DNA from: a candidate division WOR-3 bacterium
Lineage (GTDB): Bacteria > Hydrothermota > Tepidihabitantia > B3-TA06
DNA length: 64,000 nucleotides
Reading direction: 5' to 3'
Assembly (NCBI GenBank): GCA_965649265.1
Contig: CBFGKC010000001.1
Location: forward strand, 45,119-109,118
A program made the translations under genes and the position numbers. Under the pieces are notes generated by a model that had not been told where the DNA came from, did no database searches, and worked only from the letters and a program-made list of their open reading frames with translations. This document shows positions 1 through 64,000 of the stretch, piece by piece (the stretch's first letter is position 1; every line of letters starts with the position of its first letter).

Positions 1-742
1 AGATGTCGACGCCTACCAGCCTGCCTATATAGTTGGAACGGCCTACCGAGATTTCGCCCACATTGAAATTGCGGTAGTTGAGCATCTCGCGAACCTTGGT
101 GTGCGAAAGAAGCGCATCCACTGCGTCTTTTCCTGCTATGGCGATGTCTGCCTGGAAACCCGTGTCGGTCGAGATGTGGCGTTTCCAGGTCAGGATGTCT
201 GCTATGGGATCGGAGTTAGTCGTGTCCGTCCAGATGTCGGTGCCCGTCAGTACCGGATTGTGACCTACCGGCAGGTGATAGTTGATAGAGAACTCGATGT
301 TCTCCTGACTTACCGTCAACGAACCCTGAAGCGACTGCGCGGCCATCCACTCCGTCGTGCGCATGATCATGTTTTTGAGATCGGCGAGCTCCAGCGCGAT
401 TCGCTGGTTCTTATAATCCTCTATACCCCCCTCCCCCAGGTAAAGCGAAGAGCCGGGGGCTCGTACCGAAAGCAGATCGTTAGCCGCGACAACCTTCTTG
501 GGCCTTATCCGCGGGGCTCGCACCGACTGCATCATGCGGCCGAGTTCTGCGACCACGACGCCGCCTTCAATCGGTGACACGAATGGTGCCAGCCGCTTTC
601 CGCCGACCACGACATCGACGTCTATCTCCTCGGCCAGAGCCTGCACTCTTGTCTTGAATACTTTGTCCATGAGAAATGACGGTGCGCTGGGAATCTCGTT
701 TATCGCCGTCGTCAGCGTGCGCCACTTGAACATATCATCCAT
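1..742 (-). CDS. Phage major capsid protein (lambda gpE / Phage_cap_E-like), partial, runs off the left edge
   Basis: Not in the ORF track; translated by hand from ATG at 742 behind GGAGG: MDDMFKWRTLTTAINEIPSAPSFLMDKVF...KRLAPFVSPIEGG...APRIRPKK...RTTEWMAAQSL. The LAPFVSP and EWMAAQ motifs are typical of gpE-type capsids, and the gene follows a decoration gene. Confidence 0.85.
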   Translation of the reverse strand, partial: MDDMFKWRTLTTAINEIPSAPSFLMDKVFKTRVQALAEEIDVDVVVGGKRLAPFVSPIEGGVVVAELGRMMQSVRAPRIRPKKVVAANDLLSVRAPGSSLYLGEGGIEDYKNQRIALELADLKNMIMRTTEWMAAQSLQGSLTVSQENIEFSINYHLPVGHNPVLTGTDIWTDTTNSDPIADILTWKRHISTDTGFQADIAIAGKDAVDALLSHTKVREMLNYRNFNVGEISVGRSNYIGRLVGVDI

Positions 743-751
743 TTAAACCTC

Positions 752-1129
752 CTATCCTATCTTTTTGACGAATATTCCGAAACCCTGGAGCGTGCGCTTT
801 GCCGTCGCGATTTGAGGGTCGGTCGCCGAGTTCCAGTCTAGCTTGCCCTGGTTGAACTCGCCGTGGACGTAAGCCACCGTCGCGGCATCCGCAGATGTTG
901 CGTCGGTGTCACGAGCAAGAATCGCGCGTGGAGTCTCGGTACCGTCCGATGCTGTTGCCGAGAACTTGTAATACTTCGAGTCCGCGGTCTGTCGACCCAG
1001 AACCTGCCCTGCGTCGAGATCTCCTGCGCCGGATCCCAGGATTATCGGATAAAGCACGACCGGGTGGCCGCCGGCAAGAAGACTCTGGTCCACGAGAGTG
1101 GTTTCGGTGATTCCGTAACTTTCAGCCAT
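752..1129 (-). CDS. Phage head decoration protein (gpD-like)
   Basis: 125 aa with AGQVLG, DGTETPRAILA and VAYVHGEFN motifs; lies immediately upstream of the capsid gene; GGAGG RBS. Confidence 0.85.
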   Translation of the reverse strand: MAESYGITETTLVDQSLLAGGHPVVLYPIILGSGAGDLDAGQVLGRQTADSKYYKFSATASDGTETPRAILARDTDATSADAATVAYVHGEFNQGKLDWNSATDPQIATAKRTLQGFGIFVKKIG

Positions 1130-1209
1130 TGTTACCTCCTTTACTCCCCCGCATTGAAGCAGGGAATTTTTTTGTTAGTACGCTCATACTGTCCCCTATT
1201 TCGGACATA

Positions 1210-1980
1210 TCACGCGCTACGGCCTGTCGAGCGATTGAGAGCGGAAGCTATCTTGCGACCCAGGGACTCCATCGAGTCGTCCTTTTTAGCGGCCGGTTTC
1301 GCAAACTCATCCATCGGAACGAGCGTGGGAAGGGATTCCAGAAGCCTTACGAAGAAATCGTAAGGGGAGATTGGCTCCGAGTTGTTATCGGGAATAGACG
1401 GTTCCGCAGAGAGTCCGGCAATGAAGCTCTTTAGCGCGTCGACTCCCCAGGCTGCAAGGATCTTTCCCTCGCTCCTCATTTTTGCGACAAGATTTTCGGC
1501 CCTCATCAGGTCCGACGCGGCAGGTTGCGCCCCTTGAACGCCTTTTATTCGAGGCAGTACGACGTTCGGCTGATCATCTCTCAGTTCTTCCCTGTCCCTC
1601 TCTTTTTCCCGTTCACGAGCGCTTTCGGGTGACTCTGCCTTGTTTGAAGTCGACCTTGATTCGAGTTCTTCCACCCTTTCGAGGACAAAGTTTCTTTCCT
1701 CCTCATCCTCCAGGGCGAGAGCCTTTCGCCCGGCCGATTCGAGCGCGCGCGGCACGATCAACGGTTCGCCGTCTATAAGATCGACGACGAGCATAGGGTA
1801 TGCTTCTTGTGATCCGGGGTCCTTCAACGTGTCGACCCGGATTGAGTATGCGGCAAGCGAACCGAAACCGAAAGAGTTCTTGAGTCGCTCGAACGCCCCG
1901 GCTTCATCCCACGGGTAACCCGCAGGCGCGAAGGAAAGCTCCTCGAGCGTCCCGGGAACAATATCATTCTTCGGGGTCAT
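1210..1980 (-). CDS. Putative capsid scaffold / prohead-protease-associated protein
   Basis: Position upstream of the decoration and capsid genes; WD...YPMLVVDLIDGEPLIVPRAL segment resembles a domain found with phage prohead proteases; charged helical middle; strong RBS. Confidence 0.5.
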   Translation of the reverse strand: MTPKNDIVPGTLEELSFAPAGYPWDEAGAFERLKNSFGFGSLAAYSIRVDTLKDPGSQEAYPMLVVDLIDGEPLIVPRALESAGRKALALEDEEERNFVLERVEELESRSTSNKAESPESAREREKERDREELRDDQPNVVLPRIKGVQGAQPAASDLMRAENLVAKMRSEGKILAAWGVDALKSFIAGLSAEPSIPDNNSEPISPYDFFVRLLESLPTLVPMDEFAKPAAKKDDSMESLGRKIASALNRSTGRSA

Positions 1981-2187
1981 AAATTGACCTCCTTTCCATT
2001 TTCACCATGGCCGTATTCTCTCCGGATTTCTGACGCGTACAATAGAATCCTGACCTGCTTTTATTTGACTTTTTTTTAACATCTTTACCTCGATTCCCTC
2101 TCCGAAGCCCTTGACTTCCCTGAAAATCGAGTTTAAAATGTTGCAGGAAATATGATTTCCTCGGCAACCGTGGAGAATGGAGGTTTC

Positions 2188-3843
2188 ATGTTAGTTTTGA
2201 TAATCCAGATTTTTTTGAACCCTGTGGTTGATTCCATAATTGATTCGACTCAAGTGATGCAAGCCCGGATTAAGGTCTGGAAATCCCTGAAGGTAATGGG
2301 TATCGGGTTCGACGTTGCCACGGGCAGCCTGGCGGAACACACCTATCCTTTATCGCCCTCGCACGATTTCGTGGCTATCGGAATAGGCCTAACACCAAAG
2401 TACGGCGGCATTGGAGCATGGCTGAAGTTATCCCAAGACGTTTTTTCGGGAGGCGAAAGTAATGCCTTGCCGTCATTGCGGCTGACTTACACGCCTTATT
2501 ACAGATGGAAAACCCTAGGTGACACGACTTTTAAGCATCTGAGATTCGATATCTTCGCTGAGGGTGGTTTCCACGAATTCTATCTGGAGAGCGGCTACCT
2601 GCGCTTTGGCGCCAGCGGGTCATGGAATTGGAACAAGTATGTTGCTCCGCTCGATTTAGAGTTAGGATGGGGGATAGTTTCGGGACGCTGGTATTCGGCC
2701 GTGTCAGGGCTTTATGCAAGGATCGGCACTTCGTTATATGAACAGGAAATACCCGTTACAAACCCCGAATCCCTGGTCGTGAAAAGTGTGCTCACGACGA
2801 CCGCATTTCCTAATGCATGGCTGGGATACAGGGCGTTTACATATTCATTGATTTTACCTTCAGACGGTTTCGCATCGAGAGAGTTCGACTTGCTGATGCT
2901 GGGAATCGGTTTAACCCCTCCCCTCGGAATAGGCTTATGGCTCAAAGTCATACCCTATTACGAGTCGGACTATAGTGTGAGTGGTGATTATGCCGCTCTC
3001 AGGCTCACTTACTCTCCGTACTTCTCGTGGGACAAGCACCGTTATGGCCTCTATCGCAAGCTAAGACTCGATTGTTTTCTCGAATCTTCTTTTTCCACGC
3101 TCCACTCCGAGCCGTTATTGAGAGGAGGGGTGTCAGGATCGTTCTCGCTTTTTCCCAGGGCCGTGCCTTTTGATGCCGAGCTGGGATGGGCATATTCAGC
3201 ATATGATTACGGGCCCGCGACCGTCAGGTACTCAGGACCGTACTTCCTGATCTCGGCGAGCGCGTTAGGCATGGATGTCGTCATTGGAGAGGGCCGCCCG
3301 GGGCATGCAGTAAGCTTTTTGAATTCACTTAAGGATTCCAGGACCTGGGTATCCTACGAGATACTTGCAGGGAGCGGGGGGATATGTTACCGGCACATCC
3401 CCGTACTTTCCGAAGAGGAACTTGTTACCACATACGAAGTAACCTTTTTGCGTCTGGGCGCAGGATTCTCCCCTCCTTTTGGATTAGGTTTAAGCGCAAG
3501 GCTTTGGATAGGAACCGGCTCCTGGGAGGGGCCTGCGGCATCGTTGAGGTTGAGCTATTCCCCTTTTGCTTCGTATAAGGACGCAGGAAACATAACCTTC
3601 CGACGCTTACGTGTTGATCTTTTTGTCGAGCCCGGCATCGGGTACTGGAGAGGCGGTGAGCAGTGCTTCAGGACCGGAGTAGAAGGGTCATTCTCCTGGC
3701 TCCCATCCATGCCTTGCCTGCACCTGGAGGCCGGTTGGATCTCGTGGGAACAATGGGATTATCAGCGCAGGGGGCCGTATCTCGAGCTATCCGTGGGTCT
3801 TCTCGGCGGTGAGTTCATTGTCGGTAAGAACGGCAAGAACTGA
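2188..3843 (+). CDS. Hypothetical outer-membrane-like protein with three tandem ~180-aa beta-rich repeats
   Basis: Three copies of GxGxTP(P)xG(I/L)G, LRL(T/S)Y(T/S)P, LRxDxFxE and ELGW/EAGW with alternating aromatic/Gly strands; GGAGG RBS before ATG 2188. Confidence 0.55.
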   Translation: MLVLIIQIFLNPVVDSIIDSTQVMQARIKVWKSLKVMGIGFDVATGSLAEHTYPLSPSHDFVAIGIGLTPKYGGIGAWLKLSQDVFSGGESNALPSLRLTYTPYYRWKTLGDTTFKHLRFDIFAEGGFHEFYLESGYLRFGASGSWNWNKYVAPLDLELGWGIVSGRWYSAVSGLYARIGTSLYEQEIPVTNPESLVVKSVLTTTAFPNAWLGYRAFTYSLILPSDGFASREFDLLMLGIGLTPPLGIGLWLKVIPYYESDYSVSGDYAALRLTYSPYFSWDKHRYGLYRKLRLDCFLESSFSTLHSEPLLRGGVSGSFSLFPRAVPFDAELGWAYSAYDYGPATVRYSGPYFLISASALGMDVVIGEGRPGHAVSFLNSLKDSRTWVSYEILAGSGGICYRHIPVLSEEELVTTYEVTFLRLGAGFSPPFGLGLSARLWIGTGSWEGPAASLRLSYSPFASYKDAGNITFRRLRVDLFVEPGIGYWRGGEQCFRTGVEGSFSWLPSMPCLHLEAGWISWEQWDYQRRGPYLELSVGLLGGEFIVGKNGKN

Positions 3844-3881
3844 CGCTTGACGCAGCCGCTCCCGGGAGTATTCTTACGGTC

Positions 3882-4430
3882 ATGAGATCCAGATTGACGC
3901 GAATCTTGTTATTGATTTGTTTTGTCACGGGAACGTGCATCTTTCCGGGATGCGCCAAAAAGGATTCCGACGGCGCGAAGAAGTTCATCGGGGACTACTG
4001 GTCTGCGGTTTTCAAGGGCGACGCGCGCAAGGCATATTCCATGCTTACAAGCGAGAGTAAGAAAACCATCTCCTTCGAAAAGTATGCCTACAACATTTCT
4101 TACGGAACCAAACCCACCCCGTTGACGGATAGTTTCTTTAGTGTCTATGCCCCGGCCTGCAACATGAGCCCGGGACCTGTCATGATAGAGGGTGACACGG
4201 CAAAAGTGGAATTGCTTTTGACCATTCCAGACCTGCCTTATATGAACCGCACCCGTCTCCTTGCTGAGGCCGATTCGCTCTTCGCAGGTAAGGATACGCT
4301 GCTGCGCAACGAATGGCTCATTCGCCAACGCACGATTGCCGTCCGCGAAAAACACTACAGGCCCCTTATCCTGCATCTTTCCCTGAGGCTTGCATGGAAA
4401 TGGGGTTCCTGGCATCTTATTTATGATTGA
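3882..4430 (+). CDS. Lipoprotein, NTF2-like (DUF4878-like), paralog 1
   Basis: Lipobox FPGC; YWSAVFKGDARKAYSML helix; C-terminal WKWGSWHLI. Confidence 0.6.
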   Translation: MRSRLTRILLLICFVTGTCIFPGCAKKDSDGAKKFIGDYWSAVFKGDARKAYSMLTSESKKTISFEKYAYNISYGTKPTPLTDSFFSVYAPACNMSPGPVMIEGDTAKVELLLTIPDLPYMNRTRLLAEADSLFAGKDTLLRNEWLIRQRTIAVREKHYRPLILHLSLRLAWKWGSWHLIYD

Positions 4431-4441
4431 GAGGTAAAGAG

Positions 4442-4981
4442 ATGATTCGAAGGTTAGCAGCGTTTTTAGGGCCATGGCTCGTTTTATTACTCGGCGCCTG
4501 CCCGGGAAAAGACGAATCTCCTCTCGTGAAGGACACGGCCGCCGGCTACTGGAATCACTTGTTTAAGGGCGAGATACGAGCTGCGTTCAATATGCTCGAT
4601 AAAGGGTCGAGGCAGTTTATGAACTACTCTCAGTTCGCGAACAAGGTTGGATTCGGCTCCAGCGGGGTTACCGAGGTCAAAGAGTACTGGAAGGCATACT
4701 TCCCACTCACCGATGTGGATGTAAAATCAGTAACGGTTCGCAAGGATGCGGCTTCGGTCTCTCTTATCCTTACGATTCCTGACCCCAAGTGGTTTCCTGA
4801 CGAGGCACAGATGGAGGCGGAAAGGCTTGGCCTCGTGGATCAGGAATATGCACTGTTCATGATCAGGGCCCAGACCGATGCCCTCAAACAAGGCAAGATT
4901 CCCACGGTCAGGATTTCAGAAGTGACGAATCTAGTCAAGGAGGAGGGCTCATGGAAGGTTGTTTTCAAGGACGAAGGATGA
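4442..4981 (+). CDS. Lipoprotein, NTF2-like, paralog 2
   Basis: Lipobox LGAC; YWNHLFKGEIRAAFNML; LTIPD; LVKEEGSWKV. Confidence 0.6.
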   Translation: MIRRLAAFLGPWLVLLLGACPGKDESPLVKDTAAGYWNHLFKGEIRAAFNMLDKGSRQFMNYSQFANKVGFGSSGVTEVKEYWKAYFPLTDVDVKSVTVRKDAASVSLILTIPDPKWFPDEAQMEAERLGLVDQEYALFMIRAQTDALKQGKIPTVRISEVTNLVKEEGSWKVVFKDEG

Positions 4982-5027
4982 ATGAAACGGGGTGACTGGA
5001 CAAGGTGTGAGAAAAAAAGGAGGACGA

Positions 5028-5582
5028 ATGCGCGGAGTTGTCTTTAAAACAGTCTTTATTTTTTGCCTGTGTGCATTATTCGTTCCGGCCTGCACGAACG
5101 AGGAGGATGAAGTCCGCGGCGCCGCCTCGCGTTTTTGGAAGTCGGTACTCGAGGGCAACTTCGACTCGGCCTATAAAATGCTTTCCCGCCAGTCACGGAT
5201 ACTCACGCCGCGTTCGGAATTCGAGAGTCAATTCAGCTTCGGTACTTACAAATCGTGGAACTCGAGGGCTCTAGAGAAAGCATGGTTAGCGGCGTGCAAG
5301 TTCACGATTGAGGACGTTGAGCAGCGCAGCGATCAGGGAAGGGTTGCGATAACCTTCCGCGTCCCCGACATGGAAGCGCTCTCAAGACGCATTTCCGCCG
5401 AGGCCGAGCGTGAGGGCATGATTCGCAAATTCGCGGGCGACGAGCAGAAACTAGAGAGCTGGTTCGCCAAACGCATGACTGAGGAGCTTAAAAATAACCG
5501 CTTCACGAGAATGAGGATAGATAATGAGACGTATCTCGTGCGTGAGGCGGGCGAGTGGAAAATATTTTACCAACCGGAGTGA
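5028..5582 (+). CDS. Lipoprotein, NTF2-like, paralog 3
   Basis: Lipobox VPAC; FWKSVLEGNFDSAYKML; FRVPD; LVREAGEWKI. Confidence 0.6.
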   Translation: MRGVVFKTVFIFCLCALFVPACTNEEDEVRGAASRFWKSVLEGNFDSAYKMLSRQSRILTPRSEFESQFSFGTYKSWNSRALEKAWLAACKFTIEDVEQRSDQGRVAITFRVPDMEALSRRISAEAEREGMIRKFAGDEQKLESWFAKRMTEELKNNRFTRMRIDNETYLVREAGEWKIFYQPE

Positions 5583-5586
5583 TGAT

Positions 5587-6123
5587 TTGAAAGGAAAGAA
5601 ATACCTGCAGTGGACGGCCGGACTGGTGATGCCCGGCCTGATATTAGCCCTGGCAAGCTGCGCCAAGGCCGACTCGGTCGCCAACTATGAGCCGGTGGAC
5701 AGGTCGAATCTCGTGCAGATGGGCACGTGGGGAACGAGCGGAAAACTCATGTTCCGTGTCATGAAGGTCGAGGAGGCAAAGGCGTTTAAGAAGGGGGAGG
5801 AGGGCCAGGAGAAAGCCCCGCAGGGCATGAGATTCGTGATAATCACACTGGACGTGATGCCTTACGACCAGGGCAAAGGAACTGTGGATGTGCCGCGCTC
5901 GGTGAGTCTGGTTGACGCTTCCGGCCTTGCCTACAGGCCCAACTCCGAACGATTCACGAGACTCAACGGCGGGTACGCCGAGATCAAGATCGACGCCGGC
6001 AAGTTTGCCGAGCGCATCGTGGCCTTCCTTGTTCCCAGGGATTTCAAACCCCTGGCTCTGAGATGCGCCGGCGCGGACGACGCCAAACCATGCCTTCTTG
6101 CGCTGAGGGTGGAAGAAAAATAG
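5587..6123 (+). CDS. Lipoprotein with DUF4352-like Ig-fold domain
   Basis: Lipobox LASC; G-x-RFVIITLDV, LVDASGLAY and IVAFLVP motifs; TTG start is inferred. Confidence 0.55.
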   Translation: MKGKKYLQWTAGLVMPGLILALASCAKADSVANYEPVDRSNLVQMGTWGTSGKLMFRVMKVEEAKAFKKGEEGQEKAPQGMRFVIITLDVMPYDQGKGTVDVPRSVSLVDASGLAYRPNSERFTRLNGGYAEIKIDAGKFAERIVAFLVPRDFKPLALRCAGADDAKPCLLALRVEEK

Positions 6124-6352
6124 CCCCTCGTCAGAGATCGGCTGTATCCTGATTCCGGGAAAATCGTTTTGCTAAGAGGAGGATTCTTTTCTTCGAAGCG
6201 GGATGGATTGGCCGCATTATCGCTCGAGGTTTAGACTATCGACAGCATTTTCAAACTCACACAAAACTTGACTTTCATTGCTGGAGAAGAAGAACCCTTT
6301 CTACCCTTTTGGAGATTTTTTCGACAAATCATCCACGATATATTCTTAATTC

Positions 6353-6389
6353 GGGGTCCCCGGGAAATCATTTCGTGATTTCATGGGGT
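6353..6389 (+). repeat. 37-bp GGGGTCCCC-hairpin-GGGGT palindromic repeat (intergenic copy)
   Basis: GGGGTCCCC GGGAAATCAT TTC GTGATTTCAT GGGGT. Confidence 0.8.
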
Positions 6390-6393
6390 ATTC

Positions 6394-7047
6394 TTATTCC
6401 AGCATCTTCTGCACGGCGACGACCCGGCCTATGATACGGTCGCCGGAGCCGAGTACCAGCGGCTCGTATTCCGGATTCGCGGGTACGAGTATGTGAACGT
6501 CTTTCTTCCCCTGCTTCGTTATCTTGAGTTCCTTTATCGTGGTTTCGCCGTCGAGAAGTGCCACGACTATGGCCCTGTTGGGGGGGGAGGGGTCGGGACA
6601 GACTATTACCCTGTCGCCGTCCGAGAGACGCGGTTCCATCGAGTTACCGTGGACTATAAGGCCGAAAGTCTGGGGATGGCGTGCGGTGGAGGAAGGGACA
6701 GGGAGGTACTCGAGAACGACCTCGCTCGTGTACCTCGGGAAACCGGCGGGCACCTCGCCCAGCACGGCCACCCACCTCACGGGCAGCCTCTCCGATTCCG
6801 GGATATCAGGCAGCGAATCCATGTCACCCTCGCCCGTAACGAGCCAGTGGAGGGAAATTCTCAGCTCGGACGCCATGCGAACAAGAAGTTCCACATCCAC
6901 GCTGCGCTCGCCGCGTTCGTAGCGAACGAGCGAGTTGCGATGTATCCTTAATCGCTCGCTGAGCTCTACCTGGTTCATCCCTTTCTTGCGTCTTGCCTCC
7001 CTTATGCGCTGGCCGACAAGCTTGTCAGAACTCTGATCCGTGATCAT
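6394..7047 (-). CDS. CI/LexA-like repressor (XRE HTH plus S24 peptidase)
   Basis: N-terminal HTH (IREARRKKGMNQVELSE...YERG); AG cleavage site (VPAGFP); GNSMEP serine; TIKEL lysine. Confidence 0.9.
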   Translation of the reverse strand: MITDQSSDKLVGQRIREARRKKGMNQVELSERLRIHRNSLVRYERGERSVDVELLVRMASELRISLHWLVTGEGDMDSLPDIPESERLPVRWVAVLGEVPAGFPRYTSEVVLEYLPVPSSTARHPQTFGLIVHGNSMEPRLSDGDRVIVCPDPSPPNRAIVVALLDGETTIKELKITKQGKKDVHILVPANPEYEPLVLGSGDRIIGRVVAVQKMLE

Positions 7048-7123
7048 CCCGTTCTCCTTGGAGACGATTGCGTGTCTCCGAGACTGAAGTTTTTGTCCAC
7101 AAACGGGTGTGGATAATCGTATA

Positions 7124-7244
7124 AATCACCCAAAAATGTGCTATTTGCCAATATGGCTCTTGACAAATCACCCTTTTGGGTTATAATCCATTCGATGACT
7201 GAATCCGTTTGGGTGATTATAAGCATGGAAACTCTAGTTGTCAA
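7124..7244. promoter_or_regulatory. Face-to-face sigma70 promoters with repeated operator half-sites
   Basis: + strand TTGACA (7160-7165)-16-TATAAT (7182-7187); - strand TTGACA (7244-7239)-17-TATAAT (7221-7216); AATCACCC/GGGTGATT half-sites at 7124, 7166 and 7211. Confidence 0.8.
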
Positions 7245-7253
7245 GGGGTGAAC

Positions 7254-7724
7254 ATGAATAAACGCAGGACAAGTGAAGTGCAGACGTGGGGGGATGTGCA
7301 AAGGGCGCTCGTGGAGCTTGGACGTTTTGAGGCAAGGCTCGAGCGCAAGAACGAGAACGCGGGACGCAAAATCCAGTCCGTAGAAGAGAGGCTGGGGGAA
7401 GAAAGCGCCGTGCTCCTGGCGGAGATAGACCGTCTTCGTCAGGAGCTGGAGCGCTTCTTTAAAAGAAACTCCCGCGGCGCAAGAACAAAAACTCTTCCCG
7501 AGGGCAGCCTTGGGATAAGAGTCCGTTCTCATTTACTGATTCCGAAGCCCGGCCTGACCTCAAGAAAACTCATGGAAAGGGGCCTGGGCGACTGCCTTCG
7601 GCTCAAGGAAAGCATTGATCGTCAGGCACTCTCAAGACTCGATGACGACACGCTCTCGAGTGTTGGCGCAAGAAGGGTGGTAAGGGAGGTCTTTTATGCC
7701 AGAGCGAGGAGGAAAGGAAGATGA
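7254..7724 (+). CDS. gam: Mu Gam-like host-nuclease inhibitor (DNA end-binding protein)
   Basis: VQTWGDVQRALVELG start, coiled coil, KTLPEGSLGIR, CLRLKESIDRQAL and VGARRVVREVFY, following the Mu Gam pattern. Confidence 0.75.
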   Translation: MNKRRTSEVQTWGDVQRALVELGRFEARLERKNENAGRKIQSVEERLGEESAVLLAEIDRLRQELERFFKRNSRGARTKTLPEGSLGIRVRSHLLIPKPGLTSRKLMERGLGDCLRLKESIDRQALSRLDDDTLSSVGARRVVREVFYARARRKGR

Positions 7725-8308
7725 AGGAACGCAGCCTCTCAGAGGTGAAAGCGGCCCTCGCCGCAGAGCGAAGGGAGCTTGACAAGGCGATAGCAAACCA
7801 GAGCTTCTTTTGTTCGAGCAAGAAGCGAGTCGTCTCGCCGGCCCAGTGTCATGACTGCTTCGCGGTGATTCCGTATTTCGAAAAACTCTCTCGCTGGAAG
7901 GAAGACCGAATGCTTTGCATCAAGGAACACGGCCAGGCTCTGCGCAAGCCCGCAGCATCCGTGGAGGAGGGGGTGACAGGGACCGGATCGACGCAAAGGT
8001 CCGGGGGAAGGAGGGAGCAAAGGCACGATCCTGGTGGATTTTCGATTGAGGAGTATGTCTCAAGAAGTATTCTCGAGTATTATCTGGAGCTCGATTCCCT
8101 CGCCGAGAAATTCGAAACCTGGTGGATGGCTCTTGCCCCCGAGGCACGCTCGAGGATTCACAAAAGCACCGATCTTCTTGAGGCTCTTATGTGGTTTGGT
8201 GAACGACTCCGGGAGTTCCAGTGTGCAGTGGTGAGAGTCGCACGCTGCCCGGATAACGAAGATAAAAACAACAACACGAAGGAGGAATCATGTGGGGTGA
8301 AGAACTGA
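7721..8308 (+). CDS. Hypothetical protein with Cys-rich N-terminal region
   Basis: ATGA overlap with gam; C-x10-CxxC...C pattern could bind Zn. Confidence 0.5.
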   Translation: MKERSLSEVKAALAAERRELDKAIANQSFFCSSKKRVVSPAQCHDCFAVIPYFEKLSRWKEDRMLCIKEHGQALRKPAASVEEGVTGTGSTQRSGGRREQRHDPGGFSIEEYVSRSILEYYLELDSLAEKFETWWMALAPEARSRIHKSTDLLEALMWFGERLREFQCAVVRVARCPDNEDKNNNTKEESCGVKN

Positions 8309-8595
8309 CCCTTAATCTCTTCGGGGCGACCATCCTGGGCTCCGTTATCGTCGCCGCCATCGTCGAGAAACTGAAAACGTGGCTCAAGACCGAAGGATGG
8401 CTGACCACGCTCATGGCCCTTGTGGTGGGTACGGCGCTTGGTGGGCTCCTTTATCTCGTGGAACTCGGCGCCGTAAAGCTCGGTATGCCCGGTCAGGTTA
8501 TCCCGCTTGCCGTCGCGCTTCTTGACGGTTTCTTTTCCGGCGGGGTTGCCGCAGGGTTGTGGAAGGCCGCCCGAAACCTGGGAAGAAAGGGATGA
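8290..8595 (+). CDS. Holin-like small membrane protein (3 TM)
   Basis: 101 aa with three hydrophobic segments and a basic C-terminus; GGAGG RBS; phage context. Confidence 0.55.
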   Translation: MWGEELTLNLFGATILGSVIVAAIVEKLKTWLKTEGWLTTLMALVVGTALGGLLYLVELGAVKLGMPGQVIPLAVALLDGFFSGGVAAGLWKAARNLGRKG

Positions 8596-8945
8596 GAAAG
8601 GGGGTGAATAAGGGCCGCGGACGCTTCGTACGGTTATCCGTGATCCTGTCCGCGGCCCTGGTGGCCGCCGCTTCGGCGCTTGCCGCATTCGTATCGGGTT
8701 ACGCTCTGGCATTCTCGCGCGTCTCCGGAGTGTGGGAAGAAACCACGCTTCTCAAGGCTAGAGCATCGGAACTCGAGGCTCAGATTCTGCGCTTGAAGAA
8801 CTACGCCGTTTTGATTGACGCCATCGCCGCTAATGGCCGCGCTTCCGAAGAGCTCTTTGAACTGGGCGAAAGGGTCGTCGTTGCCGGCAGGGACAGCTTT
8901 AATTGCGACGGCCAAAACCCTGACAAGGGTATCAGGCGCCAATGA
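8592..8945 (+). CDS. Membrane-anchored coiled-coil protein (possibly spanin-like)
   Basis: N-terminal TM followed by a coiled coil; ATGA overlaps at both ends. Confidence 0.45.
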   Translation: MRKGVNKGRGRFVRLSVILSAALVAAASALAAFVSGYALAFSRVSGVWEETTLLKARASELEAQILRLKNYAVLIDAIAANGRASEELFELGERVVVAGRDSFNCDGQNPDKGIRRQ

Positions 8946-9274
8946 ATCTTTTAAAAATAAGCGAAGCCGCATCGCTTCTGGGCTGCCATCCCTACTCCCT
9001 GTACGCGGCAATTTACGAGGGAAGGGTAAAGGCCTCAAAGCTCAGGGGTACCGTGAGAATAAGCGGGGATGAGGTGGAGAGGCTCCTTGGGAAAAAAGAA
9101 TTCCTCTCGGGCAACCTGTCGGTGAGGGAGGTTTCGAAGATTCTTTCATGTTCCACCTCGAGCGTACTGAGGATCATTCGCTCCCGCAAGCTCAGAGCGG
9201 AGCTCGTCGGTAAAAGATACCGCATCTCCGCCCAGGATCTCGAAAGATTCGTGCAGTCGCTGCCCAGGCTGTGA
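8942..9274 (+). CDS. Tandem excisionase-type HTH (HTH_17) DNA-binding protein
   Basis: Two repeats: LLKISEAASLLG...GRVKASKLRGTVRIS and LSVREVSKILS...KLRAELVGKRYRIS. Confidence 0.8.
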   Translation: MNLLKISEAASLLGCHPYSLYAAIYEGRVKASKLRGTVRISGDEVERLLGKKEFLSGNLSVREVSKILSCSTSSVLRIIRSRKLRAELVGKRYRISAQDLERFVQSLPRL

Positions 9275-9354
9275 ACCCTTGCGCGATATGGACAGGCGTC
9301 AGAACCGAAAGAAAGTTTTTAACGCTGGGTTAAAGGAAAAACCCGGAGGTGCAA

Positions 9355-10515
9355 ATGAAAAAGTTGAAACCTGTTGAAAAGGAACTGGCCGTGTCGGGCG
9401 CTGCCTCGACCTGGTTCGGTAACATTCTGACAAGTATGCCGGTCTCCTCCACCTCGTTTCTAGAAAGACACGAAGGAAGGGACATCTGGCAGGTTTTTGA
9501 GGAGATGATGGAGGATTCCCATATCCAGAGCGCCTTTGCCTCGAGACGGGCGGGTGTTTCGGGCAGGCGATGGGATGTGACGCCCTTCGACGAATCGGCG
9601 CGCTCGAGGAAGGTGGCCGATTTCGTGCGCAAGACGCTCGCAAGGATTCCGAATTTCGAGCACGCCCTCGGGCATCTGCTCAAAGCGGTGCCCTACGGAC
9701 ACTCGGTTCTCGAGATCATGTGGCGCATAGACCCCGACGCAGTCAGGGTTGACGCATTAAGGACTCGCAGGCCGGAGCGCTTCACGCTTCTGGAAAACTC
9801 CGGCCTCAAGCTGGTAGACGATTCACAGGGCGGCGAACGCTCGCTCCCCGCGCGCAAGTTCGTCTGCCACAGGCACGAGCCGCAGGACGATATCCCATTC
9901 GCGAAGCCGCTCCTCTTGTCGCTTTACTGGCCGTGGTACTTCAAAAAGAACGGGCAGGCCTTCTGGATGGTTCTCGCCGAGAAGTTCGGCATCCCGTCCG
10001 TGATCGGCCGCTACCCCTCTCATTTTACCGATGCGGACGTGAAGAACCTCGCGAGCGCTCTCATAAACCTGCAGCAGGACTCGGTCGCCGCGGTGCCACA
10101 GGAGACGCAGGTGGAAGTCGAAAGCATCCAGGTGGGCGAGAAGGGTTCCTTCTTCAGGGAGCTTTTGGATTTCATGAACGCGGAGGTATCCAAGACGGTA
10201 CTCGGAGGAACCTTGACCCAGGAGGTGGGCAACGTCGGCTCTTACGCAGCTGCGAAAACCCACCAGGAGGTTCGGCAGGAGATAATCGCGGCGGACGCCA
10301 GGCTCCTTCAGACGACCGTCAACTCGACGCTCGTGCGCTGGCTCGTGGATTTCAACTACGGGCCGGACGTCGAGGCCCCCTCGTTCGTCGTCGACTACCT
10401 CCCCCCTCGCGGCACGCCCGAGTTCGCGCAAGTGCTGAAGACGCTTTCAGATATGGGATACAAGGTTCCCGAGCGCTTCATCGCCGAAACCTTCGGCCTG
10501 CCCGAGAGCGAATAA
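9355..10515 (+). CDS. Mu-like phage portal protein (DUF935 / gp29 family)
   Basis: Motifs DSHIQSAFASRR, LKAVPYGHSVLEIMW, YWPWYFKK, EKFGIPSVIGRYP, VSKTVLGGTLT, GSYAAAKTHQEVR and WLVDFNYG. Confidence 0.9.
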   Translation: MKKLKPVEKELAVSGAASTWFGNILTSMPVSSTSFLERHEGRDIWQVFEEMMEDSHIQSAFASRRAGVSGRRWDVTPFDESARSRKVADFVRKTLARIPNFEHALGHLLKAVPYGHSVLEIMWRIDPDAVRVDALRTRRPERFTLLENSGLKLVDDSQGGERSLPARKFVCHRHEPQDDIPFAKPLLLSLYWPWYFKKNGQAFWMVLAEKFGIPSVIGRYPSHFTDADVKNLASALINLQQDSVAAVPQETQVEVESIQVGEKGSFFRELLDFMNAEVSKTVLGGTLTQEVGNVGSYAAAKTHQEVRQEIIAADARLLQTTVNSTLVRWLVDFNYGPDVEAPSFVVDYLPPRGTPEFAQVLKTLSDMGYKVPERFIAETFGLPESE

Positions 10516-10538
10516 ATTACCCTATTGACTAGGTATGA

Positions 10539-12041
10539 ATGTCACTGTATCATTTATCCATAGTGGATAGTATCGAGGACAAACAGATTGCATATAAGTG
10601 GCAAACCATTGAGGACCTCCCTAAGGACTGGGGGGTCCTCGCAGCCCCGGATCTCCCTTCTCTTTCAGAGATATGGAAAGAACAGTCAGACAGGTTAAGG
10701 CAAAGACCTGAATGGCAAACTTTCCTTGATCGTCTTAAGAGAAAATGGTCAATTGAAACAGGAATAATTGAACATATATACGACATCGATCGTGGCATTA
10801 CCGAAATTCTTATAGAACAGGGCATCAAGGAAAGTCTTATTCCTCACGGTACAAGTGATAAATCACCCCAAGAAATCATACCTATAATTGAGGATCACGA
10901 AGAGGTGATTGATGGCCTTTTTGATTTTGTCAAAAACCAAAGAGCTTTGACAACATCTTATATTAAAGAATTGCACTATGTATTAACACGCCATCAATTA
11001 ACAACCGTCGGTATAAATGGAATGGGCAGGAAAGCCGATATAAAACTCTTACGGGGTGATTGGAAAAAATGGCCTAACAACCCCACTAGACCTGATGGCA
11101 AGACTCATGAATATTGTCCACCAGAACAAGTAGCGTCTGAAATAGAAAATTTGGTAAAAATGCATCTGGAACATGATAACGCTAAAGTCCCTCCAGAAGT
11201 TGAGGCTGCTTGGTTCCATCATCGCTTTACACAGATACACCCTTTTATGGATGGTAATGGCAGGGTAGCGCGGGCTTTGGCTTCTTTAATCTTCATAAGA
11301 GCCGGATGGTTTCCACTTGTAGTAACACGGGATGACAGAGTGGCATATTTGGATTCCCTTGAGATTGCTGATCGTGGTGACTTAGGGCCTTTGGTTAATC
11401 AATTTGTTTCTATCCAAAAAAGAGCATTTGTAAAGGCACTCAGCATCAGTGAAGATGTTCTTACAGATTCAAAGAAAAAAGTCCTTGATTCGGTAGCTCA
11501 AAGGCTTCGGGCAAGAAAAGAGGAATTCAGTGTTCAAAGAAAAGGCTTGGAGGATAGAGCTCTTCTATTAAAGAAATTATTAGGCATTGAGCTAGATAAC
11601 ATTTCTCATGACGTTGAGAAAACTCTCAAAGATGCCGACCCCCGCTATTACGTAAAAATTTATAAGAGTATGCCTGAACAATGGCACTGGTATAAGTGGC
11701 AAATTGTTCAAATTGCAAAGGAATTTGAGAATTATTTTGCTAACATCGGATTACTTCATTGTTGGGTACGATTGGTAATCCATGAATCCCAAGAAGTCAA
11801 TTTTGTCGTCTCAATTCACGCTCTAGGAACAGAGTTTCGAGGCGTTGGAGCTTGTTCCGCTTTTGTTTTTTTCAAAGAATTCAGACAGGATGAGGAAGAG
11901 ATCGCCGATTTAAAACCTGCCTGCCGTGAGGTATTTCAGTTCACGTACAAAGAAGATAAAGACAAATTAAAGAAACGGTTTGAAAATTGGCTTGCGGACA
12001 GCATTACTATAGGTCTTGATATCTGGCGCAAGTCTCTTTAG
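10539..12041 (+). CDS. Fic family protein with a long C-terminal extension
   Basis: Canonical Fic motif HPFMDGNGRVAR; visibly AT-richer than flanks; true start may be GTG 10563. Confidence 0.9.
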   Translation: MSLYHLSIVDSIEDKQIAYKWQTIEDLPKDWGVLAAPDLPSLSEIWKEQSDRLRQRPEWQTFLDRLKRKWSIETGIIEHIYDIDRGITEILIEQGIKESLIPHGTSDKSPQEIIPIIEDHEEVIDGLFDFVKNQRALTTSYIKELHYVLTRHQLTTVGINGMGRKADIKLLRGDWKKWPNNPTRPDGKTHEYCPPEQVASEIENLVKMHLEHDNAKVPPEVEAAWFHHRFTQIHPFMDGNGRVARALASLIFIRAGWFPLVVTRDDRVAYLDSLEIADRGDLGPLVNQFVSIQKRAFVKALSISEDVLTDSKKKVLDSVAQRLRARKEEFSVQRKGLEDRALLLKKLLGIELDNISHDVEKTLKDADPRYYVKIYKSMPEQWHWYKWQIVQIAKEFENYFANIGLLHCWVRLVIHESQEVNFVVSIHALGTEFRGVGACSAFVFFKEFRQDEEEIADLKPACREVFQFTYKEDKDKLKKRFENWLADSITIGLDIWRKSL

Positions 12042-12122
12042 TCTATTTCTTAACATCCTTTTTTCTACTTGACAATCTCCCGCGTCTGCTTATATTATTA
12101 AAAAACAAACTCGGAGGCGCGT

Positions 12123-13079
12123 ATGAAGCGAGTTGCGCTGCTAATTGCTTTCGTATCGACTGCTTTGTTTTTCGCAGGTTGCGAAAAAAAGTTGCCTGAT
12201 AATCTCAAGGGAGAGATTGCGTTCGTGAGCTCCATGGAGAACGACGGCGCGCACGACATATACGTAATCAGTCTTCCATCCAAGGAAGTTCGCCAGCTGA
12301 CCAAGACTGCGGGTACCGATGTCGAGAACATGTACATAGACTGGTGCCCGGCGGGGCCGATCGCGTTCGCGAGCACCCGCGACAGACACTACGAACTTTA
12401 CACCATCAACCCCGACGGCACCGGAGAAACCCGCCTGACGAAGGGCGAAAACGACAATCTCTACCCGGCGATGCGCTGGGACGGCAAGCTGATTGCGTTT
12501 TCGGCCACGGTTCTGACACCAAAGGGTTTGCCGGAGAAAGACATATTCGTCATGGATATGACGTCAAGAAAACCCGAACGTCTGACAAACACGCCCGAGG
12601 ACGAGGTCTCCCTGCGCTGGTCGCCCGACGGAAAGAGCCTTGCCTACTCCCGCTACGTGATGGGCCAGTCGGAGATCTTCGTCTACGATTTCGCCACAAA
12701 GAAATCCACCCAGCTCACCGATAATCCCGCTGAGGACGTCAATCCCTCGTGGACGCCCGATTCAAAATACATCGTCTTCTCCTCGACAAGGGCGGACACC
12801 GTGAACACCGGCGAGGACAAGCTTTACGCGATATACGCGATGAACGCCGTGGACGGCTCGAGCGTGACCGAACTCTTAAACGAGGTCAAGGACGGCTACT
12901 CGGTGGGCAATCCATCAATCTCTCAGGACGGCCTCTGGCTTGCCTACCAGTACAGACACAAAAACTGGGATTACATGTACCTCGCAGTAAGAAGCGTGGA
13001 CGGCAAGCAGGACTACGACATCGTGAAGAACATCTATTTCAACCGCAACCCGGTCTGGTGCCCGTTGCCGCCTAAATAA
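12123..13079 (+). CDS. TolB-like PD40 beta-propeller lipoprotein
   Basis: Lipobox FAGC; repeated WSPDGK / WTPDSK / ISQDG motifs; promoter TTGACA-16-TATATT at 12069-12096. Confidence 0.85.
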   Translation: MKRVALLIAFVSTALFFAGCEKKLPDNLKGEIAFVSSMENDGAHDIYVISLPSKEVRQLTKTAGTDVENMYIDWCPAGPIAFASTRDRHYELYTINPDGTGETRLTKGENDNLYPAMRWDGKLIAFSATVLTPKGLPEKDIFVMDMTSRKPERLTNTPEDEVSLRWSPDGKSLAYSRYVMGQSEIFVYDFATKKSTQLTDNPAEDVNPSWTPDSKYIVFSSTRADTVNTGEDKLYAIYAMNAVDGSSVTELLNEVKDGYSVGNPSISQDGLWLAYQYRHKNWDYMYLAVRSVDGKQDYDIVKNIYFNRNPVWCPLPPK

Positions 13080-13117
13080 GATTCCAATCGAACGCCCTGG
13101 AGGGGTTGCGTTCAACT

Positions 13118-13144
13118 AAAAAGCAGGCTCCGGCCTGCTTTTTA
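13118..13144. terminator. Bidirectional intrinsic terminator
   Basis: AAAAAGCAGGC TCCG GCCTGCTTTTT between convergent genes. Confidence 0.8.
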
Positions 13145-13186
13145 GTTACGTACTACTTTTTGGCTCCGCAAAAATGATCAGGGAAT

Positions 13187-15262
13187 TCAAGGGTTGTTTG
13201 ATTCGACGATTATTTTCGAGAAATCGGCCACCTTGAGAAATTCCTCGCGAATGGCTGCGAGCATTCCGAGCCGGTTTGCGCGCACCTTTTCGTCCTCGAC
13301 CATGACGAAGACGTCGTCGAAAAACTTGTCGATGGCCGGGCGGATGGAAAGGAGCAATTCGAGTGCTTTCTCGTAGTTTTTCGATTCGCAGGCACTCTCG
13401 ATAAGAGGCCTTGCTCGTTCAGCCTCGGCCCAGAGAGTACGCTCCGAGGGCTCGGAGAAGAGACCGGGGGACGGGGGGGGCGGGGGGGCAATAGACCTGG
13501 TGATGTTTGCCAGGCGTTTCTGACCCACGGCCACTTGCTTGAACTCTTCGCCTTTGTTCAATTCCCTGAACGCCTGGAGGCGAATGAAACAATCATAAGG
13601 AGCGCTTGAAGCGACGGCGAGAACGGCGTCTACCCAGTCGTAGGCGAATCCCTTATCGATGAGAAAGAGCCTCTGCCTGTCGGCGAGAAATTCGGAGATC
13701 TCGCTGGATTTGGCTTGCTCTTTGCCCATTAAATCCAGGACCTTTTTGACGGCACTTGCGAGGTCGATCGAGAGCCTGCCCTCGACGCAAATCCGCGCGA
13801 TCGCCGTCGCCTGTCTGCGCAGCGCAAAGGGGTCCGACGAACCCTTGGGCGGTTTGCCGAGGACGAAGGTGGCCGCGATGTTGAGAAGCCTGTCTGCGAT
13901 TGCGAGCACGGCCGATTCGGGCGAGGAGGGTGAGGAGGGCGAGGAGGGCGTATCGGAGTATTGCTCACGGATCGCGGTCGAGACGGCCAGCGGCTCTCCA
14001 AGTTTCTCCGCGTAGATACCGCCAGCGATCCCCTGCAGGGAGGTGAACTCCTTCTCGCGCACGAGGTTCGAGAGGAGATCGGCTTTCGCAAGGTGTGCGG
14101 CCCGCTCGTAAGTAACGCGGTCGAAACCCGGGATCATCTCCCCGATAAACAAGCCGAGCGTGGAGAGCCAGGCGGTCTTTTGCGCCAGCGTGCCTATTCC
14201 CTTTATCCACTCTACGCGTGATTCCTCTGCGACGAGAGGTTCGAGGCCTTTTTCGAGGTCTTCTTTTATGAAGAACTCGGCATCCTCAAGCCGCGAAACG
14301 GACATGCGCTCGAACCAGGGCCGCACGAGCGCGGGGTCGAGCATGGGCGCGTTTGTCACGACGAGGAAGTGGGGGAGGAGTTTTGATTTCTTTTCGATTA
14401 CAAAAGCGCGCTGGTGCTTTGCGAGAGCGGTCTCCAAAACCTCGCGCGGGAGGTCGGCGAAAGTCCCGAGGTTGCAGTCAAGCGCCACGGGGTATTCGAC
14501 GAGATCGGTTACCTCCTCGACGAGTTCTTCGTTGGGAACGAGCGCGCCGCCGAGTTCTTTAGCTTTGTCCGACAGCTCTTTTATCACCTGGGTTTTCCGC
14601 TCATCGCGGTCGACGAGAACGTAAGCGTCGCGGAGCTTTGGAACATATTCATCAGGATTGTTAATAGTGACCGGTTCGGGATGAGCGAAGCGGTGGCCGC
14701 GGGTCGTGCTGGAGGATGAGAGTCCGGCGAACTCGAACTTCACGACCTCTTCCCCGAAAAGACAGCAAATCCAGCGAGCAGGTCTTGCGTAAGTATCGTT
14801 ACCCGCCTGAGGCCAACGCATGTTCTTTGGGAAAGGGATTTTTTTGATAACTTCCGGGAGGATTCTTTGAAGAATTGCCGATGTTTGCTCACCGCCTACA
14901 GACCGTTTTACGCAAACGTAATTTCCCTTTTCGGACTCCTTGATGAAGAGTGCGGATTCCGTGACACTGAGACTTTCCGCGAATTTCTTTGCCGCAACGG
15001 TCCAGTTCCCGTCCTGGTCTTTGGCGACCTTGGCGGGCGGTCCCTGGCGCTCCTCGGATTTTTCGGGACTTGAGACGGACAGGGAGGCAAGAAGGGAGAG
15101 CCTGCGTGGAGACCAGATGGGTTTTAATAACTCGACGACTATGCCTTCCCTTTCGAGGGATAATTTGAGATTTTCTGAGAGCGCGGCGGCTGCGGGCTCA
15201 AGATAGGAAGCGGGAATTTCCTCGGTGCCTGTCTCGAGGAGGAATTGACGCATATCACTCAT
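13187..15262 (-). CDS. glyS: Glycine--tRNA ligase beta subunit
   Basis: [22 protein letters not shown]...[25 protein letters not shown] and NRLGML motifs; start overlaps the glyQ stop. Confidence 0.95.
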
Positions 15263-16145
15263 CCTTGCCCCCTTTCGATTCCTCTGGACCGAAGCGGTAG
15301 AGCTTTGCAACGGCCATAGCGAGCTTGCGCACACGCAGGATCGTTGCCGCGCGCTCGGTCACACTGATGGCGCCGCGAGCGTCGAGCAGGTTGAAGTAGT
15401 GCGAACACTTTATGACCGTGTCGTAGGCGGGCATCACGAGGTTTTTTGAGACGAGCCGGTGGCACTCGGCCTCGTAGTGATCGAAGGCCTTGCGGAGATA
15501 ATCGGTATCTGCTTCTTTGAGGGAGTAGGCGGAGAAGTCTTTTTCATTTTGACCGAACACCTCACCCCAGGTCATCATCTTGCCGTCCACCTCGCCCCAT
15601 GCGATGTCGAAGATGGATTCGACACCCTGAAGGAACATGGCAATGCGCTCGAGTCCGTAGGTGTATTCGACCGGGATCATGGGGAGTTCGAGGCCGCCCA
15701 CCTGCTGGAAGTAAGTGTACTGGGTGACCTCGATGCCGTCGAGGTCCACCTGCCATCCGAGCCCCCATGCGCCGAGCGTGGGGGATTCCCAGTCGTCCTC
15801 GGTGAAACGCAGATCGTGGCGCTCGAGGGGAATGCCGAGGGTTCGCAGGCTCTCGAGGTAGAGTTCCTGGGCGTTCTCAGGCGCGGGCTTGAGAATCGCC
15901 TGCAGCTGCCAGTGCTGGTAAACCCGAAGGGGGTTCTCGGCGTAACGGCCGTCGCGCGGCCGCTTTGACGGCTCGACGTACACGCAGCGCCAGGGACGGT
16001 CGTCGAGCACGCGAAGGAACGTGGCTGGGTTGAATGTTCCGGCGCCCACCTCGGACGAGTAGGGCTGCATCAGGATGCAGCCGCGTTCAATCCAGTAGCC
16101 CTGCAGCCTGCGGATTATCTCCTGAAACGTCAATTTTTCACTCAT
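15255..16145 (-). CDS. glyQ: Glycine--tRNA ligase alpha subunit
   Basis: [49 protein letters not shown] and YGLERIAM motifs. Confidence 0.97.
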
Positions 16146-16150
16146 CAATA

Positions 16151-16786
16151 TCACTCCATTACGTAGAAAAATAATGGCGTCGAGCTCTGCAGATATAGTA
16201 TCCCCTTCAGAACAAGCTCGTCCGCCGTGACACCTCTCTTCTGCGCCTGCTTCGCGAGATACTCCGCGACGCTCGTGGACGCTGCGGGGGCTGCGAGGTT
16301 GAAGGTGCCCGAAGCGCTGCGGAAGGCGGCATTGGAGCCGCAGTAAAGGTCGCCATAGACCGCCGATGGACCACCGGGAACGAGGGAATCTCTTATCGGA
16401 ACGGTGTTGACCTGCGCGAGCCTCGCGAGCAGGTTTTCCATCTTTCCCCACGGACCCTTGTACTTCCCGATCGCATAGCCTTGGGAGCCTATGTAGTAGG
16501 TCGTGCCCGCGACGTACTCGTCCGACTCCTCTGGTTCGACTTCGGCCCCTTTCGCGAAGTCGTCGATTGCCTGCTGATCGCCAAGGCGAATGGACCCCAG
16601 GCCGAGCGTCCAGCTCGTCGTCGTGTTGCGTTCGATTACGACGACGTCTGCGTAAATCCACTGTGAGACGCTCGAGGACGCGCCTTCCGTCGTGATGCCC
16701 AGCCTTGCCGTATCGAGAACGAGCGAGTCGCGGCCCCACGAGAGCAAAGGAGCGGAGAGGAAAAGCAGGCTAAAGACCAAGCTCAC
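16151..16786 (-). CDS. Hypothetical exported protein
   Basis: N-terminal signal-like peptide; fits between the HDIG gene and glyQ in an apparent operon. Confidence 0.5.
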
Positions 16787-17321
16787 AGCGGATTCCGCGT
16801 ATCGCTTCGAGGCAAGTGGTGACGAACTCTTCCAATTCCATGCCGAATTCCGAGCAGGTTCTTATCTGGTCGCGGTCGGCGCCTGCCGCGAAGCGCTTGT
16901 CCTTGAAGCGCTTGAGGACACTTTGAGCCTCGAGCCCGCCGAGTCTTTCAGGGTGCATTAGTGCGGCGGCCGTAATGAGACCGGTCAGCGGATCGACGGC
17001 GTAGAGAACCTTGTCCAGCGCCGATTCGCGCTCGATACCGCCCGCATGCGCACGGATGGCGTGGACGGCCTCGTCAGACAGGCCCCCCTCCCCTGCGAGT
17101 GCGGCCCCCCACTCGGCGTGAAGCATCATGTCGCCGGCCTTCTCGGCGTCCTCGTATGACACGTCGTGCAGTAGTCCGGCAAGGCCCCATATCGCGGGGT
17201 CCCCGCCGAATCTGGGGGCAAGCGCCGCAAGGCAAGCCTCGGTGCACCACATGTGCTTGCGAAGGTTGACGCTTGCGACCTTCTCCTCGACAAGTTTCAT
17301 GGCTTCATCTCTCGTAATCAT
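16770..17321 (-). CDS. HDIG-domain metal-dependent hydrolase
   Basis: LRKH...GLLHD...HA...AVDPLTGLITAAAL...KRFKDKRFAAGADR. Confidence 0.9.
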   Translation of the reverse strand: MITRDEAMKLVEEKVASVNLRKHMWCTEACLAALAPRFGGDPAIWGLAGLLHDVSYEDAEKAGDMMLHAEWGAALAGEGGLSDEAVHAIRAHAGGIERESALDKVLYAVDPLTGLITAAALMHPERLGGLEAQSVLKRFKDKRFAAGADRDQIRTCSEFGMELEEFVTTCLEAIRGIRCELGL

Positions 17322-17393
17322 GGGCTAAGAATAAGGAAAAACGCATGGAAGTCAATTGATACTCGGAAAATACGAATCATCTCAGACCCCCCG

Positions 17394-17430
17394 GGGGGCC
17401 CCTTGAAAATACGCGGTAATTTCATGGGGT
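17394..17430 (+). repeat. 37-bp GGGG(G)CCCC-hairpin-GGGGT repeat just downstream of tRNA-Thr
   Basis: GGGGGCCCC TTGAAAATAC GCG GTAATTTCAT GGGGT. Confidence 0.75.
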
Positions 17431-17434
17431 ACAA

Positions 17435-17506
17435 AGCCGACGAGTGGATTCGAACCACCGACCTACGCTTTACGAAAGCGTTGCTCTACCACTGAGCTAC
17501 GTCGGC
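17435..17506 (-). tRNA. tRNA-Thr(CGT), intact copy at the left att junction
   Basis: GCCGACGTAGCTCAGTGGTAGAGCAACGCTTTCGTAAAGCGTAGGTCGGTGGTTCGAATCCACTCGTCGGCT folds as a cloverleaf with anticodon CGT; CCA is not encoded. Confidence 0.95.
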
Positions 17507-17519
17507 AAATTTCATAATT

Positions 17520-18563
17520 TCATAGCTTGTTAGATTCAAAGACAGTTGAATTCTCTTGTTGTGCCATATTTGTGCCAACTTTATTTACCGCGTCAAGAAG
17601 GTGAGGGCGTGAGAGGTGAGAATAGCGAAGAGTCATCTTGATGTCCTTGTGGCCCAATAATTCCTGAACCGTGCGAATGTCAACGCCCGCCATCACGAGA
17701 TACGAGGCAAAGGTATGTCTCAGGTCGTGAAAGCGAAAATCAACGACTCCAGCACGGTTACAAGCGGTTTCAAAGGCTTTTCTCCAGTTGCCGTAGGGTC
17801 TGCCGTCAGGCTTGCGAAAGACGGTCTGCCCTTTGCGTTCTATGTTCAGCCTTTCGAGCACGGGGAGAAGCTTGTCGCTTATCGGAATCATCCTTTGTTC
17901 GTTATTCTTGGTTCGCATAAGCAGAATAGATCGTCTTTCAAAGTTGATGTCTTTCCATGTAAGCCCCATAAGCTCACCACGACGCATGCCTGTTTCAAGC
18001 GCAGCAAAGACTACCGCCCACAGCATCGGGTTTGCAGAGCACTCAAGAAGCAGCCTGTCTCGCTCCTCACACGAAAGAAACCTGGTAGGAGGGGGAGGGG
18101 TTCTAAGGCGTTTAATCTGACGTGCAGGATTAGCTTTGACGTAGTTCCAGTCAACGGCCTTGTTCATCATGTGTTTGATGGTTTCCATGTCGCGGTTTAC
18201 CGTGGCAGGTGCAACCTTCAGTGAACGTTGAGTCTGAAATTGCTCAATATCCCTTGTCGTTATTTCTGAAAGCTTCATATCGCCAAAGGCAGGTAGAATC
18301 TGATTGAGCGATGTTTCGTCTCTTTTGAATGAGGATATTTTTTTATGGGCTTTCGAGTATTCCAAGTATTCATCGGCATACGCCGCAAACGTTCGTGGTG
18401 CATCTGCCGGAATGCCTTGAGCCGTCTCGCTCTCGATGCGTCTTTGAATCTCTCCAAGTTTTGAAAGAGCAACCCGCTTGGTCCGTCCTGCGACCTTGCG
18501 GTACCTTTTCCCGCTATATGAGAAGTCGACATACCAGCGTTTATCACGCTCGTATATTCTCAT
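17520..18563 (-). CDS. Tyrosine recombinase / phage integrase
   Basis: Arm-binding N-terminus (WYVDFSYSGKRYR); catalytic motifs TGMRRGE, TKN, HDLRH, LLGH and RYSH. Confidence 0.95.
   Translation of the reverse strand: MRIYERDKRWYVDFSYSGKRYRKVAGRTKRVALSKLGEIQRRIESETAQGIPADAPRTFAAYADEYLEYSKAHKKISSFKRDETSLNQILPAFGDMKLSEITTRDIEQFQTQRSLKVAPATVNRDMETIKHMMNKAVDWNYVKANPARQIKRLRTPPPPTRFLSCEERDRLLLECSANPMLWAVVFAALETGMRRGELMGLTWKDINFERRSILLMRTKNNEQRMIPISDKLLPVLERLNIERKGQTVFRKPDGRPYGNWRKAFETACNRAGVVDFRFHDLRHTFASYLVMAGVDIRTVQELLGHKDIKMTLRYSHLSRPHLLDAVNKVGTNMAQQENSTVFESNKL
17560..17580. promoter_or_regulatory. Putative integrase arm-type sites (paired TGTGCCA, 11-bp period); second pair at 30934-30954
   Basis: TGTGCCAtattTGTGCCAACT inside the left end and TGTGCCAatttTGTGCCAACT inside the right end, in the same orientation. 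Confidence 0.65.
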
Positions 18564-18826
18564 AGCTTGGTTTCCATTATATTAGGCTTAAGAATCTTGT
18601 CAACGTCACGCTCGAATTCAACGTTGTTTGCAGTCATATCAGGCGGTTCGAAGTGCTGCACGGTAAGCCAGTGTTCGATTTCCGGTTGACTGAACCTCAA
18701 GGTTTTTCCTAAGCGAAAACAAGGTATTCGATCCTCTTCGACCCAACGGTACACGAGCGAACGAGACACGGCCAAATATCTCGCAATCTCGTTCACCGTC
18801 ATTAAAGGCTTTGTGAAATCATCCAT
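18560..18826 (-). CDS. Excisionase-type HTH_17 protein
   Basis: LMTVNEIARYLAVSRSLVYRWVEEDRIPCFRLGKTLRF; ATGA overlap with the integrase. Confidence 0.9.
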   Translation of the reverse strand: MDDFTKPLMTVNEIARYLAVSRSLVYRWVEEDRIPCFRLGKTLRFSQPEIEHWLTVQHFEPPDMTANNVEFERDVDKILKPNIMETKL

Positions 18827-18827
18827 C

Positions 18828-19286
18828 TTAATCTTGTCCGTCTTGTGTTATATTTTTAGGCATTGAAATAATCGGGAAATAATCATCCGTGATAGATTTA
18901 GAGACATATATTGCAGCACCTTCATTTGAAACAATCGGGCCAACGTCCATTGATTTTTCCGTGCACCATCCTTTCAAGGCTTTTTTCCAAAGTTTCTTGT
19001 AGACTTCAGGCGTAAGATTGGGGTTCTTTTCCTGAAGCAAGTGGATATGCGGTCTTCCGTGTTTTGCTTCAATAACCATTATGGTTGTAAGCTCCTTTCC
19101 GTGCTCCCTGTATCTTCTGCCAAAGGCCGCTTCATTAGTCAAACGTCTGAATCTCAAAGCCTTTCCACGTGCAGAATTGAAGCTGTGCGGTTTTGGAAAG
19201 TTAAACGTTCCAAAAGTATGCAGTCGGTTCGAAAGAGCTATGAACCATTTTGCATACTCCCTTTTCATATCGAAGATCTTTTTCAT
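18828..19286 (-). CDS. Small HUH-endonuclease / rolling-circle Rep-like protein
   Basis: Motif I FGTFNF, motif II HIHLL and motif III YVSK in the expected order; only 152 aa. Confidence 0.65.
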   Translation of the reverse strand: MKKIFDMKREYAKWFIALSNRLHTFGTFNFPKPHSFNSARGKALRFRRLTNEAAFGRRYREHGKELTTIMVIEAKHGRPHIHLLQEKNPNLTPEVYKKLWKKALKGWCTEKSMDVGPIVSNEGAAIYVSKSITDDYFPIISMPKNITQDGQD

Positions 19287-20295
19287 AGATCTCCTTTCCC
19301 TACTTTATCAGTAGGCTATAGAGTTAGACCTCTGGTGAACGATGGGGCTTTCATCGTTTAATCAACAGAGCATTTTACCGCAAGTAGCTTTCTCTCAGGA
19401 AAAGCCTTGATGCAAAGCTCCTTGCATTTATTTTATGGTGAATTTCTTTGGTGTGTTCGTAACACTTTTGAAATTCACCTCCCAGTCGAGCCAGTCATTC
19501 AACTAGTCGGCCGACCTGGTATCCAGTTCTCACACATCCTTGGTTTGCACTAAAGTTATTCAGTTGTCAATCAATATTGTAGATTGATAGCAACTATAGG
19601 AAATATACACTTTTTCCATTGTTTGTCAAGTATTTTGTATGTAATTAGCATCAATATCTATAAATCATATATTATGTATATGTTATCTCGTGTCCGTAAG
19701 TGTCCAGGATTAGGTGTCAGATTGGTATAATTCGAAAAAAGGCCGATTTTCAAACCTACCCAAATTTGTGAGCAGGCCTAATTAATGGTATCCCCCCTTA
19801 GTAGAGGGATATTTCCCTTGAGGCCCTACCTGTATAGGTCAGGCTAACTTTTTTGCGAGGTCTTTCGTGTGCAGCACGTTTTGTTGAAGAATTAACCCCG
19901 TATTGTTTAAAAATTCACAATATTTTTGAATGTTTGAAACCTTGTAAAGCACTCCTTTCTTTAAGTTATCTAATTAAAGAGTGTCGAAATTAGAAGTTCA
20001 ATTTTGTTAAAGGATTCTAGTAAAATCCTTGAATAATTGCTCATTTTTGAGCGAAATCGGGGCAGGTTTACGTAATAAACGTTGGGTGTAATTGTATAAT
20101 GCGCTATTAATAGTTAGATAATGCTTGATACTCTCCCCTTGATCATGTCCTAGACTAAACCCTTATATATCTGATACATACAGAATAATTTCCACAGGTG
20201 TATATACCCCTATACCCTCCCGGGGTCCCGTATACCCCAAGGCAAAAAAGTCACGCTCTCGCGGGTGAAAGGCTTTTTATTCTAGTCGAACCCTT

Positions 20296-21222
20296 TTAGG
20301 GTACTGTTACTTGAGTTGAAGCCGAATCCACACCAGTAAGGCTTTTTACAATTACACTCACGCTGTAGGTTCCGCTCTCGGGATAACGCACAATAACACT
20401 AGTATCACCGCTAGTTTTCAGTAATGTAGCATCTGGGTATTGCCATTGACATTCAGGTTCGTCTTCTTCAATTCCTTCGTACCATGCCCACAAAGCAATA
20501 TCTCGGTTCGTAACACTTATGTAATTAGGTTTAATTAACGTATCAGCACCGTCAGCATTTGATACAATCAGAGTAACCGTGTACTGCCCCTCAGTCGAAT
20601 ATATATGGGTTGGGTGGTGAGCCGTTGATGTCTCCATGTCACCAAAGTCCCAAAACCAAATATCAGGACTTCCATTTGAAAGATCAGTAAACATGACGTG
20701 CAAGGGAGCCGAGCCGGATGTTGGTGTTGCTGAGAATTCTGCTTGAGGCTTTACAGGTGTCAGGAAAGCATTGAATGACCTTGCATTTGTTTTTCTTAAG
20801 CTTTGTTCAGGGCTGTATACAGACCATTTTATCTCTAAGTTCATAATACCGTTACTGGAACCTCCACACCAGATCGTATCAGAATACAACGCAGGCTTAT
20901 CATTAATACTGACGATCACCCAGAAGTGTCCAGCTAGTTTTACAGAATCACTTTGTTCTTTGTAGATTGTTGAGGTATATGTACTGTCTCCGTTAATATC
21001 AATAGGTTGAGTATCAAGTAATTTTTCCTCACCGAATGCACTACGATACCAATCAATCTGAATAGGTCCCTCTCCTGATGCAATAATTTCAGCGACAAGA
21101 GAATCTTGCGGTGTCTTTATTGGATCGCCAAGACTGACATTTTTAACTTCGGCTTTCTTGAATAGCTGACAACCCAGACTAAGAACAATAAAGCTTATCG
21201 CAAAGGTAAAGACCTTTTTCAC
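20296..21222 (-). CDS. PKD-domain lipoprotein
   Basis: Lipobox SLGC; PKD signature AEFSATPTSGSAPLHVMFTDLS...WFWDFGD...HIYSTEGQYTVTL. Confidence 0.85.
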   Translation of the reverse strand: MKKVFTFAISFIVLSLGCQLFKKAEVKNVSLGDPIKTPQDSLVAEIIASGEGPIQIDWYRSAFGEEKLLDTQPIDINGDSTYTSTIYKEQSDSVKLAGHFWVIVSINDKPALYSDTIWCGGSSNGIMNLEIKWSVYSPEQSLRKTNARSFNAFLTPVKPQAEFSATPTSGSAPLHVMFTDLSNGSPDIWFWDFGDMETSTAHHPTHIYSTEGQYTVTLIVSNADGADTLIKPNYISVTNRDIALWAWYEGIEEDEPECQWQYPDATLLKTSGDTSVIVRYPESGTYSVSVIVKSLTGVDSASTQVTVP

Positions 21223-21834
21223 GTCTCCTCCTAATCTTTTGTTTACTTGATACTAAACCTTTATTTCGAGTTGTCAAGCCTGCTAATAGCCAACATTGAC
21301 TTGACCAATCCTTTTACTTTTCTTACCGTGCTGCGAAGAATACCTAGAAGAATTGTAGAATTTGTGGCAGGCAAGCTGCCTAAAGAAAAGAAGAGCGGCC
21401 GCAAGTGGTAGGCTTTTCGCTGACGCTCAAGCACAGCCGCCCGCTACCGCCTTACGCTCCGTCTACGCTTCGCTACGGCGGCCATCCCCACCCTGCCACC
21501 CTTATTGTATAGGCAGCTCTCCCTGGGCTGTCCTCGGGCTCGCAGAAAGCCTCGCCCGCAAGGGTGCTGCCAACGTCATCACTCACTGCCCCCGCAACCC
21601 TCCCATTCAACGTCTACCCACTAACCTCACACCAACCAACCAAGACTCAGGGTTTTGTCTCTAAAACCCTTTGACCATTGCCGCCAAAACTCCTGAAGAT
21701 GCGGGCGTCGGCTCCTCGAACTGCGTCGCCCTGCGGCAGCCACACGGCGAGCGTGTAGGGCGTTGTGGCGAGTGAGGGGTATACTACGGGTAAGGGGTTG
21801 ACAAACCTTATATTTCGAGATATATTATATTCTT

Positions 21835-24198
21835 ATGGAGGGTATTTTTCAAAAGCCCATAGTTTTATTTTTACTTTGCCTTACGACTCTTAATGCAGAG
21901 ACTCAAGATAAATGGTCCGTGGTCTACCCAGACAGTGTTTCATCTAAAAGGATAGTTTCGTTGTACAGGTCAGGATCTACGATTTTCGTTGGCACTAGCC
22001 AAGGTATTGATTTGTTTGAAAAAGAAAAACCCTTTGAGTACTCCCCTCCGTTTATTTCAAAACTTGGTGAGGTAGTGGCCATAACTAAAGATATGAACGA
22101 TCGTCTATGGTGTATTATTGCAGGGAGACTTTACGTTAATTTTTCAGACAAATGGATTAGGTGCACTTTAATTGGACTTGATTCTTTGGGAGAAGTCAAA
22201 TCATTTGCTGTAGGTCCGAGAGATTTGACAATTGGTACAAACAGAGGGTCAATATATTCGTTAAACGTAAAAGCCCCAATTAAACTTGATACCCTTGAAG
22301 TAATTGGCACATTATTGCTTGATTCTCTTCTAACGAGTGGTGATTCTTTGGTTCTTGATTCTCTATTAGAAAATGCACTGACAGTAGAAGTGCATGAATT
22401 ACCTCTTACGTGGAAAACCGATGTCATTTCTGACATTCAGTATTGGCGTGGAGGGTTTTATTTTCTCGCTACACCAAAAGGGTTCTTATTATTTAACAGT
22501 GAAAAACCTGGTCAAAAACCTAAAGAAATCGGCAGAGAAGTTACGGCTGATTTGCAGATAGGTATATGCGCAGCTAAAGAGTCGGATTCTTCGATATGGT
22601 TAGCAGGTACTGGTTGTGTTGGTCGAATCAATCCTTTAGAACCCAAACAAAAACCTGAAATCCTCGAAATTCCAAGCGTAAAAGCTATAACAATAGATTC
22701 ATCTAGTCATAGATGGTTGATATGTTCAGAGGCTTTATTTGAGGTGTATCCTGAAACTTTGGTTTTCTTAAAACATTCTCTTCCAGAAAATTTAATGGAA
22801 TGGAAACTCAATACCGTCCTACCTCTATCCGGCGATAGCATCCTATTAGGGACAGATAAGGGTATACTTTTATTTCAGCCTGCAAGACCTCAACTTTCAC
22901 TAGAGAATATCAAGATTGAACCAAAAAGGGATTCAAAAGACAATGTGATATTGAATTTTGAGATCATCAACGCGGATGCTTATCCATACATAGAATGTCA
23001 ATGGTTTGGCGAAGGAATTACCAGATCTGACATAACGCTTAAACCCTTGAAAACACAACGAATAAATTTGGGAAACTTAGAACCTGGGAAAAATCAGATA
23101 ACGATCTTGATTCGAAGGCCTTTCGACAATGAAAAACCTACAGAAGATTCATTATCTGTATTGGTTCCAAGACGTCATCATAAAACACCTCCTTCATTAT
23201 GGGTAATTCTAATCTTAGTATTCACGATAGTCATACTTTCTTTTGTTATTTTTTTTGTATACCAGAAAAAGAAAAGAGAGGTTAAGGAACTACGTCACGC
23301 TAAATCTCTTCTCCGGGGGAATCCCTATATAGCCGGGGCTCCCATAAGAGATGCCAAAAATTTCTTCGGGCGGAAACAAATCCTAGAAGAGGTACTGGCA
23401 GGAATTCATAGTAATAGTTTTCTGATACATGGAGAAAGACGGATAGGTAAAACAAGCTTACTTTACCAAATCAGGAATCGTATCAGAGCATCTGCAGACG
23501 ATGAATATGAGATAATTCCCGTTATGGTTAGCTTAGAGAAATTTGAATCGGAAATCAAATCAAGTAAAACCCATAAGCCGTATTTACGATTATCCACGAG
23601 GTTCTATACTAACCTCGCTCATGTCATCGCTCCTAAAGTCTATAAGAAAAAAGAATACTCCAAGATGCTAAAGAGAACCTATCCTTACAGTAAATTTGAG
23701 GAATTTAGCGAATCTCTATTCAAATATCTACAGGATAAACATAAAGGAAAGACAGTTAGGGTCATTCTTCTAATAGATGAAGGCGATGAGATGAACAATT
23801 ATGGTTCGGATTTCCACAAGCAATTCCGCGGTTTGTTCCAAAGTTCTTACGCAGAAGTTTTTAACATTGTCCTAACTCTGAAGGAATTCAGTCCAGAGTG
23901 GCGACATGTAACAAGTCCTTGGTATAATTTCTTCAATGCAATTCCCTTGCCTCACATGACCGAAGAAGAAACATACATCCTTATCCAGGAATATGTTCAA
24001 GGTGGAGTGAAGTATAGACGCAAGGCTTTGAATCTTATATGGGAAATAACACATGGTCATCCGTATGAAATCCAACGCTTGTGTTCAAAAATTTTCAACT
24101 TACTTGGTGATAAAGTCTACGTCAACAGAAAAGATGTTGTCCATGCCGCAAATGAATTATATAACAAGCATGGAGCACTTGATGAGAAATCCATATAA
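21835..24198 (+). CDS. Signal peptide + beta-propeller/Ig ectodomain + TM + cytoplasmic STAND-class P-loop ATPase
   Basis: Reg_prop-like blades (IFVGTSQGI, LTIGTNRG, ILLGTDKGI); TM LWVILILVFTIVILSFVIFFVY then KKKR; NPY..G.P..FFGR; Walker A GERRIGKTS; Walker B LLIDE; GHPY. Confidence 0.8.
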   Translation: MEGIFQKPIVLFLLCLTTLNAETQDKWSVVYPDSVSSKRIVSLYRSGSTIFVGTSQGIDLFEKEKPFEYSPPFISKLGEVVAITKDMNDRLWCIIAGRLYVNFSDKWIRCTLIGLDSLGEVKSFAVGPRDLTIGTNRGSIYSLNVKAPIKLDTLEVIGTLLLDSLLTSGDSLVLDSLLENALTVEVHELPLTWKTDVISDIQYWRGGFYFLATPKGFLLFNSEKPGQKPKEIGREVTADLQIGICAAKESDSSIWLAGTGCVGRINPLEPKQKPEILEIPSVKAITIDSSSHRWLICSEALFEVYPETLVFLKHSLPENLMEWKLNTVLPLSGDSILLGTDKGILLFQPARPQLSLENIKIEPKRDSKDNVILNFEIINADAYPYIECQWFGEGITRSDITLKPLKTQRINLGNLEPGKNQITILIRRPFDNEKPTEDSLSVLVPRRHHKTPPSLWVILILVFTIVILSFVIFFVYQKKKREVKELRHAKSLLRGNPYIAGAPIRDAKNFFGRKQILEEVLAGIHSNSFLIHGERRIGKTSLLYQIRNRIRASADDEYEIIPVMVSLEKFESEIKSSKTHKPYLRLSTRFYTNLAHVIAPKVYKKKEYSKMLKRTYPYSKFEEFSESLFKYLQDKHKGKTVRVILLIDEGDEMNNYGSDFHKQFRGLFQSSYAEVFNIVLTLKEFSPEWRHVTSPWYNFFNAIPLPHMTEEETYILIQEYVQGGVKYRRKALNLIWEITHGHPYEIQRLCSKIFNLLGDKVYVNRKDVVHAANELYNKHGALDEKSI

Positions 24199-25681
24199 AT
24201 ATCTCAAACATGTCTCTGCGGATGATTTTTACAATAGGGATGAAGTCATTACTCAGGTATTAGATTCTAATAACAAAGAAAACATAGCTATAATTGGGAT
24301 TAGAAGAATAGGCAAGAGTTCAGTGTTGAGGCATATAGAACACCTTACTCGGAATGATCCAAAATATTCAGGTATCTATATACCAATCTACATTGATTTC
24401 GAAACCCTCTCGAAAAGTGCTGATGATGCAATTCAAAGAATCAAAAGTATAGCATTGAGAGAGCCATTACTGAATGACAGGTATGGGGCAAAGATTTCGC
24501 TTCGGGAGACTAGCTTGGAAAGTTTCTTTTTCAAAATCTCTAGAATCGCACAAAGTGAAAATAGAGACATCCTTTTTCTTTGTGATGAGGCTCAGCATAT
24601 TGAGGAAATGGATGAAAGCGCTAAAAGCATTTGCGATGCGATGAAGGTGGTATCTGAAGCTGAACCGAATTTCATCGTGGTTGTTGCATCATCTCCTCTT
24701 TTTCATAGAATACGACTTCTAATCCAATTAATTAGTTCTTCAGAGCAAATTGTTTCCTTGGGCAGGTTCGAAAACGGTTTTCCGATCGAGCTCGCTTCTT
24801 TATCCAAAAAGGGCAAACCTCCTCCTCTATCACAAAGAGTTATTAATAAGATTGTCAAGCTTTCAGGCGGTCATCCGTATTTCCTCCAAAAACTCGGAAG
24901 TAAGTGTTGGCCTGATTTCAATCTATCTCAGGAATTTTCTGAAACGCGGCTAAGTAAAAGTGAAAAGAGTATCACTAAGGTTATCTGGAATTTATTAAGG
25001 ATTAAGAAAGACTCTGAGATGAAGGAAAGTGGACGAATTATTCGTCTCTTCAGGTCAATTTTCTTAAACCTCCTAAGACATAAGAAAATAACTGAAGCTG
25101 CAAAGGAAATAAGCAAAGGGAGTATCGAATCGGATCAATTCCAGGATGATATTGAAAGTCTAAAGGATCACGAGAAGGAAATCTTACGTGCCCTTGCTGA
25201 ATGTAGATCAAAAGTAACATTGAGAAGACTCTCAACATTAACAAGAATTGAATTAAACCATGCCGAGTCATGCTTGTCCTGCCTTTCTGATTTAGGTCTA
25301 GTGACTAAAAATGGAAAGCGCTATGAAATAACGAATAAATTTTTCCAAGACTGGCTTTACTGTCGCCCTAGTGAAGATACTGTAAAACGATTGAGGCTAA
25401 ATTGTTTCATCGCATGGTTTTTATTTGGTATTTTAGTTCCCTTGCTCTCTGGTCTATTCGTAAGCAAAATAGTCCCTTTGGCTACCCCAATATTCGCCAT
25501 AAACCTTATTGCGACATGCCTTTTTTTAGCCTTAGCAATCGTAGGTTTCAGTTATCTCAACATTGTTCCCCAAAAGAGATGGAAATTAGCAAAAGATTTT
25601 TCAATGGGGTTCTTTTTTGCCTTCTTAACAACCTTATTGGCCCTATTGTATCAGATTTGTGGTCTATTTACTTCTCAATAG
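24182..25681 (+). CDS. STAND-class ATPase with wHTH-like region and three C-terminal TM helices
   Basis: MRNPY...FYNR; Walker A GIRRIGKSS; Walker B FLCDE; GGHPY; LSDLGLV wHTH-like segment; hydrophobic C-terminus; start overlaps the previous gene. Confidence 0.8.
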   Translation: MRNPYKYLKHVSADDFYNRDEVITQVLDSNNKENIAIIGIRRIGKSSVLRHIEHLTRNDPKYSGIYIPIYIDFETLSKSADDAIQRIKSIALREPLLNDRYGAKISLRETSLESFFFKISRIAQSENRDILFLCDEAQHIEEMDESAKSICDAMKVVSEAEPNFIVVVASSPLFHRIRLLIQLISSSEQIVSLGRFENGFPIELASLSKKGKPPPLSQRVINKIVKLSGGHPYFLQKLGSKCWPDFNLSQEFSETRLSKSEKSITKVIWNLLRIKKDSEMKESGRIIRLFRSIFLNLLRHKKITEAAKEISKGSIESDQFQDDIESLKDHEKEILRALAECRSKVTLRRLSTLTRIELNHAESCLSCLSDLGLVTKNGKRYEITNKFFQDWLYCRPSEDTVKRLRLNCFIAWFLFGILVPLLSGLFVSKIVPLATPIFAINLIATCLFLALAIVGFSYLNIVPQKRWKLAKDFSMGFFFAFLTTLLALLYQICGLFTSQ

Positions 25682-25874
25682 AACTCATCAATGCCAATGC
25701 ATAAGCAATCAGTTTTTTGTTGCTTCAACAACCTACCAAGCAAGTCTTTCAACCTAATCTTGCCCTAAATATCCGATATAGAGAACTACATAAAGTCAGG
25801 TTTATATGGACTACGTCAAATTTCAATATACAATCTCAACATGAAATAATAAACAGAGGGAAAAAGGAGGCCAT

Positions 25875-26129
25875 GTGAGAATCCCTTTAATTGAAAGTAA
25901 CACTAAGACAATCCACATCAAGAAAGAACAACATGAAGAGAGGTCCGAGAGAAAAGGCAAATACTACTGGTCAACTCATCCGGGCAGTAGACATGTCTAT
26001 CATACATGCCGAAAATGTACTGAAGGCAACAACATCGAAAAGAGTAATTTTGAATCAGGCAATAATCCTCCTTCAGATTATCGGAAGTGTGAGAAGTGTG
26101 ATTTGTTGAAAAAGGCAGGGCGTTGCTAA
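25875..26129 (+). CDS. Small Cys/His-rich hypothetical protein
   Basis: VYHTCRKCTEGNNIE...CEKC possible Zn site; GGAGG upstream; start uncertain. Confidence 0.45.
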   Translation: MRIPLIESNTKTIHIKKEQHEERSERKGKYYWSTHPGSRHVYHTCRKCTEGNNIEKSNFESGNNPPSDYRKCEKCDLLKKAGRC

Positions 26130-26203
26130 ACTAGGGGTCCTATAGGGTGATTCTGAATAGGAAAATACTGACAGTATGAACTAGCCTTAGATAGCCCGAT
26201 TTG

Positions 26204-26238
26204 AAAAAGAGGCTCAGATTTATGCCTGAGCCTCTTTT
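26204..26238. terminator. Bidirectional intrinsic terminator
   Basis: AAAAAGAGGCTCAG-loop-CTGAGCCTCTTTT between convergent genes. Confidence 0.8.
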
Positions 26239-26259
26239 CATTTGTCTGAATTCTTTTTG

Positions 26260-29200
26260 TTACCTCACGAGCACGACCTTTGAGGTTGCTACTTTGCCGT
26301 CCTTGGGTACTGCCCGTACGAAGTAGACGCCCTTGGCCCATCCGTCGCAGTCAACGGGTGTCTCAATCCTTGCAAGCTTCTGGACGCCCTTAAGCTCTTG
26401 ACGTACTACCTGACGGCCCGAAACGTCGTATACCGTTATCATGCAGTCGCCGCCCGTCGTGAAGATGCTCAGTTTTGAACCTACAAGGATGTTATCCGGT
26501 ATTGACATCTTGAATACTGAAGGCGGTATGAACACTACAGGCTTGCCGTCGCTCTCCTGGTTGCCGCCTGAGCCGTTGTAGATTGCCCACTTGGGGCCGG
26601 TGAACGTTCCATGCTGGTACAGTTCCGCCGCTCCTGAGCCGTACTTGGTTACGTGTGCAAAATAGCTCTTGCCGTCGTATGCTGCGTCGAACCTCGTTGT
26701 CGTCCCGCCTGGCAATGTGCGTTTGTAGACGTTTCCCGAATCGGCGGTTACGTAACAAGTCCAAGTAACCTCGTTACCCCCTACTTGCGGGTAACGGTTA
26801 CGGCCTGAAACATTCGAAACCTGAGTAGCCGTCGAGAAAAGGTTGTCATTCGAGCGGGGTTTAGAGACAACGTATACCTTGTCGTTCGCGTTGAAAACAG
26901 CCAAGACTTCGGTAGTGTTGCTTTCAATGTCAAGGAAGGGAACTAAGGGTTCGCCTAAAGTATCGCTCTTGCTTGAGGCAAATTTGTACGGGCCATTCCA
27001 ACCTGAAGAGTTCTTCATAAAGTAGTAACAAGCTGAGGTATCGCCTTTCCTGCATCCGTAGGCTATGTAAATCCTGTTATACTGACTGTCAACCTCTATT
27101 GATGCACCAAGTATGCGGGTATCCTCAGTAAAGTCGGTGTCAAGGATTTCTTCGGCAAGATTCTCAGGTTTGGTTTTGAAAAACCGAGCGTAACAAAGTT
27201 TATCCTGCCCATTATCACGTGTAATGTAGGCAAGGTGAACGGTTCCTGGACCGTCAGTACCGCTGCCGGGGGGAACGGTTCCATCTATTCCGCCAGGATT
27301 TACGGTGCTGCCGTATGTTCCGTAGCCGTAGTCTATGGCAACAGGGCCGGGTATGCCGGAAAGATCGAGGGTGTCAAGAGGATATTTCCATGTAGTGTCT
27401 GGCCTTGGTTGTAAAATTCCGGCCACAACCGCCGAATCTATCGTTTCTTCTCTGTAACTGTAAAGGACTTTCGAACAAGAAGTGTCGAAAAACACAGCCA
27501 TAGGAGAATTGTTATTGTCAAGAGCAAGAGCAGGCCAGATGCCATAACCGATGCTATCGTAGTACAATGGTTGTGGTCCGACCATTTCAGCTTTGAACCA
27601 TATAAGCGAAGGATCATAGGTTTTAGTGTAGTAAATATGGCCTTTCAACGGGTAGATGAAATGGAAGGTGTCGTCCGAGTCGCAGATAAACTTACGTTGA
27701 GTGGTTCTATCCATTGCCACCTCTTCATCCGTCCAGATGCGACTGCGCCTTATACAAAGCTGAATTACGCCGGGGCTGGAATAATGTATGCCTTCAAGGC
27801 TCACGTGCGTTGGTAGATTTTGGAGGTGAAATCTCTCTACACTATTATCAGGATAAGTAAAATTGTATGTGTAAGTATACGGTGTTCTGTTATTATAGCC
27901 ATCTGAAGAGGGATTCATCAACGTATGAAACGCGGTCTTGTAAGCAGGATTGAAAAAATCTGAGGAGTCGCACATAGAGGCTTTGTTATTACTTGCCCAC
28001 CATCGTGTTTGAGAGGAGTCTGACCACCATGACCAACGGTCTATTCGATCCCAGCCCGCTTCGGTACCGAATGGTGATGGGCCGTTGCCGTAAAGGTTCT
28101 TTAGTCCTTCGGCGCATTCAAGGTCTTCGTACTTCGCTAATTCGTTGTTCATGTTGTCTGAGCACCAGAACCGGTCGTTTACGTGCCATACAAGAAGGCC
28201 ATCAGCTCCAGGTTTTGCGCCAAGCTCAAGCTCCTCAGGGAAACAACGGCCAAGCTCATCAAGCCAGTGGTCATCAGGCTGGTAGTTGGCAATAAGAAAA
28301 TACTCACGGAGAAGATTAGGCCAGGTGCATTCAACAGGTGGGTATCTTGTTATGCTGTCCACAGGTATCAAATAAGCCCTTCGCGTTTCGTCTGTAGTAG
28401 CTAAATTGAAATCACCAAGCGTCACGTTCTGCGAGTTCGTGTTTATCTCCATTGGTTTGAACCAGCCCAAGACCATGCGCTCCCAAGGGGTGTAAAGCTG
28501 GGCGTGTTTTATCCAGCAACCTAATTGCATTGCTGTATACTTCCCTGCTCCTCCCGAGCCATGATACGTTCCATAGTCGTACCTGTCGGGCAAAGCGTGT
28601 TCATAATCACCGTTAGATTGTTTAAGTGGATAATTAACTGTTTGTGAATTAAAATAATGACCTAGCTCGTGCAAACATCCGGCGCAAGTAACAAGAAGAT
28701 TTATACGATCTCCTGGGTCAAGGTCGTAATACGACATCGCTGAACCAATATTGACACGCTGAGTTACTGTTACGTATTTCGTGGTATCCTTATCCCATTT
28801 GTCATTCGTCTCAAAATATTCTTTATCCCCACTGCAATTCCTTACAAAGCCTTGGTTTGACGAATCTCTGTGAAAAACACCTAGTGAATCCTTGAATCCA
28901 AACCGTGCCGCTGGATTAAGCGGATCGATAAAAAAAAGGAAGTCAACTAATTTATCGTCCGTGGTGTCATAGTCGTTGAAATCAACGTAAGGGTCTATGG
29001 CATTGATTATATCCTTTTCAAATGTAAAAAGACGATCAGTTTTACAGGTATCAAGATACCATTCAAATGAATGCGGTGCCGTAATATATCTGCCGCCCAT
29101 CCCTGGATTGACTTCCCCAATCATCTTGAGGTTACCCCACGATGCGGTGTAAAGATAGTTTGAGATTGACCACTTATATTTGGGATTGTTAAGTAATTCC

Positions 29201-29430
29201 CAAGTGCATGGAGCAAGAAGGGAATCGTAAAATGGAGGATAATAAGTCGCAGTATCCTCAGGGAACTTTGAAATTAGTACGAGTACCTTTTGTGCCCCGG
29301 TATGTATTGAGCAATAAGAACTGGTATCTTGTCCTGGTTGTTGGTCAGGCTCCATCCACCATTCGTAGTTGGTTGCATGCAAAGACGAAAAGATGAGAAC
29401 GACGGCAAAAAACAGGGATTGTTTAATCAT
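26260..29430 (-). CDS. Secreted M6-like (immune inhibitor A-type) zinc metalloprotease with T9SS-type C-terminal domain
   Basis: Signal peptide; VDFNDYD; HELGH...LPDRYD; WERMVLGW; EYFLIAN; GLLVWHV; C-terminal VYDVSGR...GVYFVR...KVVLVR; GGAGGAG RBS before ATG 29430. Confidence 0.8.
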   Translation of the reverse strand: MIKQSLFFAVVLIFSSLHATNYEWWMEPDQQPGQDTSSYCSIHTGAQKVLVLISKFPEDTATYYPPFYDSLLAPCTWELLNNPKYKWSISNYLYTASWGNLKMIGEVNPGMGGRYITAPHSFEWYLDTCKTDRLFTFEKDIINAIDPYVDFNDYDTTDDKLVDFLFFIDPLNPAARFGFKDSLGVFHRDSSNQGFVRNCSGDKEYFETNDKWDKDTTKYVTVTQRVNIGSAMSYYDLDPGDRINLLVTCAGCLHELGHYFNSQTVNYPLKQSNGDYEHALPDRYDYGTYHGSGGAGKYTAMQLGCWIKHAQLYTPWERMVLGWFKPMEINTNSQNVTLGDFNLATTDETRRAYLIPVDSITRYPPVECTWPNLLREYFLIANYQPDDHWLDELGRCFPEELELGAKPGADGLLVWHVNDRFWCSDNMNNELAKYEDLECAEGLKNLYGNGPSPFGTEAGWDRIDRWSWWSDSSQTRWWASNNKASMCDSSDFFNPAYKTAFHTLMNPSSDGYNNRTPYTYTYNFTYPDNSVERFHLQNLPTHVSLEGIHYSSPGVIQLCIRRSRIWTDEEVAMDRTTQRKFICDSDDTFHFIYPLKGHIYYTKTYDPSLIWFKAEMVGPQPLYYDSIGYGIWPALALDNNNSPMAVFFDTSCSKVLYSYREETIDSAVVAGILQPRPDTTWKYPLDTLDLSGIPGPVAIDYGYGTYGSTVNPGGIDGTVPPGSGTDGPGTVHLAYITRDNGQDKLCYARFFKTKPENLAEEILDTDFTEDTRILGASIEVDSQYNRIYIAYGCRKGDTSACYYFMKNSSGWNGPYKFASSKSDTLGEPLVPFLDIESNTTEVLAVFNANDKVYVVSKPRSNDNLFSTATQVSNVSGRNRYPQVGGNEVTWTCYVTADSGNVYKRTLPGGTTTRFDAAYDGKSYFAHVTKYGSGAAELYQHGTFTGPKWAIYNGSGGNQESDGKPVVFIPPSVFKMSIPDNILVGSKLSIFTTGGDCMITVYDVSGRQVVRQELKGVQKLARIETPVDCDGWAKGVYFVRAVPKDGKVATSKVVLVR

Positions 29431-29550
29431 CCACTCCTCCTTGAGAAAAGGTTGTTTATATTGGATGGATATTATGTAAAACTTAAAATTTGTCAAGAGG
29501 GTGAACTTTTTATGAGTTGACATGGAGCTTTCAAAGATTATACTTTTGTG

Positions 29551-30852
29551 ATGAGTCGTCTTTTTTGGTTTTCGCTTTGTGTGATGTTTACGAGCATTAA
29601 AGCTGATGGATGGATTCGAACTTATGGTCAGGGGTATGGCGACGGAGGTTATGCTGTAACCTGCTCGAACGACGGAGGATTCGTAATCGGGGGGCAGCAG
29701 GATTCCACTGGTGAATATTGCAATCTCTGGCTTATAAAAGCTGATTCTATGGGCGACACCTTATGGACGAGGATTTTTGACAGCGGTGGTGAAGATAGAG
29801 CCAGTTGCGTAATACAAACCAAAGAAGGAGACTACGTTGTAACCGGACACCTCGGGGTTGAGCCTTGCTTGATAAGAGTAAAACCCTACGGCGATACCGC
29901 ATGGATACATACTTATGGTTACGGCGGAGCCAACTGGGTAGAGCAAACCTCAGACGGAGGGTTTATCTTGACGGGCAGGATTGAAGACGCTTACCTTTGG
30001 ATTTTGAAAACCGATAACAACGGTGATACGTTGTGGAGCAAGTGGTATCAGTGGGGTACTTTCTCTGAAAACGGCAATTGCATTCGACAGACATTCGACG
30101 GGGGCTATATAGTAGCAACGAACATGGGGTTGTTGAAAACGGATGACAAAGGTGACAGCGTATGGATGCAGCCCTGGATAAGCAAGTGTGTTGAGCAGAC
30201 AACGGATTCCGGCTACATTCTTGCAACACAACACAATGGAGATATATGGCTAATCAAGACTGACTGGAAGGGTGATACGCTCTGGACAAAGACGTATGGA
30301 GGTAAGAAAGGGGAAACCGCCTATGCTGTTCACCAAACTAAAGATGGCGGTTACATTATTATTGGTAATACTGAATCATTCATGGATACTATTTATTCTG
30401 ATGTTTGGCTTGTAAAAACCGATGTAAATGGCGATACTCTTTGGACAAGAGCGATTGGAGGCAGCCGTTTCGATGAAGTCTATTCAGGCCAACAGACGAT
30501 GGATGGAGGTTTTATAATGACTGGCTGGGGTGCTTCTTATGGAGGAGGTGTTCTTCTAATCAAAACCGACTCGCTTGGCTATGTGGGTGTTGAGGAACCA
30601 GTAACAAAACCTGCCCAAACTGCCTGGCAGGTGGTTTCAGCAATCGGCTCGACCGTAACCTTGAGATATACAAACCTGCCCAAGGGGTTCCACGCCCTTG
30701 TGTTCGACGCTTCGGGCCGAAGGGTTGACGAAATACAGGCTCAGGGAGAATCGGGAACAATCACCTGGGGTCAAGGGAAAAACCCAGGAGTATATTTCAT
30801 TAAGACTAATTCCCCAAATTCTTTGACTGAAAAGGTCGTGTTGCTAAAATAA
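29551..30852 (+). CDS. Secreted repeat (beta-propeller-like) protein with T9SS-type C-terminal domain
   Basis: Repeats of QTxDGGYI...WLxKTDxxGDTLW; C-terminal FDASGR...PGVYFI...KVVLLK. Confidence 0.8.
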   Translation: MSRLFWFSLCVMFTSIKADGWIRTYGQGYGDGGYAVTCSNDGGFVIGGQQDSTGEYCNLWLIKADSMGDTLWTRIFDSGGEDRASCVIQTKEGDYVVTGHLGVEPCLIRVKPYGDTAWIHTYGYGGANWVEQTSDGGFILTGRIEDAYLWILKTDNNGDTLWSKWYQWGTFSENGNCIRQTFDGGYIVATNMGLLKTDDKGDSVWMQPWISKCVEQTTDSGYILATQHNGDIWLIKTDWKGDTLWTKTYGGKKGETAYAVHQTKDGGYIIIGNTESFMDTIYSDVWLVKTDVNGDTLWTRAIGGSRFDEVYSGQQTMDGGFIMTGWGASYGGGVLLIKTDSLGYVGVEEPVTKPAQTAWQVVSAIGSTVTLRYTNLPKGFHALVFDASGRRVDEIQAQGESGTITWGQGKNPGVYFIKTNSPNSLTEKVVLLK

Positions 30853-31103
30853 TCTAAAACACCAAAACCTCTGCAAACCTCTTAATTCCTGATACAAAAA
30901 ATTTCCCTTAAGTATGCAGCACGACCAAAAAACTGTGCCAATTTTGTGCCAACTTCTTGTACGAATCGTTGGAAAATCTAGAAAATCTGTGCATCATAGA
31001 CAAGGCGTAGTTATCCTGCAAGTCCAATAAAACACGCTGGTTACAACTTATGTCGACTACTGTCTACACTTACGGGAAAAGCGCTAAAAACGGCCTGAAA
31101 GAA

Positions 31104-31142
31104 TTACGAAAGCGTTGCTCTACCACTGAGCTACGTCGGCAA
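31104..31142 (-). repeat. Right att site: duplicated 5' half of tRNA-Thr
   Basis: Identical to 17470-17508; preceded on the - strand by TTGACA (31177-31172)-16-TAAAAT. Confidence 0.9.
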
Positions 31143-31392
31143 GCGAGTGATTTTATGTGCCTGGGGGTAATTGTCAACCAGTCCTGGTTCTTCGACTTTG
31201 ACGTGCAATTCAGATTGGTTGCCTTGTCTTGATCTTCAGCAAGGTCGGGGTTCATTAGGAGATTGACTCTATGCAATTCAACTGTTACGACCTCGCGAAG
31301 GAGACTCCTGATGGAACGGGTTGCGATTTCAAGGGAAACGCGTGCCTGGATCAACCGAAAACGCAGCGATGAGCTGAGTTTCAAGCTTTCGT

Positions 31393-32118
31393 TCACTTGT
31401 TAAAGCTTACGAGCTCGGTCTCGGTCCGTGTGGTTGTTATTGTATGATAAGAGCCCATAGTAAAATCAGAAATGTGGATGCTCCAACCGTAAACATAACC
31501 CACATCCAAGGCCCAACATTCGTATCCCTCCGTTTTACTCGATGATTTACCAATCTGGTTTTGATTCTTGAAGATGACCTTGAGACAGTTGGAATAACCA
31601 TTAACGTTCATTTTTTCGGGAGCGTTTTTTCTTGTGCTGTCATAGGGATTGAAACCAGTCAGTAACACATTCTGTGGAACAGGAGCAACAAGACAAGAAT
31701 CCATGATAATCGTATCCACAATTGACCATCCTAAGGAATCGTATAACTTTTTACGAGCCAAGTACGAAGACTGCTCAGAAGGCTTGAGAGCGGCAAACAG
31801 ATAGTCGCCGTCCATTCGAAGGTGTAATTGACCAAACCCGCCAGGATTTTCAGTGTCATCTGAACTGTAAGTAACAAACACCGTCCAGTAATCGCGACCT
31901 TTAATCTGGATTTTCCCGGTTATCTTCGCGTTGAATTCCGCTGTCGTAACCGTCGTATCCACCGTTCCTTCTATGCAGTCTTTTTCATTCTCCGTTCTTG
32001 TTATCACGTACTTCCACTCCGCGCCTTAATTGAAGGGATAATATGTATCCTGAGCCTTGGTGTAGTCAAACGCCGCAAGACACAAGACAACCGCTGTTAC
32101 TGCAGGAAAACGACTCAT
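31393..32118 (-). pseudogene. Exported hypothetical protein interrupted by an in-frame TAA at 32026-32028
   Basis: GAGGAGG RBS and ATG 32118 give MSRFPAVTAVVLCLAAFDYTKAQDTYYPFN*GAEWKYVITR..., in frame with ORF 31393-32007; the stop splits a YYPxxxGxxWxY motif. Confidence 0.65.
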
Positions 32119-32324
32119 GACATCCTCCTCATACTGTCGACGTTAGTTTACTTTTCTCGTTGGGTAGTATAGCATGTATGTACTCGGTGTCAATGGGGAA
32201 AGTCAGCTTCTTGACATCTGCCGCGTGGGAGAGGCCTCGAGAGAGAATGAGACCCTCACGGCTAACGCCTCCGGCGTCAGACCTCAGGGTGACTGACTCA
32301 AGGAGGAGGGCGGGAGGAGGGCGG

Positions 32325-32361
32325 GGGGACCACGGAAAGTTACGAAGTAACTTCATGGCGT
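32325..32361 (+). repeat. Degenerate 37-bp hairpin repeat copy
   Basis: GGGGACCAC GGAAAGTTAC GAA GTAACTTCAT GGCGT. Confidence 0.55.
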
Positions 32362-32396
32362 ATCAACATGGTTCCCGGTAAAAACACAGAGCTTTT

Positions 32397-35381
32397 TTAC
32401 CGGCTTACAATTACCATCGGCCTTGTAACCCCCGCGCGTATCTGCGTGCGGCCGGAAAGGCTCGCATGCCGGCCCTGGCACCCGGCGAGAAACTTCGCAT
32501 AGTCATCGTTCATGTCGAAGCGTCCGAAGCCCTCGGTAAGGATGAGGGTGAAGGGTATTTGCTCGTCGCCAGTGAGCGCCACGCCCATCTCCTGTCCGTA
32601 GAAGCGCACCCAGTCGGCGTTCTCGACGGACGGCGCTACGATGCCTGCAACCTCTATCTCCGCCGCCTTTCGGAGGAACTCCTCGTCAATGGGCTGAGCG
32701 GTCACGACTATCTTTCCCTTGAGGCCGAAATCGATATCGGTGGATTTCGTCAAGACGGCGAGTTCGCCCCACGCCTCGCGACCGAACCCGAGGATGCCGT
32801 AGAGTATTGTCCCTTCGCCTGAGATATGGGCGCTGAAGGCGGGCCTTATATGGGATACGGTGCCGCCTACGAAGGATTTCAAGGATACGGGCTTGATGTC
32901 GTACTGTATGGTTACGGTTCCCTCTCTTGTGTCCATTTTTTTGAGCACGCCCGTTGACGGGGCTTTCACGAACGCAGCCTGTGAAAGATCCTGGGCTATC
33001 ACCTGATCCTTCTCCACGAAATCGCCCTCTCTTACCTTGAGATATCCGGAAACGTGCCTGGGCGCAATCCTGAGCGCCCTGGCGACTCCCACGACGTGCG
33101 GTTTCTCGTCGTAGTCCTGTATCTCCCGCATGATGATGAGCCCGCCCTTTTCGATGTGCGAGATTCGCGCGCGAAGGGGGGAGGAGATGAAATAGGGTAT
33201 CCCGAGCAGGTTGCCCTTCGTCGTCTTGAAGAGGTGGGTTCCCAGCTGCACCTGATCGCCGGCCTTCACGAGCATGCCTTCCTCGATTTCCTTTTCGTCG
33301 AGCGTGGTCTCATGGCCGAGGAAGCGGTAGATGTCTATTATGTAAAGCTTGGGTGGGCCGAAGCGGTTCTCACCTATGGCGGTATCGGGAGTTACGCTCT
33401 GGCCCTCGCGGACGAATATCTCGCCCTCGTAAGGAAGCCTGCGCTCGAAGGTGTAGGTGCCTGTGGCTATTTCGGATGCCCCCCTGCGCACATCCGTCTT
33501 AAAACCTTCCGCGGGGAAGAGATTCCAGATGCCGGATTTCGAAAGTGGGATATCGAGCATTCTTTCGCCCCTGCCCCTGCAGTCGAACAATACGGGCAGA
33601 GTCGTTTTTAGGGAGACTTGTTTGAGCCCGCCCGCCAGGCTCGCTTCCTTCGACAGGAGAATGGTGAGCTCGCCGTGATCGTTGAGATAGAGCGCTTGAC
33701 CTCCCTTGAGAGTGTGGCTCGTGCCTTTGTTGTCCTTGACGGTGAGAACCTCTCTTCTGGGGGATAAGTTGCCGAGGGGAGCGACAACGAACGCAAGATC
33801 CTCCAGGCATTGGCGGGAATAGAGGTCCAGCGCGAGCGCGGGGTCAAGGCGGGAGAGCGCGCCCATGTGGGGGCTCTTGAAGTTCTTATCGAGGGAAATT
33901 TTGGTGATGCCCGAGGGCTTGAAGCCTTCAACAAGAACCCAGAGCGCCTCTTCTTTTGATTTCGCATGCGACAGCACACCGCCCGCGCCTATTATCCTCT
34001 GGATATCCTTGGGCTGGAAGTAGGTGTCCTCCTGGATGAAGAAAAGCTCCTCGAACGCGTCCACGTCCTTGCGCAGCTTTCGCCTGTCGAGCCTGCCCAC
34101 GCGCGCTATCTTGAAGTTCATCTCCTTGTGCTGGTCCCACGCGATTGCGATGCCTTCCGCAGCCGCGGCTTGTTCGACTAATCTCTCGCAGTCGTGACGG
34201 GGGACGTAGGTCGGGTTAAGGGTCTTGTTGGCTATGTAGTCGCGCACCTCGTTCTCGGAGTATTCTTCAGGGAGGTGCCGGAGAATTTTGCCTATCCCGC
34301 TCTGGGCAAGGACGTTGGAAAGGGAGTAGCTGACGCCTATGTTAGCGGCCACCGTGCGGTGGTATGCCCCCATTATATTGGAGAAGATGTCGGTCGTCGC
34401 GCCGCCTATGTCGGCGGCGGCGATGTTCTCGCCGGTGCTCCGGCCGTAGAGACCAAGGATGCTTGCTACCCCGGCGGGCGTGGGAAGGATATCGGCCGCG
34501 ACCCAGCTCTTGAGCGCGGCATACCCGGGCGCGCGCTCCATTACGTTCTCCATGAACAGCTCGTGCACCTTGCGCTTTGCAGGCTCCGTGTTCATATCCT
34601 TCATGGAAGGCCTGATGTTGGCAACCGTGTGCACCTCGAAGTGCTCCTCGAGCACCCTCAGGACGAACCTCTGTGCGTCCACGTTACCGCAGAAAACGAG
34701 CGGTATGCGATCGGACGAGCGGAACTTCGGCTCTGGCTCTGCGAGCGACAAGAGCTCTGCCAGGTTTACGACGCCGGAGATTGCGCCGCCGTCTATACCG
34801 CCGGCCATGAGAACGAGGTCGGGGTGAAGCTCACGTATTAGCCGCATCTTTTCGACTACAGGTATGTGGTCGTCGATGGTCAGGGTCTTGAGAATGACTC
34901 CGCCCGCACCGTAGGCGGTCATCTGTGCCACGCGGCCCGTCTCGACCGCCGAAAGCCCGAACACCAGCATTCCCAGCCCGCCGCCCGCGGAGCTCGTCGT
35001 GATATAGGGGAAGGAGATACGACCGGCGCTATCGAGGAGTTTTATCCGGGACTTCTCCTCGAGCCCCTTCACGGCGTTGATGACTCCTATCTTCACGTCC
35101 TCGTATGGTTTCTCGACCGTTGTCGGCACCTCATGCTCGGCCGCGAGCGTGTAGGCGAGCATGGTTTCTGCCGGGGTCCCCACTGGAGCGCGAAGCGATC
35201 CTGCGGGGTGAACATCCGGGGTCCCCGAAGGAGTGCCCTGCAATCCTTTGGGGTGAATGTCCGGGGTCCCCGAAGGAACACGCGGCGATTCTTCAGGGTG
35301 TTTTTTTGAGAGGAGGAGAGCCTTGGTCGTCGTCGAGCCTATGTCGGTGATGATAATGTGATCGGCCTCGTTAATCTTCAT
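32397..35381 (-). CDS. Glutamate mutase L (GlmL-like actin-fold ATPase) fused to a C-terminal barrel-sandwich-hybrid-type domain
   Basis: TDIGSTTTKA, TSSAGGGL, AGGIDGG, PTP, DIGGATTDIFS and GAGGVLSHA motifs; C-terminal LTEGFG...GRTQIRAGVTRP; about 45 aa of repeat-derived insertion near the N-terminus. Confidence 0.75.
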   Translation of the reverse strand: MKINEADHIIITDIGSTTTKALLLSKKHPEESPRVPSGTPDIHPKGLQGTPSGTPDVHPAGSLRAPVGTPAETMLAYTLAAEHEVPTTVEKPYEDVKIGVINAVKGLEEKSRIKLLDSAGRISFPYITTSSAGGGLGMLVFGLSAVETGRVAQMTAYGAGGVILKTLTIDDHIPVVEKMRLIRELHPDLVLMAGGIDGGAISGVVNLAELLSLAEPEPKFRSSDRIPLVFCGNVDAQRFVLRVLEEHFEVHTVANIRPSMKDMNTEPAKRKVHELFMENVMERAPGYAALKSWVAADILPTPAGVASILGLYGRSTGENIAAADIGGATTDIFSNIMGAYHRTVAANIGVSYSLSNVLAQSGIGKILRHLPEEYSENEVRDYIANKTLNPTYVPRHDCERLVEQAAAAEGIAIAWDQHKEMNFKIARVGRLDRRKLRKDVDAFEELFFIQEDTYFQPKDIQRIIGAGGVLSHAKSKEEALWVLVEGFKPSGITKISLDKNFKSPHMGALSRLDPALALDLYSRQCLEDLAFVVAPLGNLSPRREVLTVKDNKGTSHTLKGGQALYLNDHGELTILLSKEASLAGGLKQVSLKTTLPVLFDCRGRGERMLDIPLSKSGIWNLFPAEGFKTDVRRGASEIATGTYTFERRLPYEGEIFVREGQSVTPDTAIGENRFGPPKLYIIDIYRFLGHETTLDEKEIEEGMLVKAGDQVQLGTHLFKTTKGNLLGIPYFISSPLRARISHIEKGGLIIMREIQDYDEKPHVVGVARALRIAPRHVSGYLKVREGDFVEKDQVIAQDLSQAAFVKAPSTGVLKKMDTREGTVTIQYDIKPVSLKSFVGGTVSHIRPAFSAHISGEGTILYGILGFGREAWGELAVLTKSTDIDFGLKGKIVVTAQPIDEEFLRKAAEIEVAGIVAPSVENADWVRFYGQEMGVALTGDEQIPFTLILTEGFGRFDMNDDYAKFLAGCQGRHASLSGRTQIRAGVTRPMVIVSR
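35173..35299 (+). repeat. Three tandem 37-bp hairpin repeats (45-bp period) in frame inside the GlmL gene
   Basis: Copies at 35173-35209, 35218-35254 and 35263-35299; each encodes an HP...GTP peptide. Confidence 0.85.
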
Positions 35382-35743
35382 ACACCACTCCTTTGATTTC
35401 AAAAAAGACTTTCTTTTGCTGCTTGCGATAAAAACTGCTCACATGATACCTCTTAGCGTAAACTATAGGCTGGTGGAGGCGCTCGTCAAGGGGTTTTTCC
35501 CCAACTTACATATAGACGTAATTTCTGCCGTAATATTTCTTTATTTATTCTTTAATGTAAAATAAGGATTATTTTAGGCTTTCTTTATTAATCATAAAAA
35601 ACTGCACTTATGCGGAGATCCCCTTCCTTTGACTGCTGGGCCGGCGTACACTCTGGAAGATCGCCTGCTGATCGTGAGCGCTCGACCTCCTGGGAGCCCC
35701 CTCGCCCTTTGGGTAAGAGAAAGGTGAGGGTGTAATGGGGGAG

Positions 35744-35872
35744 GTGTGTTACTGAGGAGATGTGTTACGGGGGTGGTGTGTTACGGGGGGAGGGTGTGTT
35801 ACGGGAAGGAGGGTGTCACGGGTGTGTGTGTTACGGGTGTTATTTCCTTAGAACAAAGCTGCATATGAGAAC
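35744..35872 (-). repeat. CCCGTAACAC repeat array (inverted relative to the 53.3-kb array)
   Basis: Multiple GTGTTACGGG on the + strand, plus a TCTAAGGAAATAACAC flank shared with 53395-53410. Confidence 0.75.
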
Positions 35873-35958
35873 CCCCCGGAGGGGGGCGGGTTTTACGGGG
35901 CGCTTGACACTTCGAAGAAAGCGGCTATGCTTGGCAGGATAACAGACTGGAGGTTCAC

Positions 35959-37578
35959 GTGAAGCGAGTGATTGTTACAAGCCTTTTCCTGTTCTTTTCG
36001 ATCTATGCAAAGTGGCAGAACCCAACGCCTATCTACGTAGGGCCGGGTGACCAGACGATAGATATGGTAATATCTGACGGCGCGGGCGGCGCTGCGGTGC
36101 TGTGGCATGACGGTCAGACCGGCTGGGAGTTCATGAACGTGATAGACTCTGCAGGCAACCTCAAGTGGGGTAAGCAGGGTGTGGCCGTGCTCGTGATGGG
36201 CGATACCACGACAGCTAACCCGGACATGTTCCTTGATTCCCTTGGCAGCTACTGGGTTGCGCTTGAGGCTGCAGCTGATATCCACGTACAGAAGATATCG
36301 CCAACGGGCCAGCGGCTATTCGGGGACAGAGGGGTGGCCGTTTGCACGGCGGAAGGAACTCAAACCTTTGCTAAGCTCTGTTATTCCGGAGAAGGGGCTA
36401 TTGTTGTATGGATGGATGAACGTGATGCATTGGACTATCGTAATTATTCACAACGTGTCAGTAGTGAAGGTATAACATTATGGGAAAACGATGGAATGCC
36501 GATTTCTGATTCTCCCTATGGATGGTTTGCTAACTGTGTTTCAGATGGAGTTAATGGGGCTTTTTATATCTTTAGACAATGGATTGATTCTCAAAATCAT
36601 ATTGCCCTCCAAAGATTAGATTCTCTCGGCTCAAGAATGTGGGGTGATTCTGGAATCTATTATGGGGTAGGAAAAATCTGGACGGAATCTGGCTTCCTTT
36701 GTGGTCATATGAATGAAGTTGAAGATAGTGGTTTTATTTTCTTTTATGAATCAGGCGGGTACTACAGAACTAACCGCGTTAATAGTTTCGGAATCATGCA
36801 ATGGGATACTTCAGAGGTTATTCTAGGAAATGATAACGACCACTACTTCGGCAACGTTTCACGACTTCCTTCCGGTGATTGGTATATAGTGAGGGGATCG
36901 GGAATAGCACTTCCTTTTGAAGGCGTTTATGCTCATATCGTGACACTTGATGGAGAAACCCCTTTAGACGATACAGGTAGAAGTGTTTGGAATAAATGGG
37001 CATATAATCCCCGCAGTTATATTATTCCAGACGTAACTGAAGAAGGCATTATCGCATGGAGGGATATCTATGACGAAGGAGAACCTTCTGGTGACAAGTA
37101 TATTGAACAGGGTATTATGGCTCAACGCATTGATAACTCAGGAAATATCCTTTGGCCTGAAGAAGTCCACGTTGCAGGTATTCAAGGACTTTCCCCTCAA
37201 GTTGTTGGAACTTTTGATAAGGCTGGAGTCATTGCCTGGAATGACAACCGTAACGGCAACCTTGACGTTTATACTACAAGGATAGATTCATCAGGTAAAT
37301 TGCCTCCTGGAATCGAAGAACAACCTGTTCTTCAATCTCCTGCGGAGCTTGAAACCCCATCAAACATTGCTTCTGGCAATGTCCTGCTTAGGTATTTCCT
37401 GAACCCAAGCGAGCGTGGCAGCCTCAAGCTCTTCGACGCGTCTGGCAGGATGGTTGAGAGCGTTTCAGTTCAAGGGCAAGGCGAGGTGAAGTTCGCGGCA
37501 TTTTCGGCAGGCGTCTACTTTGTTCGGCTCCAGGCGGGAGGTGGCGGGATCACGAAAAAGATCGTCGTGGTAAGATAA
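35959..37578 (+). CDS. Secreted repeat protein with T9SS-type C-terminal domain
   Basis: Signal peptide; SDGxGGA and QRxDxxGxxxW repeats; C-terminal LFDASGR...AGVYFVRL...KKIVVVR. Confidence 0.8.
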   Translation: MKRVIVTSLFLFFSIYAKWQNPTPIYVGPGDQTIDMVISDGAGGAAVLWHDGQTGWEFMNVIDSAGNLKWGKQGVAVLVMGDTTTANPDMFLDSLGSYWVALEAAADIHVQKISPTGQRLFGDRGVAVCTAEGTQTFAKLCYSGEGAIVVWMDERDALDYRNYSQRVSSEGITLWENDGMPISDSPYGWFANCVSDGVNGAFYIFRQWIDSQNHIALQRLDSLGSRMWGDSGIYYGVGKIWTESGFLCGHMNEVEDSGFIFFYESGGYYRTNRVNSFGIMQWDTSEVILGNDNDHYFGNVSRLPSGDWYIVRGSGIALPFEGVYAHIVTLDGETPLDDTGRSVWNKWAYNPRSYIIPDVTEEGIIAWRDIYDEGEPSGDKYIEQGIMAQRIDNSGNILWPEEVHVAGIQGLSPQVVGTFDKAGVIAWNDNRNGNLDVYTTRIDSSGKLPPGIEEQPVLQSPAELETPSNIASGNVLLRYFLNPSERGSLKLFDASGRMVESVSVQGQGEVKFAAFSAGVYFVRLQAGGGGITKKIVVVR

Positions 37579-37583
37579 TCACC

Positions 37584-38548
37584 GTCATCTGCGAGCTAGC
37601 CGCTGGGGGCGGCATGGGCGGAAGCTTTGCTTCCGCAGTCAAGCGACTGTGGCGATCTCATGGCACAAAGCTCGAAACACATAGGATACTCCCTCAATAA
37701 ATGCGCTTGCCCCGGGGTCCCCAAGGAGGCGCAGAGCGACTTCTTGGGGTGGACACCCCCCTAACACTTACAACGTCATCCTGAGGGAGCGTAGCGCCCG
37801 TGAGGATCGCCTGGTTGATCCTGTATCTCATTACGAGAGGTCTCACCTTGCCCCCAACCCCTTCCCGTCAAGGGAAGGGGTTGCGTTCCCCTCACCCCAC
37901 CCTCTCCCGAAGGGAGAGGGTAAGCTAAGAAACCTCCCGCCCTCGGTGGGATGGATTGAGTTCGTAGGGGCCGACCTTCAGCGTGCCCCTTGGGATAAGC
38001 TTTATCCCATAGGGTATCAGGTCGGCCCGGGGCATTTCGACCGGCATCTTAAGGAGCATTTTCGTCAAGACGAAAATAGATGGCTCCCTGCGTTCGCCCT
38101 TTGGAGGCTTCGCACCGCCTGAAACGGCCACCTTCTCAAGTCGAGGGAATTAATCGAAGATCCCTGCGCCAAAGGTCTTCGAGGCCGTACACCTCACCTT
38201 CATAAGAGTGCCCCGTAACACACACCTTGTCATCTGCAAGCTAGCCGCCGGGGGCGGCATGGGCGGAAGCTTTGCTTCCGCAGTCAAGCGACTGTGGCGA
38301 TCTCCTGGCACAAAGTCAAAACTCACTGGATACATTTATAGATCAATGCGATTGCTTCGCCGGCTCTGCGCCGTCTCGCAATGACGTTGGTTTTTGTATA
38401 ATGAAAAGGGTTGTCTTTGCGAGTGTCGCTGTGAGCGACCGAAGCAATCTATTCCCGGAGGGAATGTACCTTATAAGATCTTACCGGCAACTCAAAGCTC
38501 CCTCTTCTCGGGGCCCCCAAAGAACTGCTTCTAGCAGTCCTTTGGGGC
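37584..38548. repeat. Intergenic cluster of several REP-like palindrome families, including an 87-bp direct repeat
   Basis: 87-bp near-identical copies at 37584-37670 and 38229-38315; hairpin repeats at 37714-37750 and 38510-38548; CCCTCTCCC..GGGAGAGGG near 37890-37920; GTAGGGGCCGACC near 37964; GATTGCTTCG..CTCGCAATGAC near 38350. Confidence 0.75.
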
Positions 38549-38747
38549 AGAAAAAAAACCCCGAAAGGCCCAAAAATCGTCCGTTCAGGTTTTTGACTTC
38601 TAATTCACGGTCTTACTTAAGTTATATGCGATTTACCCCTCTTTTTGGCCGTTTTTTTGTCCCACTTTTTTTCCCGGTTTTTCACCCCGGTACAGCCGGA
38701 CTCCCCGGAAAATCAGTGTTCTAAGTTGTTTGTGGAAGGTAAGTTGC

Positions 38748-40262
38748 TTAAACCGCCTCGCGGAAGAAGCTGTCGAAAGCCTGCGGGCGGAGGTATTTTT
38801 TGAGTTTTTTAATGGAACGCTCTTTTATCTGTCGCGCCGCCTCGCGCGAGATGTTCAGCAAGTCGCCTATTTCTCGTAAGTTAAGCTCTTGCTGCGGAGG
38901 CGTAATGCCCCAGAAAAGCGCCATTATCTCGGTCTCGATGAGCTCGAACCCCTCGAACTGATCGGTCAGCATGGAGGCCATATTTTTTACAACCTTGCTC
39001 ATTACACGCAGCATAATTTTACGCGAGGCTTCATCCGTTTTTTTCAAAACCTCCGGCAAAGCCTGAAGCTGGACAGGGGTGAGTTTTGCGTAATGTCGTA
39101 AACCTTCGTCACCTATGCTGCGGCGCAGTCGTGAGATGAGTTTTCTTGATGCTGTGCAGAGCGTGTGCTGGATGTCCTCACTGCTTGAACCGAAGATATT
39201 TGAGATACGTTTCAAATTAAAGCGACCCTGCGGAAGCGGGATTCCAAAGTGCCGCGTAACCACGTACAGTTCCCTGTCGGCAAGCGCGTCGTAAAGCGAT
39301 GCACGCACGTCGCGCTCAATCTGCTCGCGACCAGAGAGCTCGGTGGGCAGGGGGGAGGTAGTGTCCTTGAGCACTTCTTCGAAGGTGACCTTGGAATCAT
39401 CGAACGGCAGGGCGTCTATTGAGAGTTCTGCGACTCCGCAGTCGAAAGCACACGAGACCTCCTCGGGCGATACCTCAAGCTCGCGTGCCAGCTCTTCTAT
39501 CGAGGGAGTCCTTCCGAATCTTTGGGCCAGGATGCCGTAACTGTCACGAATTTTTTTTGCAAGGTTACGCATCTTTATAGGAAGCTTTATGAGATGGCGA
39601 GAGGCAAGAGCAGTGACGATGTAGTAGCGTATCCACCAGTTCGAGTACGTGGTCAGTCGTGTCTTGCGGGCCTCGTCGAATTTTGAAACAGCCTGAATGA
39701 GACCGAGGTTGCCCTCGTTTATGAGTTCAGAGAGCGCGAGACCCCGGTTCTGGTACTGCTTGGCGATTGTGACGACCCAGCGGAGATTGTGAACAATTAG
39801 TTTGTCGCGAGCTTCGCGGTTATAATCCAGGAGACCCGCGTTGGCGGCGGGAGAGTCCGGCTCGACCTCGACCACGACAAGCCCTTGTTTGATGTTCCCT
39901 ATGGATTTCCTCTGTTCCGGGGCAATCTCCCCAAGCTCGATAAGTTTCATACCCAGGATGGAGACTGACCGATCGACCTTCTCTTTCATAGGGGGCATCA
40001 GGGCTGGAAGGACCAGCATCATCTCGACCTCTCTACCGGATCGAATGCATCCAAGGGAAACTTGTGAGCTTGCGCCCTCACGCTTGAGCTGCTTGATCAG
40101 GCTTGAACGGGAAGCCAGGGGCTTCCCGTTCAACGAGATTATCAAATCACCGAACTTGGCCTGCTTTGCGTACCCCTCCTCCTCTTCACGCGTGAGCAAC
40201 GGGTAGCGCATTATTTGCTTGAAATAGCGCCCCAGCGAGCGGTCGGATGCCCATCTAAGCAT
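38748..40262 (-). CDS. RpoD/RpoS-family sigma-70 factor with a PDZ-like insertion and a duplicated sigma-4 region
   Basis: Region 1.2 YFKQIMRYPLLTREEE; region 2 NLRWVVTIAKQYQNRGL..LINEGNLGLIQAVSKFD..TYSNWWIR; region 3 GRTPSIEELA; region 4 LREIGDLLNISREAARQI; PDZ motifs GDLIISLNGKP and VVEVEPDSPAANAGL. Confidence 0.85.
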   Translation of the reverse strand: MLRWASDRSLGRYFKQIMRYPLLTREEEEGYAKQAKFGDLIISLNGKPLASRSSLIKQLKREGASSQVSLGCIRSGREVEMMLVLPALMPPMKEKVDRSVSILGMKLIELGEIAPEQRKSIGNIKQGLVVVEVEPDSPAANAGLLDYNREARDKLIVHNLRWVVTIAKQYQNRGLALSELINEGNLGLIQAVSKFDEARKTRLTTYSNWWIRYYIVTALASRHLIKLPIKMRNLAKKIRDSYGILAQRFGRTPSIEELARELEVSPEEVSCAFDCGVAELSIDALPFDDSKVTFEEVLKDTTSPLPTELSGREQIERDVRASLYDALADRELYVVTRHFGIPLPQGRFNLKRISNIFGSSSEDIQHTLCTASRKLISRLRRSIGDEGLRHYAKLTPVQLQALPEVLKKTDEASRKIMLRVMSKVVKNMASMLTDQFEGFELIETEIMALFWGITPPQQELNLREIGDLLNISREAARQIKERSIKKLKKYLRPQAFDSFFREAV

Positions 40263-40299
40263 CGGTTCAACCCCTCCGTTCAATCATATTCTTATCTCC

Positions 40300-41793
40300 T
40301 TACTCCTGACGCATCGTTACAAAGAAACGCTGGCCCGAGCGGTAAACCTGGACAAGCATCACTTCTTTCCCCGATTTCTTGATCTCCGCCGCGGCCTTCG
40401 CGAAGGATTCGGAATCCGAGACCGCGCGGTTGTCGATCTTCAGAACCACATCGCCGGCCTGGATACCTGCATGAGACGCAACTGACCCCGACTTTACGTC
40501 CGTGACCAGCACGCCAGAAGCTATACCCAGGTTTTCCATATCGGATGAGGAGAGAGTGCGGATTGACATTCCAAATGGAGTTTCTTCCTGCTCGTTCAGA
40601 CCGTTTTTCTGTGCAAGCTCGCCTTCTGGATACACAACAAGCTTTGCTTTGATGCTCATGGTTTTACCGTCGCGCCAGACTTTGAGATCAACCGTGGAAC
40701 CGGGCGAGATCGCGGCCACTCGTTCGCGGAAATCTTCTACCCCTCTGATATCATTTCCATTCAGGGCAAGTATTACATCCTGCTCTTGCAGTCCCGCCAT
40801 TTTGGCTGGCGTATCGGGAGAAACACTGCTCACAATGACCCCGGTTTTATCTTTTAAATTGAAACCAATAGCCTTCCGCATATCGCCGGTTAACTCCTGC
40901 GGCGCTATACCGAGGTAGCCTCGTTCTATCTTGCCTTTCTCGATGAGCTGGGTGGCGATGTTGCGGGCCATGTTCACGGGCACCGCGAAGCCGACGCCCA
41001 CGTTTCCGCCGTAAGGCGACGTTAAGGCAGAGTTTATGCCTATCACCTGTCCTTTAATGTTGCATAAGGGGCCGCCCGAGTTACCTGGATTGATGGCCGC
41101 GTCCGTCTGGATGAAATCCTGGTAGCGCTGCTGGGAGGGGAGGGGGAGGTTGGAGCGGCCTTTTGCCGAGATGACGCCGACGGTAAGAGTACCCTCTAAG
41201 CCGTAAGGGTTGCCGATAGCTATGGCCCAGTCGCCGACGCGGATCGAATCGGAGTTCCCGAGCGGGGCAACCGGCAGCTCATCGGTTGATTGAATCTTTA
41301 TGACCGCGATATCGGTCTGGGGGTCGCGGCCTATGAGTTTGACCTGTTTGCCAGTGAAGTTGCGGCCGTCGTGCAATGTAACTGTTATTTCGTCCGCGCC
41401 CTCGACAACGTGATTGTTTGTGATGATGTAGCCGTCCGGCCTGAAGATTACACCCGAGCCAAGACTCTGGCTCGTCTGCTCTCTCGGTGCTTCAGGGATC
41501 TCGTCGCCGAAGAAGCGGCGCAGTAAAGGATCGTCGAAGGGAAAAATCCCCTGAACCTTAACCTTGCGAGTGGTTCCGATGTTCACGACCGCTGGTATCA
41601 CGTCGTCGGCAACCTTTACGAATGGACTGTCTCCAGCCGCAATGCCTGAAAGGCTATGCGTGGTGGGTTGTTCCTGGGCCTGGGCGCGGGGGAATAGCCC
41701 TAAAACGCCTGCCAGAACAAGCCCAATGCTGAAGGCCGCAACCGCGGCCGACCCTACCATTATCCCGACCCATTTTGGTGAAAGTTCTTTCAT
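40300..41793 (-). CDS. degP: DegP/HtrA (Do family) serine protease with two PDZ domains
   Basis: N-terminal TM; GSGVI, TNNHVV, DIAVIK and QTDAAINPGNSGGPL motifs; two PDZ domains. Confidence 0.93.
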   Translation of the reverse strand: MKELSPKWVGIMVGSAAVAAFSIGLVLAGVLGLFPRAQAQEQPTTHSLSGIAAGDSPFVKVADDVIPAVVNIGTTRKVKVQGIFPFDDPLLRRFFGDEIPEAPREQTSQSLGSGVIFRPDGYIITNNHVVEGADEITVTLHDGRNFTGKQVKLIGRDPQTDIAVIKIQSTDELPVAPLGNSDSIRVGDWAIAIGNPYGLEGTLTVGVISAKGRSNLPLPSQQRYQDFIQTDAAINPGNSGGPLCNIKGQVIGINSALTSPYGGNVGVGFAVPVNMARNIATQLIEKGKIERGYLGIAPQELTGDMRKAIGFNLKDKTGVIVSSVSPDTPAKMAGLQEQDVILALNGNDIRGVEDFRERVAAISPGSTVDLKVWRDGKTMSIKAKLVVYPEGELAQKNGLNEQEETPFGMSIRTLSSSDMENLGIASGVLVTDVKSGSVASHAGIQAGDVVLKIDNRAVSDSESFAKAAAEIKKSGKEVMLVQVYRSGQRFFVTMRQE

Positions 41794-42119
41794 TATAGTT
41801 ATACCTCCATCTTGAGGATCTCTTGATCCTCGGAAATCATCCAACGCCGGGGATTCACCGGGGAGCGGTCTCTCGAGAGCATGCCTCCCGGTGGAAGGTT
41901 TTTTCCAAGACATGATTCCCCGCGTTTATAATCTCTTTTCACGAGTACATGGTGTCGTGCACCAGGCACAAGTGATTAAGACGTACAAGCCTGCCTTCTG
42001 GTTGCCTCCTTAATGAAAACGGACGGCAACAGCGGTTTGCATCCCCTGTGAACGCCCCACCCTCTCCTCCTACAAACACTGGGTTTCTCTGCACCCGGTA
42101 TATTATCTATCTCCCCGGC

Positions 42120-42743
42120 TTACTCCTCGGCCAGGAGTTTTGTAATCTCCTGTTCGAGGTCCTTCTGCATTCCTTCTGCGAACCCCACGTGATCGGCCGC
42201 AATCCTTCCCTTCTTATCCAGTATTAGCGTTCTCGGAATGCCTCTTACCTCGTAAAGCCTGCCCGCCTCGCTTTTCTCGTCCACGAGAACGGTGTAGTTT
42301 ATACCGAGTTCGGCTTTTATTTTAGCTAAATTCGCCTTTTTATCAAGCCCCACACCGATTATCACTAACCCCTTGTTCTTATAAGCCTCATAAATCTTAA
42401 CGAGATGGGGTATCTCGGCCTTGCAAGGGGGACACCACGAGGCCCAGAAGTCAATGAGCACGACTTTCCCTTTATAAGACGAAAGTACGTGACTTGTGCC
42501 GTCAAGATCGAGAAGGGTGAAGTTTGATGACATCTTTCTGTCCTTGCCCGGGTCCTCGGTCTGCACGGGATTAACGACGTCTTTAGTATCCGTGATCATT
42601 TTCGTCGTATCGCTGCCGGCGGTCTCCGCGCGGCTCGCGTCCTGCGGTTGGCTCGAGATAACCTCGTCCTTGGGTTTCTGATTGCACCCCGAAAGAAGGA
42701 CAAAAATTACTGCAAAAATCGCAGCGGGAATTCCTTTTTTCAT
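42120..42743 (-). CDS. TlpA/ResA-family thiol-disulfide oxidoreductase lipoprotein
   Basis: Lipobox LSGC; DFWASWCPPC; GIP cis-Pro motif. Confidence 0.9.
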   Translation of the reverse strand: MKKGIPAAIFAVIFVLLSGCNQKPKDEVISSQPQDASRAETAGSDTTKMITDTKDVVNPVQTEDPGKDRKMSSNFTLLDLDGTSHVLSSYKGKVVLIDFWASWCPPCKAEIPHLVKIYEAYKNKGLVIIGVGLDKKANLAKIKAELGINYTVLVDEKSEAGRLYEVRGIPRTLILDKKGRIAADHVGFAEGMQKDLEQEITKLLAEE

Positions 42744-42758
42744 TATACTTATGTCTCC

Positions 42759-43742
42759 TTAAATATTTGACTTTTCGAGAGCAGCCGACGAAAGGTAATG
42801 CTCAACCTCAATGGCTGCCGAAGCACCCTGCCCCACAGCGACGGCAATCTGGCGGACGGAGTCCGAACGCACGTCTCCTGCGGCCCATACGCCTGCAAGA
42901 TTGGTCATCAACCGCTCATCTGTTCTGACGAACCCCCACTGGTCAAGTTCGACTAATCCCTTGAAAGGCTCGGTTTGGGGAATAAGGCCTACCCAGATGA
43001 ATACCCCCGAGCAGGATATTACACGCTCCTCGGACGTAGCTCGGGAACGGACTCGAACACCTGTGACCACGTCTCCGCCTTCAATAGCGACGACCTCGTG
43101 GTTGGTCACGAAGGAGCCGCGGCCCCAGGCAAGGAAGCGGTCCACCAGGATGCGCTCCGCCTGGATGGTGGGCAGGTATTCGACTATGGTGATTTTTGAA
43201 GCATACTTGGCAAGGAACAAGGACTCCTGAACACCCGAGTTCCCGGCACCGACTACAACCAGTTCCTTGTCCTTAAAGAACGGCCCGTCGCATGTAGCGC
43301 AGTAGCTGACCCCGCGGCCGCGAAATTCACTCTCGCCCGGAACACCTATCTTCTTGTGGGTAGTACCCGTTGCGATGATAACGGCGCGGCTGCGGACTTC
43401 CTTGCCGGCGACTCGGAGAACCTTGGGAGAGGATTCGAGATCAACTATCTCGGGCTCGGCGATTAAGACCTCTGCGCCGAAGCGTTTCGCCTGGCTCTCC
43501 ATCGCCCTGCCGAGTTCCGAACCGGAAACCCCTTCGGGAAAGCCTGGATAGTTCTCGATCCATTCGGTCGTCGTCACGAGTCCTCCGGTGACCCCTTTTT
43601 CCGCGACGAGGGTCGTGAGATTGGCGCGTGCGGCGTAGATGGCTGCAGTAAGCCCGGTGGGACCTCCACCTATGATGACTACATCGTATAACTCCTTGAG
43701 GAGTGAAGACTCGGGTGCCTTTACCTGGAACGAGAACTCCAT
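42759..43742 (-). CDS. trxB: Thioredoxin-disulfide reductase
   Basis: GGGPTG, IENYPGF, GVSYCATCDG, GAGNSG and AAGDV motifs. Confidence 0.95.
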   Translation of the reverse strand: MEFSFQVKAPESSLLKELYDVVIIGGGPTGLTAAIYAARANLTTLVAEKGVTGGLVTTTEWIENYPGFPEGVSGSELGRAMESQAKRFGAEVLIAEPEIVDLESSPKVLRVAGKEVRSRAVIIATGTTHKKIGVPGESEFRGRGVSYCATCDGPFFKDKELVVVGAGNSGVQESLFLAKYASKITIVEYLPTIQAERILVDRFLAWGRGSFVTNHEVVAIEGGDVVTGVRVRSRATSEERVISCSGVFIWVGLIPQTEPFKGLVELDQWGFVRTDERLMTNLAGVWAAGDVRSDSVRQIAVAVGQGASAAIEVEHYLSSAALEKSNI

Positions 43743-43755
43743 GAGTGGGCCTTTC

Positions 43756-44421
43756 TCAGGATTTAGGTTCGGTCACCGCGGCCAGAACCTGCTCCACCAC
43801 CGCCTGATCGGGCAGTGCGCCCTCGAACTGCAATTTTTCGTTGATTATCGTTTTTGGAACCCCGTACACGGCGTAGCGGTTCGCAAGATGAGGGAACTCA
43901 ACCGACTCAATCATATGCGCCTTAATGTAAGCGGGGTTTGCCATAGCAATCTTGTGAGCGGCGCGAACGGCCTGAGGACAATAGGGGCAAGTGGGAGTTA
44001 CGAACACCTTTATGTCCACGGGTGTCGTTATGGCTGCAAGTTTGGCATTCAGCGCTTCATCGAGGTCGGATTTGCCTGTGGAGACATCAATGATGTCGGC
44101 AAGAAGAGAGGAGAATTCGTAACCCGAAGGAACCCCGAAGAATCGGATTCCGTAGTCTTTATCGCCCTCACCGAGAAGGATGATGGCCGGAACCTTGTCT
44201 ACGTTGTATTCCTTTGCGTCTTCGCTCTCGATCATAAGATTTCGAATATCAAGCGTGAGCTTAGTCGAAAGGGAGGCGAGTTCGGTCAATATCTCCTCCG
44301 TTGGTTTGCAGTACTCGCACTCAAGATTCTGGGAAAAGAGAAGTATTTTTACAGGACCCTTCAACTTTTCATTAAACTGATCGGAGATGTATTTCTTGTC
44401 TTCATCTTTTAAAATAGGCAT
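43756..44421 (-). CDS. Protein disulfide oxidoreductase (PDO / AhpF-NTD-like, two CxxC)
   Basis: CEYC and CPYC sites; GIRFFGVPSGYEFSSL; GVPKTIIN. Confidence 0.9.
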   Translation of the reverse strand: MPILKDEDKKYISDQFNEKLKGPVKILLFSQNLECEYCKPTEEILTELASLSTKLTLDIRNLMIESEDAKEYNVDKVPAIILLGEGDKDYGIRFFGVPSGYEFSSLLADIIDVSTGKSDLDEALNAKLAAITTPVDIKVFVTPTCPYCPQAVRAAHKIAMANPAYIKAHMIESVEFPHLANRYAVYGVPKTIINEKLQFEGALPDQAVVEQVLAAVTEPKS

Positions 44422-44494
44422 TTGTGATCCTCCATAGCATATTTGATTTTGATCGCACGCCAGATAACTTATGACGACAATCCTTGAAATCTTA

Positions 44495-44578
44495 TGCCGA
44501 AGGAGGGAGTCGAACCCTCACGGAGCAAGCTCCAACGGATTTTGAGTCCGCCGCGTATGCCAATTCCACCACTTCGGC
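44495..44578 (-). tRNA. tRNA-Leu(CAA)
   Basis: GCCGAAGTGGTGGAATTGGCATACGCGGCGGACTCAAAATCCG...GGTTCGACTCCCTCCTTCGGCA; long variable arm; anticodon CAA. Confidence 0.95.
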
Positions 44579-44695
44579 ATGCTTTAGAGTAACCTATTTT
44601 AAAACAAATAGTGGTCGTGTCAAGGTTTTCAGCAATCATCCCTCCCCAGTAAGGTCGAATTGTGCCCGATTAGAGACTGGAGAAGCTCGATTCAC

Positions 44696-45796
44696 TCAAT
44701 CGAGCAGTATGGGCATGAGCAGGTAGAAGCGGTTCTGTTCTTCTCTCGTACCTTTGCCGTGGATGAGTACTGCGGAGAGCGCCCCTGTTATATCGAAGAC
44801 GACCTCATCCGTCTCTATGTGGCGAAGGATATCGAGGAGGTAGGAACCGTTGTATGCTACCTCAAATGTCTCGCCCTTGTATCCGGCGGGCAGCTCCTCG
44901 TGAGCCTCCTCACCCTCCGGCGAAAATGAGGATAGCTCGAGATTCTTCTTTCCAAGCACGAACTTTATCTGCCTCGTTACCTGGTTCGTGAATATCATCA
45001 TCCTCCGGAGTGCGGCGTTCAGTTCATCCCGGTTAACGGTAAGCACGTTCTTTATCTCCTTCGGGATGACCTTCTCGTAATCGGGATAAGGACCCTCGAT
45101 AAGTCTCGAGACCACCTCGGTCGCACCGAAGGAAAGGCCGATCTTCGTCGAGTCTATAGACACGTCCACAGGGCCGTCAAGCTCCTTGGGAAAGAAGTTG
45201 AATATCTTGGTCGGCAATATCTGTGATCTATCTTCAATCTTCGGATAGTTCTCACGGTCTTCACTGACAGCCATGCGATGACCGTCGGTCGCAACCATGC
45301 GGTTCTTTTTTTCCTTAAGCTCCCAGAAGATACCGGTCATGGCAGGCCTGTCCTCGCCTTTCGAGACCGCAAACTCAACTGCTTCAAAGATGTGTCTCAG
45401 CTCTTCACCTTCAACAGAGAATTTCGTTTCCTTGGGAAGCTCAAACATCCTTGGAAACTCTTCGGCGTCGAGAATCGGCATCTTGAATACGCTTCTTCCT
45501 GCCTTGACTATGACGCGATTCTCTTCGCGCGTGAATTCGATGTCGTCGGCATTGCTTTCCCTGACAATGCTTAGAATCTTGCGGCCGGGAAGAAGGACCT
45601 TTGCTTCTTCCTTTGCTTTTATACCGGTCCAGGTCTTGACGTATATATCAAGATCGGTCGCGAGAAAGCTTAATCTATCTGCTTCGGTTGAACAGAGTAT
45701 GTTTTGAATTATCGGATAAGGCGTGCGAGAAGGAATGACTCCAACAACTCTGTTAATTAAATCTTCCAAGAGATTTTTCTCAAGTTTAAACCACAT
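44696..45796 (-). CDS. dnaN: DNA polymerase III beta sliding clamp
   Basis: ATDLD, VATDGHRM, SRLIEGPYPDYEKVIP and YLLMPI motifs; downstream of dnaA. Confidence 0.97.
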   Translation of the reverse strand: MWFKLEKNLLEDLINRVVGVIPSRTPYPIIQNILCSTEADRLSFLATDLDIYVKTWTGIKAKEEAKVLLPGRKILSIVRESNADDIEFTREENRVIVKAGRSVFKMPILDAEEFPRMFELPKETKFSVEGEELRHIFEAVEFAVSKGEDRPAMTGIFWELKEKKNRMVATDGHRMAVSEDRENYPKIEDRSQILPTKIFNFFPKELDGPVDVSIDSTKIGLSFGATEVVSRLIEGPYPDYEKVIPKEIKNVLTVNRDELNAALRRMMIFTNQVTRQIKFVLGKKNLELSSFSPEGEEAHEELPAGYKGETFEVAYNGSYLLDILRHIETDEVVFDITGALSAVLIHGKGTREEQNRFYLLMPILLD

Positions 45797-46026
45797 CTAT
45801 CCTCCTCTGTTTCAACAACAGTATAAATTTAATCTTACTCATGTTGTTGTTGTTGTCAATGTTGAAAAGGTGGATTTCACTGTAATTTATTTTTTTGCTC
45901 AACTTAGAAACCTTTGCCGTTGTTGAAAAATTTGTATATTTGTGGGGAGAGTTGTTGAAAATAATCCAGCTGAAGCTTTATTCCACATGCTCGTTCACAG
46001 GTTCTTAACAACTCTTTCCACATTGG
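45797..46026. other. Putative chromosomal origin oriC
   Basis: dnaA-dnaN intergenic region, AT-rich; DnaA-box-like TATTCCACA, CTTTCCACA and repeated TGTTGAAAA; trinucleotide run TGTTGTTGTTGT (DnaA-trio-like) next to AT-rich TATAAATTTAAT. Confidence 0.8.
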
Positions 46027-47349
46027 TTAACCCCTGTTTATCCTCTGTTCTATGCCTGTAAGCTGTTCCTTGAAATCGGCATCCTCCTCGGTAAGGCGCT
46101 TGACCTTTTCGATGGCGTGTATGACCGTCGTGTGATCCTTACCACCGAAGAAGCGTCCTATCTCTTTCAAGGGCAAACCGAGGAGCTTTCTCATCAGGAA
46201 CATCGCCGACTGTCTGGCAAGCGCAAGATTAGCGGCCCTCGAGCGCGAGAGCATCTCCTCAGTGCTTATGTTGAAGGTTCGGGCGACGTGTTTGGCGATT
46301 CTGTTTGGGGTGGTCTTCGGGCGGTTCCTTAAAAGTTCGTGAAGAACCTCCTCGGCAAGGGCGGTCGTCATGGAGCGACCGGTAAGGGAGGAGAGTGCCA
46401 GAAGACGTATGAGAGTGCCTTCGAGTTCCCTTACATTGGAGCGAACCCTTGAGGCTATGTAGTATGCAACATCCTGCGGAAGTCCCTGGCCCTCAGATTC
46501 GGCTTTAGAGCGAAGAATCGCAATGCGGGTCTCGAGGTCAGGAGGCTGGATGTCCACGACCAGCCCGCCTGAAAAACGGGAAGCAAGCCGCTCTTCCAGG
46601 GTGGGGATCTCCCTCGGCGGCCTGTCGGAGGTCAACACCACCTGCTTGCCGCCTTCGTAGAGATGATTAAACAGGTGGAAAATCTCTTCCTGGAGTGATT
46701 CCTTGCCGCGCAGGAAGTGTATGTCGTCGATGAGGAGAATATCCTTCGAACGGTAGCGATTCTTGAACTCCATGCGAGTATTCTTCTCGACGGCGTCAAT
46801 AAGTTCTATGAAAAGTGTTTCCGCCGGTATATAAGTAACCGATAGTTTTGGCTTTGTTCGAGCCAGGTAATTACCTATGGCCTGCAAGAGATGAGTTTTG
46901 CCGAGACCGACACCACCGTAAATGAACAGTGGATTGTAGACCTCGGACGGCGCTTCCGCCACTGCCAGTGCTGCTGCATGCGCAAAGCGGTTGTGCTCGC
47001 CGACGACGAAGTTGGTAAAGGCGTACCGCTCTTGCAGGTGCGAACCGTCCTGTGCGTAAACGATCCGACGACGCACAAATTTCGGCCTTGCCGCGCCGGG
47101 ATCAACCTTACGCGCCTGAAAGGCTACACGCAGTCCGCCCGAATTTACCTCGGTTAATGCTTCGGCAAGCGCCTTGCCGTAATATTCCTCGATCCATTCG
47201 ACGAAGAACGGATTAGGGACCTCAACGAGGATCGTATTATCGCGCACCTGGAGGAAACGCGTAGGTCTGAACCATGTGTTGAAACCTTCTTCAGTTATGC
47301 GGGGCTTGAGCCTTTCGAGTACCGCATCCCAAAGAGCAAGATCACTCAA
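46027..47349 (-). CDS. dnaA: Chromosomal replication initiator DnaA
   Basis: YNPLFIYGGVGLGKTHL, LLIDDI, RLASRF, NVRELEG and GGKDHTTV motifs; TTG start with GAGGAGG RBS. Confidence 0.98.
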   Translation of the reverse strand: MSDLALWDAVLERLKPRITEEGFNTWFRPTRFLQVRDNTILVEVPNPFFVEWIEEYYGKALAEALTEVNSGGLRVAFQARKVDPGAARPKFVRRRIVYAQDGSHLQERYAFTNFVVGEHNRFAHAAALAVAEAPSEVYNPLFIYGGVGLGKTHLLQAIGNYLARTKPKLSVTYIPAETLFIELIDAVEKNTRMEFKNRYRSKDILLIDDIHFLRGKESLQEEIFHLFNHLYEGGKQVVLTSDRPPREIPTLEERLASRFSGGLVVDIQPPDLETRIAILRSKAESEGQGLPQDVAYYIASRVRSNVRELEGTLIRLLALSSLTGRSMTTALAEEVLHELLRNRPKTTPNRIAKHVARTFNISTEEMLSRSRAANLALARQSAMFLMRKLLGLPLKEIGRFFGGKDHTTVIHAIEKVKRLTEEDADFKEQLTGIEQRINRG

Positions 47350-47360
47350 GGCTCCTCCTC

Positions 47361-47381
47361 TTATCCACAAAGTTATCCACA
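47361..47381 (+). promoter_or_regulatory. Two perfect DnaA boxes in the dnaA leader
   Basis: TTATCCACA at 47361-47369 and 47373-47381; promoter TTGACA (47487-47482)-16-TATATT on the - strand. Confidence 0.9.
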
Positions 47382-47492
47382 CTCATACCAAACATAAATC
47401 ACCATTTGTTTAAGCTTAACCCTGTACTCCCGCTTAACGGGGTAATTGGGGATAGGTGAAATATACTCTTTCCTTGCCGATTGTCAAGTACT

Positions 47493-50093
47493 TTATTTCT
47501 CAACTCGCCCCAGACAGGCAAGTGCCGCAGCTATTTGAAGTTGCCCGGCGGCAAGTCCGCCGTCTGATGCCGGTATCGTCACCGGCGTGCGGAATTCGAA
47601 ACCCGCATTTCGTGACCCCTCCCTCAGGGACCAGAGCAGAAGCCGGTTTGCGAACACTCCTCCCGAGGCCGCAATCGTATTGCACCCTGTGACATCTCTG
47701 GCCGCGGCGGCCCAGCGTAAAAGCACATTTGCGAAACCCCCGTGAAACATGGCTGCAATCTCGGACTTGTTGACCCCTTTATCGAGATCGGCAATGATTG
47801 CCTCGAGGCAAGGTTTCGGATCAAGCACAAGGTCATCCGATAAATCAAAATCATAACCCTTTGACCGTTTAGCGGCGCTATCGGCAAGTGCCTCGAGAGC
47901 AATCGCCCCCTCCGCCTCGTATGTAATCTCGTCCACTATCCCTAAAAGCCCCGCAACCGTGTCGAAGAGTCTCCCGGCGCTCGACGCGCGAACAACGCCG
48001 AGTTCTGCATCAAGCTGGGCGCTTACTCGCTCACCCGTCTGGCCAAAAAGCTCGATCGCCTTCTCCCGGCCGAAGAAATCGGCTACAACACCCGCAGCCA
48101 TCCTCCGGGGCTTCCTGATCACACCCTCGCCACCCACAAGCGCAAGCGAGCGCATGCGGCCGAGTCTTGAGTAGTATGCACCCGAGTCGGTGACGTGGAG
48201 CAATTCACACCCCCAGATAGATGCCCCGACCTTTTGCTCCGCATTCTCCCGGGTGACCCTGTACTCTTCCTTGCCCTTAGTAGGGGTCCCCATAGAAACG
48301 CTTTGCGTTTTTATGGGGTAAATCCCATACCCGGTGCCGTCCAGTGAAAGCCCTATCACGGGTTCCTTTATCCCGTGTTCGAATATTACGGCCGCGATGT
48401 GCGCGTGGTGGTGCTGCACCGAAAGCAGGGGGATCCCCCTGGCCCTTGAATATCGTTCTGCCCAGCGCGAGGAGAGATAGTCGGGATGCATGTCCCTCAC
48501 GACGATCCTGGGCTCGACCCTGAACCATGCGAGATAGCGTTCGAGCGTTTGCTCGAAGAACTCGATCGTCTCGCGATTGGTGAGCTCCCCAATGTGCGGC
48601 GAGAGCCAGAGGTGCGATCCGTCCGAGATCGCGAAAGACCCCTTCATCTCCGCGCCGACCGCAAGCGCTCGTGGAAAGTCGAAACCCGTCTCGAAAGGTT
48701 CGGGCGCGTAGCCGCGCGCCCTGCGCACGAGATAAAACCTGTTACCCCGGGAAAACACTCCCTTACCCCGAGAGAGTACTTCGTATTCTCTCGGGGACCC
48801 CGGACCGCTCTCCTGCCGCGCCTTCGATACCGGTGTAACCTCCCTGTCGGTTCCATCCTCTGCTGAACTCTCCTTAAGAAAAAATACAATGGAATCGTCG
48901 ATGCGGTTCAGAATCCTGCGATTGTGAGCGAGCGCGAAGTCGAACACGCCGCCGAGTTTTTTGTAGAGCTCAACCTCATCGGCAATCAAGGGCTCGTCAC
49001 CGCGGTTGGCCGAGGTTGCAACTAAAACCCCAAGAAAATGATCCACATCTTCTCTGGGACCCCAATCACTTACCCCAAGGTAATTCTTCGTTTTCTCTTG
49101 GGGGCCCCGTTCGCTTGAGAGTTTCTCAATCGCCGCGAACAGGATGTGGTGAAGCGGGGTGTAGGCGAGCATGATTCCGACCCCCGGGTTGCGGGGCGCA
49201 ATCGCCTGCCTCAACTCTTCCGGGACCTCGTCCCTCCATCTCATTAAAACAATCGGTGCGGCCTGGCGGCTGAGCATCTCCTCCTCCTCGGGTTCCATCC
49301 TCGCTAACACCCTCGCACTCTCAATATCCCTTGCCATGAGAGCGAGCGCCTTTGTGGGCCGAGTCTTTCTACGCCTGAGTTCCTCGATTGCGGCGATATT
49401 TGAAGCGTCACACATCAGGTGGTAGCCGCCGAGTCCCTTCACGGCAAGTATCCTTCCGTCCAAGAGCCGACCCGCCGCCTCGCCGACCACGTCGCTTGTC
49501 GGCACCACCCTTCCTCTTGAATCGAGCAAAACAAGCTCGGGTCCGCAGCGCGGGCAGGCGTTCGGCTGGGCGTGAAATCGCCTGTTCCGGGGATCCCCAT
49601 ACTCCCTTAGGCAATCGGCACACATGTGGAACTCCCCCATCGTCGTCAGGGGCCTGTCGTAGGGAAGCTTGTCAATAATAGTGTATCTGGGGCCGCAGTC
49701 GGTGCAGTTCGTGAAAGCGTATCCCGCACGCCTGTCGCCTGCCTCCCCGATCTCCCTGGCACATTTCGCGCACGTCGCAATGTCCGCCGCTACCTCCAGC
49801 GCCTGAGATGCCTGGCCCTCCAGGCTCGTCCTTATTGTGAAATCCTTGAACCCCTGCTCCGCTATCTCCGCGACATCAATCCCTCTTATGCGCGCGGCTG
49901 GAGGGGGATTGGTCCTCAGTGCCTCGAGAAAACGTTCAATCCGCTCCCCCGGACCCTCGAGCACTATCTCCACGCCCCCGAGGTCGTTCAATACAAAACC
50001 GGCGAGGCCGCACTTCGCGGCCTCGCTGTAACAGAATGGTCTGAAGCCGACCCCCTGAACCGCTCCCGTTACTCTAACGCGGACGGCAGACAT
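47493..50093 (-). CDS. hypF: Carbamoyltransferase HypF with three repeat-derived in-frame insertions
   Basis: VQGVGFRPF acylphosphatase domain; CxxC zinc fingers; KGLGGYHL; TSAN; RRARGYAP; HHHAH; DGTGYG; SSAGRLFD; SGGVFAN; DGGLAAGQ. Confidence 0.95.
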   Translation of the reverse strand: MSAVRVRVTGAVQGVGFRPFCYSEAAKCGLAGFVLNDLGGVEIVLEGPGERIERFLEALRTNPPPAARIRGIDVAEIAEQGFKDFTIRTSLEGQASQALEVAADIATCAKCAREIGEAGDRRAGYAFTNCTDCGPRYTIIDKLPYDRPLTTMGEFHMCADCLREYGDPRNRRFHAQPNACPRCGPELVLLDSRGRVVPTSDVVGEAAGRLLDGRILAVKGLGGYHLMCDASNIAAIEELRRRKTRPTKALALMARDIESARVLARMEPEEEEMLSRQAAPIVLMRWRDEVPEELRQAIAPRNPGVGIMLAYTPLHHILFAAIEKLSSERGPQEKTKNYLGVSDWGPREDVDHFLGVLVATSANRGDEPLIADEVELYKKLGGVFDFALAHNRRILNRIDDSIVFFLKESSAEDGTDREVTPVSKARQESGPGSPREYEVLSRGKGVFSRGNRFYLVRRARGYAPEPFETGFDFPRALAVGAEMKGSFAISDGSHLWLSPHIGELTNRETIEFFEQTLERYLAWFRVEPRIVVRDMHPDYLSSRWAERYSRARGIPLLSVQHHHAHIAAVIFEHGIKEPVIGLSLDGTGYGIYPIKTQSVSMGTPTKGKEEYRVTRENAEQKVGASIWGCELLHVTDSGAYYSRLGRMRSLALVGGEGVIRKPRRMAAGVVADFFGREKAIELFGQTGERVSAQLDAELGVVRASSAGRLFDTVAGLLGIVDEITYEAEGAIALEALADSAAKRSKGYDFDLSDDLVLDPKPCLEAIIADLDKGVNKSEIAAMFHGGFANVLLRWAAAARDVTGCNTIAASGGVFANRLLLWSLREGSRNAGFEFRTPVTIPASDGGLAAGQLQIAAALACLGRVEK
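48283..49108. repeat. Four 37-bp hairpin repeats inside hypF
   Basis: Copies at 48283-48319 (+), 48765-48801 (-), 49027-49063 (-) and 49072-49108 (-); the last two are 45 bp apart. Confidence 0.85.
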
Positions 50094-50140
50094 CAGCCGG
50101 CGCCCTCGTCAAAGGGAGAGGGGGGCAGGCAGCAAAAAAA

Positions 50141-51448
50141 TCAGCCTTTCCTGGGTTTCTTCCCGGCAGCCTTCTTGAGAGCAGGCTTTTTTGAAGGCTT
50201 CGAGGACTTCTTCGGTTCCTCGGGGGCGCACTCCTCGGCCGCGGGAACCTCAAGTTTCTCCGGGATCTCCACCTCTTCATCCTTTATCTCGAGAAGGTTG
50301 CGGTCATCCTTCTTGCGGACAAGGATGAGGTACACAAGCGTGTTGCCGGAATACCATATCGCCATGCCGAAGCTCAATACGAATAAAATCACGGCGTGGT
50401 AAGCGACTGCGAAGAGTATCTTTCCGACGGTCACTGACCAGCTTGCGGCAATACCCACAACGTTTTCGGTGTGGATGAGACTCGGAAGATTGACGGTCTC
50501 TTTCATCCAGCCGAACACGTTCTGCACCTGCACGGGCAGCCAGAAAGTGAGATTCTGGAACCAGTGCGGGAGGACGAGTCTTACATAATCGGCGGCGCCG
50601 TTTATCATGAGGTCCAGTTTATAGAGCACCTGGGCCGAACTCTTTGCGGCACCCACGTTCATTAGAATGCCGACAACCCAGCGTCCCAGCTCGAGCGCCT
50701 TGACGCTCGCGAACGCGAGGAAGGCGATTCCCACGATCGAGAAAATTGCCAGGAGGAACTGGTACCAGATCAGGCGCCAGGGCTGGTCGTTCACGCATGA
50801 GAAGACCTCAAAAAGATTGTCGAAGGCGTCCGACTTCGTCGTGCCGATGACGGCAGGCCCGATCGAGAAGGTGAACGCGAATACGACACCGAGGTATACG
50901 ATAAAGAGCGAGACTGCGAATGCGGGTACGGCCAGGAGCCCCACCACCAACTCACCCGCGTATGGAATGCGGCCGATGAGTCCCAGAAGCAGACCCGCGC
51001 ACAGAAGTAGAACGATGAAGAGTCCCAGAAGGATCGGGGTAGCAATCAACGCGCCTGCGCTCTTGATCCCCTGCTTCCATGCTTCCTTCACCTCGAAAAA
51101 CTCGTCACCGCGAAGCTGTTCGTAGGTGAGTTTTGAGATAACGATTCCCGCTATCATGCCGACCAGCACGAGCCAGAAAACGCCGACGGCCCATATAAGC
51201 CAGAAGAGCCAGGCAAGATCCGGAGAGGGCCCGATTCCGGCCACGGCATCAGGCATCGGGAACAGCCGGAAGGTTTCCCAAATGGTAGCCAGTTTGGTGC
51301 CCGTCACGAAAAAGGCCACGTAGCCGAAAAGGGCATAGCCGAGCCACCCGAAGAGGAGCCCTACGAATCCGACCCATATCTTCTTTGCGGAGAAGCCGAG
51401 CCTGAAGGCCCGGAACAGGTCCTTGTAGTTGAAATGAAGTTTTGTCAT
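50141..51448 (-). CDS. Polytopic membrane protein of unknown function
   Basis: About seven hydrophobic segments; Lys-rich tail; GGAGG RBS. Confidence 0.7.
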   Translation of the reverse strand: MTKLHFNYKDLFRAFRLGFSAKKIWVGFVGLLFGWLGYALFGYVAFFVTGTKLATIWETFRLFPMPDAVAGIGPSPDLAWLFWLIWAVGVFWLVLVGMIAGIVISKLTYEQLRGDEFFEVKEAWKQGIKSAGALIATPILLGLFIVLLLCAGLLLGLIGRIPYAGELVVGLLAVPAFAVSLFIVYLGVVFAFTFSIGPAVIGTTKSDAFDNLFEVFSCVNDQPWRLIWYQFLLAIFSIVGIAFLAFASVKALELGRWVVGILMNVGAAKSSAQVLYKLDLMINGAADYVRLVLPHWFQNLTFWLPVQVQNVFGWMKETVNLPSLIHTENVVGIAASWSVTVGKILFAVAYHAVILFVLSFGMAIWYSGNTLVYLILVRKKDDRNLLEIKDEEVEIPEKLEVPAAEECAPEEPKKSSKPSKKPALKKAAGKKPRKG

Positions 51449-51524
51449 CTCTCAAGCCTCCATCGGTTAAAATCCACTACTAAAAAAGGGATTTATCCTT
51501 GGATATAAAAATTAACAATTTGTC

Positions 51525-51713
51525 CTAACCCTTGCAACCGGGCATAAGGAAACGGAAAAATAATACAAGCACCAGGGCAAGGGAAATGATGGCGATTCCC
51601 ATAATCAACCGGTATGGGATGCGATGAACCTTGCGCGGGAAGAACTTGCGCCGGGTTCTACCATCTCCCATATGCTCCATGTGCTTACTTTCTCCGGCCC
51701 TGTACAAGAGCAT
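51525..51713 (-). CDS. Small membrane protein (hypothetical)
   Basis: Basic stretch followed by one TM; promoter TTGACA-16-TAAGAT upstream. Confidence 0.35.
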   Translation of the reverse strand: MLLYRAGESKHMEHMGDGRTRRKFFPRKVHRIPYRLIMGIAIISLALVLVLFFRFLMPGCKG

Positions 51714-52062
51714 CCATTGTTATATCTTACTCCTGTTAGCCGAGTTGTCAAGAGCCTAACGCATCGTAAAAATCGGGGTTAGATCGCGTCCATGCCTCCC
51801 GGCCCCTCGCTCGCCGGGAATTGAAACTGCGCATTTCCCCCCCCGCAATCGGTGTCGCACAGTCTTGACACCCAGGTTTATGCGACTCTGTGGTCGGCCG
51901 AAGACAATTTTTCGACTTCAACGGAAGGCTGCCACTGAACTCTTCCGCGCATACAACGTAAATGCGCAAGTTAGTATGCAGATCGTACGACTTTGCTCTT
52001 CCGACAGTAGTACGACGAAAGTCCTGATCCTGTAAACTTCTTTAAACAATGACTTGTCCCTG

Positions 52063-52078
52063 TGTTTCACGTGAAACA
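52063..52078. promoter_or_regulatory. parS centromere site
   Basis: Exact palindrome TGTTTCACGTGAAACA, about 6 kb from oriC. Confidence 0.92.
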
Positions 52079-52178
52079 CCGACCCTATACTCCCTCGGCA
52101 GTTCGCTTTCCATATCAAAACACGATATCCTCGCAAGTCTCCCTGTTTGTTTCTTGTATATTTTATATAGAAGGATTT

Positions 52179-53114
52179 TCAGAATATTCTTCGGAGGATG
52201 ATGAGACCGAGTATCACGAGTGCAAATGCCAGATAAACGACCAGAATAAGACCTTCTACCAGCTTCATCCTCTTTTTTGCGAGAAGAACCAGCCCTCCCG
52301 ATATCACCCCGGCAGGCGCCGCAGCCCAGTAAAGGGGAAGAAAATTTAGAATCAGTGGGGTCGCGAGGTATGAAACCAGTACGAGCCCGGCGTTGACCCA
52401 CAGGCCGCGTTCAAGCCCTAGGATCGTGAATAAAGTCCTTACGCCCCTTGCCCTGTCGCCTTCGACGTCGGCCATGTCCTTCGTGCCGAAGGTCAGGGTC
52501 AAGGTTACAAGAATCAACACCATCATCCTTATCGGGAAGAGGGTCCAGTGTTCGTGAGTGGCAAAACCTGAGACCATCACCGCAAGTCCGGCAAGGGCGA
52601 GAAGGAACACGTTAAGGGGATATATCCTCTTTGCCCTGAGGATCGGGGTGGAGTAAATCAGGGAGATGAGGTGGGCGGCCAGCAGGAAAAGAAAGCACTC
52701 GAGGCCGCACCGTATCGCAACCACAAGAGAGAACAGCGAAAGGCCAGCTGCCAGCAACCAAGACGCTCTCCTCGTGAGTACGCCTTTTGTGAACGGGGTC
52801 TCCTTTCCTGCGAGCCGGTCGATCTCCGCGTCGAAGATATCGTTCAAAAAGACCGCGCCCTGAAAGGCGATGAAGGCGGCGATCGTCGACCAGAGGAGAA
52901 GATAGACATCCAGGGGTTTACCGCTCACCGCCGCGCCGATCACCGCCCCCCCCGCAGCGAAACCGCCGTAATGGATGAGCCTTAACGGACGCAGGAGCTT
53001 CACGATCCCGGCGAATCTCCTCGGTGATATCAACAACGGAAGAAGAATCCCGAGAGCTATCACCGAGGCCAGGATAATATCAAAGACGCCGGGAGGGGTA
53101 AAAGATATCCTCAT
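52179..53114 (-). CDS. UbiA-family prenyltransferase
   Basis: NDIFDAEIDR, YSTP and KDMADVEGD Asp-rich motifs; multiple TMs. Confidence 0.85.
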   Translation of the reverse strand: MRISFTPPGVFDIILASVIALGILLPLLISPRRFAGIVKLLRPLRLIHYGGFAAGGAVIGAAVSGKPLDVYLLLWSTIAAFIAFQGAVFLNDIFDAEIDRLAGKETPFTKGVLTRRASWLLAAGLSLFSLVVAIRCGLECFLFLLAAHLISLIYSTPILRAKRIYPLNVFLLALAGLAVMVSGFATHEHWTLFPIRMMVLILVTLTLTFGTKDMADVEGDRARGVRTLFTILGLERGLWVNAGLVLVSYLATPLILNFLPLYWAAAPAGVISGGLVLLAKKRMKLVEGLILVVYLAFALVILGLIILRRIF

Positions 53115-53255
53115 CTTATCGCCGTGTTGTCCACACGAGAAAGGCAAAAGTCTGAGAGGAGGGCGACGTTGCCTGTTCCTGAGGGGATGACTTTCGTATG
53201 CGAAGAACCCGTATCATGCATCGTCTAAGTCTATCCGATACATCCAGGAAGTCAA

Positions 53256-53590
53256 CCCGTCCCGTAACACACCCATAACACACCCGTAACACCCGTCCGT
53301 AACACACCCGTACCCACAGGGCAGGGTCTGACCCTCGAGGTAAGTCTTTACCTCATAGGTCATTCTCATAATCAAACGGAGCTTCGCTCCGAAGTCTAAG
53401 GAAATAACACACCCGTAACACACCCGTAACACTCCCGTAACACTCCCGTAACACCTCCTCCCCCACCGTAACACACAGCCACCAGTCCCCACAGGGGAGG
53501 ACCTGACCCTTGAGATGAGCTTTTATCTCGCAGGTCATTCTGATGTGCAGTTCAGGTCAAAGAAAAGGCGCCCCGCCCGTAACACACACA
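53256..53590 (+). repeat. CCCGTAACAC array (mostly 11-bp period) with a duplicated ~54-bp hairpin module
   Basis: About ten (C)CCGTAACAC units; CCCACAGGG..TGACC..GGTCATTCT at 53313-53366 and 53488-53541. Confidence 0.8.
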
Positions 53591-53765
53591 GTCCCTTCCC
53601 TCTCCCCCCCTCCCCTTCCCTCCTTTCTCGCCGTACCTGTGACGGTACTCGTTGGTTGCAGGATAGGTCCAATCGGGCTTTTTTATTGCAGGGGGAGTTT
53701 CCCATAACAAGCAAACATCCGCTCCTCCCCCTGAATGTTTCCCTCATTTCCGGATGCGGATCCGA

Positions 53766-53781
53766 TGTTTCACGTGAAACA
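53766..53781. promoter_or_regulatory. parS centromere site
   Basis: Exact palindrome TGTTTCACGTGAAACA. Confidence 0.92.
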
Positions 53782-53818
53782 TTCTTTCCTCCAAGAAATT
53801 ACTCTTTATCACCATATT

Positions 53819-53855
53819 GGGGTCCCCGCAAAGATGCGGAGCAGGTTTGTGGGGT
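53819..53855 (+). repeat. 37-bp GGGGTCCCC-hairpin-GGGGT repeat (intergenic copy)
   Basis: GGGGTCCCC GCAAAGATGC GGA GCAGGTTTGT GGGGT. Confidence 0.8.
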
Positions 53856-53857
53856 AG

Positions 53858-53886
53858 AAAAAAAGGAGGCGGCCCAGGGCCGCCTC
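53858..53886 (-). terminator. Intrinsic terminator
   Basis: GAGGCGGC/GCCGCCTC stem followed by a poly-T tract on the - strand. Confidence 0.75.
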
Positions 53887-53906
53887 AACAATCCGGGGAG
53901 TCGAGA

Positions 53907-56024
53907 TTAAAAGATCACAACCTTGCGTACCGCCGTGTAGTCCGGGGTCACAAGCTTGACGAAGTAAACACCCGAACGAGCGTTAAGGTTGAACGAATGA
54001 GTACCCATTGCCGCGGAACCCTGGTGCAGGGTCGAGACCAGCTTGCCGGTTGCGTCGTAGACCTTGAGACTCGCAGTGGTCGTCTTGGGAACGGTGAAGG
54101 TGATGCCGGCACCTGAAACCGAAAGGTTAGAACAGTAGAGATATGGCTTTTCACCGATGCCTGTCCAGGGTATACCGTTAAAGATCACAGACCTCATCGC
54201 ACCGTCGACTCCGGAAACATAGAAATCAGCCGTAAACGGGGTTTCGTCAAGAGATGTCCATTCAGCGAACTCGATAAATGTTGAATCTCCGGGCTGCAGC
54301 GTGTCTGAAACGCCCACGCTGTCGAAATATGCCAGGGTGGTTGTTCCAGGCGTTATGTCGCAGTGGCAGTAGAAATTGACGGCAGGTTCTGAGCCGACGT
54401 TGGTAAAGTACGCGGAAGGTTTCATCCTGTCGATAGTCGCCCCCTCTTCAGGCATCGTAATCGTTGTTGCAACAACCTGGGTTGCGGATGCGATGGTTGC
54501 GTACTCGAGTTTTGTGTTGTTTGTGGAGTCGAAATCGGCTATTGTCTTTTCGGGCCAGAGGTAGACGACAACCTCGATACGGTACTTGTCACCTGGGGCG
54601 CCTGTAGGTTCCCATTCGGGGAATGAGATCTGTTTCTCCTGACCGGGATCAAGATACACTATTCCTTCGAGATTGCCTTTGTTATAGTTGGTGCCCGGTC
54701 CGGATATATAACACTTTGCGTAGCCTGAATCCACGTTCTCGCCGAGATTGGCAATAACGGCTTGGGGTTCGATGCTTTCTTTCGAGATGCCACCCACGGG
54801 CTGAAGTATTCTGGTACAGGCAAGGTCTCTTTCGCCGCCGGGTCCGGGTCCGCTTGAAGAGGAATACCAGTTGTAATATATCTCGTAGTTCCCGTCGCGG
54901 TTGTCATACCAGCAGATGTGAACGTTGCCGTTGTCGTCCGCAGCGATCTGTCCGCGTCTGGAGTACTGGCCGTCGTTAGCGGTTAAAGCCTGCGGCCCGT
55001 CCCATGAACCGGTTTGGCCGTCCATGCGGTTATAGTATATCTCGTAGCTCTGACCCGAACGGTCATCCCAGCAGACCCAGATATTGTCGAAGGTGTCGCA
55101 GCAGGCTGAAGGGTAGTAAACATAAGCATACGTGCTTGCATCTACTTGGACCGGGGAGCCCCAATCGTCAGTGGTGCCAGAGATCACGTTAATATGATAT
55201 GGGGAGGGGTAGCTGACATAGGCGATATAAAGGTTGTCTTCAGAATCGTTGCAGATGGAAGTTGCGTAGGAATAATAACATGAGTTGGTGCCGGTCAGTG
55301 TCTCGTAATACCAGGTCGCGCCGTTGTTGGTGCTCCATGCATGATACAGGCGGTAGCCGTTGCTGTTACCGAAGGACATGTGGATTACGCCGTCGGACGT
55401 GATGCATATCGAAGGATAGTAGGAATAATAGTAAGAAGAGGCTGAGCCGCCCTCCCAGTGAGGGTCATAAACCAGCACCGGCGTGGTCCAGCCGCCGCCG
55501 GAGTTTCTTCTTTGGTACCACACACTGCGGCCGCGCATGTCGCCTGAGGTGGAACTGTATCTGTTGAATGCAACATGAAGGTTACCGTCGTCATCGAAGC
55601 ATGTGCCAGGATATGTGGCCATGGTACAGCCGCCACCAATTCCGTGGCTCTCGATGCTCCCCCAGGTTCCACTCTTGATTCGTGTATAAAGAACATCAGA
55701 GTTATACCAGGTAACGAAGGCAGAACCGTTATAAGTAGATACCACCGGTGTGTAGCCGTAAGTGGTGCTAACTTGTTCTCCATTGGGAGTTTGTGATGGT
55801 GTGCCTATAGGGAAGCTGTGGTATCGGACGTAATAGGGACTGGATGAATAATCATACCAGGTTATATAGACATCTTCCGCATCGGCTTCAATTCCACGAG
55901 TCCCCGTGTAAGGGGTGTAGGAAGAGCCTGTATTATTAGTGACCCTGAAATCGGAGTGCCATTGCCCAAAGAGAGGCAAAGCCACAAAAAAGAGCACTCC
56001 AATAAGGATTAAGGTTTTTCGCAT
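53907..56024 (-). CDS. Secreted BNR/beta-propeller protein with Ig-like domains and T9SS-type C-terminal domain
   Basis: Signal peptide; STNNGATW Asp-box; WYDNRDGNYEIYY; C-terminal VYDATGK...SGVYFVKL...RKVVIF. Confidence 0.8.
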   Translation of the reverse strand: MRKTLILIGVLFFVALPLFGQWHSDFRVTNNTGSSYTPYTGTRGIEADAEDVYITWYDYSSSPYYVRYHSFPIGTPSQTPNGEQVSTTYGYTPVVSTYNGSAFVTWYNSDVLYTRIKSGTWGSIESHGIGGGCTMATYPGTCFDDDGNLHVAFNRYSSTSGDMRGRSVWYQRRNSGGGWTTPVLVYDPHWEGGSASSYYYSYYPSICITSDGVIHMSFGNSNGYRLYHAWSTNNGATWYYETLTGTNSCYYSYATSICNDSEDNLYIAYVSYPSPYHINVISGTTDDWGSPVQVDASTYAYVYYPSACCDTFDNIWVCWDDRSGQSYEIYYNRMDGQTGSWDGPQALTANDGQYSRRGQIAADDNGNVHICWYDNRDGNYEIYYNWYSSSSGPGPGGERDLACTRILQPVGGISKESIEPQAVIANLGENVDSGYAKCYISGPGTNYNKGNLEGIVYLDPGQEKQISFPEWEPTGAPGDKYRIEVVVYLWPEKTIADFDSTNNTKLEYATIASATQVVATTITMPEEGATIDRMKPSAYFTNVGSEPAVNFYCHCDITPGTTTLAYFDSVGVSDTLQPGDSTFIEFAEWTSLDETPFTADFYVSGVDGAMRSVIFNGIPWTGIGEKPYLYCSNLSVSGAGITFTVPKTTTASLKVYDATGKLVSTLHQGSAAMGTHSFNLNARSGVYFVKLVTPDYTAVRKVVIF

Positions 56025-56444
56025 GATAACCTCCATGCTTTAGGTTCTCGCTGGTTTTAAAAGAAATTAAATCAATGGAATCCCGTATCACCTCCCTGCA
56101 TAATCCACTTTCTTCTAATTCCCAATAGTCATCACTATCCATCCTACAAATATCCTCCATCCATTAATTGACATTTACTAGTCAATTCCTAAACAACTTC
56201 TGATTTTAATCAGAGATTCACGTTTTGTCAAGTGTGTCATAGCGTCTATTATTTCATAATATCCATAGAAAGTTATTTGAACATTGGAAATCAAACTCAT
56301 GAGGGTGCACCGAAATCAAGCCTTCCCATGGATTCAAGAGAAATCACGTTATGATAAGGATAATCTCAAACTCGCACTTACTGGACCTAAATAATGGATA
56401 ACGCCCTAGACGATGTAAGGTCCGTAAACATTGTCAAGCAACAT

Positions 56445-56477
56445 AAAAAAAGAGGCGGCCATTTTCAAGACCGCCTC
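56445..56477 (-). terminator. Intrinsic terminator
   Basis: GAGGCGG/CCGCCTC stem with a poly-T tract on the - strand after the S8 peptidase gene. Confidence 0.7.
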
Positions 56478-56492
56478 AAAAAGGAAAAAACC

Positions 56493-58706
56493 TTAACGGT
56501 ACTTGACCATCTTGAGTGTTGAAGACGCGTCGGGTGTGTCCATGCGAATAAAGTAACAGCCCGCGGCGACGTTTCTTCCCTTGTCATCGCAATTATGCCA
56601 ATCGAGGTTATACTTGCCTGCGGGTTTTTGCCCGGAAACAAGAGTTGTAACTTTTTCACCGGTTACATTGTAGACGGCAATGCTAACGTAGGTTGTCTTG
56701 CTCAGCTGATAACGCAGGGTAGGAATACCGTCCGGGTTTTGATTCACGAGGTATATGATGTTATCCTCATCAACCGCAGCTGTCTTCAGCAAGGTGGGGC
56801 GAAGTTTTCCGATGAAGGTTATCGGGGCTGCCATGTGTGTGTTGAGAGCGGGTGCCCAGTTGTGGGTGGAGACTGTCGTGTGCGAATCGAGGTTCTCAAG
56901 GAGCTTGTATGAGTATGTGTAGGCTATAGGGTAGCTGGCGCTGGTCGTGTCGACGTAGACGTAAGGATGAGCGTTATTCACACTGTCAATTTTGTAACCT
57001 ACAGTATCAGAGGGAGGGTTTTTTATTCTGCCCCAGATCCAGAGATCGTTCTCGTAGGCATTAAGAGTTATGGTGTTGTAATGAGCTTCTTCTTTATACC
57101 TTTCACAATTATATGTACCTGCGGGCCAGTAATCGTTCGGCGGTTCCGTAAAGGTTACCACATGCTCTCCCTGGTAATAGCCCACTCCTGCGCTGCCATC
57201 GAGACGAGTAAAGACGTACGGGGTATCCAAGTGACGAAGAGCCCACCAGGCGTCTATGCAGCCGTAGCCGGTTTCGACGTCGGGACCGGAGCCGTAGATG
57301 CAATCGTTATGCCGTGCGGAAAGCTCCATTATTCTTTTGACATCCACGTCTATCAGATCCCACCCTTTAACCATGGTTTTTTGATATATCAGGGCGGCTA
57401 CACCAGCAGCGTACGCGGTGGAGGGGGAGGTACCTGAGCCGTATGTGTAAAAGCCGTTCGCTTCATTCGTTGTAGACCAGATGGAATCGCCCGGCGCGAC
57501 GAAAGAAAGCTGTGGACCGTAGCATGAGAAATCGGCGCGAATGCCCACGGAATCGATTGCGCCGACTGCAGAGCAGATATCGTAATCGGCCCAGTATGCC
57601 GGGTATTCTACCGAGTTGGGCTGGGGAGTGGATGCGTTTCCGGAAGAAAAAAAGACGGACTGGTCGGAAAGGAAAGAATTCTCGATCGCTTCGTGCAAGG
57701 CGGGGTTGTCGGTGGCGCTCCACGAACATGAGGCAACTTTCGCAACGTTTGACTGGCTGGCAAAATAGTCCAGAGCCTCTATACACCAGGCCTCGATTGG
57801 AGCCGTCACGCCCACGACGCAGATCCCCAGGCTTGGTCCGGGGTCACCGGCGTAGTACCAGCCGCCGGCTACTCCGGCGATGCCGTGAACTCCTCCATGG
57901 CCCGGTCCGCTGTTTGTGCTGGCGGCCGCAACGCCTGTCATGAATGTCCCGTGACCGTTTCTGTCAACAACGTCACCGTAGGGGTTAGATTGCGAATACC
58001 ACTCGTCTACTACCCTGTTCTGAAACTCGTCACCTGGTTGATCGCGATGCAGCGGCTCGAGACCGGAATCGAGAATATAAAGCAAACCGTTATTGGCATC
58101 TTCTTGATCTGCTATGTCCCAGGCGTGGAATGCATCGATGTCCCAGCGGTAACTTTGATTATATAGTCCCCATTGCAACTCATAATCAGGATCATCCGGT
58201 TCGTAAATGTCAAAACTGCCTATGGCGTTCGGTCTTGCGTAAATGACTCCAGGAATTTGTTCAAGCTCCCCGGCAAGGGCGGGCATATCGCCCAGTGGGC
58301 CCATTCGCAAGAGGTACAGATCGGAAAGATCGTTGAGGGGGATAGTTTTGCCTGACTTGTCCGTGTATGTAGGATTACGCTTGCCGGCTAACCACTTGCA
58401 CAGCCTTTCGATGCTGAGAACGTTGTGGGAGGTAAAAAAATCTGCGACCTGAGCGTTATTGATGATAACCTGGTTTATGGGTGTTTCGGAATTAGAGGAA
58501 ACGGTCATGACACCGTGATCGAATTTGACAATTAACTCTCCCGGCACAAAGGCGAAGGATTTGGCTTCGCCTGCATAAGCAGGCAAACCGGCCAAGGCCA
58601 GGCTGGGGTTAGTATTGAATTGGACGGCTTCCGCAGAAACAGAAAGCACCAACCAAGCGACAGGTAGAGCCCTCAAGAAACACCTGAATAAACACCTGGT
58701 TTTCAT
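56493..58706 (-). CDS. Secreted S8 subtilase with FlgD-Ig/T9SS-type C-terminal domain
   Basis: Catalytic ILDSG, GHGT and GTSPS; oxyanion SSGN; C-terminal VYNVTGEKV...G+Y..W...GRNVAAGCYF. Confidence 0.88.
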   Translation of the reverse strand: MKTRCLFRCFLRALPVAWLVLSVSAEAVQFNTNPSLALAGLPAYAGEAKSFAFVPGELIVKFDHGVMTVSSNSETPINQVIINNAQVADFFTSHNVLSIERLCKWLAGKRNPTYTDKSGKTIPLNDLSDLYLLRMGPLGDMPALAGELEQIPGVIYARPNAIGSFDIYEPDDPDYELQWGLYNQSYRWDIDAFHAWDIADQEDANNGLLYILDSGLEPLHRDQPGDEFQNRVVDEWYSQSNPYGDVVDRNGHGTFMTGVAAASTNSGPGHGGVHGIAGVAGGWYYAGDPGPSLGICVVGVTAPIEAWCIEALDYFASQSNVAKVASCSWSATDNPALHEAIENSFLSDQSVFFSSGNASTPQPNSVEYPAYWADYDICSAVGAIDSVGIRADFSCYGPQLSFVAPGDSIWSTTNEANGFYTYGSGTSPSTAYAAGVAALIYQKTMVKGWDLIDVDVKRIMELSARHNDCIYGSGPDVETGYGCIDAWWALRHLDTPYVFTRLDGSAGVGYYQGEHVVTFTEPPNDYWPAGTYNCERYKEEAHYNTITLNAYENDLWIWGRIKNPPSDTVGYKIDSVNNAHPYVYVDTTSASYPIAYTYSYKLLENLDSHTTVSTHNWAPALNTHMAAPITFIGKLRPTLLKTAAVDEDNIIYLVNQNPDGIPTLRYQLSKTTYVSIAVYNVTGEKVTTLVSGQKPAGKYNLDWHNCDDKGRNVAAGCYFIRMDTPDASSTLKMVKYR

Positions 58707-58866
58707 TTTACTGCTCCTTTCGCAAAAAAAAGTTCAAAATTAAAAGAATATCAGTTCACCTCCACATGTTAATTTATTACGTCATTATATTTTATCTTAA
58801 TATTTTTGTCAAGTAGGAATTTGCATAAAACGCTTGCTTTTTTTCGACTCATGAATAAAGTTACAC

Positions 58867-59850
58867 ATGCGCTTTATAGACGAAGTAACCATCCGCATCA
58901 TCGCCGGAGACGGCGGCTCAGGCTGCGCCAGCTTCAGGCGCGAGAAGTACGTGCCTCGGGGAGGGCCGGATGGTGGAGACGGCGGAAACGGAGGGTCGGT
59001 TTACTTAAAGGGGAACCTTCACCTCGCGACGCTCGCCGACCTGGAATACCATGTCACATATAAAGCACAAAAGGGTGTAAACGGCAGAAGTAAAAAGATG
59101 TACGGTGCTCGGGGCGAGGATAAAATCATAGAAGTTCCGCTGGGTACAGACGTCTACAAGGAAGAGTCAGGGGAGCTCCTCGGCTCGGTGCTCGGGCACG
59201 GCGAACGTCTTCTAGTCGCGCGCGGAGGAAAGGGAGGACGCGGCAACGTCCACTTCGTATCCTCCACGCACCAGGCGCCGCAAGAGTACGAGGAAGGAGG
59301 GCCGGGCGAGCGCTTCAAGCTCCGTCTCAAACTCCGGCTCCTTGCCGACGTCGGCCTCGTCGGTCTGCCCAATGCCGGAAAATCCACCCTTCTCAAAGCG
59401 CTCACAAACGCTGAACCCAAAATAGCCTCCTATCCCTTCACCACGCTCTCGCCCAATCTCGGCGTGCTGCGCGACGAGTATCTCTCCTTCACGCTCTCCG
59501 ACATCCCCGGGATAATCGAGGGTGCCTCCGAGGGCAAGGGCCTCGGCCTTCGGTTTCTTCGCCACATCGAACGAACAAAAGTCCTCCTTTTTCTCCTTGC
59601 CGCAGACGAGGAACCGGCGGCCTCCTTCCACACGCTTCTTGCAGAGCTTGAGGCGTATAATCCCGATCTCGTCGCGCGGCCTCGCATCGTTGTCGTCAAT
59701 AAGATGGACATCTTGACCAGGAAACCAAGAATCAAGGGCGAAAAGGGAGTCGTCTACATCTCTGCACTTAAGCGTGAAGGCCTGGACGAACTCAAGAAAA
59801 GATTGAGCGATTTGATCGGTAAAAAGAATGAAGAAGCCTTTAGGGAATGA
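58867..59850 (+). CDS. obgE: GTPase ObgE
   Basis: FIDE, FRREKYVPRGGPDGGDGG, GLPNAGKST, YPFTTL, DIPG and NKMD motifs. Confidence 0.97.
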   Translation: MRFIDEVTIRIIAGDGGSGCASFRREKYVPRGGPDGGDGGNGGSVYLKGNLHLATLADLEYHVTYKAQKGVNGRSKKMYGARGEDKIIEVPLGTDVYKEESGELLGSVLGHGERLLVARGGKGGRGNVHFVSSTHQAPQEYEEGGPGERFKLRLKLRLLADVGLVGLPNAGKSTLLKALTNAEPKIASYPFTTLSPNLGVLRDEYLSFTLSDIPGIIEGASEGKGLGLRFLRHIERTKVLLFLLAADEEPAASFHTLLAELEAYNPDLVARPRIVVVNKMDILTRKPRIKGEKGVVYISALKREGLDELKKRLSDLIGKKNEEAFRE

Positions 59851-59934
59851 TTCCGGCCGCATCCCGCTCTTCGTATCCCTGAACGCGGGAAATACTTGTG
59901 CATACGGGTCAGCAGACACCCTAAGCTTGCAAGC

Positions 59935-61026
59935 ATGAAAAATGAGGTTTGCGTCGACCTTCTGTCTATTGAAGGTCTCGGTCAGACACGATTATCGAGA
60001 CTTCTGGAGGCATTCGGTTCCGCGGAAGCCGTGCTCGGAAAATCGAAGGGCGAACTCGCGGACGCAGGTGTGCCCGAAAAGATCGCGGAACGAATCTCCG
60101 GTTACAGGCGCTCGCCGAAAGCTATCGACTGCCTGGCCAAACTGGAAAGAATCGGAGCAAAAATCCTCTCCATCACGGACGAGAACTACCCCGCGCTTCT
60201 CAAATCTTCCCCTAATCCCCCGGCAGTCCTCTTCGTTCGCGGCATCCTGAATCCCGAAGAAAAACTCGTCATCGCGATCGTGGGGACTCGCCACCCGACC
60301 GGATACGGCAGGGCGGCCGCCGAGCGCCTTTCACGCGAGCTTGCGGCCCGGGGCGTCGTCATAGCATCGGGTGCCGCAAGAGGAATAGACACCATCGCAC
60401 ACAAGGGGTGCCTGGTCTCTGGCTCCCGAACTGTCGCCGTACTCGGCTGTGGGATAGACGTCACCTATCCCCCTGAAAACAAGGAACTTTTCGAACAAAT
60501 ATCCTTGCACGGGGCGGTTATATCCGAATTCCTTCCGGGCGTTGCCCCGGAGCCGGGACTTTTCCCGCGCCGCAACCGCATAATCGCCGGAATCTCGCAC
60601 GGTGTCGTCGCGGTCGAGGCAGGCTCCTCGTCCGGCGCGCTCATCACGGCCAAATGGGCCGCGGACGCGGGCCGGGAGGTGTTCGCGGTGCCGGGCGGAA
60701 TTTTTTCCAGCGAGTCGCAAGGCACGAACAAACTTTTAAAGGACGGCGCAAAGCTTGTCGGACGTGTGGAAGACATCCTGGAGGAGTTCGGCGCGGTCTA
60801 CCATCCTCCAACGCACGTATTATCTCAAGATACACCCCAGGGTCCCGAACTCTCCGACGATGAGCGCCGCATCTACCGTCTACTCGGCCCCGAGCCCTTG
60901 CATGTCGATAATCTTGTGGAAAAGCTGGGGACAACCACGCCTCTCCTGCTCCCAACCCTCCTTGATATGGAACTTAAGGGAGTCATCCGCCAGGTATCGG
61001 GCATGCGGTTCATCCGAATAATATAG
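59935..61026 (+). CDS. dprA: DNA-processing protein DprA
   Basis: YPALL, AIVGTR, SGAARGID, FPRRNRII, SGALITA and GTNKLLKDGA motifs; C-terminal wHTH. Confidence 0.95.
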   Translation: MKNEVCVDLLSIEGLGQTRLSRLLEAFGSAEAVLGKSKGELADAGVPEKIAERISGYRRSPKAIDCLAKLERIGAKILSITDENYPALLKSSPNPPAVLFVRGILNPEEKLVIAIVGTRHPTGYGRAAAERLSRELAARGVVIASGAARGIDTIAHKGCLVSGSRTVAVLGCGIDVTYPPENKELFEQISLHGAVISEFLPGVAPEPGLFPRRNRIIAGISHGVVAVEAGSSSGALITAKWAADAGREVFAVPGGIFSSESQGTNKLLKDGAKLVGRVEDILEEFGAVYHPPTHVLSQDTPQGPELSDDERRIYRLLGPEPLHVDNLVEKLGTTTPLLLPTLLDMELKGVIRQVSGMRFIRII

Positions 61027-61237
61027 CACCCCAAAAGCTGGACAAAAGTGGGACAAAAGATGGTCAAAAGATGGACATTTCGGGCAAAATCCGGGTCAAA
61101 GCCGGTTGCTAATAATCAGCAAAAAGGTTTTCTCGGACTCTGTATAGGCCTCTTGCGAGCAAATGGTCTTGGAAATCTGACCCTTGACAAGCAGAAAAAA
61201 CCGCATAATAATATAATTCTTAAATCAGGAGGAGACT

Positions 61238-61873
61238 ATGGCCAAAACAACGGAAACTCTTACAATAATTATAAGTATTGTTTTCGGGGTTGTGGGGGTT
61301 GGCTTCGGCCTCCAGCAATGCGCAGATTCACAGCGACTAAGAAAAGATAATGAGATTCTTCAAAGAAAAGTCGAGGAATTGATTGCAAGGGCGGATTACT
61401 TCGAGGATGGAATGGTGAAATCCTCTTGGCAGGTTAGCAACCTTAATGCCTCGGTAGATTCACTGACCAGATTGGTTTCAATGACATCTATGCATTTGAA
61501 AGAAGACATGGATGAGAAGCTAGGGGAGAAACTCATAAACCAACCAACTGCTTCACCGGCATATATAAGTCCATCATACTCAAAGGCCCAGTCAGATATA
61601 GAGAATCAAAATTCAGAGATAATCGTTTCCTCGACAGGTGGTATTTATTGGGTAATCATAGGTTACTCATCTACGGCAGAAGATGCAGAAAGACAGGCGA
61701 ACCTTGCAAGGAGTAGAGGTTTTAAAAACGCCTGGTACAATGAGCCAATTAGAGGAAACCCTTATTATGGTATCTATGCAGCGGGGAATCTTTCATGGGA
61801 TGCAGCCGTAAAGCTTCGCGATCTAGCTAAAAATACCTTTTATGGAAGCGAGGCCTGGATTTGGCAACCTTAA
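61238..61873 (+). CDS. Membrane-anchored coiled-coil protein with SPOR-like C-terminal domain
   Basis: N-terminal TM, coiled coil, YWVIIGYSS..A...A...RGF and EAWI motifs. Confidence 0.6.
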   Translation: MAKTTETLTIIISIVFGVVGVGFGLQQCADSQRLRKDNEILQRKVEELIARADYFEDGMVKSSWQVSNLNASVDSLTRLVSMTSMHLKEDMDEKLGEKLINQPTASPAYISPSYSKAQSDIENQNSEIIVSSTGGIYWVIIGYSSTAEDAERQANLARSRGFKNAWYNEPIRGNPYYGIYAAGNLSWDAAVKLRDLAKNTFYGSEAWIWQP

Positions 61874-61924
61874 AAAAACACTTACTCGCCTTGACAATGC
61901 GGGAAAAGTATTTATCATCTTATA

Positions 61925-62119
61925 ATGACTAAAAAGAATGGTGAAGTGATAACCATCCCTGTCACGGTGTGGGAGAGTGCCGAGACCAAGGAAGATATTG
62001 AGGATTGGCTCCTTGCTCACAACCCGGAGTTCGTCCGCCGTATGCTTGAAGCGAAGAAGGAAGAGGAAGAAGGGAAGCTGGTAAGCCTGGAAGAAGTCGA
62101 ACAAACTTTAAAAGAATAA
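61925..62119 (+). CDS. Putative antitoxin (small acidic protein)
   Basis: EDIEDWLLAHNPEF...EGKLVSLEEV C-terminus typical of RelE-cognate antitoxins. Confidence 0.55.
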   Translation: MTKKNGEVITIPVTVWESAETKEDIEDWLLAHNPEFVRRMLEAKKEEEEGKLVSLEEVEQTLKE

Positions 62120-62450
62120 ATTTCTCAACCGCCATCCGTCGCGTCTTACCCAAAACTCAAAAATTCCTGTCTGAAAAAGTGACGAACCAGCATTGTGTCG
62201 GATTAGTAAAAAAATGCCGCGCCTCCTTTCTATAGGCTGCGTCAAGATAAAAGTAAAAAAGAGAAGGGAGCACCGCAATCAAAAAGCTGTTGAGCACGTA
62301 TGTGAGTGCAATCGCGGGAGTTACTAACTTGCTATTTCGAGTTTGGGTACCTTGACAAAATTAGATGCTAGTTATAATTAGATTTATGGACGGAAGAGAA
62401 ATGCTCAGTAAAGATTCAGGAACCGAGTCTAGTGGGAAAGAAATATAAGG

Positions 62451-62726
62451 ATGGTTAAAATACATTTTACTCCTCTAGCTTTCAAGGAACTAAAGGGTGT
62501 AGACAGAAAAGTATCATCCAGGTTGATCGAAAAAATCAAATGGCTCGGTGAACATACGGACGAGATAGTCCACCACCAGCTTACCTCCCTTCCCGACGGA
62601 CTAAAAGGCCTTTGCCGACTTCGCGTGGGTGATTGGCGTGCATTCTACAAGATTAATCTCAAAGAAGGAAAAATAATTATCTACGGAATAGCGCATCGAA
62701 GCGTGGCCTATAAAGATCTGCACTGA
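62451..62726 (+). CDS. RelE/ParE family toxin
   Basis: FTPLAFKEL, LKGLCRLRVGDWRAFY and IAHRSVAY motifs. Confidence 0.85.
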   Translation: MVKIHFTPLAFKELKGVDRKVSSRLIEKIKWLGEHTDEIVHHQLTSLPDGLKGLCRLRVGDWRAFYKINLKEGKIIIYGIAHRSVAYKDLH

Positions 62727-62924
62727 ACGGTCGTATCAAAAGATCCACACTTTTCGCTTGACAGCGGCCTATCTTTGGTCATAATTAGGGGTAGAACGTT
62801 GGCCTCATGCGGGGCCACGAGTGAGGTTTCCCGGGAGTTTCGCGGGGTTTCATGTAAAGCCCGCCGCGCTTGTTGAAGACGGGCCAGGAGCAGGCTTAAC
62901 AAAGGAGTCATTTAGGAGGAAGAT

Positions 62925-63215
62925 TTGTTTTCAGGCTCTGTTGAAAAAGCACTTCTCGAATTTTTCTCTTCCACGACGGTTTCGGCCGCCATCGCAGACG
63001 CACTCGCCGAGGCACGTGCGCCCATGACCAGCGGGCAGATACTCACGGCCGTCCGGGAGATTCGCCACATGGAAGAGATACCGCTCAAAGCTATAGAAAG
63101 CTCGCTCATCATCCTCACCGATGCCGAGATCATCACGAATTCCAAGGCCGGCTACGAACTTACCGATCTGGGCAAGGAACTCGTAGAGAAGCTTCGAAAC
63201 TACCGCGGCTCATAA
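62925..63215 (+). CDS. Small winged-helix-like hypothetical protein
   Basis: GGAGG RBS; YELTDLGKEL wing motif. Confidence 0.5.
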   Translation: MFSGSVEKALLEFFSSTTVSAAIADALAEARAPMTSGQILTAVREIRHMEEIPLKAIESSLIILTDAEIITNSKAGYELTDLGKELVEKLRNYRGS

Positions 63216-63401
63216 CCGCCTTCCCCGGACCCATGCCCCCGATTCAGGGGGCGGGCTTCTTCTCCTCTCAACAGCCGCTGTTTTTACGGCACAAGTTTTC
63301 ATTAATAATTAGTTTCGCGAGTTTAGTGTTTGGGGGCTTGACCTTTTCCTGAAATACGGGATAATAGACCTGCTGATGCGACAGGTCATTTAGGAGGTTT
63401 A

Positions 63402-64000
63402 ATGTCTGTAGAGATTCGCGAAGTCAAGAATGCCAGAGATAAAAAGATATTTATCTATTTGCCCGAGATGATGTACGAAAACCGCTACCCCCAGTGGGTT
63501 CACCCGATATATCAAAGCGAGACGGAGTTCTTTGACCCCAAAAAGAACCGGGCATGGGGCTACTCCGACGGCGTGCTTTTCCTCGCTTTTAAGGACGGCA
63601 AGCCGTGCGGCCGCGTGATGGGGATGGTCAATCACAAGGTGAACAAGTTCCGCAAGGAAAACTACGCCCGCTTCGGGTTCTTCGACTCCGTCGACGACCA
63701 GGGCGTGGCATCGGCGCTCCTTGGCGCGGTAGAAGAGTGGGCGCGCTCGAAGGGCACCGAAAAACTCATTGGCCCCCTGGGCTTCACCGATCTGGACCCC
63801 GAGGGCATGCTCATAGAGGGTTACGACGAGCTTGCAACAATCACTACCTGGTGGCATCCGCCGTATGCAAAGAAGCTCATGGAGACCGCCGGCTACCAGA
63901 AGGAGATAGACTGGTTCACCTACAAGGTGGATCTTACCAAGCCCATACCCGAGGTCTACACGAAGATCGCCAAAAGGCTTCGCGAGCGCTCCGACTACAA
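63402..64000 (+). CDS. GNAT-family N-acetyltransferase (YghO-like), partial, runs off the right edge
   Basis: Hand translation: MSVEIREVK...FIYLP...WVHP...CGRV...RFGFFDSVDD...GPLGFTDLDPEGMLIEGY; GGAGG RBS. Confidence 0.8.
   Translation, partial: MSVEIREVKNARDKKIFIYLPEMMYENRYPQWVHPIYQSETEFFDPKKNRAWGYSDGVLFLAFKDGKPCGRVMGMVNHKVNKFRKENYARFGFFDSVDDQGVASALLGAVEEWARSKGTEKLIGPLGFTDLDPEGMLIEGYDELATITTWWHPPYAKKLMETAGYQKEIDWFTYKVDLTKPIPEVYTKIAKRLRERSDY

What the first reader, a model, noticed from the sequence alone, without database searches (positions are those of the whole stretch)
21835..25681. Receptor-like STAND ATPase pair on a mobile island: candidate transmembrane immune or signalling system
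Seen: gene 1 has a signal peptide, a beta-propeller plus Ig-like ectodomain, one TM and a cytoplasmic STAND ATPase with no further effector. Gene 2 overlaps it and encodes a second STAND ATPase with a wHTH-like region and three C-terminal TM helices. Both keep Walker A/B and GxP motifs. The pair is AT-rich, has its own promoter (TTGACA-17-TATATT at 21798) and sits in an integrative element. Known: STAND NTPases (Avs, NLR-like) oligomerize on sensing and activate effectors, including TM effectors, and the ectodomain type is normally seen on hybrid two-component sensors. Inference: an extracytoplasmic signal is relayed through a sensor/helper STAND hetero-oligomer to a membrane effector, possibly for defence against phage or contact-dependent attack.
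Basis: partly seen in the sequence, partly recalled or inferred. Interest (0 to 1): 0.78.

Follow-up and report, generated by a model that had tools for sequence, protein, structure and literature searches.

The report
Membrane sensor ATPase with partner ATPase
Two overlapping genes on a small mobile island encode a cell-surface sensor joined to an ATPase and a second, membrane-anchored sister ATPase; the same gene pair turns up in many bacterial phyla and looks like an undescribed way of passing signals across the membrane.

Summary
Gene 1 (21835-24198) has a signal peptide, a beta-propeller, an Ig-like domain, one TM helix and a C-terminal P-loop NTPase. Gene 2 (most likely 24182-25681) has a paralogous NTPase, a winged helix and three TM helices. 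Both lie on a 13.6-kb island at tRNA-Thr.

The pair is not a local oddity. Of 160 related loci from several phyla, 94 have a gene-2-type NTPase directly downstream, 10 more have one within 2 kb, and 20 have one elsewhere in the locus. In 3 of 150 relatives the two NTPases are fused in one protein.

Across the family the sensor end varies (Reg_prop/Y_Y_Y, TPR, REC+GAF). The partner's output also varies (Ser/Thr kinase, OmpR-type DNA-binding domain, TM helices, once TIR).

My reading is a two-protein transmembrane relay: a receptor NTPase plus a transducer NTPase (confidence 0.5).

No PADLOC family matches the conserved core, and flanking genes show no defence-island signal. They stay open for this divergent subclade, because its only other locus sits beside a type IIG restriction enzyme and a GmrSD-like gene.

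My literature searches found no description of this pair. I rate it a new variant of a known kind.

The parts
17435..17506 (-). tRNA-Thr (CGT), the integration target; its 5' half is part of the island's direct repeat
   Evidence: ARAGORN; Rfam 73.4 bits
17470..17508 (.). left copy of the 39-bp direct repeat (att)
   Evidence: exact repeat found and extended by script; alignment
17520..18563 (-). tyrosine integrase of the island
   Evidence: Pfam Phage_integrase E 3.6e-35; phrog_1 integrase E 7.4e-85
18828..19286 (-). possible replication-initiator-like protein (weak match)
   Evidence: REP_ORF2-G2P 22 bits, below the 27.8 cut-off; phrog_3584 E 3e-5
20296..21222 (-). PKD-domain protein with a hydrophobic N-terminus, transcribed divergently from gene 1
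   Evidence: PKD_4 E 1.1e-22
21798..21826 (+). sigma-70-like hexamer pair TTGACA-17-TATATT, ending 8 nt before the ATG; a consensus match only
   Evidence: 11 of 12 matches, but the number of such sites in the region is not above shuffles
21835..24198 (+). gene 1, receptor NTPase (787 aa): signal peptide, propeller, Ig-like domain, TM helix, NTPase with helical lid
21910..23166 (+). gene 1 ectodomain: beta-propeller (residues 26-348) and Ig-like sandwich (355-444)
   Evidence: AF2 model, pLDDT mostly above 85; Foldseek 3ott/3v9f/4a2l, E about 1e-16
23194..23262 (+). gene 1 TM helix (residues 454-476)
   Evidence: hydropathy 3.4; AF2 helix 456-492
23320..24165 (+). gene 1 cytoplasmic NTPase: NPY motif, Walker A GERRIGKTS, Walker B LLIDEGD, TSPWYNFF, GHPYEIQ; no winged helix follows
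24182..25681 (+). gene 2, transducer NTPase (499 aa from 24182; alternative starts at 24170 and 24053); overlaps gene 1 by 17 nt
24182..25159 (+). gene 2 NTPase plus helical domain (Walker A GIRRIGKSS, Walker B LFLCDEAQ, GGHPYFLQ)
25166..25330 (+). gene 2 winged-helix domain
   Evidence: HTH_IclR E 1.1e-3; AF2 pLDDT 88-97 here; profile match to 2fna across NTPase and winged helix
25373..25675 (+). gene 2 three C-terminal TM helices with short loops
   Evidence: hydropathy; AF2 helices 402-433, 440-463, 468-502
26260..29523 (-). island cargo: 1087-aa protein with a weak type IX secretion C-terminal sorting domain match and an HELGH motif
   Evidence: Por_Secre_tail 21 bits, below the 27 cut-off; motif read in the translation
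29548..30852 (+). island cargo: 434-aa protein resembling beta-propeller repeat proteins
   Evidence: phrog_8401 E 3.6e-7
31104..31142 (.). right copy of the 39-bp direct repeat (att)

Best explanation
The two genes encode a two-protein relay across the membrane, built from a pair of paralogous P-loop NTPases. These NTPases sit at the border between the archaeal-ATPase/Orc1-Cdc6 group and the STAND class.

Gene 1 is the receptor. Its propeller plus Ig-like ectodomain, the fold used by hybrid two-component sensors to bind glycans, faces outward. One TM helix links it to an NTPase that has a helical lid but no winged helix.

Gene 2 is the transducer. It has the sister NTPase with lid and winged helix, and here it is held at the membrane by three TM helices.

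Inferred steps: ligand binding outside changes the nucleotide state or oligomer state of the gene-1 NTPase. That NTPase then assembles with, or releases, the gene-2 NTPase through contacts between the like domains. Gene 2 delivers the output.

In relatives the output is a fused Ser/Thr kinase or an OmpR-type DNA-binding domain. In this copy no separate output domain exists. I think the likeliest output is DNA or protein binding by the membrane-tethered winged helix, in the manner of ToxR/CadC, perhaps controlling the secreted-protein genes carried by the same island.

Shown: the domain anatomy, the conservation of the pair, the paralogy, the fusions, and the variable sensor and output ends. 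Inferred: the physical contact, the direction of signal flow, the ligand and the target.
For: Anatomy.

Pair conservation:
- Genome loci (n = 80): gene-2 type directly downstream in 59, within 2 kb on the same strand in 9, elsewhere in the locus in 5, none found in 6, not assessable in 1.
- Metagenome loci (n = 80): 35, 1, 15, 20 and 9 respectively. Thirteen of the 20 'none' loci have gene 1 cut at the contig start, so their upstream side is unseen.
- Starts often overlap the upstream stop by 4 nt.
- The closest locus, L092, keeps the pair: gene 1 at 40% identity, gene 2 at 28% identity (E 5e-55) with C-terminal TM helices and a 4-nt overlap.

Paralogy: hhalign probability 99.8%, E 9.7e-30 over 237 columns, with shared NPY, Walker A/B, TSPxxxxF and GxHPYxxQ motifs.

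Fusions: 3 of 150 top relatives carry both NTPases in one chain (P0017, which is partial, P0046 and P0085).

Catalytic residues are invariant in 60 of 60 and 76 of 76 sequences.

Sensor ends vary. Of 10 relatives scanned, 4 had Reg_prop (3 of them also Y_Y_Y), 3 had TPR, 1 had Response_reg plus six GAF domains, and 2 had nothing detected.

Output ends vary. Of 87 complete partners, 27 carry a Ser/Thr kinase, 23 carry an N-terminal Trans_reg_C (13 of these also have 2-3 TM helices), 3 have TM helices only, and 34 have no added domain or an unrecognised C-terminus.

A TM-like segment lies before the NTPase in 135 of 154 gene-1 relatives, and a median of 22 residues follows it.

Neighbours are envelope-related rather than defensive: a FadL/TodX-type outer-membrane protein in 58 of 160 loci, plus OmpW, LysM, an Rce1-like protease, a beta-lactamase-fold protein and sugar-chain synthesis genes.
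Against: - No contact between the two proteins has been shown.
- This copy and L092 form a long-branched clade apart from the other 74 partners (SH-aLRT 99, quick tree). Transfer of function from the family to this copy is therefore uncertain.
- This copy has no recognisable output domain. A TM-only end is also what membrane-disrupting immune effectors look like.
- The pair is accessory and patchy. It is absent from the same-genus genome and from four same-family genomes. Only 3 of 271 other genomes of the phylum hold even distant NTPase relatives. It occurs in 24 of 77 and 5 of 81 genomes of two carrier families.
- It sits on a mobile island here, and beside two restriction genes in L092.
- One fused relative ends in a TIR domain, a typical immune effector.
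Confidence: 0.5

Rival explanations
1. It is an anti-phage or anti-competitor system. The ectodomain senses an attack at the cell surface. The two NTPases co-assemble, and the three TM helices of gene 2 act as the effector by depolarising or permeabilising the membrane.
For: - NTPases of this class run many defence systems. There are weak matches to Avs1b, PDC-S01 and PDC-S27.
- The pair is on an integrative island.
- Its only close locus, L092, is flanked by a type IIG restriction enzyme (PADLOC 1017 bits) and a GmrSD-like HEC-05 gene (134 bits).
- Its distribution is patchy and rare, and its branches are long.
- A fused relative (P0046) ends in a TIR domain.
- A 2025 preprint mentions transmembrane STAND ATPases as sensors of protease-effector defence modules (passage seen).
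Against: - The PADLOC matches cover only the P-loop region. The best is 23.5 bits over about 60 residues.
- No PADLOC family matches the conserved core across the 76 partners. The 27 that hit do so through their kinase domain.
- None of 6 island proteins hits PADLOC.
- Among 118 sampled flanking genes, no defence family is hit by more than 3.
- There are no relatives on viral contigs or plasmids.
- Family outputs are mostly a kinase or a DNA-binding domain, and TM helices co-occur with the DNA-binding domain.
- The defence context rests on a single locus.
Confidence: 0.25
2. It is a membrane-bound ATP-driven machine rather than a signalling device. The paired NTPases would remodel or assemble envelope or secreted proteins, in the manner of AAA+ assemblies, and the ectodomain would bind the substrate.
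For: - The neighbours are envelope and secreted proteins, both in the family and on this island.
- The fold is close to AAA+ initiators and loaders.
- Both subunits keep their hydrolysis residues.
Against: - Nothing connects the ectodomain with the cytoplasmic NTPase other than a single TM helix.
- The kinase, OmpR-type, REC and GAF fusions are signalling domains, not machine parts.
Confidence: 0.1
3. It is a passenger with no current role in this host: a recently acquired, AT-rich gene pair carried by the island and not wired into the host's regulation.
For: - GC is 0.375 against 0.51 for the window.
- The pair is absent from relatives.
- No partner genes for the pair are recognisable on the island.
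Against: - Both ORFs are intact and keep every family-invariant residue.
- The overlap that suggests coupled translation is retained.
Confidence: 0.05

Closest known systems
Periplasmic sensor domains of Bacteroides hybrid two-component systems (BT4663, BT3049, BT4673; PDB 4a2l, 3v9f, 3ott)
   Same: The ectodomain fold is the same, a Reg_prop-type beta-propeller followed by a Y_Y_Y Ig-like domain and then a TM helix. These are the top Foldseek matches, with E 3.9e-17 to 2.9e-16. Family members carry the Pfam Reg_prop and Y_Y_Y domains outright.
   Different: Here there is one propeller, not two. The cytoplasmic part is a P-loop NTPase, not a histidine kinase, receiver or AraC module. Pfam does not detect Reg_prop or Y_Y_Y in the window's own protein.
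Archaeal ATPase family PF01637 (SSO1545, PDB 2fna; PABY2304, PDB 2qen) and Orc1/Cdc6
   Same: Gene 2 shares the NTPase, helical lid and winged-helix layout. Foldseek gives 2qen 3.1e-9, 2qby_A 4.8e-8 and 2fna 3.3e-7. The family profile matches 2fna at E 3.3e-7.
   Different: Those proteins are soluble and work alone or at replication origins. Here the NTPases come as a receptor and partner pair at the membrane, with sensor and output domains attached.
STAND-class transcription regulators (MalT, AfsR/SARP-type; recalled from general knowledge, not from a call)
   Same: An NTPase switch is coupled to a DNA-binding output. 23 of 87 partners carry Trans_reg_C, the AfsR-type DNA-binding domain.
   Different: Those regulators are single soluble chains with cytoplasmic sensor repeats. 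Here sensing and output are split over two paralogous NTPases and the sensor is outside the cell.
Anti-phage STAND NTPases (Avs, bacterial NLR-like proteins) and the 'transmembrane STAND ATPase' sensors of Pepco modules (bioRxiv 10.1101/2025.11.14.688446, one passage seen)
   Same: The broad NTPase class is the same, and a sensor is joined to an oligomerising NTPase. Structural matches to CED-4, Apaf-1 and plant NLRs reach E 5.9e-6 to 1.2e-4.
   Different: There is no nuclease, protease or other effector domain. The Avs1b match is 16.5 bits over 130 residues. No defence-island signal exists for the family.
ToxR/CadC-type membrane-bound DNA-binding regulators (recalled)
   Same: 13 of 87 partners combine an OmpR-type DNA-binding domain with C-terminal TM helices. 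The family therefore does use membrane-tethered DNA binders.
   Different: An NTPase and winged-helix module lies between the DNA-binding domain and the TM helices. The window's gene 2 has no OmpR-type domain.
Plant sensor/helper NLR pairs (recalled analogy)
   Same: Two paralogous NTPases are encoded side by side, one sensing and one executing.
   Different: There is no sequence relationship beyond the NTPase class. Here the sensor is extracytoplasmic and the helper's outputs are mostly regulatory domains.

Membership tests
STAND class of P-loop NTPases (definition recalled from Leipe et al. 2004) | Walker A GxxxxGK[ST] and Walker B hhhhDE | tested here: met
   K539/T540 and D648/E649 are invariant in 60 of 60 gene-1 relatives. 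K49/S51 and D139/E140 are invariant in 76 of 76 gene-2 relatives.
STAND class of P-loop NTPases | helical domain with a GxP motif after the NTPase core | tested here: met
   P743 (GHPYEIQ) and P236 (GGHPYFLQ) are invariant. Helical lids are present in both models.
STAND class of P-loop NTPases | winged-helix domain following the helical domain, in gene 2 | tested here: met
   AF2 shows a winged helix at 333-387 with pLDDT 88-97. The profile aligns to 2fna through its winged helix.
STAND class of P-loop NTPases | winged-helix domain following the helical domain, in gene 1 | tested here: not met
   The protein ends after the lid. In 154 relatives a median of 22 residues follows the NTPase match.
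Pfam nSTAND1 (PF20703) | score at or above the 27.1-bit gathering cut-off | tested here: inconclusive
   The window's proteins score 21.4 and 13.8 bits, below the cut-off. Relatives pass: L030 gene-1 type at 45.8 bits and L056 gene-2 type at 34.6 bits.
Pfam ATPase_2 (PF01637) | score at or above the 33.2-bit gathering cut-off | tested here: inconclusive
   The window's proteins score 26.2 and 32.8 bits, below the cut-off. Orthologue P0002 scores 34.4 bits, above it. The public collection tags both window proteins PF01637. The best structural matches are 2qen and 2fna.
Avs / AVAST anti-phage STAND | full-length match to an Avs model, with an effector domain and a cytoplasmic repeat sensor | tested here: not met
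   PADLOC Avs1b scores 16.5 bits over residues 614-744 only. NCBIfam Avs1b scores 12.9 bits against a cut-off of 1500. No effector domain is present.
Hybrid two-component system sensor kinases | Reg_prop propeller plus Y_Y_Y periplasmic domain | tested here: met
   Met by fold: 3ott, 3v9f and 4a2l at E about 1e-16. Not detected by the Pfam sequence models in the window's protein.
Hybrid two-component system sensor kinases | cytoplasmic HisKA/HATPase_c, receiver and AraC domains | tested here: not met
   None was found by Pfam at E up to 1. The cytoplasmic part is the NTPase.
tRNA-targeted integrative island | tyrosine integrase next to a tRNA gene, a direct repeat of part of the tRNA at the far end, and deviant composition | tested here: met
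   The repeat is 39 bp. The island has GC 0.426 against flanks of 0.541 and 0.526.
Defence-island resident | recurrent neighbourhood of known defence genes | tested here: inconclusive
   L092 is flanked by a type IIG restriction enzyme and HEC-05. None of 6 proteins on the window's island hits PADLOC. Among 118 sampled flanking genes out of 196 candidates, 20 PADLOC families are hit, none by more than 3 genes.

The most novel reading that the evidence does not exclude
The pair represents a widespread, so far unnamed class of bacterial transmembrane signalling. An extracytoplasmic or cytoplasmic sensor is wired to its output through a dedicated couple of paralogous NTPases: a receptor NTPase without a winged helix and a transducer NTPase with one. 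They play the roles that the histidine kinase and response regulator play in two-component systems. The chassis accepts interchangeable sensors (Reg_prop/Y_Y_Y, TPR, REC+GAF) and outputs (Ser/Thr kinase, OmpR-type DNA binding, membrane anchor, TIR).
Probability: 0.4. Interest if true: 0.85.

Novelty: new variant of a known kind. Interest (0 to 1): 0.7.

Why it matters
Bacterial signalling across the membrane is usually attributed to histidine kinases, chemoreceptors, Ser/Thr kinases, anti-sigma factors and ToxR-like proteins. If the receptor NTPase plus transducer NTPase pair really relays signals, it adds another route.

The pair is common. There are 400 relatives among one-per-species genomes and 3652 cluster representatives at E up to 1e-3. 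Public records name them only as 'AAA family ATPase' or 'two-component regulator propeller domain-containing protein'.

It would link the glycan-sensor ectodomains of Bacteroides-type systems to kinases and DNA-binding outputs through an ATP switch of the Orc/STAND type. It would also show how the same chassis can be turned to regulation, or to immunity with TIR.

Because the family has culturable carriers and clear output domains, the idea can be tested directly.

Tried and rejected
- Word-indexed protein search with gene 1 found only the query itself among 8000 scored candidates. With the gene-2 alignment it gave 27 proteins, too few for a census.
- Own-genome searches found no paralogue of either gene.
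- Complex prediction on the gene-1 cytoplasmic domain with gene 2 residues 1-400, using my own alignments, gave 'no answer' (score 0.02 against a mark of 0.32). I use it neither for nor against binding.
- The look-up of sequencing runs listed no run, and no RNA holder.
- Viral contigs held no relative. Plasmids gave no match.
- The promoter-like site is not treated as evidence.
- I looked for an RNA or a repeat in the GC-rich spacer 21340-21800. There was no Rfam match at gathering level or of any weight at E up to 1. Fold z-scores were +0.51 and +1.11. The segment is unique in the genome.
- I considered the pair a core housekeeping locus because gene order is conserved among carriers. I rejected that idea because it is present in only 24 of 77 and 5 of 81 genomes of two carrier families (only 15 first-look candidates per genome were scored).
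- The PADLOC hits of 27 of 76 partners to PD-T4-6, mad6 and similar families come from the kinase domain and say nothing about the core.
- The careful tree did not finish in the time allowed, so the tree I cite is the quick one.

Literature:
- Searches found no description of this pair. The terms were STAND with transmembrane, two-component regulator propeller and ATPase; nSTAND1/nSTAND2; PF01637; 'transmembrane STAND' and its variants; and STAND NTPase with periplasmic, protein kinase and winged helix.
- I saw passages of PMC10907252, one passage of 10.1101/2025.11.14.688446, and passages plus all of section 33 of PMC7159879. The rest I saw only as search listings.
The architecture tables of PMC7159879 could list this family and I could not check them.

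Full report
THE OBSERVATION

Gene 1 has the following features.
- It starts with a hydrophobic, signal-peptide-like N-terminus. It has one strong TM segment at residues 454-476, followed by a Lys/Arg-rich stretch, so the N-terminal 450 residues face outward.
- An AlphaFold2 model built on 60 sequences has mean pLDDT 86.5. It shows a beta-propeller (26-348), an Ig-like sandwich (355-444), a long TM helix and an alpha/beta NTPase with a helical lid (514-777). Nothing follows the lid.
- The best Foldseek matches of this model are the periplasmic sensor domains of Bacteroides hybrid two-component systems: 3ott 3.9e-17, 3v9f 8.7e-17, 4a2l 2.9e-16.

Gene 2 has the following features.
- Its model (76 sequences, pLDDT 77.8, pTM 0.74) has an NTPase core, a helical domain, a winged helix (333-387) and three TM helices with short loops.
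- Its fold matches the archaeal ATPases 2qen and 2fna and Orc1/Cdc6 best, then CED-4, Apaf-1 and plant NLRs.
- Its real start is probably 24182. A GGAG lies 6 nt upstream. The public collection holds a 499-aa form. The orthologue aligns from there. The overlap with gene 1 is then 17 nt.

By sequence models both proteins fall just below the Pfam cut-offs: ATPase_2 at 26.2 and 32.8 bits against 33.2, and nSTAND1 at 21.4 and 13.8 bits against 27.1. 'STAND' is therefore a fair but borderline label. Gene 1 lacks the winged helix that the class normally has.

The promoter-like hexamers exist at 21798, but such sites are no commoner in the region than in shuffled sequence.

THE ISLAND

- tRNA-Thr (17435-17506, minus strand) is followed by a tyrosine integrase.
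- A 39-bp stretch that includes the 5' half of the tRNA (17470-17508) recurs at 31104-31142.
- The 13.6 kb in between have GC 0.426, against 0.541 and 0.526 in the flanks. The gene pair has 0.375.
- The other cargo is a weak Rep-like ORF, a PKD-domain protein, a 1087-aa protein with a weak type IX secretion sorting domain match, and a propeller-repeat-like protein. None of the six island proteins tested matches PADLOC.
- The pair is absent from the same-genus genome and from four same-family genomes by DNA. By protein, only 3 of 271 other genomes of the phylum hold even distant (25-27% identity) soluble relatives of the NTPase.
- The same-genus genome carries a 95% identical tRNA-integrase segment on another contig.

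THE PAIR IS A CONSERVED MODULE

A full HMMER search with gene 1 found 3652 cluster representatives at E up to 1e-3 and 162 at E up to 1e-30. Five are near full-length orthologues (33-53% identity). The great majority match only residues about 410-775, that is the TM helix plus NTPase, at the very C-terminus of proteins of 350 to 2300 residues.

Scans of genome and metagenome contigs confirmed 400 and 418 relatives. I studied the best 80 of each.

Position of a second NTPase that scores better with gene 2:

| Position relative to gene-1 type | Genome loci (n = 80) | Metagenome loci (n = 80) |
|---|---|---|
| Directly downstream, same strand | 59 | 35 |
| Within 2 kb downstream | 9 | 1 |
| Elsewhere in the locus | 5 | 15 |
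| None found | 6 | 20 |
| Not assessable | 1 | 9 |

- Of the 20 metagenome loci with none found, 13 have gene 1 cut at the contig start, so the upstream side, where the divergent arrangement puts the partner, is unseen.
- The 'elsewhere' cases are mostly a fixed divergent arrangement.
- The carriers are Chloroflexota, Acidobacteriota, Woeseiaceae and other Gammaproteobacteria, and Bacteroidota.
- These loci are the best-scoring ones and many are kin, so the fractions describe the sample and not all relatives.

The two NTPases are specific paralogues. Profile-profile comparison gives probability 99.8% and E 9.7e-30 over 237 columns, with shared NPY, Walker A, Walker B, TSPxxxxF and GxHPYxxQ motifs. 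The catalytic residues are invariant on both sides.

In 3 of the 150 top relatives the gene-2-type NTPase follows the gene-1-type NTPase in the same polypeptide (P0017, which is partial, P0046 and P0085).

The only close locus I could fetch, L092, keeps the arrangement. Gene 1 has 40% identity. Gene 2 has 28% identity (E 5e-55), TM helices at the end and a 4-nt overlap.

WHAT VARIES

The sensor end of gene-1 relatives varies. Of 10 scanned, 4 had Reg_prop (3 of them also Y_Y_Y), 3 had TPR, 1 had a receiver domain plus six GAF domains, and 2 had nothing detected. A TM-like segment lies within 110 residues before the NTPase in 135 of 154 relatives, and a median of 22 residues follows it.

The partner's ends also vary. 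Of 87 complete partners:
- 27 carry a C-terminal Ser/Thr kinase;
- 23 carry an N-terminal OmpR-type DNA-binding domain, and 13 of these also have 2-3 C-terminal TM helices;
- 3 have TM helices only, like the window's copy;
- 34 have no added domain or an unrecognised C-terminus.

The kinase and Trans_reg_C assignments were confirmed on examples by Pfam and by PDB matches to PknB and StkP. One fused relative ends in a TIR domain (3jrn, E 2e-4).

On a quick tree the output types change at least 11 times. The window's copy and L092 form a long-branched pair apart from the other 74 (SH-aLRT 99).

NEIGHBOURS AND DEFENCE

Genes that recur next to the pair:
- a FadL/TodX-type outer-membrane protein (58 of 160 loci);
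- a DUF5666/DUF2807 protein, OmpW and a beta-lactamase-fold protein;
- LysM proteins and an Rce1-like protease;
- in Chloroflexota, DegT, GT2, GT4 and GFO-type sugar genes.

Evidence bearing on defence:
- PADLOC gives the window's proteins only P-loop-level matches, the best being 23.5 bits.
- Among 118 sampled flanking genes (of 196 candidates), 20 PADLOC families are hit, none by more than 3 genes.
- No relative was found on viral contigs or plasmids.
- Against this, L092 is flanked by a type IIG restriction enzyme (1017 bits) and a GmrSD-like HEC-05 gene (134 bits).
- The pair is accessory even in carrier families: 24 of 77 and 5 of 81 genomes. Carriers have one or two copies per genome.

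HOW IT MOST LIKELY WORKS

The anatomy, the tight linkage, the paralogy, the fusions and the swapping of sensor and output ends point to a relay. A receptor NTPase passes a signal to a sister transducer NTPase, which carries the output.

Contact between the two, the direction of flow, the ligand and the target are all inferred.

For the family, the outputs (kinase, DNA-binding domain) and some inputs (receiver, GAF) are regulatory. TM helices on the partner go together with a DNA-binding domain, so I read them as an anchor.

The window's copy has no separate output domain. My best guess for it is action through the membrane-tethered winged helix, possibly on the island's own secreted-protein genes.

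I give this reading 0.5. I give 0.25 to a defence or conflict role with the TM helices as effector, 0.1 to a membrane machine and 0.05 to an idle passenger. The rest is unassigned.

COMPARISON AND NOVELTY

The parts are known:
- the sensor fold of hybrid two-component systems;
- the PF01637 / Orc-like / STAND-like NTPase;
- OmpR-type and kinase outputs.

The arrangement appears not to be known: a winged-helix-less receptor NTPase coupled to a paralogous transducer NTPase. Six literature searches found nothing that describes it. The closest mentions concern STAND sensors in conflict systems, and I saw them only as passages. Public records name members generically.

I could not see supplementary tables, which may list such architectures. 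I file the finding as a new variant of a known kind.

Noticed in passing
window 21252-21820: A GC-rich, apparently non-coding segment of about 530 bp lies between the PKD gene and gene 1. It is bracketed by imperfect direct repeats of about 20 nt (core CTCGAAATA[T]AAGG on the minus strand at 21258-21270 and 21806-21819; 2 matches against 0.01 expected). The right repeat forms the spacer of the promoter-like site of gene 1. The segment is unique in the genome, has no Rfam match and no fold signal. Parts of it resemble a contig of a same-family genome at about 75% identity.
   Followed up: partly
window 25875-26129: A small ORF (84 aa) directly downstream of gene 2 has an AAGGAGG-like site before its GTG start and paired Cys motifs (CRKC, CEKC) suggesting a zinc ribbon. 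It has no family match. A strong hairpin terminator follows at 26205-26238.
   Followed up: no
window 26260-29523: A 1087-aa island protein has an HELGH (HExxH) motif and a weak type IX secretion sorting domain match. The genome holds 86 Por_Secre_tail matches, so this organism relies heavily on type IX secretion.
   Followed up: partly
window 17435-18563: The island's repeat covers the 5' half of tRNA-Thr rather than the usual 3' end, and the integrase sits beside the intact tRNA. The same-genus genome G100 has a 95% identical tRNA-integrase stretch on a short separate contig, so a sister island with other cargo probably exists there.
   Followed up: partly
P0046 and P0085 (proteins): These are natural fusions of the two NTPase types. 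P0046 is soluble and ends in a TIR domain. P0085 has the propeller ectodomain, a TM helix, both NTPases and an unidentified C-terminal domain of about 220 residues.
   Followed up: partly
L048, L053, L078, L080, L116, L121, L148: In these loci (Anaerolineae/Caldilineales by record title where one is given) gene-1 relatives have no partner NTPase. They are followed instead by an Rce1-like CAAX protease gene, possibly an alternative partner.
   Followed up: no
genomes G272, G327, G338, G341, G343, G345: A second gene-2-like copy lies about 5-10 kb from the first and repeatedly shows one in-frame stop codon. It may be a split gene, a conserved pseudogene or a recoding site.
   Followed up: no
P0163-P0178: These proteins are about 1040 aa, and the two that carry an organism name are cyanobacterial. 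They combine a related NTPase with TPR repeats and a periplasmic-binding-protein (ANF-receptor type) domain, and the sources that name them call them amino-acid transporter binding proteins. They look like another sensor variant of the wider family.
   Followed up: no
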